Position numbers and translations under genes: made by a program. DNA of 64,000 nt from Fibrobacteria bacterium (GTDB taxonomy: Bacteria > Fibrobacterota > Fibrobacteria > UBA11236). The DNA is taken from the NCBI GenBank assembly GCA_043745805.1, contig JAYTSD010000001.1, forward strand, positions 161,315 through 225,314, in the 5' to 3' direction. This document shows positions 1-64,000 of this stretch, in pieces. Every line of letters starts with the position of its first letter. The first letter of the stretch is position 1. Below the pieces are notes generated by a model. The model was given only the letters and a program-made list of their open reading frames with translations, ran no database searches and had not been told where the DNA came from.

Positions 1-964
1 TGGCTCGTGAGGCTGTTGCTTGGGTATCGGTTTCCATTTGATGACTGATTTGACGTAACTCGCTTGACGCTTGTACTAATTCATCGGCATTTTGCATAAT
101 AGCTTGTACCGTATTACGCATATTTTGTACAGCTTGATTGAGTGATGCGCCGAGTCTCGCCACTTCATCTTTTCCTCCAGCATCAATTTGGATACAAAGA
201 TCACCTTCGGATAATCGTAAGGCTGAGTAAGCGGTTTTCTGAACAGAAACCACAATACTTCGTGAAATGAGAAACGTTAAAATAATGCCGGCTAGGATCG
301 AACTGATACTTATAATCAAATTCATGCGTTTCGCATTAGTGCCCGAGCGACTGCTACTTTCTGAACTTTTCATTGCCTCACTACTAATTTTATCGGCTAC
401 ATTTTCCATACTTTGCGAAAGTTTAGTGTATTGTTCGTCCACTTTAATTAATTCGGCGGAGGTTTTTGTGAGATCTGCTAAGGCAGCGACTTCAACTACT
501 TTTCCCACTGAGCTAGCATAATCCAAAATGCCAGTTTTAATTATCGTGATGGCCTCTTTGGTGGCTTGAGGTAACGGTAAGGTTTCCAAATTTCCGAAGT
601 AATTTTCCAATATGCCGGATGACGTTTCTAATTCTTGGGCACAGGCTTGCATATCGTCGGTATTTCCATTTTGGCCAGCTACAGCGGAACGAAAGGCCAG
701 GGCGCGCAAACCATCTTGTGCGTCGGTAACTAAAAGAATATTGCGCACGGCGATAAGTTGTACTGTGGCTAAATCATTCATGCCACGATCAAGTTTTATA
801 ATATTGCGTTGTCCAGTAACCGTAAGTAGTAAAATCGAAACCAAAAATACTCCGCCCAAAACGGACAATTTTGTGGCGATGGAATAGTTACGTAGAAGAC
901 GTTGCCAACGCGAAGGACTCGAATTGTTTCCTTTGAAATAAATATTCGATAATTTTTTAAGCAT
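1..964 (-). CDS. Methyl-accepting chemotaxis protein (5' part; runs off the window edge)
   Basis: Manual translation from ATG at 964 (not in the ORF track): TM1 (KLSVLGGVFLVSILLL), helical periplasmic sensor, TM2 (LIISISSILAGIILTFLISRSI), HAMP (LSEGDL..I...GKDEVARLGASLN), then coiled coil; frame open to position 1. Confidence 0.85.
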   Translation of the reverse strand, partial: MLKKLSNIYFKGNNSSPSRWQRLLRNYSIATKLSVLGGVFLVSILLLTVTGQRNIIKLDRGMNDLATVQLIAVRNILLVTDAQDGLRALAFRSAVAGQNGNTDDMQACAQELETSSGILENYFGNLETLPLPQATKEAITIIKTGILDYASSVGKVVEVAALADLTKTSAELIKVDEQYTKLSQSMENVADKISSEAMKSSESSSRSGTNAKRMNLIISISSILAGIILTFLISRSIVVSVQKTAYSALRLSEGDLCIQIDAGGKDEVARLGASLNQAVQNMRNTVQAIMQNADELVQASSELRQISHQMETDTQATASRA

Positions 965-1338
965 TTTTTTTCAAGCCGAATTAAACACAAATACTAAAAC
1001 GTGAGTACTTCCCGAACTGGGTTTTAGTATAGAGTATGGCATTTTATAAATACAAGTAATTTGTATGCGAAATGTATTTTATTTGTGTTGATAAAAAGTA
1101 ATGTTATAAGTTATACACTTTGCAAAACAACCAATGAATTAGCACTTAAACTTTCACTTCAGCTTAATTTAAAGGTTAAGTTAATGTAAGGTAATGATCG
1201 TAGATAACAGCCATGGTGCAATTCAAAAGCGAAAATCATTCATTGTTGGGAGACAGAGTTTGCACAAGCCTTTCTCGATTGTGAATTTAAGGACTTATAG
1301 AGGCAAGAGATTATATTTCATGAGATTTTTTGTATTTT

Positions 1339-2202
1339 ATGCGTCCTATGGAAAATACTACAAACTCAGAGAACCTTGAAAATTTATTCGCCCAACTTTG
1401 GGAGGACTATACCGATCTTAATCCTGCGGCTAAAGAAATTTTGCGTTTATTAACTCTCCGCGGCGAAACGCTCGAAAATGATCATATTGCTTTGCGTACC
1501 TTTGATGATCCCAAGGTAAATATTGAAAAATTAGCAAGCAGCTTCGTGAAAATGGGGTATCTCGCAAAGGGAGAATATAAATTTCCTGATAAAAAAATAT
1601 CTGCGCGCCACTTTGAACATCCCAATGGAAAATGGCCTAAAGTTTTTATCAGTCAACTGCAGGTTTCGGCTTTTAGTAAAGAATTTCAGAAATTAATTAA
1701 GGCTATGCTTGCGGAAGTTTCACCAGAAACAACAGCGCAGTGGGACTTTTGTGTTTATGGGCGACCTTGGAAAATGGCATTTGAAAATTATGAAATTTTG
1801 CGTAAAGAAAGTGAATTCGCCGCTTGGCTTGCGGCCTTTGGGTTTCGTGCAAATCACTTTACCGTATTGATTAATAATTTAAAAAAATTTGATTCCCTCG
1901 CAAGTTTGAATACCTTAATAAAAAATAGTGGTTATGCATTAAATACTGTGGGCGGAGAAATCAAAGGCAGTCCAGCTGTTTACTTGGAGCAGAGTTCGAC
2001 TTTAGCACAGCCCGTATCGGTACGTTTTGGAGAGGGTAACTTTAAGGTTCCCGCCTGTTATTATGAATTTGCTAAACGTTACCCTATGCCTGATGGCAAA
2101 CTTTTCCAAGGGTTTATTGCAGAATCCGCTAATAGTATTTTTGAAAGCACGGATAATCGTCGTAAAAGTAAAGAACGGCGCGGCAAACCTCGCCGCAATT
2201 AG
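1339..2202 (+). CDS. DUF1338 family protein (HglS/2-oxoadipate dioxygenase-decarboxylase-like)
   Basis: NDHIALRTF, NHFTV, LEQSST and YYEFAKRY motifs typical of DUF1338; start uncertain (1339 or 1348). Confidence 0.85.
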   Translation: MRPMENTTNSENLENLFAQLWEDYTDLNPAAKEILRLLTLRGETLENDHIALRTFDDPKVNIEKLASSFVKMGYLAKGEYKFPDKKISARHFEHPNGKWPKVFISQLQVSAFSKEFQKLIKAMLAEVSPETTAQWDFCVYGRPWKMAFENYEILRKESEFAAWLAAFGFRANHFTVLINNLKKFDSLASLNTLIKNSGYALNTVGGEIKGSPAVYLEQSSTLAQPVSVRFGEGNFKVPACYYEFAKRYPMPDGKLFQGFIAESANSIFESTDNRRKSKERRGKPRRN

Positions 2203-2246
2203 ATTTTCATTTCATTAAGTTCTGCCAAGGTGTAGATTTTTAAATT

Positions 2247-2275
2247 AGTGTACAGTTGTCAAGCTTCTGTACACT
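2247..2275. promoter_or_regulatory. Palindromic candidate enhancer (bEBP site), TGTCAA-N5-TGTACA
   Basis: AGTGTACAG-N11-CTGTACACT inverted repeat; resembles TGTCCA-N5-TGGACA at 6975-6991. Confidence 0.5.
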
Positions 2276-2344
2276 CAAAAACACCTTAAACTCATGTTTC
2301 AGTTTAAAATCCCAGTAAATTAAGGTTATTTCGTGATTTTTGAA

Positions 2345-2362
2345 TTGGTCCGGTTTTTGATT
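2345..2362 (+). promoter_or_regulatory. Candidate sigma54 -24/-12 promoter (non-canonical -12 GA)
   Basis: TTGGTCCGGTTTTTGATT = GG-N10-GA, about 35 bp upstream of the ATG at 2396. Confidence 0.45.
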
Positions 2363-2395
2363 ATGTAATCTATAGAACTTAAACAGGAGGTTTAT

Positions 2396-2848
2396 ATGTC
2401 ACTCAGTAAATTATATGGAATTGGAATAATCGCACTTTGTAGCGTGTCTGCACATGCCGGACGGAAAAACTTTGATCGCTCACATGCGGAGGTTACGTTG
2501 GGGTTTCCTAATGGTCAGGTAACAGTAGGAAAAACCTGGGGTACAGGTAACCCTGAGGTTATTCATGAAACCGTAATTGAAAGACCAGTCTATCGTGATC
2601 GTGACGACGATGAAGACTGCCATAGAGTTGTGGTAGAAGAACGTCCTCGTTATGAACAGGAACGAGTCACCATTATTAAGCATTATCCATCCGAACCGCG
2701 TTGTGAAAGAGTAGTCTATCGCGATAGGTCGTACTATGATCCTGAACGCACGGTAATTGTAGTTCCGGAAAGACATTGGAATCATCACGGGCATGGAAAT
2801 CCTCATCATAATGACTGGAGATCTGAAAGATATTGCGACCGTGATTAA
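2396..2848 (+). CDS. Small secreted low-complexity protein with V/I-x-ERP repeats and His-rich tail
   Basis: AGGAGG RBS, signal peptide ending AHA, repeated VIERP/VEERP/VVYRDR segments, HWNHHGHGNPHH tail. Confidence 0.75.
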   Translation: MSLSKLYGIGIIALCSVSAHAGRKNFDRSHAEVTLGFPNGQVTVGKTWGTGNPEVIHETVIERPVYRDRDDDEDCHRVVVEERPRYEQERVTIIKHYPSEPRCERVVYRDRSYYDPERTVIVVPERHWNHHGHGNPHHNDWRSERYCDRD

Positions 2849-2858
2849 ACGTGAAATT

Positions 2859-2886
2859 AACGCTCTCGGTTAAAGAAGAGAGCGTT
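2859..2886 (+). terminator. Stem-loop after the 2396 gene
   Basis: AACGCTCTC...GAGAGCGTT inverted repeat; a second hairpin with T-run lies at about 2922-2951. Confidence 0.55.
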
Positions 2887-3034
2887 ATTGCCTAATGAAT
2901 TAGTAGTTTTTTAGACTAAAGAAAATCGCTAAAAACTTAGCGGTTTTTTTTGCATTTCCTTGAGGAGTATTATTTTGAAAAAGCCATGGCTTACTTTTTT
3001 TTACAGGAGCATTTGTTCTTGGAAATTGAAAAAG

Positions 3035-5515
3035 ATGCCGGCTAGTTTTGTTAAATACTTTTACTTGGTAATTTTTATTCCGACTTTTCTATGCGCACAG
3101 GAAAATATTTCCAATAATGCTTTACCCGATATTCGCGATGCTTATGGTGTTTCCATTGCTGATTTTAATGGTGATGGATTGCTTGATATTTATATTGTGG
3201 GATTTCGCACTTTAAACAGAATGCTCATTAATCGCGGAGATAGAACTTTTATCGACAAAAGTATTGCAGCCGGTGTCGGTGGAAATTTGATGCCGAAGGG
3301 TATTAAGAATTTAGAGGTGGGAGCCGCTACGGCTGATTTTGATAACGATGGAGCCATAGATATATTGATTACTGGTTGGGGCGATGGCTTGGATTTATTA
3401 AAGAATAGAAAAGACGGAACTTTTTATTCAGTAACTTCGCAAATGGGATTAGCCCAAGATATTGATGCGAATATGGGCGTATGGGCCGATTTGGATCAGG
3501 ATGGGTATGTGGATTTATTGCTGACCAATGAACATGGACCTATTCAGATATATCATAATGATCATGGATTAAAATTCAATCAAATTCCACTAGCACAAAC
3601 GGGTCTTCCTTTAGACTCTGGCTCTCAAGGCGCTGCCTTTACGGATCTCGATTTGGATGGGGATTTAGATTTAGTCGTGGCGGGTTGGAAAAAACCACTA
3701 CAAATTTTTGAACAGATATCGCCCTTTTATTTTAAACAAATTCCTTTGAATATAAAGTTTAAGCCGGGCATGCGTTGCAATGCCATTTTGGTGGGTGACG
3801 TGGATAATGATGGGGATTTCGATTTAGTAGTGACAGTTCGTGAAGGGCATAATTTACTGTTAATTAATCAAAATAACCCTTCTTTAAAAACTCTGGATAT
3901 TTCCACGTGGAAGTCAAGAGTGGATTCTATTGTTAAGCCATTACATTTTGTGGAGCAAGCGCATGCCTGGGGAATTATTGACAGCGCGGATCACTATGGA
4001 GGGGCTTTGGCAGACTTCGATGGCGATGGGGATTTTGATTTATTATTAACCACGCGAGGCGCTAATTTCTACTACGAAAATTCGGAGCATCATTTTTATT
4101 ACCGTAACAATTTTGATTTAGGCCTCCCCCCCAATTTTTCTACTTACAATACTGGCTTTGTTCCTGCACCGGTTTTTGGAGGAAAATCCTTAGATTGGTT
4201 AATGGCGTCTCGTGATAGCGCCTGTCAAATTCAAGCTGGGTTAACGCCAAAGTTACCTAGGATAGAAGTTAAATTACATGCGGTAGAATCCAATGTCTCT
4301 TCCATCGGTGCACAAATTACTTTTTGGTCGCGAAAATTTGGGGATCCGGGTGAATGGCAATTACAACAATTCCAAGAAGTTTCTGGAGGTTATGGCTATT
4401 TCAGTTCTTATATAGGGCCATTATTATTTACTTTACCCGACACACTCCGTGAATATCAGTTTGCCGTACGATTCCCTAATGGAAAGCGTGTCGAGTACAA
4501 AATCAATCCTCACGACTCCATCATTGATATTTGGGAAAGTCGATTTTTTCCTGGAACATGGGCAAAAATATGGCATTGGTCCTATACCACCTATCATGAT
4601 CCCGTACGCCGAAAAAATGTACTCTTTGCCGTGGCAGCCTTTATTTTATTGACCCTGTTAAGTCGCACGGTATTAAGAATTATGGCCACCTCCATTGCAC
4701 GGAGACAAAATCAAGCGGAGTTAGTGCAAAAAAATGAGGAGTTACGCTTATTGATTGAAGAAGTGCAAAAAACTCAGCAACAACTTATTCATAGTGAAAA
4801 ATTAGCAGGCTTAGGACAGCTTGTTGCGGGAATTGCCCATGAATTAAATAATCCTATTGGTTTTATTTATGCGAATCTTCATCAGATCCAAAAATATTTA
4901 GATAGAAGTGATTTCTCAAACCTTGATGAAAAATCCAAACTCTTGGTGCAAAAAATGAAAGAGGCTCTGGCTGAATGCCAAGACGGTTCCATACGTATTC
5001 GCGACATTGTACAAAATCTACGCGGCCTTTCGCGTGCAGGAAATGCAGATGAAAGTAAATCACTGACCAAAAAAGTTTCGGATTTAAATTTGATGATTGA
5101 TAAAAGCGCTTTATTGGCGCAAACCAATTTCAGTAAGAATATTCAGTTACAAAAACAATATGCTGAACTTCCACCCATTTCTATAGATGAAACCCAAATC
5201 CAACAAGTGATATTGAATATTTTAGTCAATGCAGGACAGGCTTTAGATAAAGAAGGCAGTATATTTATTCATACCTTTGAGGAAGGCCCTTGGGCCGTTG
5301 TTTCCATAAAAGATAATGGACTGGGGATTAAACCTGATCATTTGCATAGAATTTTTGAGCCCTTTTTCACCACCAAGCCTGTGGGGCAGGGAATAGGATT
5401 GGGATTGCATCTTTCTTATCAAATCATCAAAGCACATGAAGGTTACATTACTGTTAACTCCGTTATGGGCCACGGTGCAGAATTTATAATTAAACTTCCT
5501 TTGGATAAAAATTAA
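3035..5515 (+). CDS. Sensor histidine kinase with extracytoplasmic FG-GAP-repeat/ASPIC-UnbV-like domain
   Basis: Signal peptide from ATG 3035; six DxDxDG-type FG-GAP loops (e.g. ADFNGDGLLDI, ADFDNDGAIDI); SNVSSIGA..EVSGGYGYFS ASPIC-like segment; one TM; H-box AHELNNP; N, G1 and G2 boxes (FFTTKPVGQGIGLGL). Confidence 0.9.
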   Translation: MPASFVKYFYLVIFIPTFLCAQENISNNALPDIRDAYGVSIADFNGDGLLDIYIVGFRTLNRMLINRGDRTFIDKSIAAGVGGNLMPKGIKNLEVGAATADFDNDGAIDILITGWGDGLDLLKNRKDGTFYSVTSQMGLAQDIDANMGVWADLDQDGYVDLLLTNEHGPIQIYHNDHGLKFNQIPLAQTGLPLDSGSQGAAFTDLDLDGDLDLVVAGWKKPLQIFEQISPFYFKQIPLNIKFKPGMRCNAILVGDVDNDGDFDLVVTVREGHNLLLINQNNPSLKTLDISTWKSRVDSIVKPLHFVEQAHAWGIIDSADHYGGALADFDGDGDFDLLLTTRGANFYYENSEHHFYYRNNFDLGLPPNFSTYNTGFVPAPVFGGKSLDWLMASRDSACQIQAGLTPKLPRIEVKLHAVESNVSSIGAQITFWSRKFGDPGEWQLQQFQEVSGGYGYFSSYIGPLLFTLPDTLREYQFAVRFPNGKRVEYKINPHDSIIDIWESRFFPGTWAKIWHWSYTTYHDPVRRKNVLFAVAAFILLTLLSRTVLRIMATSIARRQNQAELVQKNEELRLLIEEVQKTQQQLIHSEKLAGLGQLVAGIAHELNNPIGFIYANLHQIQKYLDRSDFSNLDEKSKLLVQKMKEALAECQDGSIRIRDIVQNLRGLSRAGNADESKSLTKKVSDLNLMIDKSALLAQTNFSKNIQLQKQYAELPPISIDETQIQQVILNILVNAGQALDKEGSIFIHTFEEGPWAVVSIKDNGLGIKPDHLHRIFEPFFTTKPVGQGIGLGLHLSYQIIKAHEGYITVNSVMGHGAEFIIKLPLDKN

Positions 5516-6969
5516 TGGAAAATCAAAAACCTGTATTACTGATTGTGGATGATGAACCTGCTATTATAAATAGCATTATTCGCCAATTAGAAGATGATTA
5601 TACCTGCTTAGGTGCGCCTAATGCCTCTTTAGCCAAGCATTTTTTTGCTGACCATAAGATAGCATGCGTGCTCAGCGATCAACGTATGCCGGGTGAATCG
5701 GGATCGGAATTTTTAGCATGGGTGCGAGAGCATTATCCCGATACGGTGCGCGTTTTAATTACGGGCTATAGTGATTTTGATAGCGTGGTCTCCGCAGTAA
5801 ATCAGGGACAAATTTATCAATTTTTAAATAAGCCTTGGGAGCCAGTGCAACTCGAAGCAGTAGTACGCCAAGCTGTGCGGATTTTTTCTTTGGTTGAAGA
5901 AAACAAACTTTTACAACAAGAATTAAAAAACCGCAATCATATTTTAGAACGCGAAAATTTATTATTGAAGTTCGAGACCATAAGCAATGGGGAACCGCTT
6001 TCGAAATTAGTGGGCATTAGCTCTAGTATGCAGAATTTAAAAAACAAAATTATGCACTTCTTGGTTTCGCAAAGTACCGTTTTGGTCACGGGAGAAAGTG
6101 GTACGGGTAAAGAATTGGTGGCGCATGCTTTACATTTTGGCGGTCCACGTAAAGACAAGCCCTTTGTGGCTCAAAACTGTGCTGCTTTAACTGATTCTCT
6201 TTTAGAGAGTGAATTATTTGGGCATGTAAAGGGTTCTTTTACGCATGCTACCGAAAATCGCATCGGGATTATTGAAAGTGCGCAAGGAGGCACTTTGTTC
6301 TTGGATGAAGTGGGAGATATGTCTTTAACCTTGCAAGCAAAGCTATTAAGGTTTTTGCAAGAAGGCGTGGTGCAGCCTATTGGTAGCCGCGTAGAGAAAC
6401 ATGTAGATGTCCGTATCATAGCGGCTACGCATCGCGATTTAGAGTCTATGGTGCAAGATAAAACTTTTCGCGAAGATTTATTTTATCGGCTTAATGTGGT
6501 GCCCTTGCGCACGCCCGCTTTGCGTGAGCGCTTGGATGACTTGCCCTTATTGATAGAACATTTTATGCAAAAAAAAGCGCTTAAGCTAAAAAAAACCTTA
6601 CCGACACTGTCTTCCGAGGCGCTGGAATTATTGAAAAAACATAATTTTCCTGGTAATGTACGTGAGTTAGAAAATGCAATTGAATATGCCATGAATCTTT
6701 CGGGGGAGAGAAATATTTTGTTACCCGAAGACATGCCCGATAGAATTCAAAGTAAAGCAGACGAAAAAGGGAAGCTAAATTCGCATACCTCCACCTCAAA
6801 TTTACCTTCTGAACTTTTATTAGAAGAAGCGGTAAATGCTTTGGAAATTGATTGGATACGTCGTGCTTTAAAAAGTTCGACGGGAAATATTTCCCATGCG
6901 GCAAAGTCCTTGGGCCTTAGTCGTCAGGGTTTGCATAATAAACTCGCGAAATATGGGATTAAAGAATAA
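5515..6969 (+). CDS. NtrC-family sigma54-dependent response regulator (REC-AAA+-Fis HTH)
   Basis: LIVDDE/SDQRMP receiver, GESGTGKE Walker A, ESELFGHVKGSFTHA, FLDEVG, FPGNVREL, C-terminal HTH; coupled to the kinase by TAATG. Confidence 0.95.
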   Translation: MENQKPVLLIVDDEPAIINSIIRQLEDDYTCLGAPNASLAKHFFADHKIACVLSDQRMPGESGSEFLAWVREHYPDTVRVLITGYSDFDSVVSAVNQGQIYQFLNKPWEPVQLEAVVRQAVRIFSLVEENKLLQQELKNRNHILERENLLLKFETISNGEPLSKLVGISSSMQNLKNKIMHFLVSQSTVLVTGESGTGKELVAHALHFGGPRKDKPFVAQNCAALTDSLLESELFGHVKGSFTHATENRIGIIESAQGGTLFLDEVGDMSLTLQAKLLRFLQEGVVQPIGSRVEKHVDVRIIAATHRDLESMVQDKTFREDLFYRLNVVPLRTPALRERLDDLPLLIEHFMQKKALKLKKTLPTLSSEALELLKKHNFPGNVRELENAIEYAMNLSGERNILLPEDMPDRIQSKADEKGKLNSHTSTSNLPSELLLEEAVNALEIDWIRRALKSSTGNISHAAKSLGLSRQGLHNKLAKYGIKE

Positions 6970-6974
6970 AATCT

Positions 6975-7005
6975 TGTCCACCAAGTGGACACCAAATAGT
7001 GGACG
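6975..7005. promoter_or_regulatory. Palindromic candidate enhancer TGTCCAC-CAA-GTGGACA plus an extra AGTGGAC half-site
   Basis: Perfect 7-bp inverted repeat at 6975-6991, about 100 bp upstream of the -24/-12 element. Confidence 0.6.
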
Positions 7006-7071
7006 GTCTATTAAATAGACCCCTTTTTTAAAAAAAATCGCACTTTTCCTTTAAGTTTCAAAGTTTTTCTT

Positions 7072-7088
7072 TTGGTACATCTCTTGCG
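7072..7088 (+). promoter_or_regulatory. Sigma54 -24/-12 promoter
   Basis: TTGGTACATCTCTTGCG = TGG-N10-GC with canonical TTGC, just upstream of the ATG at 7102. Confidence 0.7.
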
Positions 7089-7101
7089 ATGTACTCCGAT
7101 C

Positions 7102-7815
7102 ATGAAAACTAATACGGAAATCTCTTCGGTTTTTTCGCTCAACTCTTTGCACATTTCTTTGGGAAGCGTTGCGGTGCTTTTTTTGTTTTCCGGCTGCTAT
7201 ACCCAACTATATACCCAAAATTATGTCGCACGCGATCAGCAAAATTATGCAGCGGACAGTCGAGATGCTTTAGCTGATAGCCTGGAGGATTCCAGTTTGG
7301 TGAATAAGGATAGCTCAATTTCTAAGCGACCTATAATTGTCAAAAACTATTATGAAGAAAATAATTATTACCGCGGACATCGTTATTCGGATTGGGATGA
7401 TCCACTCATTTCCTTAAGTTTTAGCTCGGGCTATTATCGAGAATATTATAGCCGTCCCTATTGGGAACGTGAGCATTATGGAAATTATTATTCTGATCAA
7501 AATCATTATCATAGCCATTACTATTCATCTCCCAATAATAATTTCTCTTCCAATACATATAATCCTCCGCGCAAAAGATTATTCTCTTCTCCTTCCAATG
7601 CACCACTTATAAAACCTGGAAAAAGGCGTGAGAAAGATGGGGGTAACGTTTACGCTTCTCCTTCGGGGTCGATGTCAAAAGAGTCAGCTTCGGCTCCGGA
7701 ACATCCTTCTCACGCCGTTCCTTCGTCGGACAACTCATCGAATAATGATTCGGGGGATAATAGCGAAAGCTCAAAGAGCGACGAAAACAAACCAATGCAT
7801 AAAGGCAGACGATAA
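7102..7815 (+). CDS. Lipoprotein with Tyr-rich middle and Ser-rich disordered C-terminus
   Basis: Lipobox LFSG-C (CYTQL); ATG 7102 preferred over TTG 7072, which overlaps the promoter. Confidence 0.75.
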   Translation: MKTNTEISSVFSLNSLHISLGSVAVLFLFSGCYTQLYTQNYVARDQQNYAADSRDALADSLEDSSLVNKDSSISKRPIIVKNYYEENNYYRGHRYSDWDDPLISLSFSSGYYREYYSRPYWEREHYGNYYSDQNHYHSHYYSSPNNNFSSNTYNPPRKRLFSSPSNAPLIKPGKRREKDGGNVYASPSGSMSKESASAPEHPSHAVPSSDNSSNNDSGDNSESSKSDENKPMHKGRR

Positions 7816-9005
7816 TGCCGATGAACCAGAAGAGATATATGAAACTGTTAAAAATAAAGCCTCATTTTCTCTATGCATGCATGATGGGATTTTTTGTTGT
7901 AACAGTTGAAGCCCAAATGGATACTTTGAATTTAGGTGCACCTCAAGAAATTAGCGCGCGAGCCATGGCCTTAGGGGGCAGTTATACAGCGGTAGCGAAT
8001 GATTTTTCTGCCTTGTATTATAATGCGGCAGGTTTAAGTTCCGTGAAACGACATGAATTTTCTTTCACATTGAATCAAACCATGCTTAGCACAAGTTCAC
8101 AAATTACCGGTTACCCTAAATCAATAATTGATAAACAAGAATTGGGTATTCAATCCATTGGATTTTTATGGCCGCTACCTGTAACACGCGGGGGACTTAC
8201 TTTTGCTTTCGGTTATTATAGCCCGCGAAATTTTATTGACGCTTCTACTTATAATGACGCCAAATCAATTACCAATGGTCAATACAAATATGAAGCGGAA
8301 GGAACCGTGGATCAATATCGCTTTGGTTTTGGATTAGATGTAGCGCCCGATGTTTCTCTTGGATTGGCAGTGAGTCATACTTCAGGAGAAGAGCGTATTC
8401 AAATCACCGATAGCGTAGTTTCCAGAGGTGTGAATTCCTATACTGGTTGGAATTTAGAACCTTCTCTCATGATCAAGCTAACGCCGTGGGTAAAATTAGG
8501 CGCTTCGTTAATTGTTTGGGATATCGCTTCGGTAGATGAACATCAGGAAACACAAGGCATTGTTACCGCATACGATGCAACACTTAATGTACGCAACCCC
8601 TATCAATTAAAACTAGGACTATCCTATCAGGGAAATGATTTGTTAGTAGCCGCAGATTACAAAATGAATTTCTGGGAACAATACCGCTATAGCATGGATA
8701 ATGTAAGTTTTCAGGAAGGTGCAGGTTACCGTAATGAATATACTCTTTCTGCTGGGGTTGAAAAGTATATTTCGCATTGGAACACCGTTTTGCGCGGCGG
8801 ATATAGTTACAATAATATCTTGGACTATGGACTAACTCCCATATACAATCGCCATCGCGTCAGTGCGGGAATTGGCTTTTTGCTTTCTGGTTCGGTAAAT
8901 ATTGACTTGGGGTATTCTTATGCCTTTTGGGAATCGCAAGAGAATGACTTGTACATTGAAGACCGTGAACAACGTGCTATGTTTACTTTAGGGTATCGCT
9001 ACTAA
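7815..9005 (+). CDS. OmpP1/FadL-like outer-membrane beta-barrel protein
   Basis: SARAMALGGSYTAVANDFSALYYNAAGL N-terminal motif, amphipathic strands, C-terminal beta-signal FTLGYRY. Confidence 0.8.
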   Translation: MPMNQKRYMKLLKIKPHFLYACMMGFFVVTVEAQMDTLNLGAPQEISARAMALGGSYTAVANDFSALYYNAAGLSSVKRHEFSFTLNQTMLSTSSQITGYPKSIIDKQELGIQSIGFLWPLPVTRGGLTFAFGYYSPRNFIDASTYNDAKSITNGQYKYEAEGTVDQYRFGFGLDVAPDVSLGLAVSHTSGEERIQITDSVVSRGVNSYTGWNLEPSLMIKLTPWVKLGASLIVWDIASVDEHQETQGIVTAYDATLNVRNPYQLKLGLSYQGNDLLVAADYKMNFWEQYRYSMDNVSFQEGAGYRNEYTLSAGVEKYISHWNTVLRGGYSYNNILDYGLTPIYNRHRVSAGIGFLLSGSVNIDLGYSYAFWESQENDLYIEDREQRAMFTLGYRY

Positions 9006-11005
9006 TGATAAGGTATTTTCTATTCATAATATTTTTTTTCAATGCCGTACAAACCTTTACACAAGGCATTTTGGAAAAATTTCCCCCAAAAAGTAATATG
9101 TCACCGGATAGTTCTACAAAAACAAAACTTCGCACCTATCAAAATATCCCTGCTTTTAGTTTTGCGGGATGGAATGAATGCTTGGATCACATTTATTCAT
9201 TTGCTCGCCTTGATGCCGAGCCCCAACTTTATATGCAAACGCAACCTAAGGGTTCATTGCAAGTCAAAACTCATTTCCCACAACGCGTTGCAGGCATTCA
9301 ATTCAATCCGAACTCGAATATTAATTCATTTTTGTATTTGCAAGATGATCAAGGAGATGAACAATTTAAGCTTTCGCTTTACGACATGAACACCCAAAAA
9401 AGTAAGGCCTTGGGACCAAAATCTGGGCGCATAGCTTCAGTACTCTGGGGTGAAAGTGGAAAACATTTTTTATACACCCATACTCCAGAAGGAAAGAGTA
9501 ACTGGGATATTTATGTAGGAGATGCTCAAGGAAACGAGCGCCGACTTTTTTCTCAAGCTGGAGCCTGGGAACCAATGGCTTGGAGCGTTAATGAAAAGCA
9601 AGCTTTGTTTTTACGTAGCGAAGAAGCTCATTCGGAATTATTCCTTTATTCTTTCGAGGATTCATCGCTGACGCAACTTTTAAAAGACGAGCCCAAGCAA
9701 AATATTGTGGATGCTTTTTGGATTGAAAATAAGCCTTTTTCAGGTGACACGTTGACAAGACCCTCTCCGAGAAAATTTGCTTTTGTGTCGGATCGTCAAG
9801 GCGAGTATTCCAGAGTTTTCCAAGGCTCATTAGATACCTTATTAATTTCCCCATTAACTCCGGAAATGCCTTGGGACATTGAATGGAGCGTATTAAGTCC
9901 CAATACGCATTATTTAATTTATAGCGTGAATGAAAATGGCTTTAGTAAAATTTATAACTTGGATATCCGCAAAGGAGTAACCGATTGGTTACAGGAAATT
10001 CCCAAGGGAATTGTCAGTCCAGTTTCTTTTCGCAAAAACTCCAAAGGCTTTGCTTTTAATTTTCATGATGTGTCTCAACCGGGATCGGTTTACACCTACG
10101 ACATAGAAAGAAAATACCTTGAATCTTGGTCTCCGCAAAATACTTTAGAGAATACTCCGCAAAAAATTTTAGCGCCTATAGTCACTACCTCTATTCAATT
10201 TCCATCCATTGGTTCTCCCGCAAAAGTTCCTGAGAAAAAGAAAATATCGATACAAGCCTTTGTTTATAAACCTCAAATAGAAAGTAATAGGCCTTTCCCT
10301 GTACTTATACAATTTCATGGTGGCCCCGAATTACAAGCGCGACCGGATTATGATGCCTTTATGCAATATGTGGTGCGTGAATTAAATGTCGTAGTGATTA
10401 CTCCCAATGTTCGAGGTTCTACAGGTTACGGAAAGAGATTTCAGAGCTTAGATGATGGAAAGTTACGTATGAATAGCGTAGAAGATATCGGCGCCTTGCT
10501 AGGCTGGATTAAAACCCAGCCGGATTTGGATTCGCGCCGTATCGCTGTAATGGGTAGATCGTATGGCGGCTTTATGTCGCTGTCGGCCTTAATCCATTAT
10601 GGCGATCAAATTAAAGCGGGAATTAGTACTGTAGGCATTACTCATTTTCCAAAATTTTTAGAAAACACCAGTGAATATAGACGCGATTTACGTCGTGCGG
10701 AATATGGGGATGAACGTGATCCCCAAATGCGTAAATTTTTAGAAAAAATTTCTCCGTTCAATTTAGCACATAAAATTAAAGTCCCTCTATTACTCGCACA
10801 TGGCGCGAAAGATCCGCGTGTACCCATTGGGGAAAGCGAAAGACTTTTTGCCAGTTTACAAAAACGTAAAGTGCCCGTTTGGTTTTTACATTTCCCGGAT
10901 GAAGGCCATGCCTTTAGAGAAAAAGAAAATGAACTTTATTATGAAGGTATAGTTTCCGAGTTTTTACGCCAGAACTTACTGAATCACACGACGGCGATGA
11001 AGTGA
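9005..11005 (+). CDS. S9 family (prolyl oligopeptidase/acylaminoacyl) peptidase, secreted
   Basis: HGGPE, NVRGSTGYG, nucleophile GRSYGG, DPRVP and DEGH catalytic triad motifs; N-terminal propeller. Confidence 0.92.
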   Translation: MIRYFLFIIFFFNAVQTFTQGILEKFPPKSNMSPDSSTKTKLRTYQNIPAFSFAGWNECLDHIYSFARLDAEPQLYMQTQPKGSLQVKTHFPQRVAGIQFNPNSNINSFLYLQDDQGDEQFKLSLYDMNTQKSKALGPKSGRIASVLWGESGKHFLYTHTPEGKSNWDIYVGDAQGNERRLFSQAGAWEPMAWSVNEKQALFLRSEEAHSELFLYSFEDSSLTQLLKDEPKQNIVDAFWIENKPFSGDTLTRPSPRKFAFVSDRQGEYSRVFQGSLDTLLISPLTPEMPWDIEWSVLSPNTHYLIYSVNENGFSKIYNLDIRKGVTDWLQEIPKGIVSPVSFRKNSKGFAFNFHDVSQPGSVYTYDIERKYLESWSPQNTLENTPQKILAPIVTTSIQFPSIGSPAKVPEKKKISIQAFVYKPQIESNRPFPVLIQFHGGPELQARPDYDAFMQYVVRELNVVVITPNVRGSTGYGKRFQSLDDGKLRMNSVEDIGALLGWIKTQPDLDSRRIAVMGRSYGGFMSLSALIHYGDQIKAGISTVGITHFPKFLENTSEYRRDLRRAEYGDERDPQMRKFLEKISPFNLAHKIKVPLLLAHGAKDPRVPIGESERLFASLQKRKVPVWFLHFPDEGHAFREKENELYYEGIVSEFLRQNLLNHTTAMK

Positions 11006-11323
11006 AGCAATAGACCCTTTTTCTCGGGCATCTTTTCCGTGAAAAACGATAACTTCTCATGAAAAATGTTCTTTATTCATGGTTTCCTATGAAAAATGAT
11101 ATCTTTTGCTGGTTAATTGTAATATTCGGAATTGGCTAGGCGCATCATAATTTAACCAAAAAATGAAATTCTACCCCGAATCCAGCTCCATTTTACACCG
11201 ATCAAAACCATTTTTAAGCGAGCCTCCTGCAAAATTCGTTTAAGAAATGATATAAGTGAATGCAAGAACTCTCACCCTCCTTTTTTGCTATAATCAAGCA
11301 TTAATCTTTTGTTAGGATGCTGG

Positions 11324-12709
11324 ATGGATAAGAATAAAGCACAAAGAGTTTTACAGGCGGGGCTCGATCGCCATGCAAATTTTGTGGAGATTTTCGAAGA
11401 AGAAACCCGTAACGCCTCAGTTTCCTTTCGCGATCGTAAAGTGGAATCGGCGACAGCGGGAACGGATTATGGTTTAGGTATTCGCTTGGTATATGGAACC
11501 GAAGTGCTTTATGCACATACAAGCAATGATGATGAAAATCATATTATTAAACTTATCGATAATTTAGCCCGTAGCCGCGGTGTTATCATTAATGAATCGT
11601 CAGAACCCACCGTCCATTTGGTAGGTAAGGTTTTTGAGAATAAACATATCATCACTAAGGATCCTCGCAAAGTAGGACAAGAGCAAAAATTATTATTGCT
11701 CAAATTAGCCGATAAAACCGCGCGGGATTTTTCTGATAAAATCACCCAAGTGTCAGTACGTGCGGCGGATATGGTGTCGCAAGTGATCATTAGTAATAGC
11801 GAAGGCTTATGGACCGAAGATACGCGCACGCGCTGTCGTTTTAATGTGAGCGTGACTGCAGAAGCGGGCGGTGAAATTTTTGTAGCTACTGAAGCACCCG
11901 GCACACAACGGGGTTTCGAATTTTTTGAAAGCTTGGACATTGTGCATTATACGCGGATGGCTGCCGAGCGCGCGGTACTGATGTTATCCGCCGGTTACGT
12001 ACAAGGTGGAAAAATGCCGGTGATACTTGGCAATGGTTTTGGCGGTGTGATATTTCATGAAGCTTGTGGCCATCTCTTAGAAACCGAAGCGGTGCGGCGC
12101 AAGGCCACACCCTTTGCGGATAAAGTGGGACAACTAATTGCGCATCCTTCGGTGACGGCCATTGATGATGGTACTATAGCCAATGCTTGGGGATCGATTA
12201 ATGTGGATGATGAAGGCAATGCCGTACAAAGAACGGTCTTAATTAAAGACGGCATCTTGCAAAATTATATGTCGGACCGAGTAGGCGCGCAAGAAACGAA
12301 TTCTCCTATCACGGGAAGTTCGCGACGCGAATCCTATCAATACTCACCCGTATCACGCATGCGCAATACCTTTATAGAAAAAGGCCAGCATAGTTTAGAA
12401 GAGATGTTGGCCTCTATGGGGAATGGCCTTTATGCCAAAAAAATGGGTGGCGGTTCGGTGAATCCGGCTACAGGGGAGTTTAATTTCTCAGCGGAGGAAG
12501 CCTACTTGGTACGTGACGGCAAAATTACCTCTCCGGTCCGTGGAGCAACATTAATCGGCAAAGGTCCAGAAATTCTTCCGTTGATTTCCATGGTCGGAAA
12601 AGACTTGGAAATGGCTGCGGGCATGTGTGGCGCATCTTCGGGATCCATTCCAGTAATGGTGGGGCAACCCACTTTAAAAGTGGATAATATTTTAGTGGGA
12701 GGTCGCTAA
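11324..12709 (+). CDS. tldD: TldD metalloprotease
   Basis: HEACGHLLE metal motif, DDEG, SRMRNT, GMCG, GQPTLKV. Confidence 0.93.
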   Translation: MDKNKAQRVLQAGLDRHANFVEIFEEETRNASVSFRDRKVESATAGTDYGLGIRLVYGTEVLYAHTSNDDENHIIKLIDNLARSRGVIINESSEPTVHLVGKVFENKHIITKDPRKVGQEQKLLLLKLADKTARDFSDKITQVSVRAADMVSQVIISNSEGLWTEDTRTRCRFNVSVTAEAGGEIFVATEAPGTQRGFEFFESLDIVHYTRMAAERAVLMLSAGYVQGGKMPVILGNGFGGVIFHEACGHLLETEAVRRKATPFADKVGQLIAHPSVTAIDDGTIANAWGSINVDDEGNAVQRTVLIKDGILQNYMSDRVGAQETNSPITGSSRRESYQYSPVSRMRNTFIEKGQHSLEEMLASMGNGLYAKKMGGGSVNPATGEFNFSAEEAYLVRDGKITSPVRGATLIGKGPEILPLISMVGKDLEMAAGMCGASSGSIPVMVGQPTLKVDNILVGGR

Positions 12710-14082
12710 TGGTTACCTCTACTCCCAAAACTTTTTCTGAAGAAACTTTAAAAGTTTCAGATGCCGTTGATTTTATGTGCTCTGAAGCGAAGCGTTTGGG
12801 CGCGGAGCAATACGATGCCGTGGTGGGCGAAAGTGAAGCCATGGGCCTTGAAGTGTTTGAAGGTAAAGTAAAGAGCACGGAAATATCGAATTCGCGTGGC
12901 ATTGGCATTCGCTTATTTAAAGATCAAAAACCGGGTTTTGCTTTTACCGAAAAAATGTCACGCGCGGCAATTTCACAAACCGTGCAAGATGCGATAAGCC
13001 ATACTTTACTTACGGATTCCGTGGATATTGAATTGCCATATCCCGAAAAATTACCCGACATTGATTTACTGCGCTTTGCTCCTGAATTGGAAAATGTGAC
13101 GCTCGATCAAATGAAAGAATTGTGTTCACAACTGGAAACTTTAGCGCGCGAAAAAGATCCACGCATTGATAATATTCCTTATTTAGGCATGAGTCGTTCA
13201 TCAGGAAGGTCTATTGTACAAAACTCCAAAGGCGTGAGTTATCATTCGCGATCGAATGTGATTTCGGGTGGAGTGGGTGTAGTGGCGAAGCAAGGCGAAA
13301 ATAAAAAAATGGGCGTGTATTCGCAGGGTGGTCGTTCCGTTTCGATTTTCCGTCCCGATTTTATGGCGAGTCAAGCCGTAGAGCGTGCCGTTGAATTATT
13401 GGATGCCGAAGCATTAACTTCTGGAATTTATCCAGTGGTATTTTCCCATCGTGCCAGTCCCCAAATTTTGTCGATGTTCTCTTCTCCTTATTATGCGGAG
13501 TCGGTGCAAAAAGGACAAAGTCGTTTAGCCGGTAAAATTGGAGAACGCATTGCGGTCGAGGCGTTTAACTTAAGCAGTCAGCCGCATTTGCAAGGTTTTC
13601 CAGGCTCGCAACTTTTTGATGGCGAAGGAGTCGTAACATCTCCGTTACAGGTAGTGAAGGACGGCGTTTTACAATCGTATCTGTATAATTTGGAATCGGC
13701 TAAAAAGGCGGGTGCCAAACCTACTGGTAATGGTGCGCGCGGCTATTCGGGTAAGGCCGGAACCGGTTTTGCGAATTTTATAGTGCCAAAGGGAAAGCAA
13801 ACTTTGGAAGAATTGTTAAGCACGTATCCCAAATGTTTTTATGTGGTCAAGCTCGAAGGCGGCTCGGGTTGTTCTTCTATTTCGGGTGAGATTTCTATCG
13901 GTGCACAAGGCTTTTTAATTGAACAAGGTAAACGTATTCGTCCGGTGGACAAGGTTACTTTGAGTACCAATTATTTTGATCTACTTATGGGCCTGCGAGG
14001 ATTTTCGGATACTTATGCCGATACTTTTTCGTCGGTGAAAGTTCCCGATATTTTAGTAGAAGGTATTGCGGTTTCGGGTTGA
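12709..14082 (+). CDS. pmbA: TldE/PmbA partner subunit
   Basis: FDGEGV, TGNG.R and SGEIS.G motifs; lacks HExxxH; coupled to tldD. Confidence 0.9.
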   Translation: MVTSTPKTFSEETLKVSDAVDFMCSEAKRLGAEQYDAVVGESEAMGLEVFEGKVKSTEISNSRGIGIRLFKDQKPGFAFTEKMSRAAISQTVQDAISHTLLTDSVDIELPYPEKLPDIDLLRFAPELENVTLDQMKELCSQLETLAREKDPRIDNIPYLGMSRSSGRSIVQNSKGVSYHSRSNVISGGVGVVAKQGENKKMGVYSQGGRSVSIFRPDFMASQAVERAVELLDAEALTSGIYPVVFSHRASPQILSMFSSPYYAESVQKGQSRLAGKIGERIAVEAFNLSSQPHLQGFPGSQLFDGEGVVTSPLQVVKDGVLQSYLYNLESAKKAGAKPTGNGARGYSGKAGTGFANFIVPKGKQTLEELLSTYPKCFYVVKLEGGSGCSSISGEISIGAQGFLIEQGKRIRPVDKVTLSTNYFDLLMGLRGFSDTYADTFSSVKVPDILVEGIAVSG

Positions 14083-14119
14083 TCTTAATTTAAAATCTCA
14101 GTTATAAATTTAATACTCT

Positions 14120-15076
14120 ATGCAAAATAATATGGGGATTTCAGCCCAAAATTTAAGCGTTACGTTTGCTGGAGCCAAGCCCACCTTGGCTTTGAATAAT
14201 GTTAACTTGGACGTGACTAAAGGGTCGCTTTATGCTTTGCTTGGTCCTAATGGTGCAGGCAAAACGACCTTAATGCGTTGCCTGGCCGGAATATTAAAAC
14301 CCAGCCAGGGAAGCGTTGCGCTTTTAGGCGAAACCCCTACCTATACGGATTCGCGAAAATATTTACATAAGCTAGGCGTATTGATTGAAAGTCCAGGGTT
14401 GTATTCCAAATTAAATGCCAAGGAGTATTTAAGTTTTTTTGGATCCTTTTATGCAATTAAAAATTTAAATCAACGAATAGAAAAATTAGCTGATGAATTC
14501 GATTTAGAATTGTCATCCAAGCCTATTGCCAAATTATCGCAGGGCAATAAACAAAAACTGCAACTTTTGCGCAGTGTATTACATGAGCCCGAGATATTAC
14601 TGTGGGATGAACCTACCGATCACTTGGATCCTTTGGCCCAAGAAAAAATCTTTGCTTTTTTAAAAAATCAAATGGATCACAAAAATGTTACGGTATTACT
14701 CGCAACCCATCGCTTAGAACAAATTGATATCCTCGCTTCGCATTTTGGATTTATTCGTCATGGCCAGTTGATTTTAAGTGAGAGTAAGACAACGCTTTTG
14801 GAAAGCGGAACAGAAAAAGTAGAAATTGAATTTGCCGAACCTTACGATTTAGAACGCGCAAAGAATTTTTGTATGGGTTTAAATTTTCAGCTAGCACCAA
14901 GCAGTGTGCAAAATTGTTCAGCAAAAATATTAAATGTGTCGGGCAAAGATCTTTTATTCCGTTTGCCGGAGCTTATCACCCGATTATGTGGTGAAGGTTT
15001 TTTGCTGTATCGTGTAGAACCTCAGTCGACGGCCTTGGCAGAAATATATGCCAAAGTTTACGCAGATGGAGAGTAA
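14120..15076 (+). CDS. ABC-2 type exporter ATP-binding protein
   Basis: GPNGAGKTT, LSQGNKQK, LLWDEPT, H-loop. Confidence 0.9.
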   Translation: MQNNMGISAQNLSVTFAGAKPTLALNNVNLDVTKGSLYALLGPNGAGKTTLMRCLAGILKPSQGSVALLGETPTYTDSRKYLHKLGVLIESPGLYSKLNAKEYLSFFGSFYAIKNLNQRIEKLADEFDLELSSKPIAKLSQGNKQKLQLLRSVLHEPEILLWDEPTDHLDPLAQEKIFAFLKNQMDHKNVTVLLATHRLEQIDILASHFGFIRHGQLILSESKTTLLESGTEKVEIEFAEPYDLERAKNFCMGLNFQLAPSSVQNCSAKILNVSGKDLLFRLPELITRLCGEGFLLYRVEPQSTALAEIYAKVYADGE

Positions 15077-15077
15077 C

Positions 15078-15761
15078 ATGAGCGATACGATACGAATTAT
15101 AAAACATGAATGGTCGCAAATCGCTAAAGAGCCAAAATTTTTGATTCCATTTTTATTAATCCCATTAATTATGATAGGTGTGCAAGTTTTCGCTTTGTTT
15201 TTTCAGCCTACCGTCCAATTAGAAGAACAATATTTGCTTTCGCGCTCTTTGCTTATAATGCTGGCAATATTGGTCTCCGGACTCACGGTCCCTCTATGCG
15301 CGGACAGTTTTGCGGGTGAAAAAGAACGCCATACTTTAGAAACTTTATTGAGCTTGCCAATTTCCTTAAGAACACTTTTTCGCGCTAAAGTTTTAGCCGT
15401 TTACCCTTTTCCGGTTATAGTAGCTTGGTTTGGGCAGGGTTTGATTTTACTCGCTTTGTTTTTGCGGGGTATTTTATCGGTTGATTTTGGGAGCGATGCC
15501 ATCAAAGCCTTTTTATTAACTCCAGTTATTGGACTCTCTTTATGTGCGATGAGCACTTTGATTTCCTTGCGGGCCGATAGCGTGCGAGCTGCGGCACAAG
15601 TGGCTGGGATTTTTATGTTACTATTCTTTTTTTTATTAATCGGAACATCGCCTTGGATTTTTCTGTCTTGGACTTATTGGAGCGCGCTTTTAATTTTCTT
15701 ACTTGCGATTTCCGGATTGTGTTTTTATCTCAGTCGCAGAATATTCTTGCATTTAAGATAG
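15078..15761 (+). CDS. ABC-2 type permease (NatB-like)
   Basis: DSFAGEKERHTLETLLSLP motif, about 6 TM segments. Confidence 0.85.
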   Translation: MSDTIRIIKHEWSQIAKEPKFLIPFLLIPLIMIGVQVFALFFQPTVQLEEQYLLSRSLLIMLAILVSGLTVPLCADSFAGEKERHTLETLLSLPISLRTLFRAKVLAVYPFPVIVAWFGQGLILLALFLRGILSVDFGSDAIKAFLLTPVIGLSLCAMSTLISLRADSVRAAAQVAGIFMLLFFFLLIGTSPWIFLSWTYWSALLIFLLAISGLCFYLSRRIFLHLR

Positions 15762-15768
15762 TCACAAT

Positions 15769-16494
15769 TTACTGCGCCTTTTTCGCCATGATTTCGGCCA
15801 TTAATTCCATTTGCAATTGTTGAATTTCCATCATGTACTGCCACTGATGTTCCACTAAATGATCCATTTTATCATGTAAATTACGAATTTCCATTTCCGC
15901 TTTTAAGTTAATGCGATAATCACTCTCGGCACGCTTCCGGTCGCGCGCTTCTTGGCGGTTTTGACTCATCATAATTACCGGCGCTTGCACAGCCGCTAAG
16001 CAGGATAGACAGAGATTTAAAAGGATATAGGGATAAGGATCAAAGGTAAAGCGATGCGCCACAAAGAGGGTAATAATATTCCACAGAATCCAAAAGCCCA
16101 TAAAACCCGCGAAGGCAAACAGAAATTTCCAGCTTCCACCAAATTCGGCGATTTTATCGGATACCATTTGACCAAAAGTTCTTTGCTCGGAAGGATCGTT
16201 CTGTAAGTTTTGCGAAAGTAATTCATAATCTTGTAAGCTTTTTTCCGCATCCGAAGTGAGTTTGGTTAAATCCCCTTTTTCACTATTTAATAAATGGGTA
16301 ACGTATTCGGTACGTAGGGTGTTTAAATCGGCCACACAAATAAAATCTTCGCTTTTCCAATCGGGATTAACTCGGCGTGCCAAGTCCAATAATGGCGGCC
16401 TTAAGGTATCGCCAGCGATCATTTCGCGATGCGGCTTCATTTGTTTGCAAATCTGACATTCCAGTAAGGTAGAGGGATGATTTTCCGTAAGCAT
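15769..16494 (-). CDS. DUF1003 membrane protein
   Basis: FGGSW, FDPYPYILLNLCLS, QAPVIMMSQNRQ, DYRINLKAE; N-terminal CxxC. Confidence 0.92.
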   Translation of the reverse strand: MLTENHPSTLLECQICKQMKPHREMIAGDTLRPPLLDLARRVNPDWKSEDFICVADLNTLRTEYVTHLLNSEKGDLTKLTSDAEKSLQDYELLSQNLQNDPSEQRTFGQMVSDKIAEFGGSWKFLFAFAGFMGFWILWNIITLFVAHRFTFDPYPYILLNLCLSCLAAVQAPVIMMSQNRQEARDRKRAESDYRINLKAEMEIRNLHDKMDHLVEHQWQYMMEIQQLQMELMAEIMAKKAQ

Positions 16495-16545
16495 TATTTC
16501 TCCCAAGAAGAAAATGATGTTAAAATAATAAAAGCACCTTGTAAG

Positions 16546-17223
16546 TTACTGTGCTGACCCATACAACTCTGTATGCATTTTATGTACCAGATTTTGCAAG
16601 GCAGATAATTCTTGTTTCAGTGATTGAACCTCAATTTGCAAGGTCGAAAATTCATCCCATTTAGATTTACCACTTGCAGTAGCTTCCTCTGTAAGGCTTG
16701 CGGAGCTTTGATTTTCAGGTTCTTCAATATCTAAAAGTAATTGTTTCCAACGAGGCTCTTTCCAGCCTGATCGTTTTTCTAATTTCTCCACCCAAGGCTC
16801 TTCTCGTTCGGCCCATTTTTGCATAGTGATTTCGATGTCTTCGAGCGAAGCAAAATCATGTAAATTAGACGTTCGCGTTTTTAATTCATTCAAAGTTTGG
16901 CTTCCTCTTAATAAGAGAACGGAGAGCAACGCGATGTGTGAATCACGCAAATTATAACGGGAATCCAAAAGAAAATGTCGGTATTTATACTGTTGTCCTT
17001 GGGAACCATAAGCAGAAAATGTGACTAAGCATTTCTGTTTTAATCCGGCTAAGGCTAGGGAAATAGTGTCCTCATCGTAATCGGAGACTGGAGTTCTATT
17101 GCTTTTTTGATTACAGGCCAACCTTAATGAATTTAAGGTTAAAGGATAATAATCGGGAGTAGCTAGGCTTTTTTCCAACAATGAGCCTAAGATGCGGGCT
17201 TCTTCAATACTTAATTTTTCCAT
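16546..17223 (-). CDS. yceH: YceH/DUF480 family protein
   Basis: EARILGSLLEK..TPDYYPLTLNSL..ACNQKSNR, LLLRG.QT..EL. Confidence 0.9.
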   Translation of the reverse strand: MEKLSIEEARILGSLLEKSLATPDYYPLTLNSLRLACNQKSNRTPVSDYDEDTISLALAGLKQKCLVTFSAYGSQGQQYKYRHFLLDSRYNLRDSHIALLSVLLLRGSQTLNELKTRTSNLHDFASLEDIEITMQKWAEREEPWVEKLEKRSGWKEPRWKQLLLDIEEPENQSSASLTEEATASGKSKWDEFSTLQIEVQSLKQELSALQNLVHKMHTELYGSAQ

Positions 17224-17385
17224 GAGGTAAATTTACATTTTCCAGATGCAGAACTTCAGGTTTAAGCTCTAAATTCACATTTAAAAAGGCCATTTTAAGG
17301 GGCGTCTTTTTTTAAATAAATCTTAAGAACAGAGTGGCTATTTTCTAATCTTAAAGCGTCCAAGTAATAAAGTAAAGGAAAAAGT

Positions 17386-18705
17386 ATGAAAAAAGTAATT
17401 ATGGGACTCACATTATTTACTGCATTGGGGCTGCAGGCTGCAGTAAATGGAACCGTTAAAGATGGCGGCGGTCAACCTGTCTCAGGAGCTTTAGTGGTAG
17501 TGGAAGGTACGGATCAGGCGGTGGTTACCGATGCAGCAGGGAAATTTCAATTCGGGCCTTTGTCTATTCAATCTTTGCATCTTTCGCTCAAACAATTAGC
17601 CACTTCGCATATTTTAGTGGATGCACAAGGCCACTATTATAGAGCAGAAGATAAAAAAGCGAATAAGTTTTATTTCCATACTAATGAAAGTAATACAATT
17701 AATAATACGCCTACTAATTTAGTTTTAACTACAAAACGTACCGTAACAACTAATGGCAAATTACTCATTGCGCATGATGGCTATTTTAGCCAAGTATTGC
17801 CAATTGATATTGGTTCGTCCATACAAATTCCGGTATCATTAGTTTTTGTAAATACATTTGCGCAAACCAGCACTTTAGGATCATTCTCTGCAGTCGGTCA
17901 AATTATTGCTTTTTCGGACAGTATCATTAAATCCATTGATAATAACAGTAAATATAATCCGGTTTGCAAAGGGGGCAAAGTAATTTATTTACCTGATACT
18001 ACTACTGAGCAATATATGATTACTGGGAAAACGATGTATTCTTGGACACCGATGGTTATGGATAGTTTAGATTGTATTGCCACGGTTTATTCAAGTAATA
18101 ATGGAGTAAAATTAGGGAGCTGGAATTACATAGGAGTTAGCGCAATTCCTCAAGCTCATAACAAGGGCGCTTGTAATCCAGCGCAAATCGATTCACAGAT
18201 TCAATTAGAAAACAGCTATTTTTTTCTAGGAGGGGTTATACAGTTTAGTAATACTCAGATTATGAATAATGTTAAATACGGACTATGCAATGGTGCCTTG
18301 CTGGCCGCACGATTTTCTTTAGAAGGCAATATGACGGCTACGGCAAAAAGCTGTAATGAAGTAGAATTAAAAAATGGCACTGAAACGGCGACTTGGTCCA
18401 TTATTTCAAATAATGTTAAATCAACTACTAAATTTATTACTAAAGACACTACTTGTACTATTGAATCGCCAGTTATTTTGGATCAAACCTATAGCTGTGT
18501 AGGACAGGCCGATGGCGTTAAACCTGAAGATACCGGTACTTTGGGAGGGTTAACAACAGGTGCTGACTTGTTCACGTGTCCTGCCTATGTAAAGTTTTTG
18601 ACGGGAGGGTTTACACTTCCACCAATTACTCCATTGCAGAAAATGTCGGCAAATATGTCGGTGGAAAAATTTTCCCCTAAGTTTTGGGAAAGCAAAAAAC
18701 CTTAA
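17386..18705 (+). CDS. Secreted protein with N-terminal carboxypeptidase-regulatory-like domain and Cys-containing unknown C-terminal region
   Basis: Signal peptide; GTVKD..GQPVSGALV..EGT....TD..GKF motif. Confidence 0.7.
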   Translation: MKKVIMGLTLFTALGLQAAVNGTVKDGGGQPVSGALVVVEGTDQAVVTDAAGKFQFGPLSIQSLHLSLKQLATSHILVDAQGHYYRAEDKKANKFYFHTNESNTINNTPTNLVLTTKRTVTTNGKLLIAHDGYFSQVLPIDIGSSIQIPVSLVFVNTFAQTSTLGSFSAVGQIIAFSDSIIKSIDNNSKYNPVCKGGKVIYLPDTTTEQYMITGKTMYSWTPMVMDSLDCIATVYSSNNGVKLGSWNYIGVSAIPQAHNKGACNPAQIDSQIQLENSYFFLGGVIQFSNTQIMNNVKYGLCNGALLAARFSLEGNMTATAKSCNEVELKNGTETATWSIISNNVKSTTKFITKDTTCTIESPVILDQTYSCVGQADGVKPEDTGTLGGLTTGADLFTCPAYVKFLTGGFTLPPITPLQKMSANMSVEKFSPKFWESKKP

Positions 18706-18742
18706 TAGCCATCTTAAATTCATGCCTCTATTTAGGGGCTTT

Positions 18743-21259
18743 TTATCGATTTAAAGAAAGTACCTCACGCAATTGCTTGCGGCGATTTTTGATTATCGCA
18801 TAAGCGGTGCAAATGAGTCCGACTAAGCTGCCCACAGCTAAACAATAAAGCAATAACGATAGGTCGGGTGTCCAAGGTAATTGCCAAAGCAGGCGATTAA
18901 TTAACACCACCGCGAGCATACTTAAGCCATAACCAATAGCTGCGGCGCTTAAACAGAAGCCTAAATATTCCGTAGCGAATAAAATCCATAATTTCCGATC
19001 TGTAACTCCCAAGGTACTTAATAATAAAATATTGCTTTGATTATTTTCCACCATGGCATGTACAATCAATCCCAAAATGGACAGCCCAATTCCCAAAGCA
19101 AAAAAAGACATAAACTGCACTAACCATTGCAGTTTATTTAAAGTGTCTATACTTTTTAAAACGGCTTCGCGAACATTTAAAGACGTGATATTGGGAAAAA
19201 TTGCGGTGAGTTGGGTTTGTAGTTTTTCCGTTTCCTTAGGTGGAATTTTATTTAGCGTGGCTAAAAAAGTTTTGGGTGCCATTTCCAAAGCGCCGGGTTG
19301 AAATAATGCAAAGAAGTTCGGTTGAAAACTTGTCCAGCGTACTTTGCGCAAACTTGTCAAAAGTCCATTCACCTCTATGCCTTGCACATCAAAGGCTAGA
19401 GTATCCCCTAATTTTAAATCTAATCTTTTAGCGAACTCCTTTTCTACGCTGATTTCAGGAAGCGTGCCTGTTATCACCGGGCCTTGCCAAAATTTTCCGG
19501 CTACTAATTCCTCTGAACTCGAAAGACTATCGCGATAACTCAGGTTAAAACCACGATTACGAAATTGCTGTTTATTTTTCTCTTCTAAAGTTGCTTTGCT
19601 TCCTAAATCTTTTTTAAAAGCGTGGCCATTTACGCTATCTAGGCGCGCGCGAATCATAGGTGCTGGAAAAGCAAGAGGGTAACCCCAATGTTGCAGGGAG
19701 TCACGCAAGGGAGGGAATTGTTCTTCTTGAATATCAAATAAAAAAAGTTGCGGTAAAGTGGTGCCGCTGGGTACTTCCAATTCTTGCACCAAAACCGCTT
19801 TTAATTGAGGCAATAAACAACTAGAAAAGGCAACTAAACCTAGGGTAGAGAAAGCCATTAAAGATTTTTGTTTATTCCATCGAAAATTACCCAACCAAAT
19901 TTTTAAACCGTAACTCGCGCGTTTACGATACCCATAAAGGATTCCATGAATGCCTATGGCCATTGCTGCTAAGAGAAAAAAGGCGGCCCCTAAACAACCC
20001 AACCAAAGGCTACTTAATAGCCAAGAATGACTGCTATGAAAGGCAATGAAAAATAGGTAAGCGCAAATGAGAATATAAAATCCAAAGCGAATTTTTTTGT
20101 CGAGCGGATCGTTTTCCATTGGTTTAATTAAAGTCGCAGGAGAGACCTTACTCAAAGCCAAAATACTCGTGGAGCTGAATAGTATGCTGGTAAATAATGC
20201 TAAGCCCGAGGCTAAAAAAATAGAAGCAAGGGGTAGGGTAGAGGGAATATCAATATTAAACCAATGCTGTATTACATAATGCAAAAGGTGAATTAGCCCC
20301 GTAGATAGTAGTAGCGAGAGCAAAGCAGCCATTAGCGCTAGAAGCATGTTTTGTACTCCATAGAGTCGCAATGTGTACCCTCGAATGCCTCCTAATAAAG
20401 TAAATAAGGCGATAGTTTTTCTTTCTTTCAATAAATGCTGATGAAAAAAGAAAGCCGCACCCAAAGCCGCTAATAAAAAAGAAGACAGGCTAATAATTTT
20501 TAAGAAGGATATAATTAAACTAAAGCTACGACTAATATCATTATCTCCTTCCGAGGCCGCAGTGATTTCAATTTCGGGATCACTTAAAGCTTCATCCAGT
20601 TTTTTCTTTAAAATATTTGCGTCTGTAGGTTGCGTTATGGTATAAAAGTTGTAACGAAAGATACGACTACCTTTTTGATCGAGTCCGGTTCCCGATAAAT
20701 CTTGTAAACGAATATAAACTCGACTTCCTAATTCCCAAAATTGAAAATGCGATCCTGGCCTATCGGTATATTCTTCTCGAATATGAAAGGTCTGTGAGCC
20801 GAGTTGTAGGCTATCACCTACTTTAGCTTGTAAACTTGTAAGTAACTCCCCAGGAAATAAAATTTCATTATGTTTTAACTGATTTACCTGAAATGGTTGT
20901 CGAAACGCAAAGCTTCCAATTAGGGGATACGTGGAAGACATAGCCTTTACTTGCACTAGCTTGCTTTGATCGCCAATCTTAAGCATAGAAAGGAAGCCCC
21001 AAAGCTCGGTAGACTTTGCATCGGTGGAGATTAAATTGTGTATGGACTTTTGTTCTTTTTCAGTAAAGGGACGGCGACTATAAATTCTTAAATCCCCTTC
21101 CAAAAGTTCTTGGGCACGGCCGGCCAAATCTTTTTCAAAATTTTTGGATAAAGCATCTACGACGGTAGTTAAAGAAAGTCCTAAAGCATAAATAACAACA
21201 AAAGCCGTTATTAAGCCGGTTTTATGACGTAACAGTTTAAGGGAAAGTGGCCATTGCAT
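18743..21259 (-). CDS. ybbP: YbbP-like FtsX/MacB-family ABC permease
   Basis: FLFDIQ, PMIRARL, R.FNLSY, LRKVRWTSFQPNFF motifs; two TM blocks. Confidence 0.85.
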   Translation of the reverse strand: MQWPLSLKLLRHKTGLITAFVVIYALGLSLTTVVDALSKNFEKDLAGRAQELLEGDLRIYSRRPFTEKEQKSIHNLISTDAKSTELWGFLSMLKIGDQSKLVQVKAMSSTYPLIGSFAFRQPFQVNQLKHNEILFPGELLTSLQAKVGDSLQLGSQTFHIREEYTDRPGSHFQFWELGSRVYIRLQDLSGTGLDQKGSRIFRYNFYTITQPTDANILKKKLDEALSDPEIEITAASEGDNDISRSFSLIISFLKIISLSSFLLAALGAAFFFHQHLLKERKTIALFTLLGGIRGYTLRLYGVQNMLLALMAALLSLLLSTGLIHLLHYVIQHWFNIDIPSTLPLASIFLASGLALFTSILFSSTSILALSKVSPATLIKPMENDPLDKKIRFGFYILICAYLFFIAFHSSHSWLLSSLWLGCLGAAFFLLAAMAIGIHGILYGYRKRASYGLKIWLGNFRWNKQKSLMAFSTLGLVAFSSCLLPQLKAVLVQELEVPSGTTLPQLFLFDIQEEQFPPLRDSLQHWGYPLAFPAPMIRARLDSVNGHAFKKDLGSKATLEEKNKQQFRNRGFNLSYRDSLSSSEELVAGKFWQGPVITGTLPEISVEKEFAKRLDLKLGDTLAFDVQGIEVNGLLTSLRKVRWTSFQPNFFALFQPGALEMAPKTFLATLNKIPPKETEKLQTQLTAIFPNITSLNVREAVLKSIDTLNKLQWLVQFMSFFALGIGLSILGLIVHAMVENNQSNILLLSTLGVTDRKLWILFATEYLGFCLSAAAIGYGLSMLAVVLINRLLWQLPWTPDLSLLLYCLAVGSLVGLICTAYAIIKNRRKQLREVLSLNR

Positions 21260-21922
21260 TTATTGGAATTGACCTAAATGTAAACGTAAAATACGATGAC
21301 AGCGTTTGGCTAAATTTTGATTATGGGTAATTAATAGTGCGGTAAGATTTTCTTCAGCAATGAGTTTAAAAATAAGCTCTTCAATTTCGAAGGCGGTTTT
21401 TTCATCAAGACTACCGGTAGGCTCATCGGCAAAAAGAATCATAGGTTTTATAATCAAGGCTCGGGCAATAGCCACACGTTGCTGTTCTCCACCGGATAAT
21501 TGATGAGGATAATGTTGCCCACGTTTTGCTAAACCCACCTTATGCAGCAAATCCATGGCTTTATCTGTGGCTTTTTTGTCTCCAGCAATTTCCAAAGGCA
21601 AGGCTATATTTTCCAAAGCGGTAAGCGCCGGAATTAAATGATATTCCTGAAAAATAATCCCAATTTTTTCACCTCTTAAACGGGCTAAAGCATCGCGACT
21701 TAAGGTGGCTAAATCTTGATCGCCAAAAAAAATGCGACCGGAGTCTGGTTTGTCTAATCCGGCTAATAAACTTAACAGCGTGGTTTTGCCACAACCACTA
21801 GGCCCAAGAATAGCAATACTTTCACCCGCTTTTACGGTAAAGCTTATATTGTTTAGAATAGGTAAGATGCTATTGGTTTTGTTACCGTAGGCCTTAGAAA
21901 TATTCTCCGCTTGTAAAATCAC
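21260..21922 (-). CDS. ybbA: YbbA/LolD-like ABC ATP-binding protein
   Basis: [32 protein letters not shown] at 21922 has a GGAGA RBS (ORF extends to 21961). Confidence 0.88.
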
Positions 21923-21976
21923 AAATTCTCCGAGTAATATATAAGTAGTAATAAGTAGCATATTGCTAGTATTTTT

Positions 21977-22612
21977 TTATTTTGCTAAAATTTTTCCTTT
22001 TAGAAATAAAAAAATATTTTCTGCAATACGCGCATGTCCCGCTTCATTTGGATGAATGCCGTCCGCTTGATTTAATTTACGCTCTCCTGCGACTCCTTCG
22101 AGTAAAAAGGGTAGTAGGGGAATATTATATTGTTGGGCTAGGCTAGAAAAAATATTTTCAAAGGCTTTTGCATAAGCAGGGCCGTAATTGGGCGGTACTT
22201 TTAATCCGGCTAGTAACACTTTATAATGCTGGGCTTGCGCAAAACGAATTGTGTTTTCAATATTCTTACGCGTTTGTTCTATGGGTACTCCCCGTAATCC
22301 ATCATTGGATCCGATCGTTAACAAAATCCAATCGGGCTGGCCTTTAGCATACCATTGTAAGCGTTTTAAAGCACTGGCCGAAGTGCTGCCGCTAGAACCA
22401 CCATTAATAACATGAATAGTGGGATTGAGGCTGTGAAATTTTTTTTCCAATAAAGCCGGAAAGGCCATTTCCTTCTCAATGCCATAACCCTCGGTTAAAC
22501 TATCGCCCAAAATCAAAATATTCATTTGAGGTGGGCTTTCTGCCTTTATGGCAAAAACCCATAAAAACAAAATGGAAAATGAGAATACGGAGCGGCGAAG
22601 TAATTTTAACAT
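21977..22612 (-). CDS. tesA: TesA-like arylesterase (SGNH/GDSL)
   Basis: GDSLTEGYG, G.NDGLRG, PPNYG, DGIHPN; signal peptide. Confidence 0.9.
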   Translation of the reverse strand: MLKLLRRSVFSFSILFLWVFAIKAESPPQMNILILGDSLTEGYGIEKEMAFPALLEKKFHSLNPTIHVINGGSSGSTSASALKRLQWYAKGQPDWILLTIGSNDGLRGVPIEQTRKNIENTIRFAQAQHYKVLLAGLKVPPNYGPAYAKAFENIFSSLAQQYNIPLLPFLLEGVAGERKLNQADGIHPNEAGHARIAENIFLFLKGKILAK

Positions 22613-22692
22613 GGCTTTAATCTTTTTAAATTGGTCCTGTAACTCGAATCCTAGTATTATAATAACAGTATAAAATTCAAGCGGGAGTATTT

Positions 22693-23007
22693 ATGATAAA
22701 GAAAAGTTTATTCGGTGGTTTAATTTTGGCGGGTGCTTTCCTAATTGCGCAAGCGGGTTCAGTTGCGGATAGCACTAAAATTATTGCGGATGGCAAAGAA
22801 ATGAAAATGGACGGCCAATGTTGCAAAAAAGGGCATAAAGAACATTGCAAAAAGGAAAATAAAGAGCAATGTGAAAAACACGCTAAGTCCGAAGCTTCAA
22901 CGTCCAAAGATGAAAAGTCTATGGAAGAAAAAGATTGCCCTAAGACTAAAGATTGTCCAAAAAAAGAAGGTCAATGCTTAAAGAATGGGAAAGAGTCCGA
23001 CACTTAA
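22693..23007 (+). CDS. Small secreted Cys/Lys/His-rich protein
   Basis: GGGAG RBS, signal peptide (AQA), CCKKGHKEHC, KDCPK twice. Confidence 0.65.
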   Translation: MIKKSLFGGLILAGAFLIAQAGSVADSTKIIADGKEMKMDGQCCKKGHKEHCKKENKEQCEKHAKSEASTSKDEKSMEEKDCPKTKDCPKKEGQCLKNGKESDT

Positions 23008-23018
23008 GTCTCTCACTT

Positions 23019-23140
23019 CGGTCACTGAGTTTGGTGAAGTGACATGGAAGTTACCTTACTGATCGCTTCGAAGGGCTCAAGGACCGATTCAGATCTGAAA
23101 TCAACAAATTTTTCACGGACGCTGAGCTTGTCGAAGCGCC
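23019..23140. repeat. Three REP-like 23-nt units in alternating orientation
   Basis: CGGTCACTGAGTTTGGTGAAGTG (23019, +), CGGTCCTTGAGCCCTTCGAAGCG (23064-23086, -), CGGACGCTGAGCTTGTCGAAGCG (23116, +). Confidence 0.7.
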
Positions 23141-23143
23141 CGC

Positions 23144-23632
23144 TTACTCCACCCTCACCCAAGTTTGCGAACGCCCCAAAAAAGAAACCCCAATATAACC
23201 GCGAACTAATAATTTTTTTCCATCATTAATAGTATGCAATGAGCAACGATAAGTTTTTCCATTTTTAGGATCAAGTATATATCCTCCTGTCCATTCACTA
23301 TCTTTAGCATGCATTCCCCAGAGTATGGTTAACCCTTTGATTTTTTGATTATGTTGCTCTCCTGTGCATTGATCACAAATGGGATCTTGAGGTTGTTCCG
23401 GGGCACGAAATAATATTTCAATTTTCCCTTTTAATTCTCCATTTTCCCGCCAAATACGCACGAGTGATTTTTCTTTACCAGTTTTATCATCAATGGTTTT
23501 CCACTGGCCTTCAGGCGAAAGGGATGCGGATACAGGGGTTTGCGCAATTATTAAATGGGGGAAACCTAAGCAAAAAATGACAATAGAAAACACTAATAAT
23601 GCATTACGCGAAATAAGCAATGAAGAAAACAT
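23144..23632 (-). CDS. DUF2147 family protein
   Basis: G.WKTIDDKTG..KS.V.I, CDQC, GGYILDPKNGKTY, L.VRGYIG...GRSQTW.R. Confidence 0.9.
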   Translation of the reverse strand: MFSSLLISRNALLVFSIVIFCLGFPHLIIAQTPVSASLSPEGQWKTIDDKTGKEKSLVRIWRENGELKGKIEILFRAPEQPQDPICDQCTGEQHNQKIKGLTILWGMHAKDSEWTGGYILDPKNGKTYRCSLHTINDGKKLLVRGYIGVSFLGRSQTWVRVE

Positions 23633-23703
23633 ATTGGGCCTTTCGAGACTATGACATAAATATCTAATTTCTAGAACAAAAAGCAAATGGTAAAGAGGAA
23701 AAT

Positions 23704-24387
23704 ATGCGTATTCATTATTTGCAACATGAACCTACGGAAGGCCTAGGTTTTGTTGAGCATTGGGCAATACAGCATGGCCACGCATTAAGTTCGACCCAGT
23801 TATGGAATGGGGAGTCGCTTCCTATCCAACAAAATTTCGAGGCTTTATTGGTATTTGGCGGCCCTATGAATATTTATGAAGAGGATTTATTTCCTTGGTT
23901 AATACCGGAAAAGAAATTCATAAAAGCAGCTATAGAAAGCGGAAAAAAAATCATCGGTTTTTGTTTGGGCTCACAGCTATTAGCAGATATTTTGGGCGGT
24001 CCGGTAACACGTAATAAATTTATGGAAATAGGTTGGTTTCCTATTCAATGGACCGATGAAGCTTTGGCGTTACCTGTACTTCAGGGGTTACCATCTTCTA
24101 TTACGGTTCTACATTGGCATGGGGACACCTTTGCTTTGCCTCCTGGTGCTATGCGTCTCGCGGAAAGCCTTGGCTGCGAGAATCAAGGCTTTGTTTGGGG
24201 GAATAATATTTTAGCCTTTCAATTCCACTTGGAATTTACTTTGGGGCAGGTGCAACAGTTTTTATCAACTGGGGATTTGCCTGCAGGACAATATGTGCAA
24301 AAGCCGGAAGCGATGCTGTCGCATCCCGATCAATTCGACATGGCAAGAACCTATTTGGAGACGATATTAGACCGTTTTTTAATCTAA
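23704..24387 (+). CDS. Type 1 glutamine amidotransferase-like protein
   Basis: GGPMN, GFCLGSQL nucleophile, WHGDTF, QFHLE. Confidence 0.9.
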   Translation: MRIHYLQHEPTEGLGFVEHWAIQHGHALSSTQLWNGESLPIQQNFEALLVFGGPMNIYEEDLFPWLIPEKKFIKAAIESGKKIIGFCLGSQLLADILGGPVTRNKFMEIGWFPIQWTDEALALPVLQGLPSSITVLHWHGDTFALPPGAMRLAESLGCENQGFVWGNNILAFQFHLEFTLGQVQQFLSTGDLPAGQYVQKPEAMLSHPDQFDMARTYLETILDRFLI

Positions 24388-24441
24388 ACGTTGTTTTTTT
24401 CAGAAAAAACCTCAAAAAATTCTAATCTTCCAGATATCCTC

Positions 24442-24470
24442 TTGACAATATTCGTTATAACGAATATAAT
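24442..24470 (+). promoter_or_regulatory. Consensus sigma70 promoter overlapped by a perfect 20-bp palindromic operator
   Basis: TTGACA-17 bp-TATAAT; ATATTCGTTATAACGAATAT at 24448-24467. Confidence 0.85.
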
Positions 24471-24476
24471 TACGAT

Positions 24477-24947
24477 ATGCCTAAAGATTTGAAAACAGAA
24501 ATAAAACAAAACAAACCTTTTCCCAGTATAGAGGAAGAAGTGTTTTTGAATTTGGCGCGTACTGCGGATATTTTGCAAAGGCGTTTTGTAGAGCTTTTCA
24601 AAAAATTCGATCTTTCACCTACGCAATACAATATGCTGCGCATCTTGCGCGGAGCCGGCGATAAAGGTTCGGCTTGCGGGGAAATAGGGGAGCGTATGGT
24701 TACTCGTGATCCGGATATCACAAGACTTGTGGACAGGTTGGAGAAACGTAGTTTAGTGCAGCGTTCCCGCGAAGCCAAGGATCGTCGAGTCATAACCACT
24801 CGCGTTACCGAAGCCGGTTTGAAAATTTTGTCCGAAATGGACAGGCCGGTTACTGAATTACATAAAACCCAATTAGGACATTTGACTAAAAAACAAGCGC
24901 AAGAATTAATTCAACTTTTGGAATTATCGCGCGAAAAAGTCGGATGA
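24477..24947 (+). CDS. MarR family transcriptional regulator
   Basis: QYNMLRILRG, DITRLVDRLE, DRR winged-helix motif. Confidence 0.93.
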   Translation: MPKDLKTEIKQNKPFPSIEEEVFLNLARTADILQRRFVELFKKFDLSPTQYNMLRILRGAGDKGSACGEIGERMVTRDPDITRLVDRLEKRSLVQRSREAKDRRVITTRVTEAGLKILSEMDRPVTELHKTQLGHLTKKQAQELIQLLELSREKVG

Positions 24948-24960
24948 TTTTTTATAACTC

Positions 24961-24980
24961 ATATTTGTTATAACGAATAT
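24961..24980. promoter_or_regulatory. Second copy of the MarR operator
   Basis: ATATTTGTTATAACGAATAT, one mismatch to 24448-24467. Confidence 0.8.
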
Positions 24981-25006
24981 ACTTAAAACGATAAAAGGAA
25001 AAATGT

Positions 25007-25705
25007 ATGTTAACCGTAAGAAAATCAGAAGATCGCGGAAGCTTCAATATGGGTTGGTTAGATACCAAACATAGTTTTTCATTTTCCGATTATTATGATC
25101 CGAAACATATGGAATACCGTTCCTTGCGAGTTATCAATGAAGATAAAGTTGCTCCTAGTACTGGATTTGGTACCCATGGTCATCGCGATATGGAAATTGT
25201 CACCTATATCCTTTCCGGTAAACTAGAGCATAAAGACAGTTTAGGCAGTGGGGATATATTGAAGCCCGGCGATGTACAGTATATGAGTGCAGGAACAGGT
25301 ATTCGGCATAGCGAGTTCAATCCTTCGGATAAAGAGCCTGTGCATCTTTTACAGATTTGGATAATGCCCGATCGATCGAGTCATACGCCGCGTTATGGAC
25401 AAACCCATTTTACGCAGGAACAAAGGCATAATAATTTGCGATTAATTGTTTCGCCAGATGGTGCAGAAGGTAGCTTGCCTATACATCAAAATGCATCTAT
25501 CTATGCCAGCCTATTAGATGCTGGAAAAACTTTATCCATGCCTTTAAAGTCTGGTAGATATGTCTGGGTGCAAATAGCTCGCGGACAAATGGTCGTGAAT
25601 GGATTGGTATTAAATGCTGGCGATGCTGTTGCAATTGAACAGGAAACAGAAATTCGTTTAGAAGCCAAAGAAGATACAGAGTTTTTGCTATTCGATTTGA
25701 TATAA
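25007..25705 (+). CDS. Pirin family protein (YhhW-like)
   Basis: LRVINED, GFGTHGHRDMEI, MSAGTGIRHSEFN, LLQIWI. Confidence 0.95.
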   Translation: MLTVRKSEDRGSFNMGWLDTKHSFSFSDYYDPKHMEYRSLRVINEDKVAPSTGFGTHGHRDMEIVTYILSGKLEHKDSLGSGDILKPGDVQYMSAGTGIRHSEFNPSDKEPVHLLQIWIMPDRSSHTPRYGQTHFTQEQRHNNLRLIVSPDGAEGSLPIHQNASIYASLLDAGKTLSMPLKSGRYVWVQIARGQMVVNGLVLNAGDAVAIEQETEIRLEAKEDTEFLLFDLI

Positions 25706-25734
25706 AAATTATTTAACACCCAAAGGAGAGAACC

Positions 25735-26331
25735 ATGAGCACAGTCACTGATATCACTCAATCGCGTCAGACGGAATTTCCCATCGAAGCGATTTTCACT
25801 AAGCGCTGGTCGCCACGTGCTATGAGCGGAAAAGCTATCGACATTAAAGAATTGGATTCACTATTTGAAGCGGCACGTTGGGCGCCGTCATCATTCAATA
25901 ATCAACCTTGGCGTTTTGTTTATGCCTTACGCGATACAAGTAACTGGGAAAAGTTTTTGAATCTCTTGGTTCCTTTTAATCAAACTTGGGCTAAGAATGC
26001 CTCCGCTTTAGTAGTGATTGTTTCTAAAAATACTTTTGATCATAATGGCGAGCCGATGCCTACACATTCTTTCGATACCGGTTCAGCTTGGCAAAACTTG
26101 TCTTTAGAAGGTAGCGCGCGTGGCTTAGTCGTGCATGGCATGGGTGGATTTGACTATGCTAAAGCTAAAACAGAATTGGCCATCCCTGATGGTTATACCG
26201 TGGAAGCTATGGCTGCTATTGGTCAGGTCGGTGCTTTAGATGTTTTGCCGGAGCAAATGCAAAAAGGCGAAGTGCCTAGCCAACGTAAACCGCTAAAAGA
26301 CATTGTTTTTGAAGGCCAATTTGGGACTTAA
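25735..26331 (+). CDS. Nitroreductase family protein
   Basis: RWSPRA, EAARWAPSSFNNQPWRF, FDTG.AW, HGMGGFD. Confidence 0.93.
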   Translation: MSTVTDITQSRQTEFPIEAIFTKRWSPRAMSGKAIDIKELDSLFEAARWAPSSFNNQPWRFVYALRDTSNWEKFLNLLVPFNQTWAKNASALVVIVSKNTFDHNGEPMPTHSFDTGSAWQNLSLEGSARGLVVHGMGGFDYAKAKTELAIPDGYTVEAMAAIGQVGALDVLPEQMQKGEVPSQRKPLKDIVFEGQFGT

Positions 26332-26344
26332 TTAAAATCACTCA

Positions 26345-26377
26345 AAAAGCTTTTGGTTATATCAAAGGCTTTTTTTA
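26345..26377 (+). terminator. Intrinsic terminator
   Basis: AAAAAGCTTTTGG...TCAAAGGCTTTTTTT hairpin with T-run. Confidence 0.6.
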
Positions 26378-26395
26378 AAAAAACGGAATTCTCTC

Positions 26396-26424
26396 TTGCA
26401 TTGTACCCTAATTTGGGGTACATT
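26396..26424 (+). promoter_or_regulatory. TA-operon promoter with palindromic operator
   Basis: TTGCAT-17 bp-TACATT; TGTACCC-N7-GGGTACA at 26402-26422. Confidence 0.7.
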
Positions 26425-26431
26425 AAATTCA

Positions 26432-26698
26432 ATGGGTTATGAAGTTATTTTCCAGAAAAAGGTTCTAAAGGAGTTGGATAGGCTCCCAGATCTAATTCAA
26501 GACAAGTTCTTAACCCTTGTCGAAGATCTCAAAACCAAAGGGCCGATTCAACCGGAATGGAAGAATTACAGCAAATTGGATGGGAACAAATACCATTGTC
26601 ATTTGAGCTATTCTTGGGTGGCATGTTGGAGATATGAAAAAGGAAAATTGATTATAGAGGTGTATTATGTTGGCAGTCGTGAAAACGCCCCATACTAA
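26432..26698 (+). CDS. RelE/HigB-like type II toxin
   Basis: 88 aa; YEV...KKVLKEL..LP, YHCHL..., IEVYYVGSRENAPY; overlaps the downstream XRE gene. Confidence 0.75.
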   Translation: MGYEVIFQKKVLKELDRLPDLIQDKFLTLVEDLKTKGPIQPEWKNYSKLDGNKYHCHLSYSWVACWRYEKGKLIIEVYYVGSRENAPY

Positions 26699-27035
26699 TT
26701 TACGAATACAAGGAGATATTTCTGGAGCCGTCCTTTCTGTGCTTAAGGCGGAGTATGGTAAAAAGCTTGTAATTAAAAAAGAAGCTGATGACGAGCTTGT
26801 GAAAATAATGGATACGGATTGGTACAAGCAACAAAAAAAAACCATGACCCCTGGAAAATATCTTCGAGTTTACAGAGAGAATAAAGATTTGACTCAAGAA
26901 GAATTGGGTCAAAAACTCGGTGGGCTTTCGCGTCATTATGTTTCTGATTTGGAAACGGGCAATCGAGCTATTAGTAAAAACATTGCCAAAATACTTTCTG
27001 AGCTTTTTAAACAGCCAGTGACTCGGTTTTTATAA
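26667..27035 (+). CDS. XRE/HTH_3 antitoxin (HigA-like)
   Basis: GAGG RBS; LRVYRE..DLTQEELG......HYVSDLETGNRAI helix-turn-helix. Confidence 0.8.
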   Translation: MLAVVKTPHTNLRIQGDISGAVLSVLKAEYGKKLVIKKEADDELVKIMDTDWYKQQKKTMTPGKYLRVYRENKDLTQEELGQKLGGLSRHYVSDLETGNRAISKNIAKILSELFKQPVTRFL

Positions 27036-27102
27036 GATTATAAAGATACTGCCCAAATTAGCAGTAATTGCTATTATATAGAGAAATAGCAATGAGCAGA
27101 GC

Positions 27103-30100
27103 ATGCCGGATCTCAAATTATTCCACCCTTGCGTACAAACTTGGTTTCGTAAAACCTTAGGGACACCGACTCCTGTTCAAGCGCAAGCATGGCCGCAAAT
27201 ACAAGCAGGCCGCAATACTTTAATCGCAGCACCTACAGGTTCCGGAAAAACCTTAGCCGCTTTTTTAGCGGTGATCGATAATTTGTTAAGACGCGCTTGG
27301 GAACAAGATTTACCCGACAAAACTTTGGTCCTGTATGTTTCTCCGTTGAAAGCTTTAAGCAATGATATAGACAAAAACCTGCAAAGGCCATTACGGGGTA
27401 TTGAAGAAGAAGCTTTATCCTTGGGTTTACATCATATTGATATTCGCACGGCGGTGCGCACAGGGGATACGCCTTCATCGGAGCGGCAAGCTATGTTAAA
27501 GCGGCCACCGCATATATTGATTAGTACGCCAGAATCGCTTTTTGTTTTACTCACTAGCGAGGGAGGACGTCGCATGTTACGTCACGTAGAAACCGTGATT
27601 GTCGACGAAATCCATGCCATGGTGGGGGATAAGCGCGGATCGCATCTCGCTTTATCTTTAGAGCGTTTACAAACATTAACCGAAAAGCCGTTGACTAGGA
27701 TTGGGCTTTCGGCTACGCAAAAACCCATTGAAACAGTCGCTCAATTTTTGATCGGCAGTCACATACAAGCTACGTCAATTCCTTGTGCAATTATTGATAC
27801 CGGCCATCGTCGCCAACTCGATTTGGGCGTTGAAGTTCCTGCCTCGCCACTTTCGGCAGTGATGGCCATGGAAGTATGGGACGAAGTGTATGCACGCATG
27901 GAGCAGCTTATTCAAGAGCATCGTACCACATTATTATTTGTCAATACGCGACGCTTAGCGGAAAGAGTAGCGCATCGTTTAAGCCAAAGTTTAGGTGAAG
28001 AATTTGTGGCTGCACATCATGGCAGTCTTTCTAAAGAACGTCGACTCGATGCCGAACAACGCTTAAAAAATGGATCGTTAAAAGTACTCGTGGCTACAGC
28101 CTCTTTAGAACTCGGTATTGATATTGGGGAAGTGGATTTGGTTTTGCAAATCGGTTGCCCAAAATCCATAGCTGCTTTTTTACAGAGAGTGGGACGCTCT
28201 GGTCATACGGTAACCGGAACTCCCAAGGGCAGATTATTTCCTTTAACACGTGATGAATTATGCGAAGCGGCTACTTTGCTCGATGCGGTGCGACGAGGGG
28301 AGCTTGATCAATTGCGCATGCCAGAAAAACCTTTAGATATATTAGCGCAACAAATCGCCGCCGAAGTGGCTTGTCAAGAATGGGGCGAGGAAGAATTGTT
28401 TCAATTGACTCGCCAAGCTTATCCTTATCGAAATTTAGAACGCAAAGAATTTGATGAAGTGGTAGAAATGCTCGCCCAAGGCTTTACTACTCGGCGAGGA
28501 CGACGTGGGGCTTTAATTCATCATGATGCTATTAATGGCCGCCTGCGTGCGCGTCCCGGCGCAAGGCTTACGGCTTTAACTAATGGAGGCGCCATTCCCG
28601 ACGCCTTTGATTATGAAGTGCGTCTCGATCCCGAAAATGTTTTACTGGGAAGTATCAATGAAGATTTTGCCATTGAAAGTATGCCCGGCGATATTTTTTT
28701 ATTAGGCAATCGCTCTTGGTTAATTCAACGCGTAGAATCCAGTATTGTGCGCGTTACGGATGCACATGGCCAGTCGCCAACTATTCCTTTTTGGTTGGGT
28801 GAAGCGCCCGGACGGAGTACAGAATTTTCTTTTGCGCTTGCACGCCTACGTGAAGAAATAGGAAATCGATTAGGCCCATTGCTGGAGTTGAAAAATATCT
28901 TGGCTGAAAATGAAGCTAACCAAGAGTGGAAGGTGCCGGGTCTTGATTGGCTGCAAAATACTTTAGGCTTAAATGCGTCCGCAGCGGATCAACTATTAGA
29001 ATATATTACTTCGTCGGCGCTTGCTTTAGGCGTTATGCCTACGCAAAAAACTTTGGTGCTGGAAAGATTTTTTGATACCGCAGGGGATATGCATGTCGTT
29101 TTGCATTCGCCCTTTGGCAGTCGTATGAATCGGGCTTGGGGGCTTTCTTTACGCAAAAGATTTTGTCGTAAATTTAATTTTGAATTGCAGGCGGCTGCCA
29201 CGGAAGATGCGATTATTCTTTCTTTAGGAGGCACGCATAGTTTTGCTTTGGAAGAAGTTTTTCAATATTTACGCGCACAATCGGTACGGGAAATATTGAT
29301 CCAGGCTATGCTCGTAGCGCCCATGTTTCAGGTACGTTGGCGCTGGAATGCCAGTCGTTCCTTAGCGCTTCCGCGTTTTCGTAATGGCAAAAAAGTGCCA
29401 CCTCAATTACAGCGAATGGGTGCCGAAGATTTAATCGCTTGGGTATTCCCCGATCAAATCGCTTGCCCTGAAAATTTGGAGGGTGAAAGAGAAATTCCTG
29501 ATCATCCTTTGGTACGTCAAACCATTCATGATTGTTTAACCGAAGCGATGGACATTGAAAAATTAGAAGCGGTTTTATTGTCCATCGAAAAACAAGAATT
29601 AAATTTAGTGGCGGTAGATTTAAAAGAACCCTCACCCTTGGCCCAAGAAATTATTAATGCGCGACCTTATGCTTTTTTGGATGATGCGCCTTTAGAAGAA
29701 AGACGGACACGTGCCATACAAAGTCGACGCTATCTCGATCCTAAGGATGCCTCGGATTTAGGTAAACTCGATAGCGAAGCTATACAAGGTGTACAAGCGG
29801 AAGCTTGGCCGCAACCACGCAATGCGGAAGAATTACATGATGCTTTATTGTTAATGGGGTTTGCCACTGAAGCCGAAATGAATGCGGGTACTTGGGACGC
29901 ATGGATTCCAGAATTACAAATACAAAATCGTTTGGCACGAGGTACTTTTAAAGTTACGGGTCAAATTTTTTATTTGGCAGCTGAACGAATACCGGCTTTT
30001 GAAGCTTTCGTCCTTAATGAAAGTTTGAGTGTGAGTTTGAATTGGGAATGGCTGCTTAAACCAAGTTTACCGGAACGCCTTGCACAAGAAATTTGGACTT

Positions 30101-31533
30101 CCGAAAAAGCCGTCGTGGAAATTTTACGCGGCCGCATGGAGACCTTAGGGCCGGTAACTTTGGATCAATTAGCACAAGCTTTTCCTGCGTCGCACTCCCT
30201 AATTCAACAAACGATGCTAGCCTTGGAAAATGAAGGTTTTGTGTTACGGGGTTACTTTGCAGCGAATGCCGGAGAGCAATGGTGTGAAAGACGTTTATTG
30301 GCGCGCATCCATCGTTATACTTTAAATCGCTTGCGCAAAGAAATTGAACCGGTTTCCATTGCCCAGTATATGCGGTTTTTAATAGACTGGCATCATTTAG
30401 GCAATGCTGGAAAACCCGCAGGTCCCGATGCCCTAGCCGCTATAATTGCACAAATGGAAGGTTATGAAGCACCTGCTACCGCTTGGGAAAGTCATTTATT
30501 TCCTGCGCGTTTATTGGTTTATGAATCTTTATGGTTGGATATACAATGCTTAGGCGGCGAAACCTTATGGGGACGTATGCGCAGTGCTATTGAACGCGCC
30601 ACGGAAACAAAAAAATCCGGCCCTATTCGCACTACTCCCATTGCTTTTTTTTCGCGTGCCCATTGGCCACTGTGGCAAAATAGGGAAAAGGATAATCCTA
30701 TTTTTGTTACGGGTAACTCTGAAATTTATTTATCGACTTATGCTCAGCAAGTGTTTGAGCATATTCAACAAAGAGGCGCGTCTTTTTTAGAAGATGTTGT
30801 GCGTCAAGGGGCGATGCTTAAAACTCAAGTGGAAGATGGATTAGGCGAATTAGTTTCGCAAGGTTTAGTGACGGCGGATAGCTTTAAGGGTTTAAGAGCT
30901 TTATTGGATAAACCTCGAAAAATTCCCCAGCATCGTTTTTCGGTTTTTCGTGGAGCCACTTTAGAGCGAGCAGGACGCTGGTCTTTATTAAGAGAATCGG
31001 AAAATGCTACTTCGGATAATTCTGCCGCTAGAGAAATGTTGGCTTGGGTGTTACTGCGACGTTACGGGGTGGTCTTTCGGCGCCTTGTTGACAAAGAATC
31101 ACTTATGCCTTCGTGGCGTGATTTACTGCGAACCTTTCGACAATTGGAGGCTCGAGGAGAAATTCGTGGTGGGCGATTTGTGGAAGGGCTTTATGGAGAG
31201 CAGTTTGCTCTGCCCGAGGCAGTAACCACACTACGCCGTAAAAATTTGATGACTTTATTGCCTCACCGAGATCATTATGTTTTATTGCATTCGGCCGATC
31301 CCGTCAATTTACAAGGCATTTTGTCATCGGGGCGTAAAATACCTGTTACTTTACAAAACCGCATTCTTTATTGCAATGGCTCTCCCGTAGCGGCTTGGGA
31401 GTCGGGCGAAATCGTTTATTTGGAATCCTTGTCCGAATCTGAAAAAGAAATCGCGACACAATATTTTAGACCGTCGACCCAGCTTTTTGCGAGTCTACAA
31501 AACCACTCTCATCCGAATAGTATCTCCACTTAA
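27103..31533 (+). CDS. lhr: Lhr-family ATP-dependent helicase (long form with C-terminal winged-helix extension)
   Basis: APTGSGKT, SPLKALSND, DEIH, GLSAT, HHGSLS, LELGIDIG, QRVGRSGH; C-terminal LL.RYGVVFR, LEARGEIRGGRFV.G..GEQFA. Confidence 0.92.
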   Translation: MPDLKLFHPCVQTWFRKTLGTPTPVQAQAWPQIQAGRNTLIAAPTGSGKTLAAFLAVIDNLLRRAWEQDLPDKTLVLYVSPLKALSNDIDKNLQRPLRGIEEEALSLGLHHIDIRTAVRTGDTPSSERQAMLKRPPHILISTPESLFVLLTSEGGRRMLRHVETVIVDEIHAMVGDKRGSHLALSLERLQTLTEKPLTRIGLSATQKPIETVAQFLIGSHIQATSIPCAIIDTGHRRQLDLGVEVPASPLSAVMAMEVWDEVYARMEQLIQEHRTTLLFVNTRRLAERVAHRLSQSLGEEFVAAHHGSLSKERRLDAEQRLKNGSLKVLVATASLELGIDIGEVDLVLQIGCPKSIAAFLQRVGRSGHTVTGTPKGRLFPLTRDELCEAATLLDAVRRGELDQLRMPEKPLDILAQQIAAEVACQEWGEEELFQLTRQAYPYRNLERKEFDEVVEMLAQGFTTRRGRRGALIHHDAINGRLRARPGARLTALTNGGAIPDAFDYEVRLDPENVLLGSINEDFAIESMPGDIFLLGNRSWLIQRVESSIVRVTDAHGQSPTIPFWLGEAPGRSTEFSFALARLREEIGNRLGPLLELKNILAENEANQEWKVPGLDWLQNTLGLNASAADQLLEYITSSALALGVMPTQKTLVLERFFDTAGDMHVVLHSPFGSRMNRAWGLSLRKRFCRKFNFELQAAATEDAIILSLGGTHSFALEEVFQYLRAQSVREILIQAMLVAPMFQVRWRWNASRSLALPRFRNGKKVPPQLQRMGAEDLIAWVFPDQIACPENLEGEREIPDHPLVRQTIHDCLTEAMDIEKLEAVLLSIEKQELNLVAVDLKEPSPLAQEIINARPYAFLDDAPLEERRTRAIQSRRYLDPKDASDLGKLDSEAIQGVQAEAWPQPRNAEELHDALLLMGFATEAEMNAGTWDAWIPELQIQNRLARGTFKVTGQIFYLAAERIPAFEAFVLNESLSVSLNWEWLLKPSLPERLAQEIWTSEKAVVEILRGRMETLGPVTLDQLAQAFPASHSLIQQTMLALENEGFVLRGYFAANAGEQWCERRLLARIHRYTLNRLRKEIEPVSIAQYMRFLIDWHHLGNAGKPAGPDALAAIIAQMEGYEAPATAWESHLFPARLLVYESLWLDIQCLGGETLWGRMRSAIERATETKKSGPIRTTPIAFFSRAHWPLWQNREKDNPIFVTGNSEIYLSTYAQQVFEHIQQRGASFLEDVVRQGAMLKTQVEDGLGELVSQGLVTADSFKGLRALLDKPRKIPQHRFSVFRGATLERAGRWSLLRESENATSDNSAAREMLAWVLLRRYGVVFRRLVDKESLMPSWRDLLRTFRQLEARGEIRGGRFVEGLYGEQFALPEAVTTLRRKNLMTLLPHRDHYVLLHSADPVNLQGILSSGRKIPVTLQNRILYCNGSPVAAWESGEIVYLESLSESEKEIATQYFRPSTQLFASLQNHSHPNSIST

Positions 31534-31573
31534 CTTCTCGGTTTAAGTATTTTCTAATGACATTTATTAAGAG

Positions 31574-32332
31574 GTGTCCTTGGGCCTATATCAAAGCATT
31601 TATAACCTAGCCTTAAAATTAAAAGCAGGTACCGAAGTATTGGGTTATGGCCGGCCTATTATTGCAAATTGGTCTGCCGAAGCCTTAACTTTAAATACAA
31701 ACTCGCTTCCCAAGGTCTTGGATATTGGTTGCGGGCCGGGTCAAGATTTGGAAAATGTACGCAAAGCCTTTGCTAAGCCTTGTGAGCTTTATGGTATAGA
31801 ATATTACTCTGAGCATGTAAAAACCTGTGAGCAAAAAGGCATACACATTGCGGGGTTAAATATTGAAAGAGATAATTACCCCTATCCCGATGAATTTTTT
31901 GATGTTGTGATAGCTAATCAAGTTTTAGAGCATGTGAAAGATTTGTTTTACGTGGTGTCCGAGATGTCACGTATTGTAAAAAAAGAGGGGACTATTATAA
32001 TCGGTATTCCTAATATGGCAGCTTGGCATGACCGGCTCATTTTATTGTTGGGTAATCAGCCTTCTTCTAATAAAGTATTAGGTCCGCATATTCGTGGTTA
32101 TACTCGCCCTGGTTTTACAAGTTTTATGGAAACGGATGGCTTTTTTAAATGTGAAAAATTTGCAGGAAGTGGTTTTTATCCTTTCCCAGCATGGCTTTGT
32201 CGCATTTTAGCCCGGCTCTTTCCTAGCTTTGCTACGGCAGTATTTTTTAAATTCAAACGCAATGCTAAATCCGGTGTATTTCTTGAGGTTTTAGAGAAAC
32301 GTTTCTTTGAAACTAATTACTATCGGGGATAA
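31574..32332 (+). CDS. Class I SAM-dependent methyltransferase
   Basis: VLDIGCGPG, FDVV...QVLEH; GTG start after GAGG. Confidence 0.88.
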   Translation: MSLGLYQSIYNLALKLKAGTEVLGYGRPIIANWSAEALTLNTNSLPKVLDIGCGPGQDLENVRKAFAKPCELYGIEYYSEHVKTCEQKGIHIAGLNIERDNYPYPDEFFDVVIANQVLEHVKDLFYVVSEMSRIVKKEGTIIIGIPNMAAWHDRLILLLGNQPSSNKVLGPHIRGYTRPGFTSFMETDGFFKCEKFAGSGFYPFPAWLCRILARLFPSFATAVFFKFKRNAKSGVFLEVLEKRFFETNYYRG

Positions 32333-32476
32333 ATGAAAATTAAAAGAGCAGAAAATAAATTTCTCCTTTCTTTTTCCTTAAAGGTTAGTAACATACATGT
32401 TATCTTTTGAAAAACTTTTTTTATAAAAGTAAATCAACTTCATAAATTAAGCATAGGCAAAGAAAGTAAGGGCTGA

Positions 32477-32992
32477 ATGCGGAAAATCATTTTGTATATC
32501 GCAACTAGCTTGGACAATTATATTGCCCGAGAAAATGGCGATATCGATTGGTTATTCAGTGATGACGATTATGGTTATTCCGATTTTATAGAAAATGTGG
32601 ATACTGTGCTCATGGGGCGCAAAACCTATCAGCAAGTGCTTAGCTTTGGCGCTTATCCCTACGAAGGCCTACAAGGCTATGTGTATACTCGGCAATTGCC
32701 AGTTAAAGATGATAATGTGGAATATATTTCGGGCGATGCTATACGCCATGCGCAAGCTTTAAAACAACAGCCTGGACAAAATATTTGGTTAGTGGGCGGC
32801 GCGGTTTTAATTAAAGAATTTTTTGATCGTAATTTAATTGACGAAGTCATTTTATCCGTGCATCCTATTTTATTAAGTCGCGGTATTCGTTTATTTCATG
32901 CCATGAATAAAGAAGTGAATTTGACTTTGAAGTGGATAAAACCTTATCCCAGCGGTTTAGTGCAAATCAGTTATGTGGTGAAGAATACTTAA
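32477..32992 (+). CDS. Dihydrofolate reductase-like (RibD C-terminal family) protein
   Basis: YIATSLD.YIA, MGRKTY, IWLVGG, LIDE....HPILL. Confidence 0.9.
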   Translation: MRKIILYIATSLDNYIARENGDIDWLFSDDDYGYSDFIENVDTVLMGRKTYQQVLSFGAYPYEGLQGYVYTRQLPVKDDNVEYISGDAIRHAQALKQQPGQNIWLVGGAVLIKEFFDRNLIDEVILSVHPILLSRGIRLFHAMNKEVNLTLKWIKPYPSGLVQISYVVKNT

Positions 32993-33001
32993 TTGATAGG
33001 T

Positions 33002-33874
33002 TTAAAAAATTACTGTTCGATTTCCATAACTTAGTACACGTCGAGTAATATGCGCCCACAGGGCACGCGACAAAACAATTTTTTCCAAGTCTTGTCCTTT
33101 GCGAATCAATTCCTTAACATCGTCTTTGTGAGTAACAAAGGTGACATCTTGATCAATGATCGGACCTGCGTCTAAATCTTCGGTCACATAATGGCTTGTC
33201 GCGCCAATCATTTTTACACCCCTAGCATAAGCGGAATGATAAGGTTTCGCACCAGGAAATGCGGGTAAAAAGGAATGATGAATATTAATGATACGTTGTG
33301 GATAAGCGGAAATAAATTCAGGTGACAAAATTTGCATATAGCGTGCTAAAGCGATACATTCGATTTGCTTTTCTTTCAATAAGTCCAATTGTTTTTGCTC
33401 TTGCTCACGACGATTGTATTCATTAATGGGAAAAACATAAAAGGGTATGCCAAAGGTTTTTGCCACAGGTTCAAGATCGGTGTGATTGCTGAAAATCATG
33501 GAAATTTCTAAAGGCCAGTCTCCCGATTGGCTATGCGATAAAATATCGTAGAGACAGTGGGAAAGTTTGGAAACGAAAATAGCCATGCGCGGTTTTTCAT
33601 CTGAAAAATGCAAGCTCCATTGCATATTGAATGGCGTAGCAAGGGTATCACGAAAATGAATCCCAATTACCTCAGGCATTAATGTGAATTTTTGTAGATC
33701 CCATTCGACGCGCATGAAGAAAATTTTATGCTCGGTATCTACATGTTGATCGAGGTGGAGAATGTTTCCACCATGGTGATGAATGAATGCGGTAACTGAA
33801 GCCACTAGTCCGCTTTGATCAGCACAATGCATTAATAAAATGGCAGAGCGAGGAGGAGTATTCAATAGGGTCAT
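33002..33874 (-). CDS. purU: Formyltetrahydrofolate deformylase
   Basis: N-terminal ACT domain, VSK..HCL.D, LARYMQIL, INIHHSFLPAF.GAKPY, LDAGPII. Confidence 0.96.
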   Translation of the reverse strand: MTLLNTPPRSAILLMHCADQSGLVASVTAFIHHHGGNILHLDQHVDTEHKIFFMRVEWDLQKFTLMPEVIGIHFRDTLATPFNMQWSLHFSDEKPRMAIFVSKLSHCLYDILSHSQSGDWPLEISMIFSNHTDLEPVAKTFGIPFYVFPINEYNRREQEQKQLDLLKEKQIECIALARYMQILSPEFISAYPQRIINIHHSFLPAFPGAKPYHSAYARGVKMIGATSHYVTEDLDAGPIIDQDVTFVTHKDDVKELIRKGQDLEKIVLSRALWAHITRRVLSYGNRTVIF

Positions 33875-33890
33875 AAAATTTGCACTTTAT

Positions 33891-34559
33891 TTAAACCAAA
33901 TGCGGTTTTATATGCTTCACATTGCGGCCTTCAACTAAATAAATCACACTTTCGGCAACATTACAGGCATGATCCGCAATACGCTCCACGCAGCGTGCGG
34001 CGCGAATCAAATGTTCTCCATTTTGCACATTACGTTTATCCGCTAACATATATTCAATAAATTCATTATGCAATAAATCAAAATAGCCATTTACCTGCAT
34101 TTCATCGTGTATCACTTGGCGCGCGAGCAAAACATCACGGTTGGTAATGGCTTGAATGGCATTGCGACACATGCCTAAAGCATGTTGTGACATGAGTAGA
34201 AAGTTTTGGGAATGGGGTACCGTGCCATGGCTTAGTAAATATAAAGCACGCTTCGCAAAGGATACTGCTTCGTCGCCCATACGTTCCATATCGGTTACGG
34301 TCTTTTGTACGGTAATCACATAACGTAAATCAACTGCTAAAGGTTGATGCAAGGCTAGAATGGAAAAACAAAGTTCATCGATAACTACTTCTAATTGGTC
34401 GACACATTGATCGCCAGAAAAAACCATTTGAATATCTTCTTCCCCTTTTTGGGCAAAGAGGCATGCAAAGGACATTTCCACTTGTTGTAAAACCGTAGAA
34501 TTCATTTGTAAAGCTAATTTCGAGAGTTGATGCAAATGCTCATGCAAATTGTCTTTCAT
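33891..34559 (-). CDS. phoU: Phosphate signalling protein PhoU
   Basis: QPLAVDLR, DMERMGD, ERIADHACNVAE; operon context. Confidence 0.93.
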   Translation of the reverse strand: MKDNLHEHLHQLSKLALQMNSTVLQQVEMSFACLFAQKGEEDIQMVFSGDQCVDQLEVVIDELCFSILALHQPLAVDLRYVITVQKTVTDMERMGDEAVSFAKRALYLLSHGTVPHSQNFLLMSQHALGMCRNAIQAITNRDVLLARQVIHDEMQVNGYFDLLHNEFIEYMLADKRNVQNGEHLIRAARCVERIADHACNVAESVIYLVEGRNVKHIKPHLV

Positions 34560-34582
34560 ACTATCCTTAATTAAAACCTAAA

Positions 34583-35344
34583 TTAACCGAAGCGTCCGGT
34601 AATATAATTTTCTGTTAGTGTTTGGGCAGGCTTTTTAAACAGTTGTTCAGTGGTATTAAATTCCACAAGCTCTCCACCCAAGAGAAAACCCGTAAAATCT
34701 GAAATACGTCCTGCTTGTTGCATGCTGTGCGTAACCATTACAATAGTATAATGTGATTTCAACTCTAAAATCAACTCTTCAATTTTACCTGTAGAAATAG
34801 GATCTAGGGTAGATGCCGGTTCATCCATGAGAATAATTTCGGGCTGATTTGCCAAAGCGCGGGCAATGCATAAACGTTGTTGTTGCCCTCCCGAAAGTTT
34901 TTGCGCAGAACCATGTAAGCGGTCTTTAACTTCACGCCAAAGACCGGCTTGTTTTAAAGTGGTTTCTACAATTTCATTTTGTGCATCCCGTGACAGTTTT
35001 CCGTGTAATTTAGGACCGAATACTACATTGTCATAAATGCTCATGGGAAATGGAGTAGCTTGCTGAAACACCATGCCTACGCGTTTTCGCAAACGTTCTA
35101 AAGCAAATCCAGATAAAATATTTTCCTCATCTAATCTTAGTTTTCCCGTTATAGTAAAACCAAGAATATTGTCATTCATACGATTAAAGCAACGGAGCAA
35201 AGTGCTTTTGCCACAACCTGAAGGGCCGATGATAGCCGTGATGCTATGGCGAGGAATTTGCATATTAATATTATGTAAAGCCTGCGCCTTACCATAATTT
35301 ACCGAAAGTGTTTCGGCGGTTAGAATAGGTTTTTCAAAATTCAC
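34583..35344 (-). CDS. pstB: Phosphate ABC transporter ATPase
   Basis: [35 protein letters not shown]. Confidence 0.96.
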
Positions 35345-36399
35345 TAGATGGCTCCGGGTTTTTTACGGCGCAAAGATTGACGAAAATATAAGGCAGTAAA
35401 ATTTAACAGCAAAACTAAAAGTAATAACGTAAAACAAGCGGCATATACCAAAGGACGTGAGGCTTGGGCATCAGGGGATTGTAAGGCAGCATCATAAATA
35501 TGAAAACCTAAATGCATAAATTTTCTTTCAGGATGCAGAAAAGGAAATTGTCCATCAATAGGTGCCGAAGCCAGTTTTACTGCCCCAGTCAACATCAATG
35601 GCGCTACTTCACCGGCGGCACGACTAATCGCTAAAATCATTCCGGTAAATATTCCGGGCAAGGCTCCAGGTAAAACAATTTTCCAAATGACTTCGAAAGA
35701 GGTGGCTCCTAAGGCCAAAGCATTATCGCGTTGTTTTTGTGATACACTGCGTAAGCCTTCTTCTGTCGCCACAGCTACAACGGGTAAAGTCAATAATGCT
35801 AAAGTGAGGCTGGCCCAAAGTAAACCTCCTGATCCAAAAGTAGCGGAAGGTAAATGTTCACTAAAAAACCATCGATCCATTTGCCCTCCTAATCCATAGG
35901 CAAAAAATACCAAGCCAAACATGCCAAAAATAATAGAGGGCACTCCCGCTAAATTATTCAAAGTAAAACGTACGAAACGTGTCCAATACCCGTAACTTCC
36001 AAATTCATGCAAATAAATGGCCACCAAAATACCCATGGGAATTACCGCTATGGTCATTAAAAAGACTAATAAGGCGGTTCCTAATATGGCGGGAAATACC
36101 CCACCCGCAGTATTGGACGCGCGGGGGTATTCGAGTAAATAATTTCCGAAATTTTTTAGGCAAGGATAAATTTTTTGCGGCCATGCTTTTTTTTCTAGCG
36201 GTGTGGAATAGGATATTGCTCGGCTGGATACTTGGATTTCGACAGAGGATTCTTTCGGCCAAAAATACTTACCGGCTTGAAAGGCGATTAATCCTACGCA
36301 TACTACAATTAACAATGAGGCGGTGTAGATGCAAAAACTAAATAACCCTAATAATCCTTCTTCTCGGGCCAAGAAAAATTTTTTGGAAGAAAAAATCAT
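35344..36399 (-). CDS. pstA: Phosphate ABC permease PstA
   Basis: [35 protein letters not shown]. Confidence 0.92.
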
Positions 36400-38612
36400 G
36401 CCCAGTCTCCGTTAGCTTGTCTGCGAAAACGATTATGAAAATAATCGGCCAGAGCATGTAAAACAAACGTACCAACAAAAAGCAAAAAGCCTAATAAAAA
36501 AAGTACTCGAAAAAGTGTATGACCACTGGTGGCTTCGGGTAATTCAATCGCAAGGGTAGCGGAGAGGGTACGTAGACCAACAAATGGGCTGGTATCCAGT
36601 AGTGGCGTATTTCCCGAAACCATTAGTACAATCATGGTTTCCCCGATGGTTTGGCTGAGGCCTAAAATGGCGGCCAATAATAATCCAGGAGCGGCACAGC
36701 GCATGGCCACACGAGAAAGAGCCTGCCAAGGGTTTGCACCAAGGGCGCGAGCCGCAGCAATTAAATCCATAGGAATATGCGAAAGGGCATCTTCGGCCAA
36801 AGTAAAAATAGTGGGAAAGGCTGCAAAGCCCATAGCCAAGCCTAAAAGCAAGCTGCTATGCATAGAGTAGCGCCAACCATGGCTTTCGAGCCAGTCTTGT
36901 AAAGTCATTGGCCCTAAAAAAACAAACTGTAAAAATTGTTCTATGGGAAAGTAGAGTAAAACCCCGGCCATAAAAACTAACCCCATGGGAATTAATCGAA
37001 AACGGGTTTGCCAACGAAATAGAAAGTGGGCGGTCAGATAGAGTAACACAGGTGTGACAGTAAAAAATAAAGCCAGCCAAAGTATATGTTGCATTAGCCA
37101 AGGAGCAAGTATGGTTCCCGCCATAAATCCTAAAATCACACCGGGTACCGAACCTGCCAATTCAAAAAAAGGTTTAATCCAATTTTTGAGTTGAGGGGAG
37201 GCGAAATGACTGACATAAAGTGCCGCGCCAAAAGCTAAGGGAAGTGCAAAAAGCAAGGCGTAAAATGAAGCTTTCAGTGTACCAAATAGCAGAGGAACAA
37301 TACTCCATTTGGGTTGAGTAGCCTCATTGCCTGAACTATTTTGCCAAACCCATTCGGCTTGCGCATAACCAGGGTAACAAATTTTTGCCCAGAGCGAACG
37401 GAAACTAAATGCGGGATGTGGATCTTGTAATTTTTTTATCCAAATGCCTGTACTTTGAATTGCGCATAAACTTTCACCAGCTTCTCCAATTTGTGCCTCT
37501 TCGGGAATCGTCATTAGCCGATCTTGCTTTATAGCACCGGAACCCACACTGAATATTTTAAAACGCTGAGTGGACCAAGCATAAAAATTTCGCGCCTTAG
37601 GGTCAGCATCTAATTGGGCTTTGGAGTGCTGGAGATTTTCCAAAGGCGCTTCCCAAGTATCGCGAGGTTCAAAACGCCACGCACTATTTTCTTGTCTTTT
37701 TAAAGTCCAATTAATGATTTGTATTTTTCCTTGCGGCGACTGTAGTGCTGCGAAATTATCATTGCCAAAGCCGAATTGAATGGCAGTTAATTTGGTAGAT
37801 AATTTCCATCTATCTGCTAGTAAGAGAGGCATTTTGGGAGGTACCAAATCGAGAGGGGAGGGAATAGATAAATTATTGGCAAGCATGGATAAATCATATT
37901 GATATAGCCAGTTTTGAGAATAAGCAAGAAAAATAGAACCGTCACTGGAAAAGGCACCCTGTTCGAGGGAGGCGATGGGAAGGGTATCATAGCGGTTAAC
38001 ATTAAGCCAAGCGGAATCCAATTGTAAAATCCAAGGATGATGTTTGTCTCCAGTTAAAACCAAAGTAGATTTACCTTCGGGTGCCGAAACTTGTAACAAA
38101 GCTTGGCCATTTATTTCCTGAGGCAAATCAATCCAAGCACCTTGTTTTATTGTTACCGAAAGCTCGTCTTCACTAGGCGTATTATCAGCAGTGTGGGTGT
38201 GTACAATTTGACTTTTGAATAAGGCTAAACGATGTTGTGAAGTTAAAATGGCAAATAGGCCATACCATTTATCCACGTGAGTTTGGATAATTTTTTCATT
38301 TAAGGCTAAGGGCAAAATAAAATTAAATAAGGTGACCGTGTTTTTTTCTTGTATCTGGATAATGCTTATACTTGTGGAATCGAGTAGTGTGAGTAAATGT
38401 TCTTTTTCATGAAAAATAAAAGCCAAAGGTTTAGTTGGATTTTTTTCTGGCCAGGAGTGTAACTCGGGGGTATCCCATCGCGGCTCTTGAAACAAAGGCC
38501 ATACTTGTAAGCCCATATAAATAAATAAGGCGAGCACGCACAGTACCGTGAAATTACCGGCGAATTTTACGCCTAGTCTAAATAATTTATCGAAGAATTG
38601 CCGACGATCCAT
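36396..38612 (-). CDS. pstC: Phosphate ABC permease PstC with a large periplasmic insertion
   Basis: YPGY....WVWQ.SS, PLLFGTLKA, IKP..EL...VPGVILGF, GETMIVLM.SGNTP, LRTLSA..AIELPE. Confidence 0.9.
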   Translation of the reverse strand: MDRRQFFDKLFRLGVKFAGNFTVLCVLALFIYMGLQVWPLFQEPRWDTPELHSWPEKNPTKPLAFIFHEKEHLLTLLDSTSISIIQIQEKNTVTLFNFILPLALNEKIIQTHVDKWYGLFAILTSQHRLALFKSQIVHTHTADNTPSEDELSVTIKQGAWIDLPQEINGQALLQVSAPEGKSTLVLTGDKHHPWILQLDSAWLNVNRYDTLPIASLEQGAFSSDGSIFLAYSQNWLYQYDLSMLANNLSIPSPLDLVPPKMPLLLADRWKLSTKLTAIQFGFGNDNFAALQSPQGKIQIINWTLKRQENSAWRFEPRDTWEAPLENLQHSKAQLDADPKARNFYAWSTQRFKIFSVGSGAIKQDRLMTIPEEAQIGEAGESLCAIQSTGIWIKKLQDPHPAFSFRSLWAKICYPGYAQAEWVWQNSSGNEATQPKWSIVPLLFGTLKASFYALLFALPLAFGAALYVSHFASPQLKNWIKPFFELAGSVPGVILGFMAGTILAPWLMQHILWLALFFTVTPVLLYLTAHFLFRWQTRFRLIPMGLVFMAGVLLYFPIEQFLQFVFLGPMTLQDWLESHGWRYSMHSSLLLGLAMGFAAFPTIFTLAEDALSHIPMDLIAAARALGANPWQALSRVAMRCAAPGLLLAAILGLSQTIGETMIVLMVSGNTPLLDTSPFVGLRTLSATLAIELPEATSGHTLFRVLFLLGFLLFVGTFVLHALADYFHNRFRRQANGDWA

Positions 38613-39565
38613 TATTCTAATTCTTTAAGAGAGATAAGAATTTCTGCTGCGGGTAATGTCCAATATTTTTCTATTCGAGCGATGGCTTGTGCCTCATTGC
38701 TAAATACAAAGCGTAAAAAGACTTTGGGAATTGTGGGTAAAGGCCTGTTTAGGGGTTTCAAAGTGTAAATCCAAAGCTTGCGAGCAAGAGGATAATTACC
38801 ATTTTGAATATTTTCTTCCGTGGGTGAAATAAATTCTATTTGAGGGTCGCGATCATTTTTTCTCAGAGGTAGCACGCGTGTTCCCTTAGTTTTATAGCCT
38901 AATCCACAATAACCTATGGCATTTTTATTCATGGCAATGGCGGCTACCAAGGCTGAGGAGCCCAAGAACTCTTGCACTTCTTCGCGAAAATCGCGGGCCA
39001 TTAAAACATGCTCTTGAAAAAAAACATGCGTGCCAGAGGCTCCATTCCGTCCGTATAATTGCACAAAATTATTACTGAACTTTGGATTCAACTCCTTCCA
39101 ATAATTAAGGGTGGGTTGACCAGGGCCAGGGTTTTTAGCAAAGAGGCCATCGAGTTGCGCTAAACTAATGCCCGGCAAGAGATTTTTTTCGTTTACAAAA
39201 ATGGCAATCGCATCTAGGGCCACCGGAAATTCTTTTACTTCACAATGACAGCGCGATTCAATATTTGCTTTTTCGGATGGGCGCATGCGACGACTCATAG
39301 TCCCTAATTGTGCTGCACCTTCTGCCAAGGCCGTCGGCGCTGTTCCCGAACCCTTACCTTCAAATTGTATATGCACTTCAGGATAACGCCTCGCAAAGGC
39401 ATCGGCCCATACCGACATTAAATTATTCATGGTATCCGAACCCATGGCCGTGAGGGTACCCGATAAGCTACTGGGCATTGTGTGCGCTAAGGAATTGGAT
39501 TTTACTAAACCGAGGGCTAAATAAAAAAATAGGAAAAACCGTGTCATGCCTATTTGTTTCCCCAT
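38612..39565 (-). CDS. pstS: Phosphate-binding protein PstS
   Basis: GSDTM, EGKGSGTA, MSR, VALDAIA, YGRN.ASGT, YPLARKL. Confidence 0.92.
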   Translation of the reverse strand: MGKQIGMTRFFLFFYLALGLVKSNSLAHTMPSSLSGTLTAMGSDTMNNLMSVWADAFARRYPEVHIQFEGKGSGTAPTALAEGAAQLGTMSRRMRPSEKANIESRCHCEVKEFPVALDAIAIFVNEKNLLPGISLAQLDGLFAKNPGPGQPTLNYWKELNPKFSNNFVQLYGRNGASGTHVFFQEHVLMARDFREEVQEFLGSSALVAAIAMNKNAIGYCGLGYKTKGTRVLPLRKNDRDPQIEFISPTEENIQNGNYPLARKLWIYTLKPLNRPLPTIPKVFLRFVFSNEAQAIARIEKYWTLPAAEILISLKELE

Positions 39566-41340
39566 AAAGAAGCAGGAATATCAATAATAAAACGTGTAGT
39601 TTGGTTAGGAACACTTTCCACTTTTATGGACATGCCATATCGTAATACCGCATGTTTCACAATAGCCAAACCTAATCCCGTACCCTCTTGGGAAGCTCTT
39701 GCAGAATCTGTTCTGAAGAAGCGCTCAAAAATACGTGACGCTAAAGCTTCAGGAATGCCTGCACCGGTATTTTCAATCCAAAAAGCGGTGGGAGGATTAC
39801 CAGTTAAACCTAAATGAATTGATCCACCCATTTTATTGTATTTAATGGCATTGCTGAGCAAATTATTTAAAATAAGTTCTAAGTCACGCGTTTCTAAATT
39901 AATACAAATATTTTCAGGACATTCGTTTGTGGCGGTGAGGTGCATATTTTCTAAGGCTTCACGTTGCAGCGTCAGTGTGGCGGCAATAAATTCTTTTAAA
40001 TCGAGGGGTTTGATTTCCGTTGAAGGTAAATTCACTTCTAGGCGTGAAAGATGTAACAGATTTTGAATTAATTGTTCGAGTCGTAAGGCATTAAGATGAA
40101 TTTTGCGTACAAAAGGCTCACGCACTTTAGGATTATCTAAAGCGCCATCTAGTAATGTTTCGGCATAGCCTTTAATGGAGGATAAAGGGGTTTTTAATTC
40201 ATGCGAAGCATTGGCTACAAAATCGGTTTTTACACGGTCGAGATTTTTGAATTCAGTCACATCAATTATAGTCAATAAAAATTCTCGTACCTCGCCTTCC
40301 ACTTGCACTGGACGAATTTGACATAATAAGTCGAAGGGAAAAAAAGGCCCCTTTTCCAAAGTAACGGAAGTGGATTTTTCTTTACGCAATCCTTGTTCAA
40401 TTAAATCCAGTAAAGTTTTTTGCTGCACCAGTGCTTGCCAAAGCTGTCCAGTTACCGGGGCATCGGATTTTAAATTCAATAAGCGCAGTGAAGAGGGATT
40501 AGCAATTTTTATACGCCCCTCGATGTCCAAAATTACCAGACCTTCTTCTAGTCTACGAATAATCAAAGCCAAGCGATCGCGTTCTTGTCCTAAATCACTG
40601 GTTAATTTTTGAATACGAGTAACATAATGCTCTAAAGCTTGATTAAGATAATCTACTTCTAGAAAGCCGCCATCCCAATGATAGGCTTTATCGGTAGTAA
40701 TTTGTCCTAAATCTCTTAAGGGCTTAATGATTTTACGGGTTAACCAAAAGGTTACCCCTATGGCGGCTGCGGAAAAGAGCAATAGGAAAATCAATAAATA
40801 GGGAAGCGAGGCGCGTAGAAATCCTCTTTCCAAAGCGAGTGGAGCGCCCAAGCGTATTAATAGTCCTCTTTGTAAAGGCATCACCATGTACAGGGCTTTT
40901 TGATTTAAGGTGGTGGAATAATAAGTCGCTATGCTCCAGCCCTTTTGTTGTGCCTGTTTCCATTCAGGTCTAGTGTCGGGCACGATAGATATTATAGTTG
41001 CGGTCGGAATATGCGAATCACCCAAAAGTTTATTATTGCTATCCAATATGGTGAGATGAAAGCCTTTGCGGCTACTTAAATCTTTACAAACAGAATCAAT
41101 TTTTATGGGAGCAAGTAAACTGCTATCCGCATTAAATTGGGATGCCATCCAATGAATTTCATCGGATAAAATTTTTTCTTGGGTTTTTGAGAGCAAATGC
41201 GTACATAGCCCATAAATACTGGCACAAAAGACTAAGCATAGCGCGACTAAGATGGCTAAAAATGCGAACCATTGTGCACGCAAGGAATATTTACGTGCCC
41301 GTCCATTATCCAAGCTTCGCGCAAGGAATGGTTTATTCAC
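39550..41340 (-). CDS. phoR: Phosphate regulon sensor kinase
   Basis: Two TMs, PAS, DFVANASHELKTPL, GTGLGLAIVKH. Confidence 0.9.
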   Translation of the reverse strand: MNKPFLARSLDNGRARKYSLRAQWFAFLAILVALCLVFCASIYGLCTHLLSKTQEKILSDEIHWMASQFNADSSLLAPIKIDSVCKDLSSRKGFHLTILDSNNKLLGDSHIPTATIISIVPDTRPEWKQAQQKGWSIATYYSTTLNQKALYMVMPLQRGLLIRLGAPLALERGFLRASLPYLLIFLLLFSAAAIGVTFWLTRKIIKPLRDLGQITTDKAYHWDGGFLEVDYLNQALEHYVTRIQKLTSDLGQERDRLALIIRRLEEGLVILDIEGRIKIANPSSLRLLNLKSDAPVTGQLWQALVQQKTLLDLIEQGLRKEKSTSVTLEKGPFFPFDLLCQIRPVQVEGEVREFLLTIIDVTEFKNLDRVKTDFVANASHELKTPLSSIKGYAETLLDGALDNPKVREPFVRKIHLNALRLEQLIQNLLHLSRLEVNLPSTEIKPLDLKEFIAATLTLQREALENMHLTATNECPENICINLETRDLELILNNLLSNAIKYNKMGGSIHLGLTGNPPTAFWIENTGAGIPEALASRIFERFFRTDSARASQEGTGLGLAIVKHAVLRYGMSIKVESVPNQTTRFIIDIPASLWGNK

Positions 41341-42023
41341 CCTTTAAAACTTTCGGGATCCCATTGATAGCCAAAGCCGGTTACCGTGCGAATGCACGAG
41401 CCGTAGGGTTTGATTTTTTCTCGTACGCGCGTTACGGTAACATCAACACTACGTAGTCCCGATTTGCTATCCATGCCCCAAGCCCTCTCGAGTAAAGTGC
41501 TACGGTCAATGGTTTTGCCTTGCCCTTCAATAAGCACTTTGAGCACCATAAATTCACGTGGTGTTAAGTTTACGCGCACTCCCGCCACATTGGTCACATG
41601 ACGATCAAAAAATATTTCCAATTCTTTGAATTGCAAAATATCACGTCCACCTTTGCTACGCTTGATCAAAGCATTGGCACGCGCTACCAATTCTTTGGGT
41701 GAAAATGGTTTACACACATAGTCATCCGCGCCCACTTTAAAACCAATTAACTTATCGGTTTCCTCAGTTTTGGCGGTCATAAATAATACCGGAATATCGC
41801 GCAAACGCTCTTCTTTTTTCATGCGCCGGCATAATTCAGTACCCGTCATATCGGGTAGCATCACGTCTAAAATCGCTAAGTCCACAGTTTCATCATTCAA
41901 AATCGAAAGCGCATCGGCTCCAGTTTTGGCAGGAAAAACCACATAGCCTTCATTTTCTAGGCTATAGCTGACTAGTTCAAGGATGTCGGGATTGTCTTCA
42001 AGTACGAGTATGGATGAACTCAC
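41337..42023 (-). CDS. phoB: Phosphate regulon response regulator (OmpR family)
   Basis: LDVMLP, GADDY..KPFS, winged helix RTVTGFGY; heads the phoR-pst operon. Confidence 0.9.
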   Translation of the reverse strand: MSSSILVLEDNPDILELVSYSLENEGYVVFPAKTGADALSILNDETVDLAILDVMLPDMTGTELCRRMKKEERLRDIPVLFMTAKTEETDKLIGFKVGADDYVCKPFSPKELVARANALIKRSKGGRDILQFKELEIFFDRHVTNVAGVRVNLTPREFMVLKVLIEGQGKTIDRSTLLERAWGMDSKSGLRSVDVTVTRVREKIKPYGSCIRTVTGFGYQWDPESFKG

Positions 42024-42275
42024 ATAACCTCATTTTGTTATCGGTAAGGTAACAATGTAAGGCGAAATGATGCCAGATTTATTTCAAATATATTTCTAAA
42101 ATATTTCGATTGCGGGATTTGAGTTTAAAAATCTTTTAAAAGGGGTAAGCCTACCCCTACGCCTCGGCCTCGCGAAATTTCGCGGGTCCTCGTCTACCCT
42201 TACTCCATCACGGCGGTGTTTGCCCAATCCTCCATCTGAAAGATAAACCTCTTTTCTGAGGGATATTTTTTGCCA

Positions 42276-42848
42276 TTAACCATAGTAGGTGTTTTCCACT
42301 CCTCTCATTAAAAATCCAAAAATGAATCGATTTAGCTTTATCAAGTAGTTTGGCTTACCATTTTTATTTTTCCACCCCATTTTTTTCATTGAACTATCCA
42401 TAGGTTCTTGCATAAAGAAAATGGATTTTAGAATATCAAAACAATGAATGGAAATTTTTTCTAACCAAGAGTTCACTCGCTCAGGTTCGGTTTGGTGAGG
42501 CCTTTCTTCATGAAACAAGCCATCATTCTCAGGGTAACTTATAAGTTCATTATCCATGATCATCCGATTAGGATTGTGATCCCGCAACCTTTTGAGCCAA
42601 AGATTTTTAGCAATGGCATATAAATAAGTTTTCAATGAGGATGTTAAAACAAAATTAGGATCGCGCACTTTTTGCAGTAAAACCACAATAGCTTCTTGAA
42701 AAATATCTTCGGCATCATGCGCGTCGCCCGAGTTTTGTTGGATATAGACCGCGATGGTAGGGAAGTAAAATTTATACAGCAATTCAAAAGCATGGCTGTT
42801 TTCAGTTTTGAGTTCTTCGAGCAAGTTTTGATCTGGCAACTGGTTCAT
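42276..42848 (-). CDS. ECF-type RNA polymerase sigma factor, C-terminus apparently aberrant (possible pseudogene)
   Basis: AFELLYK, DAEDIFQEA, SSLKTYLYAIAKNLW sigma2; sigma4 breaks down after MGWKNK. Confidence 0.7.
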   Translation of the reverse strand: MNQLPDQNLLEELKTENSHAFELLYKFYFPTIAVYIQQNSGDAHDAEDIFQEAIVVLLQKVRDPNFVLTSSLKTYLYAIAKNLWLKRLRDHNPNRMIMDNELISYPENDGLFHEERPHQTEPERVNSWLEKISIHCFDILKSIFFMQEPMDSSMKKMGWKNKNGKPNYLIKLNRFIFGFLMRGVENTYYG

Positions 42849-42967
42849 AATAGATTCATAAAAACTTTTTATTCCTTAATACCCGAACTTTAAAATTATC
42901 ACCCATCAGGATCGAATTAATTTCATGTATTCTAAGTATACTTTAAGCACTTAACCAAGGCCATTTT

Positions 42968-43513
42968 GTGGGACAATCGACAACTCTCTATCGTTTTCAC
43001 ATCAATCTCTCCGATATTGACGGCGATAGGTACAAAACCTTGGATATAAGATTGGCGCAACATCCTTCAGAGTCTAATGCCTATCTTATGATGCGACTAA
43101 TTGCTTTTGTTTTGAATGAGCAAGAGTTTTTGGAGCTCTCCAAAGAAGGATTAGGTGATCCTGATTCTGCGGCCATTAGTGCGGTTACTCCCAATGGTGA
43201 AATTCGGCTTTGGATTGAAATAGGAAATCCTAGCGCGCGAAAATTACACAAAGCTTCTAAAGCAGCGAAACAAGTTAAAGTTTACACGTATAAAGATCCT
43301 GAAATTTTACTTAAAGAAATTAGAGAAAATCAGGTTTACCATGCGGAGAGCATTCAAATTTACTCTTTGCCCCAAAAATTCCTCGAGTGTTTAGCGGTTT
43401 ATTTGGAGCGTAAAAATACTTGGGAAATTATTCATCATGAAAAATTATTGAATATTAGTATTGGGGATCAGTCTGAAATTGCGGAGCTTTTAGAACATTT
43501 TGTTACCCAGTAA
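42968..43513 (+). CDS. yaeQ: YaeQ family protein
   Basis: LSDID, LAQHPSE...LMMRL.A, LWIEIG.P...KL.KA. Confidence 0.9.
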   Translation: MGQSTTLYRFHINLSDIDGDRYKTLDIRLAQHPSESNAYLMMRLIAFVLNEQEFLELSKEGLGDPDSAAISAVTPNGEIRLWIEIGNPSARKLHKASKAAKQVKVYTYKDPEILLKEIRENQVYHAESIQIYSLPQKFLECLAVYLERKNTWEIIHHEKLLNISIGDQSEIAELLEHFVTQ

Positions 43514-43536
43514 CATAAAGACCAAAAAACCGATTT

Positions 43537-44433
43537 TCAATTCAAAAACTGTTCTTTATAAGCATTCGGCGAAATTCCCGTTTCTTTTTTAAATAGCCTT
43601 GAAAAATAAGGTGGATTTTCGAATCCCAGTGTATAGGCTGTTTCGGAAATGGTTTTATCAGTACTCATTAATAAATTTTTAGCTTCATTAATTAAAAAGA
43701 TATGAATATGTTCTAATGCAGTTTTACCGGTTTCTTGTTTTAATAAATCACTTAAATATCTGGAAGAAGTGTTTAGTTTTGAAGCAATGAAGGTTACTGT
43801 AGGCAATCCTTTTTGTTGTAACAAGCCGCTTTCAGAATAGGAAAATAAAACTTCATTCAACTTCGATATCATGGTCCCTGTGATTATTTTTCGGTTTATG
43901 AACTGCCTTTTATAAAAACGTTGTGCATATTTTAGTATAGAGTCAATATGAGTTAAAATGATTTCCTTGCTAAACTCATCAAGATTGTTTTTATATTCAA
44001 CATTCATCTTGTCGTATAATTCCCAAATGATTTGCTCTTCGGAGGGTGATAAATGTAAGGCTTCGTTAGTTTCGTAATCAAAAAATCCGAATTTTTTTAT
44101 TTCTGAATTCAGGCTATGTCCCAAAAAATAATCTTCATGAATAAAAATAACAAATGCCTTTTCTGCCATTTCAACATTAGTGATTTCCATTACCTGTCTT
44201 GGTTTTACAAACGACATAGAACCATTGTCATGGTCGTATTTTGTTTTACCATACAAAAAATTACCTGACTTTATTTTTTTGAGTGCTATCATGTAAAATT
44301 CACTCGTGAATTTAGCTTCACCAATAGAACATTTGGTTAATTCGCTACAAGTCAATAAACTAAGCATCGGGTTTTCCGGCGATGGATAACCACTGCTTTG
44401 ATGCAATTGGGAAAGGGTTTTATAGCGTTTCAT
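43537..44433 (-). CDS. AraC family transcriptional regulator (Bacteroidota-type)
   Basis: YGKTKYD, FFDY..NEALHLS, RFYKRQF, YLSDLLK.ETGK, LGFE.P.YFSRLFKK. Confidence 0.93.
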   Translation of the reverse strand: MKRYKTLSQLHQSSGYPSPENPMLSLLTCSELTKCSIGEAKFTSEFYMIALKKIKSGNFLYGKTKYDHDNGSMSFVKPRQVMEITNVEMAEKAFVIFIHEDYFLGHSLNSEIKKFGFFDYETNEALHLSPSEEQIIWELYDKMNVEYKNNLDEFSKEIILTHIDSILKYAQRFYKRQFINRKIITGTMISKLNEVLFSYSESGLLQQKGLPTVTFIASKLNTSSRYLSDLLKQETGKTALEHIHIFLINEAKNLLMSTDKTISETAYTLGFENPPYFSRLFKKETGISPNAYKEQFLN

Positions 44434-44450
44434 TTTTTTCAGGAGTTAAA

Positions 44451-44490
44451 ATTACAAAACCTACATTAATGAGAATATAGGTTTTGTAAT
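44451..44490. terminator. Stem-loop between the SDR and AraC genes
   Basis: ATTACAAAACCTA...TAGGTTTTGTAAT 13-bp inverted repeat. Confidence 0.55.
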
Positions 44491-44512
44491 AATAGTTATT
44501 TGAAATTAGTTT

Positions 44513-45337
44513 CTAATGTCCGTGAGCTTTTGCGGATACTTCTTTCAACGCTTCCCAAGATTCTAACTTTTTCCCATAAGTGTATTGTGTCCAAGGGTAA
44601 GCTAATTTCCCTAAAAATAATCGGAGTGGCGGATTTTCTGCATCAACTATCCCAAATACAGCCTCCACAGTAGCATTAGGGTCGCCAATGTTTTCAGGTT
44701 TCAAGCCGTCTCCCGTCTTAAAGTCAGTAGTAATTTTTGCATAGGCATCTATTGGTTTACTTGCAATTGCAGATGAGCCGAAGAAATCCGTTTTAAATGA
44801 ATTTGGCTCAATTAAAGTTACTTTGATTCCAAGATCTTTGACTTCCATTTGTAATGATTCGCTAAAACCTTCCACAGCGTATTTAGTAGCACAATACAAG
44901 CCCATTGTCGGCAAAGAATTTAAGCCTAATACACTTGAAAGTTGAATGATATGTCCTTTACCTTGTGCTCTGAAAATGGGAAGGATGGCTTGAGTCATCC
45001 AAAGGGTGCCAAATACGTTTGCTTCGAATAAATCTCTTGCCTCTTTTTCATTATTTTCTTCAATCGTACCAAATACACAATATCCGGCATTGTTTATTAT
45101 CACATCAATATTACCAAAATGTTGTTTGGCTTTATGCACGACGGCTATGCAATCCGCTTTGCTTGTAATGTTTAATTGAAGTGGTAAAACGGCTTTACCA
45201 TATTTTTCCGTAAGGTCCTGTAATTGTTCTGCTTTTCTTGACGTAGCAATTACATTATCACCACGTTTTAAAAACGCTTCAGCCCAAATTCTCCCAAATC
45301 CACGAGATGCGCCAGTAATTAAAACTGTCTTTTTCAT
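44513..45337 (-). CDS. Short-chain dehydrogenase/reductase
   Basis: TGASRGFG, NNAG, YCATK. Confidence 0.93.
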   Translation of the reverse strand: MKKTVLITGASRGFGRIWAEAFLKRGDNVIATSRKAEQLQDLTEKYGKAVLPLQLNITSKADCIAVVHKAKQHFGNIDVIINNAGYCVFGTIEENNEKEARDLFEANVFGTLWMTQAILPIFRAQGKGHIIQLSSVLGLNSLPTMGLYCATKYAVEGFSESLQMEVKDLGIKVTLIEPNSFKTDFFGSSAIASKPIDAYAKITTDFKTGDGLKPENIGDPNATVEAVFGIVDAENPPLRLFLGKLAYPWTQYTYGKKLESWEALKEVSAKAHGH

Positions 45338-45445
45338 TATGTTATCCTTTCAATTAATGAATAGGATAAAACTAATACGAGAATAGGATGGAGTACTTAT
45401 ACAAAAGGTGGTATTTGTGATACATTTTAACGTGTAGGTAATTCG

Positions 45446-46918
45446 TCAAAAACTTTTAACCTCTATCGCTTGATTTTCCCATTCCTTGTAGGATTGTTGG
45501 CGTTTTTCTTCTATGAGGCGAATTCTCATGGAATATTTATTTGCTCCCATTTGTGCTTTTTTCGCATCCTCGTTTAAAGTAGTAGCTTGCACGCTTTTAT
45601 TTTCTTGCGCTAATCTTTTTTCAATTTCCTCCTCACTAGGGGCAATGCTGGAATCAATCGCCGCTTCAATGAGGTTTTCGGTTCCCGCTTTACTTTTGAA
45701 TGAAGCATCTTGCATCGCATTGGCGATTGCAAGGGATGTTCTTGATTTTACTAGACGATCGTGAATAGTCAATTCAACTTTATCGAATGGTTGTTGGCCT
45801 TGGCCATGGCGTATTTTTACAACTTTAAGGGTCCAATTTCCCATACTTAAAAATTCAGGTCCAATACTATCGCCTTCTCGAATAGAGGGGGTAACATTCA
45901 CGATCCAATGTCTAAGCTCAAGAGGTAAATCATGATCTTCTAGCGTCAAGTATTTTGGTCTTCTGGATGTAGTTTCTTGTCGTGAAACCGGTGGCGCAAG
46001 GTCGGCATCAACGGAAATCGTGTCGGGATTTTGAAATGCAGAGGGATGATTGCGATAATAAGTGAACGTTGCAAAAGCATCCCCTGCACTGTCGGGTTCC
46101 GGCAAAGCAGCTAAGACTGCAAGGGTGGGAAGGGCTTGCTGAAAAGATATATTTCGAGTTTTACGAACTCCATTAAAACGCAGCAAAGCGGCTCCATAAG
46201 GAAAGGCTAAACGAATAATTTCTCGATTATGCATTTGCTTCGCTTGGGTTTGAATTTCTGAAGGTAATAGGGTATCTGCGATGTTAACCCATTGTAAGTG
46301 GTTTTTCTTCTCACCAAGGAGATTAAGGGAATCAATTTCGGAAGAATCGCTGGAGGCAATAATGGAATATTTTCGTTCTTCATGGGATTGGAAAAGTTGG
46401 GCATAACGAGCATATAGCGCGTAAAGTAATGAATCACCCCATTGTTCTTGTATCATTTGGTTGCGAGTTTTTTCAAGGACTATGGCCAATACTTTTCGTG
46501 AGGGAACATTATCTAGTAATTGGGCATGATCCTCTAAATAATGTGCATTGAGTTTTTGGGCTAAAACTGCATGACGAATTCGTGCGATTAAACTTGTAGC
46601 TAAGGTAACGGAATCCGACTCTGGTTCTACCGAAGCTAAGGCTTTATTGAAAACTCCTACCGTAACAAGGCATTCGCCATTTGTTTTCCGGCTTGCTAAA
46701 CAATCGCTAGAATCTCCTGAAATTTTGAGCGACTCTCGTGCTTGGTTGATTTTGTTTTGAATATTTTTTTCTTTAGATAAACGGTTTGCAAGTATTCTTG
46801 CATTCACAACTATTTGTTTTGCTTCGAGAGCTTCTTTATCTTCAGAATAATTTGCGGCTTGCAAATGTGAAAAGGCAAGCAATGTTACTAATAAAATTCC
46901 AAATGTAGTGCATTTCAT
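45446..46918 (-). CDS. Secreted protein with two degenerate parvulin/PpiD-like repeats (paralog of 47721-49136)
   Basis: Signal peptide; YY.NH...F..PD, LP.E, G..IGP.....G.W and PFDKV...I segments; shared blocks with the 47721 ORF. Confidence 0.6.
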   Translation of the reverse strand: MKCTTFGILLVTLLAFSHLQAANYSEDKEALEAKQIVVNARILANRLSKEKNIQNKINQARESLKISGDSSDCLASRKTNGECLVTVGVFNKALASVEPESDSVTLATSLIARIRHAVLAQKLNAHYLEDHAQLLDNVPSRKVLAIVLEKTRNQMIQEQWGDSLLYALYARYAQLFQSHEERKYSIIASSDSSEIDSLNLLGEKKNHLQWVNIADTLLPSEIQTQAKQMHNREIIRLAFPYGAALLRFNGVRKTRNISFQQALPTLAVLAALPEPDSAGDAFATFTYYRNHPSAFQNPDTISVDADLAPPVSRQETTSRRPKYLTLEDHDLPLELRHWIVNVTPSIREGDSIGPEFLSMGNWTLKVVKIRHGQGQQPFDKVELTIHDRLVKSRTSLAIANAMQDASFKSKAGTENLIEAAIDSSIAPSEEEIEKRLAQENKSVQATTLNEDAKKAQMGANKYSMRIRLIEEKRQQSYKEWENQAIEVKSF

Positions 46919-46953
46919 GTGCTAGAAAAATCCTGTACTTTATAATAAATAAC

Positions 46954-46983
46954 AAAAAAGCCACCCCAGTAGCCTGGAGTGGC
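46954..46983 (-). terminator. Intrinsic terminator/attenuator after the 47000-47602 gene
   Basis: Minus strand GCCACTCCAG-GCTA-CTGGGGTGGC-TTTTTT. Confidence 0.75.
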
Positions 46984-46999
46984 CCAGAATTAATTAGGA

Positions 47000-47602
47000 T
47001 TAAAGTTTACGAGCAATCCAAACATTGCCATCGCCATTAATAGTTGCGCCAGCGATGCTGACATCACCTGTGCAACCGGCTTCAGTAGTCGCAGCAAGAA
47101 TCAAACCACCAGAAAACATGAATGCATCGGTGTTATGCGCTTCTGACCATGCAGACACTCTAATTCTAGGATTGCTGAAGCGGAAAGTTGTCACGTTTGT
47201 GAACCAAATACGCGCTTTTGGAAATAACGTGCCACCTGCATCATCAGACAGTTTTTGATAAACTTGGCTGTTGTCCTTAATCCATATTACTGGATCAGCA
47301 GCAACTCCAGAACTCCATGCGCCGTATTCAACGCAAACATTTTGATTGGTACCAGCAGCAGTTGTAATGTCAAAAAACTTTACAACTTGCGCATTAAGTG
47401 GATTGGAAAAAGTTGAGTAATTTTGATGACCAGCCAAATTGGATATGGCAGCAAAATCAATCTTGGTAGACAAGGCTCTGCCGACAGTACCTAAATATTG
47501 TTCGAATGAAACCTGGGCTTGTGCGGTTTTGGCCGTGAGTCCTAATCCAAGGGTAACTAAAAGAGCAGAAAGCCCGAGTAATTTTGAATTCTTAAAAATC
47601 AT
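47000..47602 (-). CDS. Secreted beta-rich protein of unknown function (paralog of 49230-49802)
   Basis: Signal peptide (AQA); DFA..AGH, VVKF, ADP.IW, LSDDAGGTLF, two Cys. Confidence 0.75.
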   Translation of the reverse strand: MIFKNSKLLGLSALLVTLGLGLTAKTAQAQVSFEQYLGTVGRALSTKIDFAAISNLAGHQNYSTFSNPLNAQVVKFFDITTAAGTNQNVCVEYGAWSSGVAADPVIWIKDNSQVYQKLSDDAGGTLFPKARIWFTNVTTFRFSNPRIRVSAWSEAHNTDAFMFSGGLILAATTEAGCTGDVSIAGATINGDGNVWIARKL

Positions 47603-47650
47603 TTTTATTCCTTTGTTAAGAGTGACGGGTTAAATATCTGTCACTTAAAG

Positions 47651-47681
47651 GTTAGATGTGGTACGCAAGGAATTTGTCTCA
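47651..47681 (-). promoter_or_regulatory. ECF-sigma-like promoter TGAGAC-N16-ACATCTAA
   Basis: Minus strand TGAGACAAATTCCTTGCGTACCACATCTAAC; same motif and spacing at 49966-49996 (+). Confidence 0.6.
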
Positions 47682-47720
47682 TAATTTTTTTGAAAAAGAT
47701 CAGACTATCTTTTCAGTCAA

Positions 47721-49136
47721 TTAATCGGAATTGCTTTTGGATATTTCGCTTACAGAAGGGTTAATAAAATGGAAAACCAATTGGTTCTTATACCATTCTC
47801 GTTTTTGCTCTTCTAGCTGAGAGTTGGGATTTGATACTTGACTCGATAGATACGCGCTGACAATGCTTTTCCAAAGGTCATTTTCTTTTGTTTGTGATTC
47901 ACTTTTGGCAATTGTTTCAGAATTCCACTTTGGAGTACCGAATAGGAATCTCGCAATTTGTGTTCGACACTCTAATAATGCAATTGGCATCCCGCCATTA
48001 CGAATATTTAATGGAAGGAAATACCAAGTTCCCAAAAAAGTTCGCATTGGGCCTAAAAGATGTCCAACATGAACTCGATAAAGATTTAATTTTTCTTGAA
48101 TTTCTTCCGGCAACTGAAATTGCTGCACAACTAGTGAATGTATTTGAGTGGTATCTTTCTGAATATTTTTAGGTGATGCAAAATGTTTTTTATCATGACT
48201 GTTTGGTAATAACCACATCCTGTATTGCACAGTATCAGGACTCAAAAATTCTTGCCGATGCGCTAGATAATAATCTGAAATCACTTTCTCTCTCAGTATC
48301 TCCAGTTCTTTAGGAACATTTTGCATTGAAATTAGCATTGGCACTGCTGCTTCAAAAGAAATATTAGGTGTACTTTTTTTCTGCGCAAAATGTAAATAAG
48401 CGAAGCCGAACGGTAAGTGAATAGGTCCTTTGCTTTCACCCAAGGACATTTTGGCGCTAGCCGTAGCAAGTTGTGAAGGCAAAGACTCCTGTGGTAATAG
48501 ATCCCACTTTGCAGTAGTAAATTTGTATAGAGAGTCAACCAAAATAGAATCGCTTGACGATATCACTTGGTATTGCTTTTCTTCCTTACTTTGAAAAAGA
48601 GAGGCATAATATTTTCGATATAATATATGTAAAGCAGAATCACCCTGATGTTTACGAAACGACTTTAGCCGTTCCTCTTTAGCGACTTGAAAAACTTTGT
48701 TTAAGCTATCCTTAGCATCTGGCTGAAGAGGATAATTAGAAAGAAACTTTTCATCCAGTAGTATCTTTAATAGTGCAGTTTGCTCTTTTTCTATATCGCA
48801 TAAGTTGGGGAAATTCGGGCCTACATTTTGGAGAGAAAAGTTTTGACTTGCTAAACTTCGATTATACTCATCAACGGATAGAAGACATGATTCACTTGTA
48901 GGTTCATAGGCTATGCACTCGGATCCAACTTCATTCACGTACATGGCTTCAATTAGCGCTTGACCATGTTCTTTATCTGTTTTGTTTTTTTGGTCAGCCT
49001 CTGATCTAGAAATAGAATCATTTCTTAAAAGCGAAGAGATGTCTCGACCTTTTTCAATTATAGGTGAAGCCGCTAGTACCGGAAGAGCAGTAAGTATCCA
49101 TAAAATGGCCGTGATTAAAATGAAAATATTTTTCAT
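47721..49136 (-). CDS. Secreted protein with two degenerate parvulin/PpiD-like repeats (paralog of 45446-46918)
   Basis: Signal peptide; LFQSKEEKQYQVI, LPSQL..GESKGPIHLPFG, YYLAHRQEFLSPD, LPEEI..GHLLGPMRTFLGTW. Confidence 0.65.
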   Translation of the reverse strand: MKNIFILITAILWILTALPVLAASPIIEKGRDISSLLRNDSISRSEADQKNKTDKEHGQALIEAMYVNEVGSECIAYEPTSESCLLSVDEYNRSLASQNFSLQNVGPNFPNLCDIEKEQTALLKILLDEKFLSNYPLQPDAKDSLNKVFQVAKEERLKSFRKHQGDSALHILYRKYYASLFQSKEEKQYQVISSSDSILVDSLYKFTTAKWDLLPQESLPSQLATASAKMSLGESKGPIHLPFGFAYLHFAQKKSTPNISFEAAVPMLISMQNVPKELEILREKVISDYYLAHRQEFLSPDTVQYRMWLLPNSHDKKHFASPKNIQKDTTQIHSLVVQQFQLPEEIQEKLNLYRVHVGHLLGPMRTFLGTWYFLPLNIRNGGMPIALLECRTQIARFLFGTPKWNSETIAKSESQTKENDLWKSIVSAYLSSQVSNPNSQLEEQKREWYKNQLVFHFINPSVSEISKSNSD

Positions 49137-49184
49137 ATAAGTAACTAATTAATGAAGTAGTTTTTTTTAAACTTTTGTTTTGAA

Positions 49185-49219
49185 GCGGGAATCCAAAACA
49201 TAAAATTTAGGACCCCCGC
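49185..49219 (-). terminator. Stem-loop after the 49230-49802 gene
   Basis: Minus strand GCGGGGGTCC...GGATTCCCGC; weak U-tail. Confidence 0.5.
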
Positions 49220-49229
49220 GATAAATTAG

Positions 49230-49802
49230 TTAGCCGTTGGTTAAAACGCCATTTATGACTTTAAGCCACGGAACGCCACCATTTCCAGTGGTGCAAGACG
49301 ATTCACTTTTGTTAGAGCGATTTACATTAATTGTGAATTGTGCATTGTTCCATGAGGGACTAAAGGCCGCGATTGAAAGGTTTTTAAAGGATTGAAACCC
49401 CAACAAATAAACATTGGCACGGGAAAAAAGTGTACCACCGAAATCATCATTTAAAACCGCATTAACTCCAGCGTTATTAACGTACCAAATACGCGTATCG
49501 GCGACCTCATTGGGGATAAAATCTGGATGAACCGTCATGATTTCAAAACAAGCGCCTGTAGAAGCATTACTTAATAATTGCAAGCTATGAAATTTGACCA
49601 CAGAACCTGCAAAGGTACCGGTGGGTTGCGATGCATGGCCGGCAATTGTGGTAGATGCGAAATCCACGTAATACCGCATATTGGTTTCAGTAGTAGATGA
49701 ATTAGTTATACCAGTGCCTGATTGTGCAAACACTGATGCTGTAAGAGCAAGCATACCTGCTACTCCAATACTTAATGTCTTAGATATTGATTTAATGAAC
49801 AT
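49230..49802 (-). CDS. Secreted beta-rich protein of unknown function (paralog of 47000-47602)
   Basis: AAGGAG RBS, signal peptide (VFA); DFA..AGH, VVKF, ADTRIW, LNDDFGGTLF, two Cys. Confidence 0.78.
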   Translation of the reverse strand: MFIKSISKTLSIGVAGMLALTASVFAQSGTGITNSSTTETNMRYYVDFASTTIAGHASQPTGTFAGSVVKFHSLQLLSNASTGACFEIMTVHPDFIPNEVADTRIWYVNNAGVNAVLNDDFGGTLFSRANVYLLGFQSFKNLSIAAFSPSWNNAQFTINVNRSNKSESSCTTGNGGVPWLKVINGVLTNG

Positions 49803-49821
49803 AATTTTTCTCCTTGAAAAT

Positions 49822-49853
49822 TTGGGATACCTTTATCAACGAGCTTTATCTCA
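49822..49853 (-). promoter_or_regulatory. Degenerate copy of the ECF-like promoter (TGAGATAAA...GTATCC)
   Basis: Minus strand TGAGATAAAGCTCGTTGATAAAGGTATCCCA. Confidence 0.4.
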
Positions 49854-49965
49854 AATGGTAAAGCCGGTAAAAACCTAAGATTGCCACATTAGTCTGTCCA
49901 TGTCTATTACCAAGATGAATAAAATTTTGTTACAAAAAAACTTTTGAAATTAGTGAACAATTATT

Positions 49966-49996
49966 TGAGACAAATATTTAATGCAGTACATCTAAG
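49966..49996 (+). promoter_or_regulatory. ECF-sigma-like promoter TGAGAC-N16-ACATCTAA
   Basis: TGAGACAAATATTTAATGCAGTACATCTAAG, about 55 bp upstream of ATG 50050. Confidence 0.6.
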
Positions 49997-50049
49997 GTAA
50001 ACCTTCTTGTTTTGGGGTTTAGATGTTACCTGAAAGCGTTTAAAAAAAT

Positions 50050-50577
50050 ATGAATCTAAATGAAAACAAATACCAACCCATATCTTTGTTAAAGCGAAAT
50101 GATCACCGGCGCAGCTTCTCGAATAATTATAAGCTAGACATTTTAAAACGAGTTGAGGAAATCAAAGAGAGTAGGCAAGGTAGTGTAAAAGCCTTTTTAA
50201 GCAATGAAGGTATTTATGCTTCTCATTTAACCGCATGGAAAAAACAAATATCCCAAGGCAAATTAGGATTGGGAAAAAGAGGTCGGCCAATAAAAAACTC
50301 TGATGAATTTCGTTTAGAAATTACTAATCTCAGACAACGATTAATAATAATGGAGAAAAGAGCTTTGGAAGCTGAGCAAATCGTACGCGTGCAAATGGCG
50401 TATGTTAAAGGTGCAGCATTGAGATTAAAAAGACGAGATCGCGGTTTAATATCGGAAATTGTTTCTCAGGTAAAATCAAATTGTTCGGTTTCTGCATTAT
50501 GTGATGCCCTAGCGCTGACGCGTCAAGATTTTTATAGAACCATAAAACCTTTGCTCAATAAAAATTTACATCACTAA
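50050..50577 (+). CDS. IS3-family OrfA-like HTH protein fused to an OrfB-like N-terminal HTH; no DDE domain
   Basis: RRSFS..YKL.IL, EGIYASHLTAWKKQ, KRGRP, coiled coil, then SVSALCDALALTRQDFYR and stop; no downstream transposase ORF seen. Confidence 0.65.
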   Translation: MNLNENKYQPISLLKRNDHRRSFSNNYKLDILKRVEEIKESRQGSVKAFLSNEGIYASHLTAWKKQISQGKLGLGKRGRPIKNSDEFRLEITNLRQRLIIMEKRALEAEQIVRVQMAYVKGAALRLKRRDRGLISEIVSQVKSNCSVSALCDALALTRQDFYRTIKPLLNKNLHH

Positions 50578-50813
50578 TCACTAAACTTGTAATACCTGCC
50601 TATTCGAAACTAGCGCAGTAAAAGTGAAATAATATTTTCAGCATCATGGGTTGGTTCATGATTTTGTGGGAGAGAAACCAAAGTTTAAGCGATGAGATCC
50701 CAAAAGCCGAATGCGTAACCTAAAAATAAATGACCTATATAATTACTAAGAATATTATTAATCTAGGTCGCTTGATAAAGTTGCGAAAACTCAATACGAT
50801 AAAAAGTGTTAAA

Positions 50814-51491
50814 TTAAAAAAAATCTTTCCAAGTAAGCACTTCATATCCGGTGTTAACTTTTAGGGTATTCAAAGCGATAGCTTTTCCCAATTGTTCCAC
50901 CTTAATACCACGATATTTTTTTAATCCACCTATCAGTATATAATTAAGATAGGGCCATACCTTCAGCACTAAGGCTTGGCTCCAGCCATAGCGATTGTGG
51001 GGCGTTAAAATCATGGAAGGCTGAAAAATACTTAGCCTTTCAAATTGCAAAGCTTTTAATTCTTCCACTAATTCACCTTTTTTTCTTAAATAAAAGCTAG
51101 CGGATTTTGCATTAATGCTTACCGCCGCTAATAATTCAAAATGTTTCACGCCCGATTTTTTGCAAGCTTTAGCAAAATCAATTACTGCGAGTTTGTCGAT
51201 TTTAACAAATTCTTCTTTGCTCATTTTTGACGGTTCACCCACACCTAAGGTGCAAATGGCGGTGTGATGATCAAGCAAGGCCTTTTCATAGGAGAGAGAA
51301 TTAAATATATCGATATTAAATTGTTGAACCTTATTATCTAGAAGGTTGGGTATGGGCTTGCGGCATAACAAGGTTAACTTCTCAATTTGCGGCATTTTTA
51401 AGAGTAACTTTAATGTTTCGCTACCCACGGCCCCGCTAGCGCCGAGCATTACAATAGATAAAGGTACTTGGCTTTGTATATCCACCTCCAA
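50814..51491 (-). CDS. NAD(P)-binding oxidoreductase, TIP30/HTATIP2-like
   Basis: LGASGAVG, CTLG, F.KID, FYL..KG..E, LSIFQPS. Confidence 0.85.
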   Translation of the reverse strand: MEVDIQSQVPLSIVMLGASGAVGSETLKLLLKMPQIEKLTLLCRKPIPNLLDNKVQQFNIDIFNSLSYEKALLDHHTAICTLGVGEPSKMSKEEFVKIDKLAVIDFAKACKKSGVKHFELLAAVSINAKSASFYLRKKGELVEELKALQFERLSIFQPSMILTPHNRYGWSQALVLKVWPYLNYILIGGLKKYRGIKVEQLGKAIALNTLKVNTGYEVLTWKDFF

Positions 51492-51542
51492 TTTTTTAAG
51501 GAATTTAAATTATCGAAATAACTTCGTACTAGTTTCGATAAT

Positions 51543-52256
51543 TTAAGGCAGATTATTCCAAACTTGCGAAGTTACTTTGTTACCTAACTGAAGTTTAAGC
51601 AAAATCGTCTGATGAATATCTACCGCATTGGAAAAAAAGGAATAATGATACTTTCCTTTTTCTTGAGGTCCATCTAACCAAGTAGTGAGTATTTTACCTT
51701 GTAAATCCAAAGCTTGGAAAATAACTTTTTCGGAAGAGGATAAAGTATATATTACGTCCACATTCGGGTTACCCTTATTCGCATGGATGCTTTCAGCAAA
51801 TTCATTCAAGGCTTCATTATGTAACAAAGCCGAAGTTCCTTGTATGGTGAAATTGCCGCTCACCAAGGTATAAATCTGTCCACCTTTGGAATTCGGACCC
51901 GTACCTGAGGAATCCGTGCTGTTGTTTGCATCGGTGCAATAATTAGCAGAAGTAGTACCTTTCCATTGGCATACTCGAATTCTTGCAGTAGTGGTAGCAA
52001 TATTCGGAACCGTCCAAATATATCTGGTTGCCGATCCTAATAAATTGGTGGTGGTTTGATTTACCCAAGTTTTACCATCAATAGATAAGGCTATAGCTGT
52101 GCCCTCATGTTTAATGGGGACTGTCCAAATAAGTGTGTCCATTCTACCGGGAATAAGAGTTCTTCCTGTATGGGCTGCAATGTTCGGCCCACCCAAATGT
52201 GCAGATGCTAGGCCAATAAACATACCCAAGGCTACCGTGATAATTTTACATTGCAT
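51543..52256 (-). CDS. Secreted protein with Ig-like domain and C-terminal sorting-like (FlgD/T9SS-CTD-like) domain
   Basis: AGGAGA RBS, signal peptide; LSIDG.TW, Y.WTVPNI.TTTARIRV; C-terminal V....LDLQGK...W..G....GKY. Confidence 0.65.
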   Translation of the reverse strand: MQCKIITVALGMFIGLASAHLGGPNIAAHTGRTLIPGRMDTLIWTVPIKHEGTAIALSIDGKTWVNQTTTNLLGSATRYIWTVPNIATTTARIRVCQWKGTTSANYCTDANNSTDSSGTGPNSKGGQIYTLVSGNFTIQGTSALLHNEALNEFAESIHANKGNPNVDVIYTLSSSEKVIFQALDLQGKILTTWLDGPQEKGKYHYSFFSNAVDIHQTILLKLQLGNKVTSQVWNNLP

Positions 52257-52557
52257 ATAGTTAATCTCCTCTTTATGTCTGAAACATAATCTATAAGTGA
52301 TATTTTCGTGTTCAAAAAAAACAAAAAAAGTGTACAAATGCCTTCCGCAAAAAAGGCAAACGCATGGATTTTATCAATAGGATAAAGGATTTAAATTAAA
52401 CTTGCAATGCACTGAAAATCAAAAAACTCGATAAAGCGCACCTAAACCAAGCGCGAGACATATTGGACTATAAAGGCGCGTATCCCAATATGCAAACAGT
52501 CCAACTTTTTCACGTTTGGAAAAGCCGACTTATTCGTACAAAATATTTTATAAGTCA

Positions 52558-52830
52558 TTAGGGTATTAATGTCACCGAATTGTCATGGCCAATAAGAATT
52601 TTTCTATCCAGCATTTCCCCACGGATGCTCCCTGCGAAACACGCTCCCGGAATATCACAATCATATAATAGGGTCAAATGGACTATGCTTCCTTTTTCTC
52701 CTTGAATAATTTGAGAAACAATAATGTCCAGTTTATCAAACATTGCATAGCCTCCGTTTGGGCAAAAATCTATGGGATTAAATTTATCGATATTATTTTT
52801 AACTAGGTTAATTATATCTTGTTTCAACAT
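52558..52830 (-). CDS. Hypothetical protein (90 aa)
   Basis: ATG with upstream AGGA; plausible composition; no recognised motif. Confidence 0.5.
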   Translation of the reverse strand: MLKQDIINLVKNNIDKFNPIDFCPNGGYAMFDKLDIIVSQIIQGEKGSIVHLTLLYDCDIPGACFAGSIRGEMLDRKILIGHDNSVTLIP

Positions 52831-53463
52831 TTGCTATTAATCCTAAACAAAATCCATATTGTATTATAATACAAAATACTTTAATTTCTTAATACTTCGA
52901 TTTTTTAACCATTTATCCAAAAGTTATTTTAGCCTATGTCACCAGCATGTAACATTTAAAACTATTCGGTCCAAAAATAAAACACCCCTTTATCATGGTA
53001 CCTAATGAGTGAAGTTCGTTAACTGTTTTAGCATAACCCTTTCCCAGATTTTTTTTATTTCTCTGTTTTAAATTTTAAGATGAAAATATTTCGAAACTGG
53101 TAAATTTCAAAAAATGTTTTATTTGGTTTTTTCTTGAGAAGGTTCAATTCCTTTTAGGGATTAATCAGCTGTGGAAATAAAAATGGTGCGAGTTTTCGAA
53201 AGACTACATTTAATATTTCATGCAATACCAAAAAGCAGCGGTGAGTCCGTGTCCCTTAGAAATTAATATTTAATATCTTAATGTATTTGCTAGTTAAAAT
53301 TTGGATTTTTTATGTGGTTTTATTGAAACCCTCTTAATTAGGTTTTTGAATTGATACGAGTTCGCAATTGATTTTAACACAATTGAAGCACAATTGTGGT
53401 AGCCAGTAAATTTCACCCGAGGTATTTTATTCATCAATTCAACTTTAACATAAAAGGAATTAT

Positions 53464-54249
53464 ATGAATAATGTTTCACTATTCTCAAGTTGTGTATTAA
53501 TGGCTTTTGCTTGCGCGCGAGCGCAGCTTCCCATTGTCCATTGGTCTTTTGAAAATGGAAATAAGGAATTTTATGCAAAAGACGAAACCGGAAATGGCCA
53601 TCATTTGGTGATGATGAAAGGAGATAGCGCTGACCTAGCCGTACGGCCTGGTATTGTTGGCAAGGCCTTGTTTTTTGGCCAAGGTGAAGTTGAACTGGAA
53701 GCAGTTAAATCGGGTGGGGTTTTCAATTTCGAAAAGGTGACCTTGGAGGCTATTGTTTATGTTTCGGAAAACTCGTCGCATTCCACAAAAGGGGAAGCCA
53801 TTCTTGCCAATGTGGAGTATGGCCATACTACACCTTTCTGGAAGCAAGTAGCTAGAGGATGGGAGTTATCAATTTGGCCAGGAAATATTCTTTCACTCGC
53901 AACTGGCAATAATGAAATTGATCCGATTTGGAATCAAATTCTTGCCACTTTTCCTTTGAAAGAAAATCGTGTGCATTATGTTTCTGCAGTGATCAACGAT
54001 GCCGGTTGGAACAGGATATATATTGATGGCGTTGAAGCAGGTGTCTCTTCATACACTCCCTACTTACCCAATAGAGGGCATCTCTCTGTGGCCTATTCTT
54101 ATGGAAATGAAATATTCAGTGACTATTTGAAGAATGCCGCATTGGATGAAATCAAGGTTTATAATTTAGCGAAGGATTTTTCCATGATTCAGGCAGATTA
54201 TTCAGTGGTGAAAAGTGCCATAGATAGTGTGAATGCGACATTGCATTAA
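53464..54249 (+). CDS. Secreted LamG/concanavalin-A-like domain protein
   Basis: AAGGA RBS, signal peptide; HWSFE...D.TGNG, G.VGKAL.F, IYIDG, LDEIKVYN. Confidence 0.85.
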   Translation: MNNVSLFSSCVLMAFACARAQLPIVHWSFENGNKEFYAKDETGNGHHLVMMKGDSADLAVRPGIVGKALFFGQGEVELEAVKSGGVFNFEKVTLEAIVYVSENSSHSTKGEAILANVEYGHTTPFWKQVARGWELSIWPGNILSLATGNNEIDPIWNQILATFPLKENRVHYVSAVINDAGWNRIYIDGVEAGVSSYTPYLPNRGHLSVAYSYGNEIFSDYLKNAALDEIKVYNLAKDFSMIQADYSVVKSAIDSVNATLH

Positions 54250-54366
54250 TGTGAGGCTTACCTTTTCTTTTTTTATTGTTTGAGAACCTATTGTATCTAT
54301 CTTATCAGCCTTGTCCCTCAACCATTTGGACAAAAATTTATGGAATTAAATTTTTCCATATTATTT

Positions 54367-54789
54367 TTACGCGTTTTTTAATGCTTCAATATCAAATTTT
54401 GTCATTTGCATAAAGGCATACATAACTTTGGGTGCTTTTATCGGATTATTCATAAGCTCACCCAAAATGCTAGGTACAATTTGCCATGAAACGCCATATT
54501 TATCGTCCAGCCAACCACATTTATTATAGACACCTTCTTGACCTAGATTTTCCCAATAATAATCTATCTCGTTTTGTGTATCGCAGGAAATAACGAATGA
54601 AGTAGCTGGAGAGAACTTGTGTTGTGGCCCACCATTTAGGCCCATAAATTTGGTTTTGTTCAATTCAAAAATAACCACCATTGGGTTAGCTGAAACGAGC
54701 TTTGAGCTCTTAAAAATTGAGCAATAAAAATCGGCGGCTTCTTTGGCTTTCCCGTCAAACCACAAACAAGTAAAAATTTGTTTGTCCAT
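54367..54789 (-). CDS. VOC family protein (PhnB/3-demethylubiquinone-9 3-methyltransferase-like)
   Basis: CLWFDG.A.EAA.FY, LNGGP, CGWLDDKYGVSWQIVP, MTKFDI. Confidence 0.92.
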   Translation of the reverse strand: MDKQIFTCLWFDGKAKEAADFYCSIFKSSKLVSANPMVVIFELNKTKFMGLNGGPQHKFSPATSFVISCDTQNEIDYYWENLGQEGVYNKCGWLDDKYGVSWQIVPSILGELMNNPIKAPKVMYAFMQMTKFDIEALKNA

Positions 54790-54821
54790 TGTGATATCCT
54801 TTTTTTTGTTACATAAGTATA

Positions 54822-55025
54822 GTTGATTTCTATTTCAGTAAAGCCAAAAAAATGGAAGAAAAAAATGAAAAGCTGAAGTCGCTCATTCTTGACTGCACGC
54901 TAACTGAGGAATTAAGCTATGGAAATAACTGTTACATGTATCATGTAAGTAATATCGTGTTAATTCATGAATTTAAAAAAATGCGACTTGCTTTTTTAAA
55001 GGGACCTTGTTAAAAGGTCCTGGTA
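54822..55025 (+). pseudogene. Remnant of a YdeI/DUF1801-family gene
   Basis: Manual translation VDFYFSKAKK.EEKNEKLKSLILDCTLTEELSYG..CY.Y..SNIVLIHEFK, then frameshifted LLF.KG; no start codon, truncated. Confidence 0.6.
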
Positions 55026-55058
55026 AAAATTTGGGTAACGTGTAAATTTTATACGACA

Positions 55059-55088
55059 AAAGGACCAACCCATCAGATCGGTCCTTTG
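55059..55088 (-). terminator. Stem-loop after the phytase-like gene
   Basis: AAAGGACC...GGTCCTTT inverted repeat. Confidence 0.55.
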
Positions 55089-55106
55089 CGAAAAAAAGCG
55101 ACCGGA

Positions 55107-57428
55107 CTAGTGAGGCATATTGACGTTGTCGATTCCTGCCTTGACTTGAAGATAATGAGCATTGATCTCCGCAGCTGAAAGCGCCCGGTCATAAACCTTG
55201 AGCTCATCCACGGCTCCATTGGTCAAATAGGTATTGAAGCTGCCATCCCCGTATTTGTAACCGACTATGGCTCTACCATCATAAGGCAAGTAAGGTACGA
55301 AGGGTTGGGCTCCGGCTTCTACGCCGTCTATGTATACCCTGTTCATTCCGTTGTCATTTAAGACGGCGGCGACATGGTACACCTTTCCTGGGATCAAGGG
55401 ATTGGTCGAGTGGGTTTCGTTCCACTTGATGTCATTCTGGTCGTTTCCGGTTGCGAAATTGAGCGTGTTCCCGGGCCAGATCATGAGTACATACCCTTGC
55501 GCTACCCCGGTTTGGAATTTCGTGCTGGCCAGAATCACGCCGGTTGTTCCTGGGTTCAAAACGATAGTTTCAATGGTGGCATGGGAGAAATTGAAAGCTC
55601 CGCGCGATCCGCGAGCTTCCAGTTCAAATCCGGGTTGTTTGAACTGCAGGCCGCGTCCAACAACGCCAGCAATGGGGTTTAAGGCTTCCGGCTTGTGCAA
55701 GGCAACTAAGTCATATCCATGTCCAGTTTCATCGGTGGCGAAAAAGCCTCCAACTCCGTTGTCGAAGGACCAATGCGCGAAAGGTCCTGGAGCATTACCA
55801 ATATTCAGAATCATATTGTCGGCAGTGGTATCCTTTTGATCCGTTGCTTCTAGGGTAAGCGTATGTTCACCGATTGGGAAACCCAGGCCTTGCAGGGTCA
55901 ATTCGCAGTTTCCGGAACTTGCGAGAAACCAATCTTTTAGAACTGTGGCTCCTTCGGTCCAACGGCAGGAAACAACATCACCATCTTCATCGGAAGCCGT
56001 TCCAGTTAAAATCGCACCGTCTGCTTCATACAGAGTAAGGGCGGTATTGGCACCGGCATTGGCAATTGGGGTAACATTGAATAATTGAGCTGCGAGTGAT
56101 AGTGAGGTGGCAGCTAAATCGGCATCAGTGAAGGCGAAAACGAAGAACTTGTTAGCACCGGCGATCAGTGGGATAAAGTCATTGTCATTGGAAAGGTACA
56201 AGGTATGGTTGACCACGCCATCGCGGACTATGTCTTCTCCGATTGCTATTCCTTCAAGCTTGGCAGGAATTTGGGTGTCGAGTATGCCGTTGGTCTTGAG
56301 TACCGCGGCAATATCCAAGAACAAGGTCTTGACGGGAGCGACTGCCAATAGGGCCGTGGCACCTGAGAGACTGGAAACGTCAGTTGCGCCGGCGACATCA
56401 ACGGACCAGAGCTGCTTGACCACGGCTTTGGTTCCATCACCAAGGCCCTTGCCGTCGCGTTCGAGAACCAAGAATTGGTGGCTGTTTAAGGCCAAGAGTT
56501 CACTGCTATTGTAAGCCTTGCTCAACGGGGGTCCGATGAAATTGTCATAGGCATATTCATGTGTGATACCTGAGGCGATATCAATAGTTACAATGCGGTT
56601 GGCACGTCCGCCATCGCCGCCGTCTTGGAGTAGCGGGCTCTGCATAAACCCGACCAAGGTTTTTCCGTCGGGTGTGATGGCCAAACCTTCCATGCCTTTA
56701 TTGGTAACACGACCAGTGGTATTGCCGGCGATTTCGCTGGCGCCCACACTAAAAAGGTTGGGAATGGCAAAATGTTCTGGCAGGGAATAGCTGCGGATAC
56801 GCTTGCCTGTGGCTCTATCGAATTGATAGACAAAGGGACCATATTCATCGGAAATGAAAAGACTTTTACGATCTCTAGACACGCGTACACCCTCGGGATC
56901 AAGGCGGGCGAAAGCTGAGTTTATGGAAAGCCCAGGAAGGAAATTGTCAGAACGGCCGGTGAAGTAGTGTTTGTCGGCAGTGTTAATATCAGGCACAGCG
57001 CTGGGAAGAGCGGCTGTGGTTCCATAAATGAGCGGCGATTCGCTATATAGCAAGGTCGTACCAGTCAGTGTTGGTGTGAGGGTATAGGGCAGCGAGCCGG
57101 AGGGTACGGCGCTTAAGTTCAATTCCAAGGATTGCCAACGACCAATATAACTGGTGGTATTGTCGATTAAGGGACCATTCGGATAGGTGGTGGCGTTGGG
57201 ACCGCGATCAGGAATGGCCACAAATTTGTTTCCGCCAGCCCAGGCCAAGCCCGAACCGATTCCGCCTAAATTATTACCAGGCAGACCGCTTTCCACATTG
57301 GTGGTAATCCCCGAGAAGTCGCTGGGTAGATCCAAGGAACCAATGGCAATGAGCTTGGGAGCCGCATGGCCGACTCCGGCAGCAATTAGCATTGCAGTTA
57401 ACAGTTTTTGCTGAAGTGAAATATTCAT
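55107..57428 (-). CDS. Secreted phytase-like (esterase-like activity of phytase) protein with Ig/PKD-like and LamG domains
   Basis: GG.GSGL, DRGPN, LDPEG, SDEYGP, NKGMEGL, QSPL.QD, LVLERD, KLEG, NDNDF; P.ANAG..DEDG linker domain; C-terminal LamG. Confidence 0.88.
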   Translation of the reverse strand: MNISLQQKLLTAMLIAAGVGHAAPKLIAIGSLDLPSDFSGITTNVESGLPGNNLGGIGSGLAWAGGNKFVAIPDRGPNATTYPNGPLIDNTTSYIGRWQSLELNLSAVPSGSLPYTLTPTLTGTTLLYSESPLIYGTTAALPSAVPDINTADKHYFTGRSDNFLPGLSINSAFARLDPEGVRVSRDRKSLFISDEYGPFVYQFDRATGKRIRSYSLPEHFAIPNLFSVGASEIAGNTTGRVTNKGMEGLAITPDGKTLVGFMQSPLLQDGGDGGRANRIVTIDIASGITHEYAYDNFIGPPLSKAYNSSELLALNSHQFLVLERDGKGLGDGTKAVVKQLWSVDVAGATDVSSLSGATALLAVAPVKTLFLDIAAVLKTNGILDTQIPAKLEGIAIGEDIVRDGVVNHTLYLSNDNDFIPLIAGANKFFVFAFTDADLAATSLSLAAQLFNVTPIANAGANTALTLYEADGAILTGTASDEDGDVVSCRWTEGATVLKDWFLASSGNCELTLQGLGFPIGEHTLTLEATDQKDTTADNMILNIGNAPGPFAHWSFDNGVGGFFATDETGHGYDLVALHKPEALNPIAGVVGRGLQFKQPGFELEARGSRGAFNFSHATIETIVLNPGTTGVILASTKFQTGVAQGYVLMIWPGNTLNFATGNDQNDIKWNETHSTNPLIPGKVYHVAAVLNDNGMNRVYIDGVEAGAQPFVPYLPYDGRAIVGYKYGDGSFNTYLTNGAVDELKVYDRALSAAEINAHYLQVKAGIDNVNMPH

Positions 57429-57711
57429 TTATGCGTTTCCTTTTTTGAGTTCCCAAGCCAAATTTCTTAGGGAGTAAACGTATGATTCGATTGTTTCCGA
57501 GGGTATTCGTTTAGGATACAAAAAGAATTCAAGGCGAATTCATAAGGCGTTCGGAGAGGTTACCGTTGGTAAATTTTACTTATGCATTTTTTGCAAACCA
57601 ATGTCGTTGCTATGTGCCGCGCTTTTCTTTTCCTAACCGCCCGACGTGTTTTGTAAGAGTTCAACAAACATTAATGGGACTGCTATAACAACAGAATTTC
57701 CATGCATTGAA

Positions 57712-58178
57712 TTAGATATTGAATATCCTATCCATTTGTTTTTTGTTGAAAGATTGTGGAATATTTTTCATTATAAAATTCCTAAGCATAATTCCCAAAC
57801 CCTTTTCTACACGGGCAAATTTACCAAGAGTCCAACTTGTATTGACAATGTCAATGTAGTTGGCTTTTTTTCTTAACGTTTCGTATTGTGAAAAAGTATT
57901 TCAATAGAAACTCCTTTATCCAGAAGTTGTCCAATCACATAAGCATCTTCAATGGCTTGAGAAGCTCCTTGCGCTAAATTTGGTGTGGCGGAATGAGCTG
58001 CATCACCAATTAAACATATATTTTCAATTCCTATTTCCTTAGCCAATATTTTTTGTAATTCTCCTCGGTGAATAGCAATATTTGCAACATCATGTTTTTG
58101 TTCATAGGCCGTGAGTTTACTTACTAAAAGTGGTTTTAATTGGCTGTCCGTAATTTTCAAAAATAGTTCTAGAACCAT
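57712..58178 (-). pseudogene. FAD-dependent monooxygenase pseudogene
   Basis: AIHRGELQ joined directly to LIGDAAHSATPNLAQGASQAIEDA (internal deletion); frameshift near 57900, after which FSQYETLRKK..IVNTSWTLGK...LRNFIMK continues to TAA at 57712; no GxGxxG N-terminus. Confidence 0.8.
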
Positions 58179-58320
58179 TGTTCAAAGAGGAATATCAGTA
58201 GCTTTCATTAGATTTTGTAAGTGCGGATTTATGTGGAGAAAGTTTACGACCTTTCCTAGTCATTAGCGTCTTTAATTATAGGGAAGAATTGTGTCCTTAA
58301 AAATAAAATTGAGGTAACAC

Positions 58321-60186
58321 CTAATCGATGCTCCCATAATCTCGTTTCCAGTTTTTCTTAGGCGGAGTACTATTTTTACCCATGGGTAAATTAGTCGTGA
58401 TGAGAATATCCGATTCGGTGACCATGCGCTCACAATAAAAAAGATCAAAAGGATAGGACGAACCGGTAGACAGTCCTAAATAGTCAAAATTTACTGATCC
58501 AGAGAGAGAGACATGATCGCCTCCCAAATCCATAACCAAAGTATTATTAATGAATAGCCATACATCATCATCACCTTTGAAATCGAAACTCATACCGGGA
58601 GCCATTGCAAATTGACCATGCATTTCCATGCAAAAGGAATAATTACGACTCTTTCCTTCTTTCCCCCAACCTTTTCCATCAATCGGAAAAAAGCCTGAAT
58701 CCGATGCACTACCCGTTTTGGCATATCTATAGAAATAAGTTCCTAATTCCCCTTGGCGAATAAACGGCAGAGAATCTTTGATAACATAATTTTTATAAGC
58801 GGCGGTATCTTTAGTACCCTTAACACTTTTAGGTGTGCAATCATTGTACTTGGAATTGTCTCCATTGCCATCACGCGGCATCCAATTGTTTGTAGCCGTA
58901 TCGGCAGGATTCCAAGGAGTAAACCATCTTTCCACCGCACAATTATAAAAGATATTACTTGCATTAGTAGTAAGCAGAGGTTTACCAATAGAGTCGCGCG
59001 CAAAATAACTAGCATCCAGAGTGGTATATTTTAATTTGTTTGTTTGAACCATGCCGGTATGAGCCGATCCACCACCACTTCCAAAAGGAAAATTTTGAAA
59101 TTCAGGATTACCCGATGCGGAAATGTTACTCGTGCTATAGTCATAATAAATTACTCTTGCCCACGAAGTATCCGGCGGAAGCACGGCGCTAGAGTGTAAA
59201 GAGAGTTTTTGTAATAAGGATGTTTTATATACGGAATCTTTTCCACCTTTTTGCATATAACTTTCTGCGAAAATAGAATAGGTTTCACTTCCTAAAGGAG
59301 ATACTCGAAAATTGACCTTGGTTGAACCTACGACAATGGAATCGAGTGTAGAATCAATGCCTGAATTTGAATTGTCATAGGGTGCTAGGCGATTTGCAGG
59401 AATAGGCTTTTCGGTAATCCATTCAGGTCCTGACCACCCTACTTGTCCATAATCTCCACCGCCGCCTTCTTTATGATAGTACTCGAAGTAATAACGTTTC
59501 CCACCCGTTAGCATTTGTGGATCCGACACTACTTTGCAATTATTGCATTGTGAGGAGGAGGGTTGACTCGCTAAAGTAGGCCAGCCACCGACTAAATAGT
59601 TACTACTCTGTGCCATGTAAGAGTAATTATATGCAATGGGTTGTGAGCTACGATTTGCTTTGGCTTCATCCGTACTTAAATAAAATTCCGATTGATCGTC
59701 TGCACGCACATAAAAAGTATAATATCCTGTAGTGGGCGCATAAATATATCCTTGCCAAAAAAGTCCATAATCATCTTTGTAAGTTAAATTACCATTATAT
59801 CCATTACTGTTCCAGTAGGAGCCAAGATAATTGGATGTTACCTCTATACTATTGCCTAATGAAGCGTTTTGCACGGCGGCATAAAAACTTTTAACATTCG
59901 AGCCATTACTACTCCAAAGCTTGGCCGTAATTTTTCCACGACCGCCAGTGTTTGTATACAAAGTATCGCGCCCACTCAAAACTTCATCGGCGAGCATAGT
60001 CATTATTCCATCGGCAGCATAAAAGGATTGAACTTTATTTTTATAATTTTGGGCCGTAACACGCGTGGTATATGAGTTAAATACCATACCTACTGCCATA
60101 GCGGAAATGCCCAGCATCATTAAAACCGAAAAAATTAGGATAAATCCCTTTTGCGAATTTAAATGAGTTTTCCCACTGAACATCAT
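58321..60186 (-). CDS. PilX-like N-terminus + PA14 + fibro-slime domain protein
   Basis: QKG|FILIF prepilin-like cleavage site and SFYAADG; PA14 (W.GYI.AP.TG.YTF...DD.S..YL, HKEGGGGD); fibro-slime (FFPIDG, NYSFCME.H, F.GDDDVW.FIN..LV.DLGG.H, FYCER). Confidence 0.88.
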   Translation of the reverse strand: MMFSGKTHLNSQKGFILIFSVLMMLGISAMAVGMVFNSYTTRVTAQNYKNKVQSFYAADGIMTMLADEVLSGRDTLYTNTGGRGKITAKLWSSNGSNVKSFYAAVQNASLGNSIEVTSNYLGSYWNSNGYNGNLTYKDDYGLFWQGYIYAPTTGYYTFYVRADDQSEFYLSTDEAKANRSSQPIAYNYSYMAQSSNYLVGGWPTLASQPSSSQCNNCKVVSDPQMLTGGKRYYFEYYHKEGGGGDYGQVGWSGPEWITEKPIPANRLAPYDNSNSGIDSTLDSIVVGSTKVNFRVSPLGSETYSIFAESYMQKGGKDSVYKTSLLQKLSLHSSAVLPPDTSWARVIYYDYSTSNISASGNPEFQNFPFGSGGGSAHTGMVQTNKLKYTTLDASYFARDSIGKPLLTTNASNIFYNCAVERWFTPWNPADTATNNWMPRDGNGDNSKYNDCTPKSVKGTKDTAAYKNYVIKDSLPFIRQGELGTYFYRYAKTGSASDSGFFPIDGKGWGKEGKSRNYSFCMEMHGQFAMAPGMSFDFKGDDDVWLFINNTLVMDLGGDHVSLSGSVNFDYLGLSTGSSYPFDLFYCERMVTESDILITTNLPMGKNSTPPKKNWKRDYGSID

Positions 60187-60465
60187 ACACTCCCCTATTA
60201 ACATTGTAGAGCTTGGCGAGCAAAATCAAGGATTTATTTTCCTATTAAACATATGCGATCTTTGCGTATTTTAAGGGGGAAAATGGGCTTAAACCCATTC
60301 TCCCCCTGGCCTCGGCTTCCACTGTTTAAGCGGAGCGCTGCAGATCGGGAATGGGAGTTCCGCAAAGGTAAACAGGGGTGATCCTCATCCACCCCCTCAT
60401 TTATTTTCCGATGGGGAAATTGTAATGGCAATCCGTGTAGGTTTTTTTAATTTAGCCCATGCAGT

Positions 60466-60541
60466 GGGGCCATAGCTCAGTTGGTAGAGCGTTTCGTTCG
60501 CAATGAAAAGGTCAGGAGTTCGATTCTCCTTGGCTCCACCA
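60466..60541 (+). tRNA. tRNA-Ala (anticodon CGC)
   Basis: GGGGCCA/TGGCTCC acceptor with G3:U70, D-arm AGCTCAGTTGGTAGAGC, loop TTCGCAA, TTCGA T-loop, encoded CCA. Confidence 0.97.
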
Positions 60542-60573
60542 ATTTTTCTTCGCAACTTTAAAAGAAAGGTGCT

Positions 60574-61266
60574 ATGAAATATCTCCAGGTTACATTATTA
60601 GGTTTCTTTTTGATAAGCACTCTATTTGCCAAAGATTTTTCCGAATCCTTTACAGTAAAAACTTTAGAGGGAAAAGCGGAAATTCATTTTTCCTGCTCTG
60701 AACCTGACAGTGCACAACAAAAAAAATGCGAAGTAAAATCCACAAAACTCGTCGTTCCCGATAAACAAATTAAAACCAGTTTTTTGGAATTAGTGGATAA
60801 ATTAAATTCAGGAGGAGATTCAGTACGTATCAATATTTGCAAATCTTTACAACTGATTGAACCTCGAAGTAAAGAAGCTAAGGACATTGTGGTTTTACTG
60901 CGTGACGGCTGTGAAAAAGCGGACAACAAAAAATTAATTCTCGCTTATACCAAAATGGATTCTTTATCCAAAATTACTTGCCTGATTTTAAATCGCTCGG
61001 AAAATATAAAGCTTATCGCTGCTAAAAACGGAGATTGGATTTATAGTGGTAAAAATATTAATGCCTGCTTCGAGGAAAAAAAATACGTGATAAAAACCGA
61101 AATGCCCTTCAGTCGCAAAATTGTGGAACAAATCATGACCTATTCCAATAAAAATTCTCCCGCTTGTGAGGCTGAAAAGCAGATAGAAGTGACATCGACA
61201 TTAAAACAATTAACGGACGGGCATTTTGAATTGCCAGATCAATGTCGTTATTTGTATTTGCAATAG
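60574..61266 (+). CDS. Secreted Cys-rich hypothetical protein
   Basis: Signal peptide (LFA), eight Cys, no recognised family. Confidence 0.65.
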   Translation: MKYLQVTLLGFFLISTLFAKDFSESFTVKTLEGKAEIHFSCSEPDSAQQKKCEVKSTKLVVPDKQIKTSFLELVDKLNSGGDSVRINICKSLQLIEPRSKEAKDIVVLLRDGCEKADNKKLILAYTKMDSLSKITCLILNRSENIKLIAAKNGDWIYSGKNINACFEEKKYVIKTEMPFSRKIVEQIMTYSNKNSPACEAEKQIEVTSTLKQLTDGHFELPDQCRYLYLQ

Positions 61267-61351
61267 AGGTAATATCTGTTCATAATGCCGCGTGTCCGAC
61301 ATATTATTAAATAGAGTATAATGTTTTTAGAATGATGACAAAAAAATAACA

Positions 61352-62506
61352 GTGAATCACACGACCCAAATTTTCCTCGAACTCTTTTTGGTTTTTGCTG
61401 CCGCACAAATTGGTGCGGAAATCGCGCAACGCTTAAAACTTCCTTCGGTAGTGGGTGAAATTGCTGTGGGCTGCATTTTAGGCCCGTCTTTATTGGGCTG
61501 GATACATATTCATGAACCCCTAGAAGTATTAGCGGAAATCGGCGCGGTACTTTTACTTTTTTCCGTGGGTTTGGAAACGCGCTTAGTGGATTTAAAAAAA
61601 GTCGGCGCGGTCGCAACCCTTGTAGGTGTTTGTGGAGTGGCCTTGCCATTTATTTTAGGCGCGGGTTGGGCGCATTTTAGCGGTTTTGATACGCCAAAAT
61701 CCTTATTTATTGCCGCCGCTTTTGTGGCAACCTCTGCGGGTATCACCGCAAAAGTATTGAGCGATATGGGTGCCTTGAATTTAACCGCCAGCCGTGTAAT
61801 TTTGGGCGCAGCGGTTATAGATGATATTCTCGCCATGTTACTACTGGGAGTTGTTACCGCCTTACAAGGCGGAGGCGGGATAAATTTTGCGGGCTTGATT
61901 TTTGTTTTTGTACAAGCGGTTGGTTTTGTAATCGTGATTACTTTAGTAGGTGCGCGCTTGATGCGTAAATCTTCAGCTTGGCTTGATGCGCCCATAAGTT
62001 CTCACTCTCCACTTTCTTTTGCTTTAGCGCTTTGTTTATTGCTTGCGGTTGCGGCTTCATATTTAGGTTTAGCCGCAATAATCGGAGCTTTTTTAGCAGG
62101 AATGATTTTAGCCGAATCCGACCAGCGGGGGTCACTGCAAAAACAATTGCATCCCATTTTAGCCTTTCTTGTCCCCTTTTTTTTTGTAGTGACTGGCGCA
62201 CAAGTGGATTTGCATGCTTTAGGAAATATCTCAACATTAACTGCATTGGGTATTGTTACGGTCTTAGCTGTATTAGGTAAAATTGTGGGTTGCGGTTTAG
62301 GAGCCTTGTCTTTAGGTCGAAAATCGGCTTTAATTATTGGAGTGGGAATGGTGCCTCGGGGAGAAGTCGGCATTATTGTGGCAAGCCTTGGGCAGCAAGC
62401 AGGTGTATTCTCAGGTCAAACTTATGCCATCATTATCGCGATGTCATTATTAACCTCCGTGATTGCGCCCCCCTTGTTGGGGAAATTGCTAAAGACATCC
62501 GTATAA
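61352..62506 (+). CDS. CPA2 cation:proton antiporter (NapA/GerN/Kef-like)
   Basis: PSVVGEI..G..LGP, LF.VGLE, ATSAGIT, AAVIDD, GAFLAG, GMVPRGEV. Confidence 0.92.
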   Translation: MNHTTQIFLELFLVFAAAQIGAEIAQRLKLPSVVGEIAVGCILGPSLLGWIHIHEPLEVLAEIGAVLLLFSVGLETRLVDLKKVGAVATLVGVCGVALPFILGAGWAHFSGFDTPKSLFIAAAFVATSAGITAKVLSDMGALNLTASRVILGAAVIDDILAMLLLGVVTALQGGGGINFAGLIFVFVQAVGFVIVITLVGARLMRKSSAWLDAPISSHSPLSFALALCLLLAVAASYLGLAAIIGAFLAGMILAESDQRGSLQKQLHPILAFLVPFFFVVTGAQVDLHALGNISTLTALGIVTVLAVLGKIVGCGLGALSLGRKSALIIGVGMVPRGEVGIIVASLGQQAGVFSGQTYAIIIAMSLLTSVIAPPLLGKLLKTSV

Positions 62507-62632
62507 TGCGCGCTCTATTTTAACAGTCAATTCGTTCAATTCTCGTTATTGTTTGTCTTTGTAGCTGTGTATTCAAAGTTTATCCAATGCGAGCATGACA
62601 ATTTTTTTATCAGGACCTAAGCTTTAAAAACT

Positions 62633-63682
62633 ATGGAAAACTCACAAAACAAAATAGAAAAAATCGGTGTATTACTTGTTAATGTAGGCACGCCAGACTT
62701 TCCAACTACAGCGTCGGTACGAAAATACCTGAATCAATTTTTAAGCGATCCTCGAGTTCTCGACATTCCAGCCCTAGGGCGTTGGTTATTATTAAAGGGA
62801 ATCATTCTTCCTTTTCGTTCGCCTAAATCTGCCGCAGCCTATCGGAAAATATGGACCTTAAAAGGTTCACCCCTTTTACAATTCTCCCTGGTTTTTTGCG
62901 AAAAACTGAAAAATGTTTTACCGGTAAATTATCAAGTCGAAATGGGAATGCGCTATGGTAATCCCTCCATCGGTTCAGCTTTAAAAAAATTAAATGCCCA
63001 TGAGCTCGATCACTTAATTTTGTTTCCCTTGTATCCTCAATATTCTTCCGCAGCGACGGGTACTTCTATTGAAGAAGTCGCGCAGGAGTTACGTCAATGT
63101 TGGAATATCCCGGCGGTACATACTATTCCTCCTTTTTATAATCAAGAAGGTTTTATACAATCCTTTGCGGCCAATGCAGAAATTGCGTTAGCTAAGGAAA
63201 AACCCGATCATATCTTATTCAGTTATCATGGACTTCCTGAAAGGCATATTCGCAAAAGCGAATGTGAAACAAATTTTTGCTTAAAGGCGGATAACTCTTG
63301 CTGTGAAAGCATACGCGCTGAAAATAGCCATTGCTACCGAGCCCAATGTTTCGATACTACGCGCCGTATGGCCACTAGCCTAAACCTGTCACCTACAAGT
63401 TACTCCACTGCTTTTCAGTCGCGTTTAGGACGAACGCCTTGGATTAAACCGTATACGGACGAGGTATTGGTTGCATTAGCAAAGCAGGGTGCGAAAAAGC
63501 TATTGGTTATTTGTCCGGCTTTTGTGGCAGACTGTTTAGAGACTTTGGAAGAAATCACCATTCGTGCTCGAGACAGTTTTATTGAAGCGGGTGGAGAAGA
63601 TTTGGTTTTATTGCCTTCTTTGAATGCCGATGATAAATGGGTGAATGCTGCCAAAGACTTGGTTTTAAAAACTATTTGCTGA
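62633..63682 (+). CDS. hemH: Ferrochelatase
   Basis: N.GTP, YL.QFLSDPRV, MRYGNP, PLYPQYS, FSYHGLP, FQSRLG..PW..PYT, FVADCLETLEE. Confidence 0.96.
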   Translation: MENSQNKIEKIGVLLVNVGTPDFPTTASVRKYLNQFLSDPRVLDIPALGRWLLLKGIILPFRSPKSAAAYRKIWTLKGSPLLQFSLVFCEKLKNVLPVNYQVEMGMRYGNPSIGSALKKLNAHELDHLILFPLYPQYSSAATGTSIEEVAQELRQCWNIPAVHTIPPFYNQEGFIQSFAANAEIALAKEKPDHILFSYHGLPERHIRKSECETNFCLKADNSCCESIRAENSHCYRAQCFDTTRRMATSLNLSPTSYSTAFQSRLGRTPWIKPYTDEVLVALAKQGAKKLLVICPAFVADCLETLEEITIRARDSFIEAGGEDLVLLPSLNADDKWVNAAKDLVLKTIC

Positions 63683-63797
63683 TTTTCACACATATTTAGG
63701 GCATCGCGTGAATCCATCCCCCATTATGTGCCGATATAGGCCGTTCTAGGAATAAAAGTCAGCCGGAAAAATATTTTTGATTTTTTCTACTGATTGC

Positions 63798-63826
63798 TTG
63801 ACGCTTTTGCAAAAGATGCATATCTT
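63798..63826 (+). promoter_or_regulatory. Sigma70 promoter, probably of an rRNA operon beyond the window
   Basis: AT-rich UP-like tract, TTGACG-17 bp-TATCTT, GC-rich discriminator, boxA-like GTTTATTTGA downstream, no ORF to the window end. Confidence 0.5.
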
Positions 63827-64000
63827 TTCTGCCCCGATTAAGAATCGGTCATTGATTCTCAGAAGTCAATGAGTTTATTTGAGATAGAGATAAGAAGCAA
63901 GAAAAAGAGAGCGGGTAGCTTTCGGGAGTATGAATAACTTTCGGGAGACACAAGCCAATTTAATTCACAAAGAAAAATGAGAGCAGCCAGCTCGAATTTA

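Follow-up and report, generated by a model that had tools for sequence, protein, structure and literature searches.

A tandem pair of two-gene modules in a Fibrobacteria genome

The window analyzed here, a 64,000-nt stretch of a Fibrobacteria contig, contains two adjacent copies of a two-gene cassette, which the open reading frame list places on the minus strand in the order A1-B1-A2-B2. A1 (49230–49802, 190 aa) and A2 (47000–47602, 200 aa) encode small exported proteins of one family, and B1 (47721–49136, 471 aa) and B2 (45446–46918, 490 aa) encode larger exported proteins that resemble SurA; all four reading frames have exactly the coordinates given in an earlier note on this DNA. A hydrophobic, signal-like stretch opens each of the four proteins, as it does most members of the two families (66/70 for A and 20/24 for B by a crude heuristic, the exceptions having truncated or over-extended starts), in keeping with the signal peptides that the note had assigned to both. 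Immediately 3′ of each A stop codon, on the same strand, lies a hairpin: a stable RNA fold in the A1-B1 spacer (49185–49219) and an intrinsic-terminator-like structure with a U-run in the A2-B2 spacer (46948–46985).

A1 and A2 share 28% identity over 137 columns (E 1e-10), and B1 and B2 share 28% identity over 332 columns (E 2e-27), likenesses beyond chance that mark both as genuine but old paralog pairs. The motifs listed previously for A (DFA..AGH, VVKF, AD..IW, L.DD.GGTLF..A, A(W/F)S...N, and E..CT) are all visible in the A1/A2 alignment, and those listed for B can be seen in the B1/B2 comparison, except that the cysteine gap had been miscounted, with C74 and C84 lying 9 residues apart and not 7. 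Within their own genome, these are the only two A genes and the only two B genes, and we found one extra, weak B-like C-terminal match (E 0.002). A1 is 47–50% identical to the A proteins of loci L014 and L016 and 28% identical to A2, A2 has one homolog at 76% identity, and each window module is nearer to modules of other genera than to its neighbor; the duplication is therefore old. Each module may have been passed on and duplicated as a unit, with old subfamilies arising by divergence; two of these would now stand side by side in the window.

B is a SurA-like protein that has lost the parvulin catalytic histidines

In B1, a signal peptide is followed by a helical N-region with a C74/C84 hairpin, parvulin-like domain 1 (about 184–256), parvulin-like domain 2 (about 300–380), and a helical C-tail with W448. 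The signal peptide looks cleavable, which suggests that B is not membrane-anchored. AlphaFold2 predicted two beta-alpha-beta units (residues 185–255 and 302–379) flanked by helices at a pLDDT of about 70–85, with the N-region of B modeled at a pLDDT below 50. The best Foldseek match of B was SurA (1m5y; E 6.5e-6 over 410 columns, but with a TM of only 0.13–0.16), and other matches included PEB4, CBF2, PrsA, and PpiD (3rfw at E 2.5e-4, 5ez1, 4wo7, and 8zht). Compared with PDB entries, the B profile matched the SurA parvulin domains (E 6.8e-5); it also matched HP0175 (E 0.0022) over 186 profile positions that extend into the helices preceding the parvulin domain. The atlas clusters nearest to B are rotamase clusters (score 0.96). 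Among Pfam models, Rotamase_2 matched B1 at 22.2 bits, under the 27-bit cut-off, and did not match B2; the homologs P0002 and P0003 exceed the cut-off at about 36 bits, and Rotamase_2 matches occur in 17/24 B-family members (best E 7.1e-17). Neither the window B proteins nor any of the 24 B members matched a SurA_N model.

Domains 1 and 2 of B also align with each other (hhalign probability 93.2%, E 2.9e-7, 46 columns). B is a SurA/PpiD/PrsA-type exported protein with two parvulin-like domains, as had been suspected from motif patterns: the fold and profile matches to SurA support the parvulin likeness, and the internal repeat supports its occurrence twice per protein. Six other Rotamase_2 matches above the cut-off lie on other contigs of the same genome, and B is an extra copy beside these proteins rather than a housekeeping one.

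Parvulins have two catalytic histidines, located in their first and last beta-strands (the Pin1/Par10 positions). We set the last-strand position in B by alignment to SurA, in which the B consensus GfAll aligns to GFHIL and GWHLI of SurA. In domain 1, A246 aligns with the histidine of SurA GFH/GWH, and in domain 2 this position is taken by the near-invariant W371. The first strands of both domains are likewise without histidine (consensus VLASSDS and PDTxxxxxWLxP), and H293, located in the linker, is the only B column with histidine in at least 30% of members. Both parvulin-like domains of B have therefore lost their catalytic histidines, and the absence of these motifs reported in the earlier note is confirmed by the alignment to SurA and by the column counts.

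A is an exported family with a distant likeness to the PPC domain

Profile searches of a 1.8-billion-protein library defined the A family as 120 cluster representatives of exported proteins of ~200 aa; no A form of at least 458 aa was found, which by the tool's own note is weak evidence. Neither A1 nor A2 matched any Pfam or NCBIfam model, in line with the previous failure to recognize a named family. A1 has, besides its signal peptide, a jelly-roll core resembling PPC (~68–160), the cysteines C85 and C170, and the acidic residues D102 and D119-D120. The cysteines form the one invariant pair of the family, 64/70 members having exactly two cysteines in the mature part, and D102, D119, and D120 are invariant or near-invariant. 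A is predicted to be all-beta with ~9 strands.

The PPC Pfam model (PF04151) matched 0/70 A members at E ≤ 0.1. An hhalign comparison aligned A to 12 PPC repeats with a probability of 89.5% (E 2e-6) over 86 columns, spanning PPC positions 16–102 of 105, and in the 1.8-billion-protein library the A profile matched the multi-PPC proteins P0097 and P0101 at library-wide E values of 1.8e-5 and 3.4e-5. This distant likeness suggests remote kinship of A with the jelly-roll domain known as PPC (pre-peptidase C-terminal), and a binding module would fit such kinship better than a fibre subunit. A surface fibre had been among the earlier proposals for A; we found no usher, PapD-like chaperone, pilus, or secretion gene by Pfam among the 16 window neighbors or the 91 neighbor ORFs of 24 loci, and a fibre subunit is not favored. 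Nor did any third gene or family recur among these same neighbors.

A and B co-occur and diversify together

Outside the window, an adjacent A is present at 20/24 B loci and a weak mini-A at a 21st, and two B loci (L034 and L035) have no detectable A. In a 296-genome sample of the phylum, all 24 confident A places adjoin a B match. The homologs co-occur almost without exception, as had been expected of a cognate pair. Of the 21 modules outside the window, 18 have both genes on one strand with A immediately 5′ of B; B precedes A in two and the genes are divergent in one. Each B is accompanied by one or two A genes. Only a few uncultured bacteria from sediment have the cassette, with B in 13/61 related genomes and at as many as 13 places within a single genome; G011 has at least 10 A places. 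Decayed copies occur at L022 and L023, and modules are frequently located on short contigs.

The distances among A proteins and among B proteins correlate across modules (Mantel r 0.70, reached by 0/5000 permutations), and the nearest-neighbor module is identical for A and B in 12/18 cases, both of which reflect a shared history of linked genes and not necessarily co-evolution through contact. A and B thus diversify together.

A hairpin follows the A gene

The folding energy is −21.8 kcal/mol (z −4.32) for the 93-nt A1-B1 spacer and −26.2 kcal/mol (z −4.42) for the 81-nt A2-B2 spacer, and 0/200 shuffles of either are as stable. In a terminator scan, the A2-B2 hairpin consisted of 12 pairs, 7 of them G-C, followed by the U-run. 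Across modules, with mononucleotide shuffles used outside the window, z was ≤ −2 in 11/17 after A versus 1/16 after B; a strong hairpin is absent in 6/17, and in two of these six, L020 and L024, the A gene tested is not the copy adjoining B. Near their ATG codons, A1 and A2 carry GGAG/AAGGA, while B1 is without a ribosome-binding site and the AGGA of B2 lies far from its start codon. This is weak evidence, and Shine-Dalgarno arguments may not hold for the phylum. We suggest that the hairpin terminates or stabilizes most transcripts at the 3′ end of A, in which case much more A than B would be made.

A proposed client and chaperone cassette

We propose, with a probability of about 0.5, that each module is a cassette of a client and its private, non-enzymatic chaperone. 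A would be an abundant, exported, disulfide-bonded jelly-roll protein, distantly akin to PPC or collagen-binding-type domains and most likely serving as a lectin- or adhesin-like binding module, either within the envelope or extracellularly. B would be a periplasmic chaperone of SurA architecture, for which the loss of the catalytic histidines from both domains favors a holdase or steric foldase role over that of a prolyl isomerase. B may bind its own A and help with its folding, disulfide formation, or onward delivery, and the absence of any A column above 57% proline fits a helper that needs no isomerase activity. Much more tentatively, B may represent the first "private" SurA-type chaperones, catalytically dead and each paired one-to-one with a soluble jelly-roll protein as its client, alongside which it diversifies, and the cassette may be an expandable device by which uncultured Fibrobacterota build and turn over variable exported binding proteins.

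Strict adjacency and joint diversification would suit any obligate pair, including one in which A is an accessory or adaptor of the chaperone B, held in a stoichiometric complex and conferring specificity for third-party outer-membrane or secreted cargo that a PPC-like binding domain could recognize. However, the hairpin or terminator between A and B and the occurrence of one or two A genes with each B speak for different amounts of the two proteins and against a 1:1 complex, and no third-party cargo gene recurs nearby, making such an adaptor unlikely. We also considered that A and B form a polysaccharide-binding or -processing unit acting on an external substrate, with A as the carbohydrate-binding or catalytic component and B as a scaffold rather than the foldase of A. 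Polysaccharide degradation is a known trait of the host phylum, one that this arrangement would suit, and several modules have carbohydrate-active neighbors (GH43, two 3-keto-disaccharide hydrolases, a CBM6-phosphoesterase, and two SASA esterases); moreover, one of the 120 A representatives (P0108) is fused to a CBM6 module, and the conserved acidic residues D102, D119, and D120 could serve such a function. These neighbors are not conserved, though, with no recurring family across the 24 loci, the sole recognizable similarity of B is to periplasmic chaperones, and no CAZy-type Pfam model matched A convincingly (the best was CBM_35_2, E 0.0013, in 1/70 members), so that we regard this arrangement as improbable, somewhat more so than the adaptor.

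The known clients of SurA, as described in two reports (PMC11401910, PMC7195389), are outer-membrane barrels, and with its ~9 predicted strands the all-beta A might be a small outer-membrane beta-barrel that B, as a dedicated SurA-type escort, brings to the BAM machinery. The invariant cysteine pair and the profile-level match to PPC, a soluble domain, point instead to a soluble sandwich fold. Outer-membrane barrels usually end in a C-terminal aromatic residue as their signal, but F, W, or Y is found at this position in only 6/70 A members, and a barrel is very unlikely. Many divergent copies, the decayed L022 and L023, the short contigs, and the joint diversification are also as seen in polymorphic toxin-immunity loci, and the fold matches of B include 8hm3, the solved structure of a secreted Bacteroides protein in complex with a SurA-like PPIase. 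A would then be a secreted effector directed against the envelope chaperones of rivals, and B, as a paralog of the target, would serve as decoy or immunity protein. Against this, a terminator-like hairpin ahead of a putative immunity gene would be self-harming, B is exported and at ~480 aa unlike typical small immunity proteins, and we found no toxin domain in A (Pfam, 70 members), no PADLOC hit, and no linked secretion-system gene; of the readings weighed here, we give this one the least credence.

Significance and comparison with known systems

SurA-type chaperones have usually been studied as generalists for outer-membrane barrels. If the client and chaperone proposal is correct, a protein of SurA architecture without isomerase residues, matched gene-for-gene with one small, soluble-looking client and diversified in step with it, would provide a natural system for client recognition, because cognate and non-cognate pairs coexist in one genome. 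Our analysis also defines an unnamed exported family without a Pfam model, and its probable link to the PPC or collagen-binding-type fold would be a first handle on the function of A in this lineage of uncultured sediment bacteria. For the present, the practical impact of these findings is limited, as the family is narrow and the role of A is a prediction.

Arrangements in which a client gene adjoins the gene for its own parvulin-type helper are already known. Like SurA of E. coli (1m5y), B is exported and runs from a helical N-terminal region through two parvulin-type domains to a C-terminal tail. Unlike SurA, it lacks histidine in both parvulin-like domains as well as a SurA_N match; it is found in a minority of related genomes, at as many as 13 places in one of them, and beside other Rotamase_2 proteins, where SurA is a near-universal single gene; and its association is with one small neighbor gene whose product looks soluble, and not with barrel proteins. 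The chaperone activity of SurA has been reported to reside in its N- and C-terminal core and not in its isomerase activity, according to one study (PMC2556385). By fold or profile, B also resembles PrsA, PEB4, HP0175 (CBF2), and PpiD, ATP-independent helpers of exported proteins, but these have one parvulin domain and serve a broad set of clients, whereas B combines two degenerate domains with a dedicated neighbor gene.

Compared with PPC domains (PF04151, which includes clostridial collagen-binding domains), A is a stand-alone protein of ~200 aa rather than the tail of a peptidase, with additional N- and C-terminal segments and its invariant cysteine pair. Chaperone-usher fibre systems have linked usher and PapD-like genes, which are not found beside A and B. 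The lipase-specific foldase (Lif) pairs are a parallel in gene logic alone: in Pseudomonas aeruginosa, one report (PMC13381987) describes a LipA client gene that adjoins the gene for its cognate periplasmic foldase, LipH, which is required before export. The two systems share no homology, as B matches only Rotamase_2 and A no Pfam model; a further difference is that B is probably not anchored in the membrane, and where the client of LipH is a lipase, that of B would be a predicted jelly-roll protein.

A and B genes form a conserved cassette

The four minus-strand ORFs lie exactly where the earlier note had placed them: A1 (49230-49802, 190 aa), B1 (47721-49136, 471 aa), A2 (47000-47602, 200 aa) and B2 (45446-46918, 490 aa), with spacers of 93 nt (A1-B1), 118 nt (B1-A2) and 81 nt (A2-B2). 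Pairwise alignment gave 28% identity for A1 and A2 (E 1e-10) and likewise for B1 and B2 (E 2e-27). The shared motifs listed on first reading are visible in the A and B alignments, except that the conserved B cysteines are 9 residues apart, not 7. Searching the source genome (3.95 Mb in 50 contigs, 99% complete) gave no A or B genes beyond these four, apart from one weak B-like C-terminal match (E 0.002); EF-Tu gene fragments lie at the ends of the genome's contigs C9, C48, C42 and C37, the assembly apparently being broken by the duplicated tuf gene. PADLOC returned no matches among the four proteins, and NCBIfam no meaningful one. The sequencing runs listed with the 4.7-kb stretch comprise four DNA runs, all from one sediment-metagenome study and two of which may be the assembly's own source, and no RNA runs. 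The assembly lacks a 16S gene. For a 604-aa translational GTPase encoded on another contig, 11 of 33 loci recovered from named genomes bear a Fibrobacter-type label; at 67-72% identity these include three MAGs labelled Fibrobacteria or Fibrobacteres, and the best match of all (72%) is labelled Bifidobacteriales. With the fibro-slime protein of the window and the sediment origin of the runs, we take the host to be an uncultured member of the Fibrobacterota living in sediment.

Among 61 related genomes, A occurs in 10 and B in 13. In a 296-genome sample of the phylum, A was confident in 10 genomes only (the source genome, 8 of 31 others of the same family and 1 of 6 of the neighbouring family), with two more matches weak. 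We searched all ORFs of 24 B-bearing loci outside the window with A and B profiles, finding that A adjoins B at 20; a 21st carries a weak 126-aa mini-A, one is truncated where its contig stops, and at two (L034 and L035) A was not detectable and other small signal-peptide ORFs adjoin B. The co-occurrence that the earlier note had anticipated is borne out, as all 24 confident A places in the phylum sample adjoin a B match. In 18 of the 21 modules outside the window, B is immediately preceded by one or two A genes in the same orientation; of the others, two have B first and one is divergent. No recurring third gene was found among 91 neighbouring ORFs of the loci, which include scattered carbohydrate-active enzymes, and in the window the genes around the modules (SDR, AraC and an IS3 fragment) bear no relation to them. 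The A-B pair is a conserved, self-contained cassette.

L035 (G034:C7, 1813-4498 and 110-1708) has, in the place of A ahead of its distantly B-like 627-aa gene, a 244-aa signal-peptide ORF that is unrelated to A and rich in N/Y/T repeats; a caspase-domain (Peptidase_C14) protein lies upstream. On this arrangement, helpers of the B type may also assist small exported proteins other than A.

B proteins are SurA-like and lack the isomerase histidines

B1 scores 22.2 bits against Pfam Rotamase_2, under the 27-bit cut-off, and B2 has no Pfam match; B1's two database homologs, 49% and 47% identical, exceed the cut-off, and 17 of 24 aligned B-family members match the model (best E 7.1e-17). Searched against the PDB, the 24-sequence B profile recovered SurA at E 6.8e-5, and a related-loci search returned nothing for the B alignment and nothing for the Lhr helicase. 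The AF2 model of B1 is poor overall (pLDDT 51) and contains two beta-alpha-beta units (residues 185-255 and 302-379, pLDDT about 70-85) with helices on either side. In a Foldseek search SurA came out on top (E 6.5e-6, low TM), ahead of PEB4, CBF2, PrsA and PpiD. We confirmed by hhalign (probability 93.2%, E 2.9e-7) that the two parvulin-like units per protein, recognized on first reading, repeat one another.

The catalytic His motifs, which the earlier note could not see, are indeed missing from both domains. Alignment to SurA places Ala246 of domain 1 and a near-invariant Trp371 of domain 2 at the last-strand His position (GFH, GWH in SurA), the family alignment has no His in the first strand of either domain, and the sole column with His in at least 30% of members falls in the linker. 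Invariant positions are C74, C84, D196, S197, G244, D301, L309, P311, P343 and G369, with C74 and C84 probably forming a disulfide hairpin. Rotamase_2 has six further matches above its cut-off in the genome, all on other contigs, so B1 and B2 are extra, specialised paralogs.

A proteins form an exported family with a distant PPC-like core

Neither A1 nor A2 matches Pfam or NCBIfam, and none of 70 family members has a convincing Pfam match, in keeping with the first impression that A belongs to no named family. A single homolog, of A2, came from a word-based search; an exhaustive profile search extended the family to 120 cluster representatives with E <= 1e-3, 41 of them with E <= 1e-10, nearly all of the 120 being about 180-220 aa. 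All 70 aligned sequences retain C85, D102 and C170, and nearly all retain D119 and D120; exactly two cysteines lie beyond the signal region in 64 members, and the N-terminus is signal-like in 66.

Among the weak matches from the profile search were long repeated-PPC proteins, P0097 and P0101. When the A alignment was compared, profile against profile, with 12 of their PPC repeats, the probability was 89.5% (E 2e-6) over PPC positions 16-102 of 105, corresponding to A1 residues 68-160, with the common D...DD acidic positions aligned. The sole clear fusion is the metagenomic representative P0108, in which residues 5-183 match A (E 1.2e-33) and 199-313 are a CBM6 carbohydrate-binding module; a search for long forms found no longer fused A proteins. 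Against the PDB, an A profile search gave a chance match only (E 0.54), and an atlas search gave no lead (score 0.76). What we infer of A's function comes from the distant PPC likeness and the one CBM6 fusion.

Hairpins follow A genes

A hairpin comes right after the A stop codon in both spacers between A and B (A1-B1, -21.8 kcal/mol, z -4.32; A2-B2, -26.2 kcal/mol, z -4.42; 0 of 200 shuffles as stable in each), that of A2-B2 having a U-run and scoring as terminator-like, whereas the B1-A2 spacer has no comparable fold (z -1.07). With mononucleotide shuffles, the 80 nt past the A stop reached z <= -2 in 11 of 17 modules, compared with 1 of 16 past the B stop. GGAG/AAGGA stands near the start codon of A1 and A2 and is absent from B1, and B2 has only a distant AGGA. 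Together, the spacer hairpins and this ribosome-binding-site pattern suggest that A would be made in excess over B. A sigma-70 promoter scan showed no enrichment (10 found, 13.3 expected), with none in the spacer upstream of A1.

A and B share a history of duplication and loss

Across 18 modules (second A copies were omitted, as were L032, nearly a duplicate of L031, and L015, L022, L023 and L033, whose A is truncated), the A and B distance matrices correlate with a Mantel r of 0.70, a value reached in 0 of 5000 permutations, and the nearest-neighbour module is identical for A and B in 12. This agreement shows that modules were inherited and duplicated as a unit, the matrices alone being no proof of contact-driven co-evolution. 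L014 and L016 fall together with A1/B1 (their A proteins 47-50% identical to A1), and L019 and L027 with A2/B2, indicating that the window's modules are two old subfamilies side by side; module distances and groupings rule out a recent tandem duplication.

The genome richest in copies, G011, carries B at 13 places and A at 10 or more, counting the decayed modules L022 (G011:C100) and L023 (G011:C106), and its copy number and decayed copies look like birth-and-death evolution. In both decayed modules B is in fragments and A truncated, and one stop (TAG) lies inside the B match of L022. Many modules sit on short contigs of 2.9-6.5 kb (L014, L015, L018, L021, L030, L031 and L033), which may reflect repeats or strain variation breaking assemblies at the cassettes.

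Surroundings of the modules

Directly upstream of A1 lies a lone IS3-family transposase OrfA-like fragment (50050-50577, plus strand; E 1.4e-7, far under the model cut-off), and G+C is 0.35-0.40 in the 42-54 kb stretch, lower than in much of the window; on these two features, the module may lie in a variable region. A 264-aa signal-peptide protein (51543-52337, minus strand) has no Pfam or NCBIfam match, and its C-terminus recalls by eye, with no supporting model, a type IX secretion sorting domain. In a 627-aa protein (58321-60204, minus strand) a PA14 domain and a GLEYA-like stretch accompany a fibro-slime domain (TIGR02148, E 3.8e-33), a combination that resembles a marker for relatives of Fibrobacter. 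Two ordinary-looking features lie on the plus strand at 2960-6969 and 11309-14082: a sensor histidine kinase with FG-GAP repeats, next to a sigma-54 activator, and a tandem TldD/PmbA peptidase pair.

A proposed pair of exported protein and private chaperone

The best-supported reading, to which we give a probability of about one half, is a predicted pair of an abundant exported jelly-roll protein and its own non-enzymatic SurA-type chaperone. A would be the abundant product, made above the level of B, and B would act as its private chaperone. A non-enzymatic role is consistent with the available text of a SurA report, which describes chaperone function outside the isomerase activity (PMC2556385).

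An excess of A would suit a product and its helper more readily than it would two partners in 1:1 stoichiometry or a toxin-then-immunity order. Less likely readings are A as an adaptor subunit for B, A and B as a joint polysaccharide-directed unit, and A as a competition effector with B as its decoy. Complex prediction for A1 (27-190) and B1 (24-471), both given as alignments, scored 0.00 and, run without controls, is neutral on binding. SurA-like partners could also point to A as an outer-membrane barrel client, a reading disfavoured because only 6 of 70 A members end in an aromatic residue. The surface-fibre subunit proposed in the earlier note does not hold up in its chaperone-usher form, there being no usher among the window neighbours or the neighbouring ORFs of the loci.

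The exported protein with its dedicated chaperone would be analogous in logic to lipase-foldase pairs, as these are described in the available text of PMC13381987. Literature searches, as far as the accessible text goes, turned up nothing that joins a SurA-like gene to a PPC-like protein, and nothing about this pair in Fibrobacterota. This kind of arrangement is known; new are A as a client family, its one-to-one link to a protein with two degenerate parvulin domains, a hairpin resembling an attenuator, and an expansion to numerous cassettes whose A and B diversify together.
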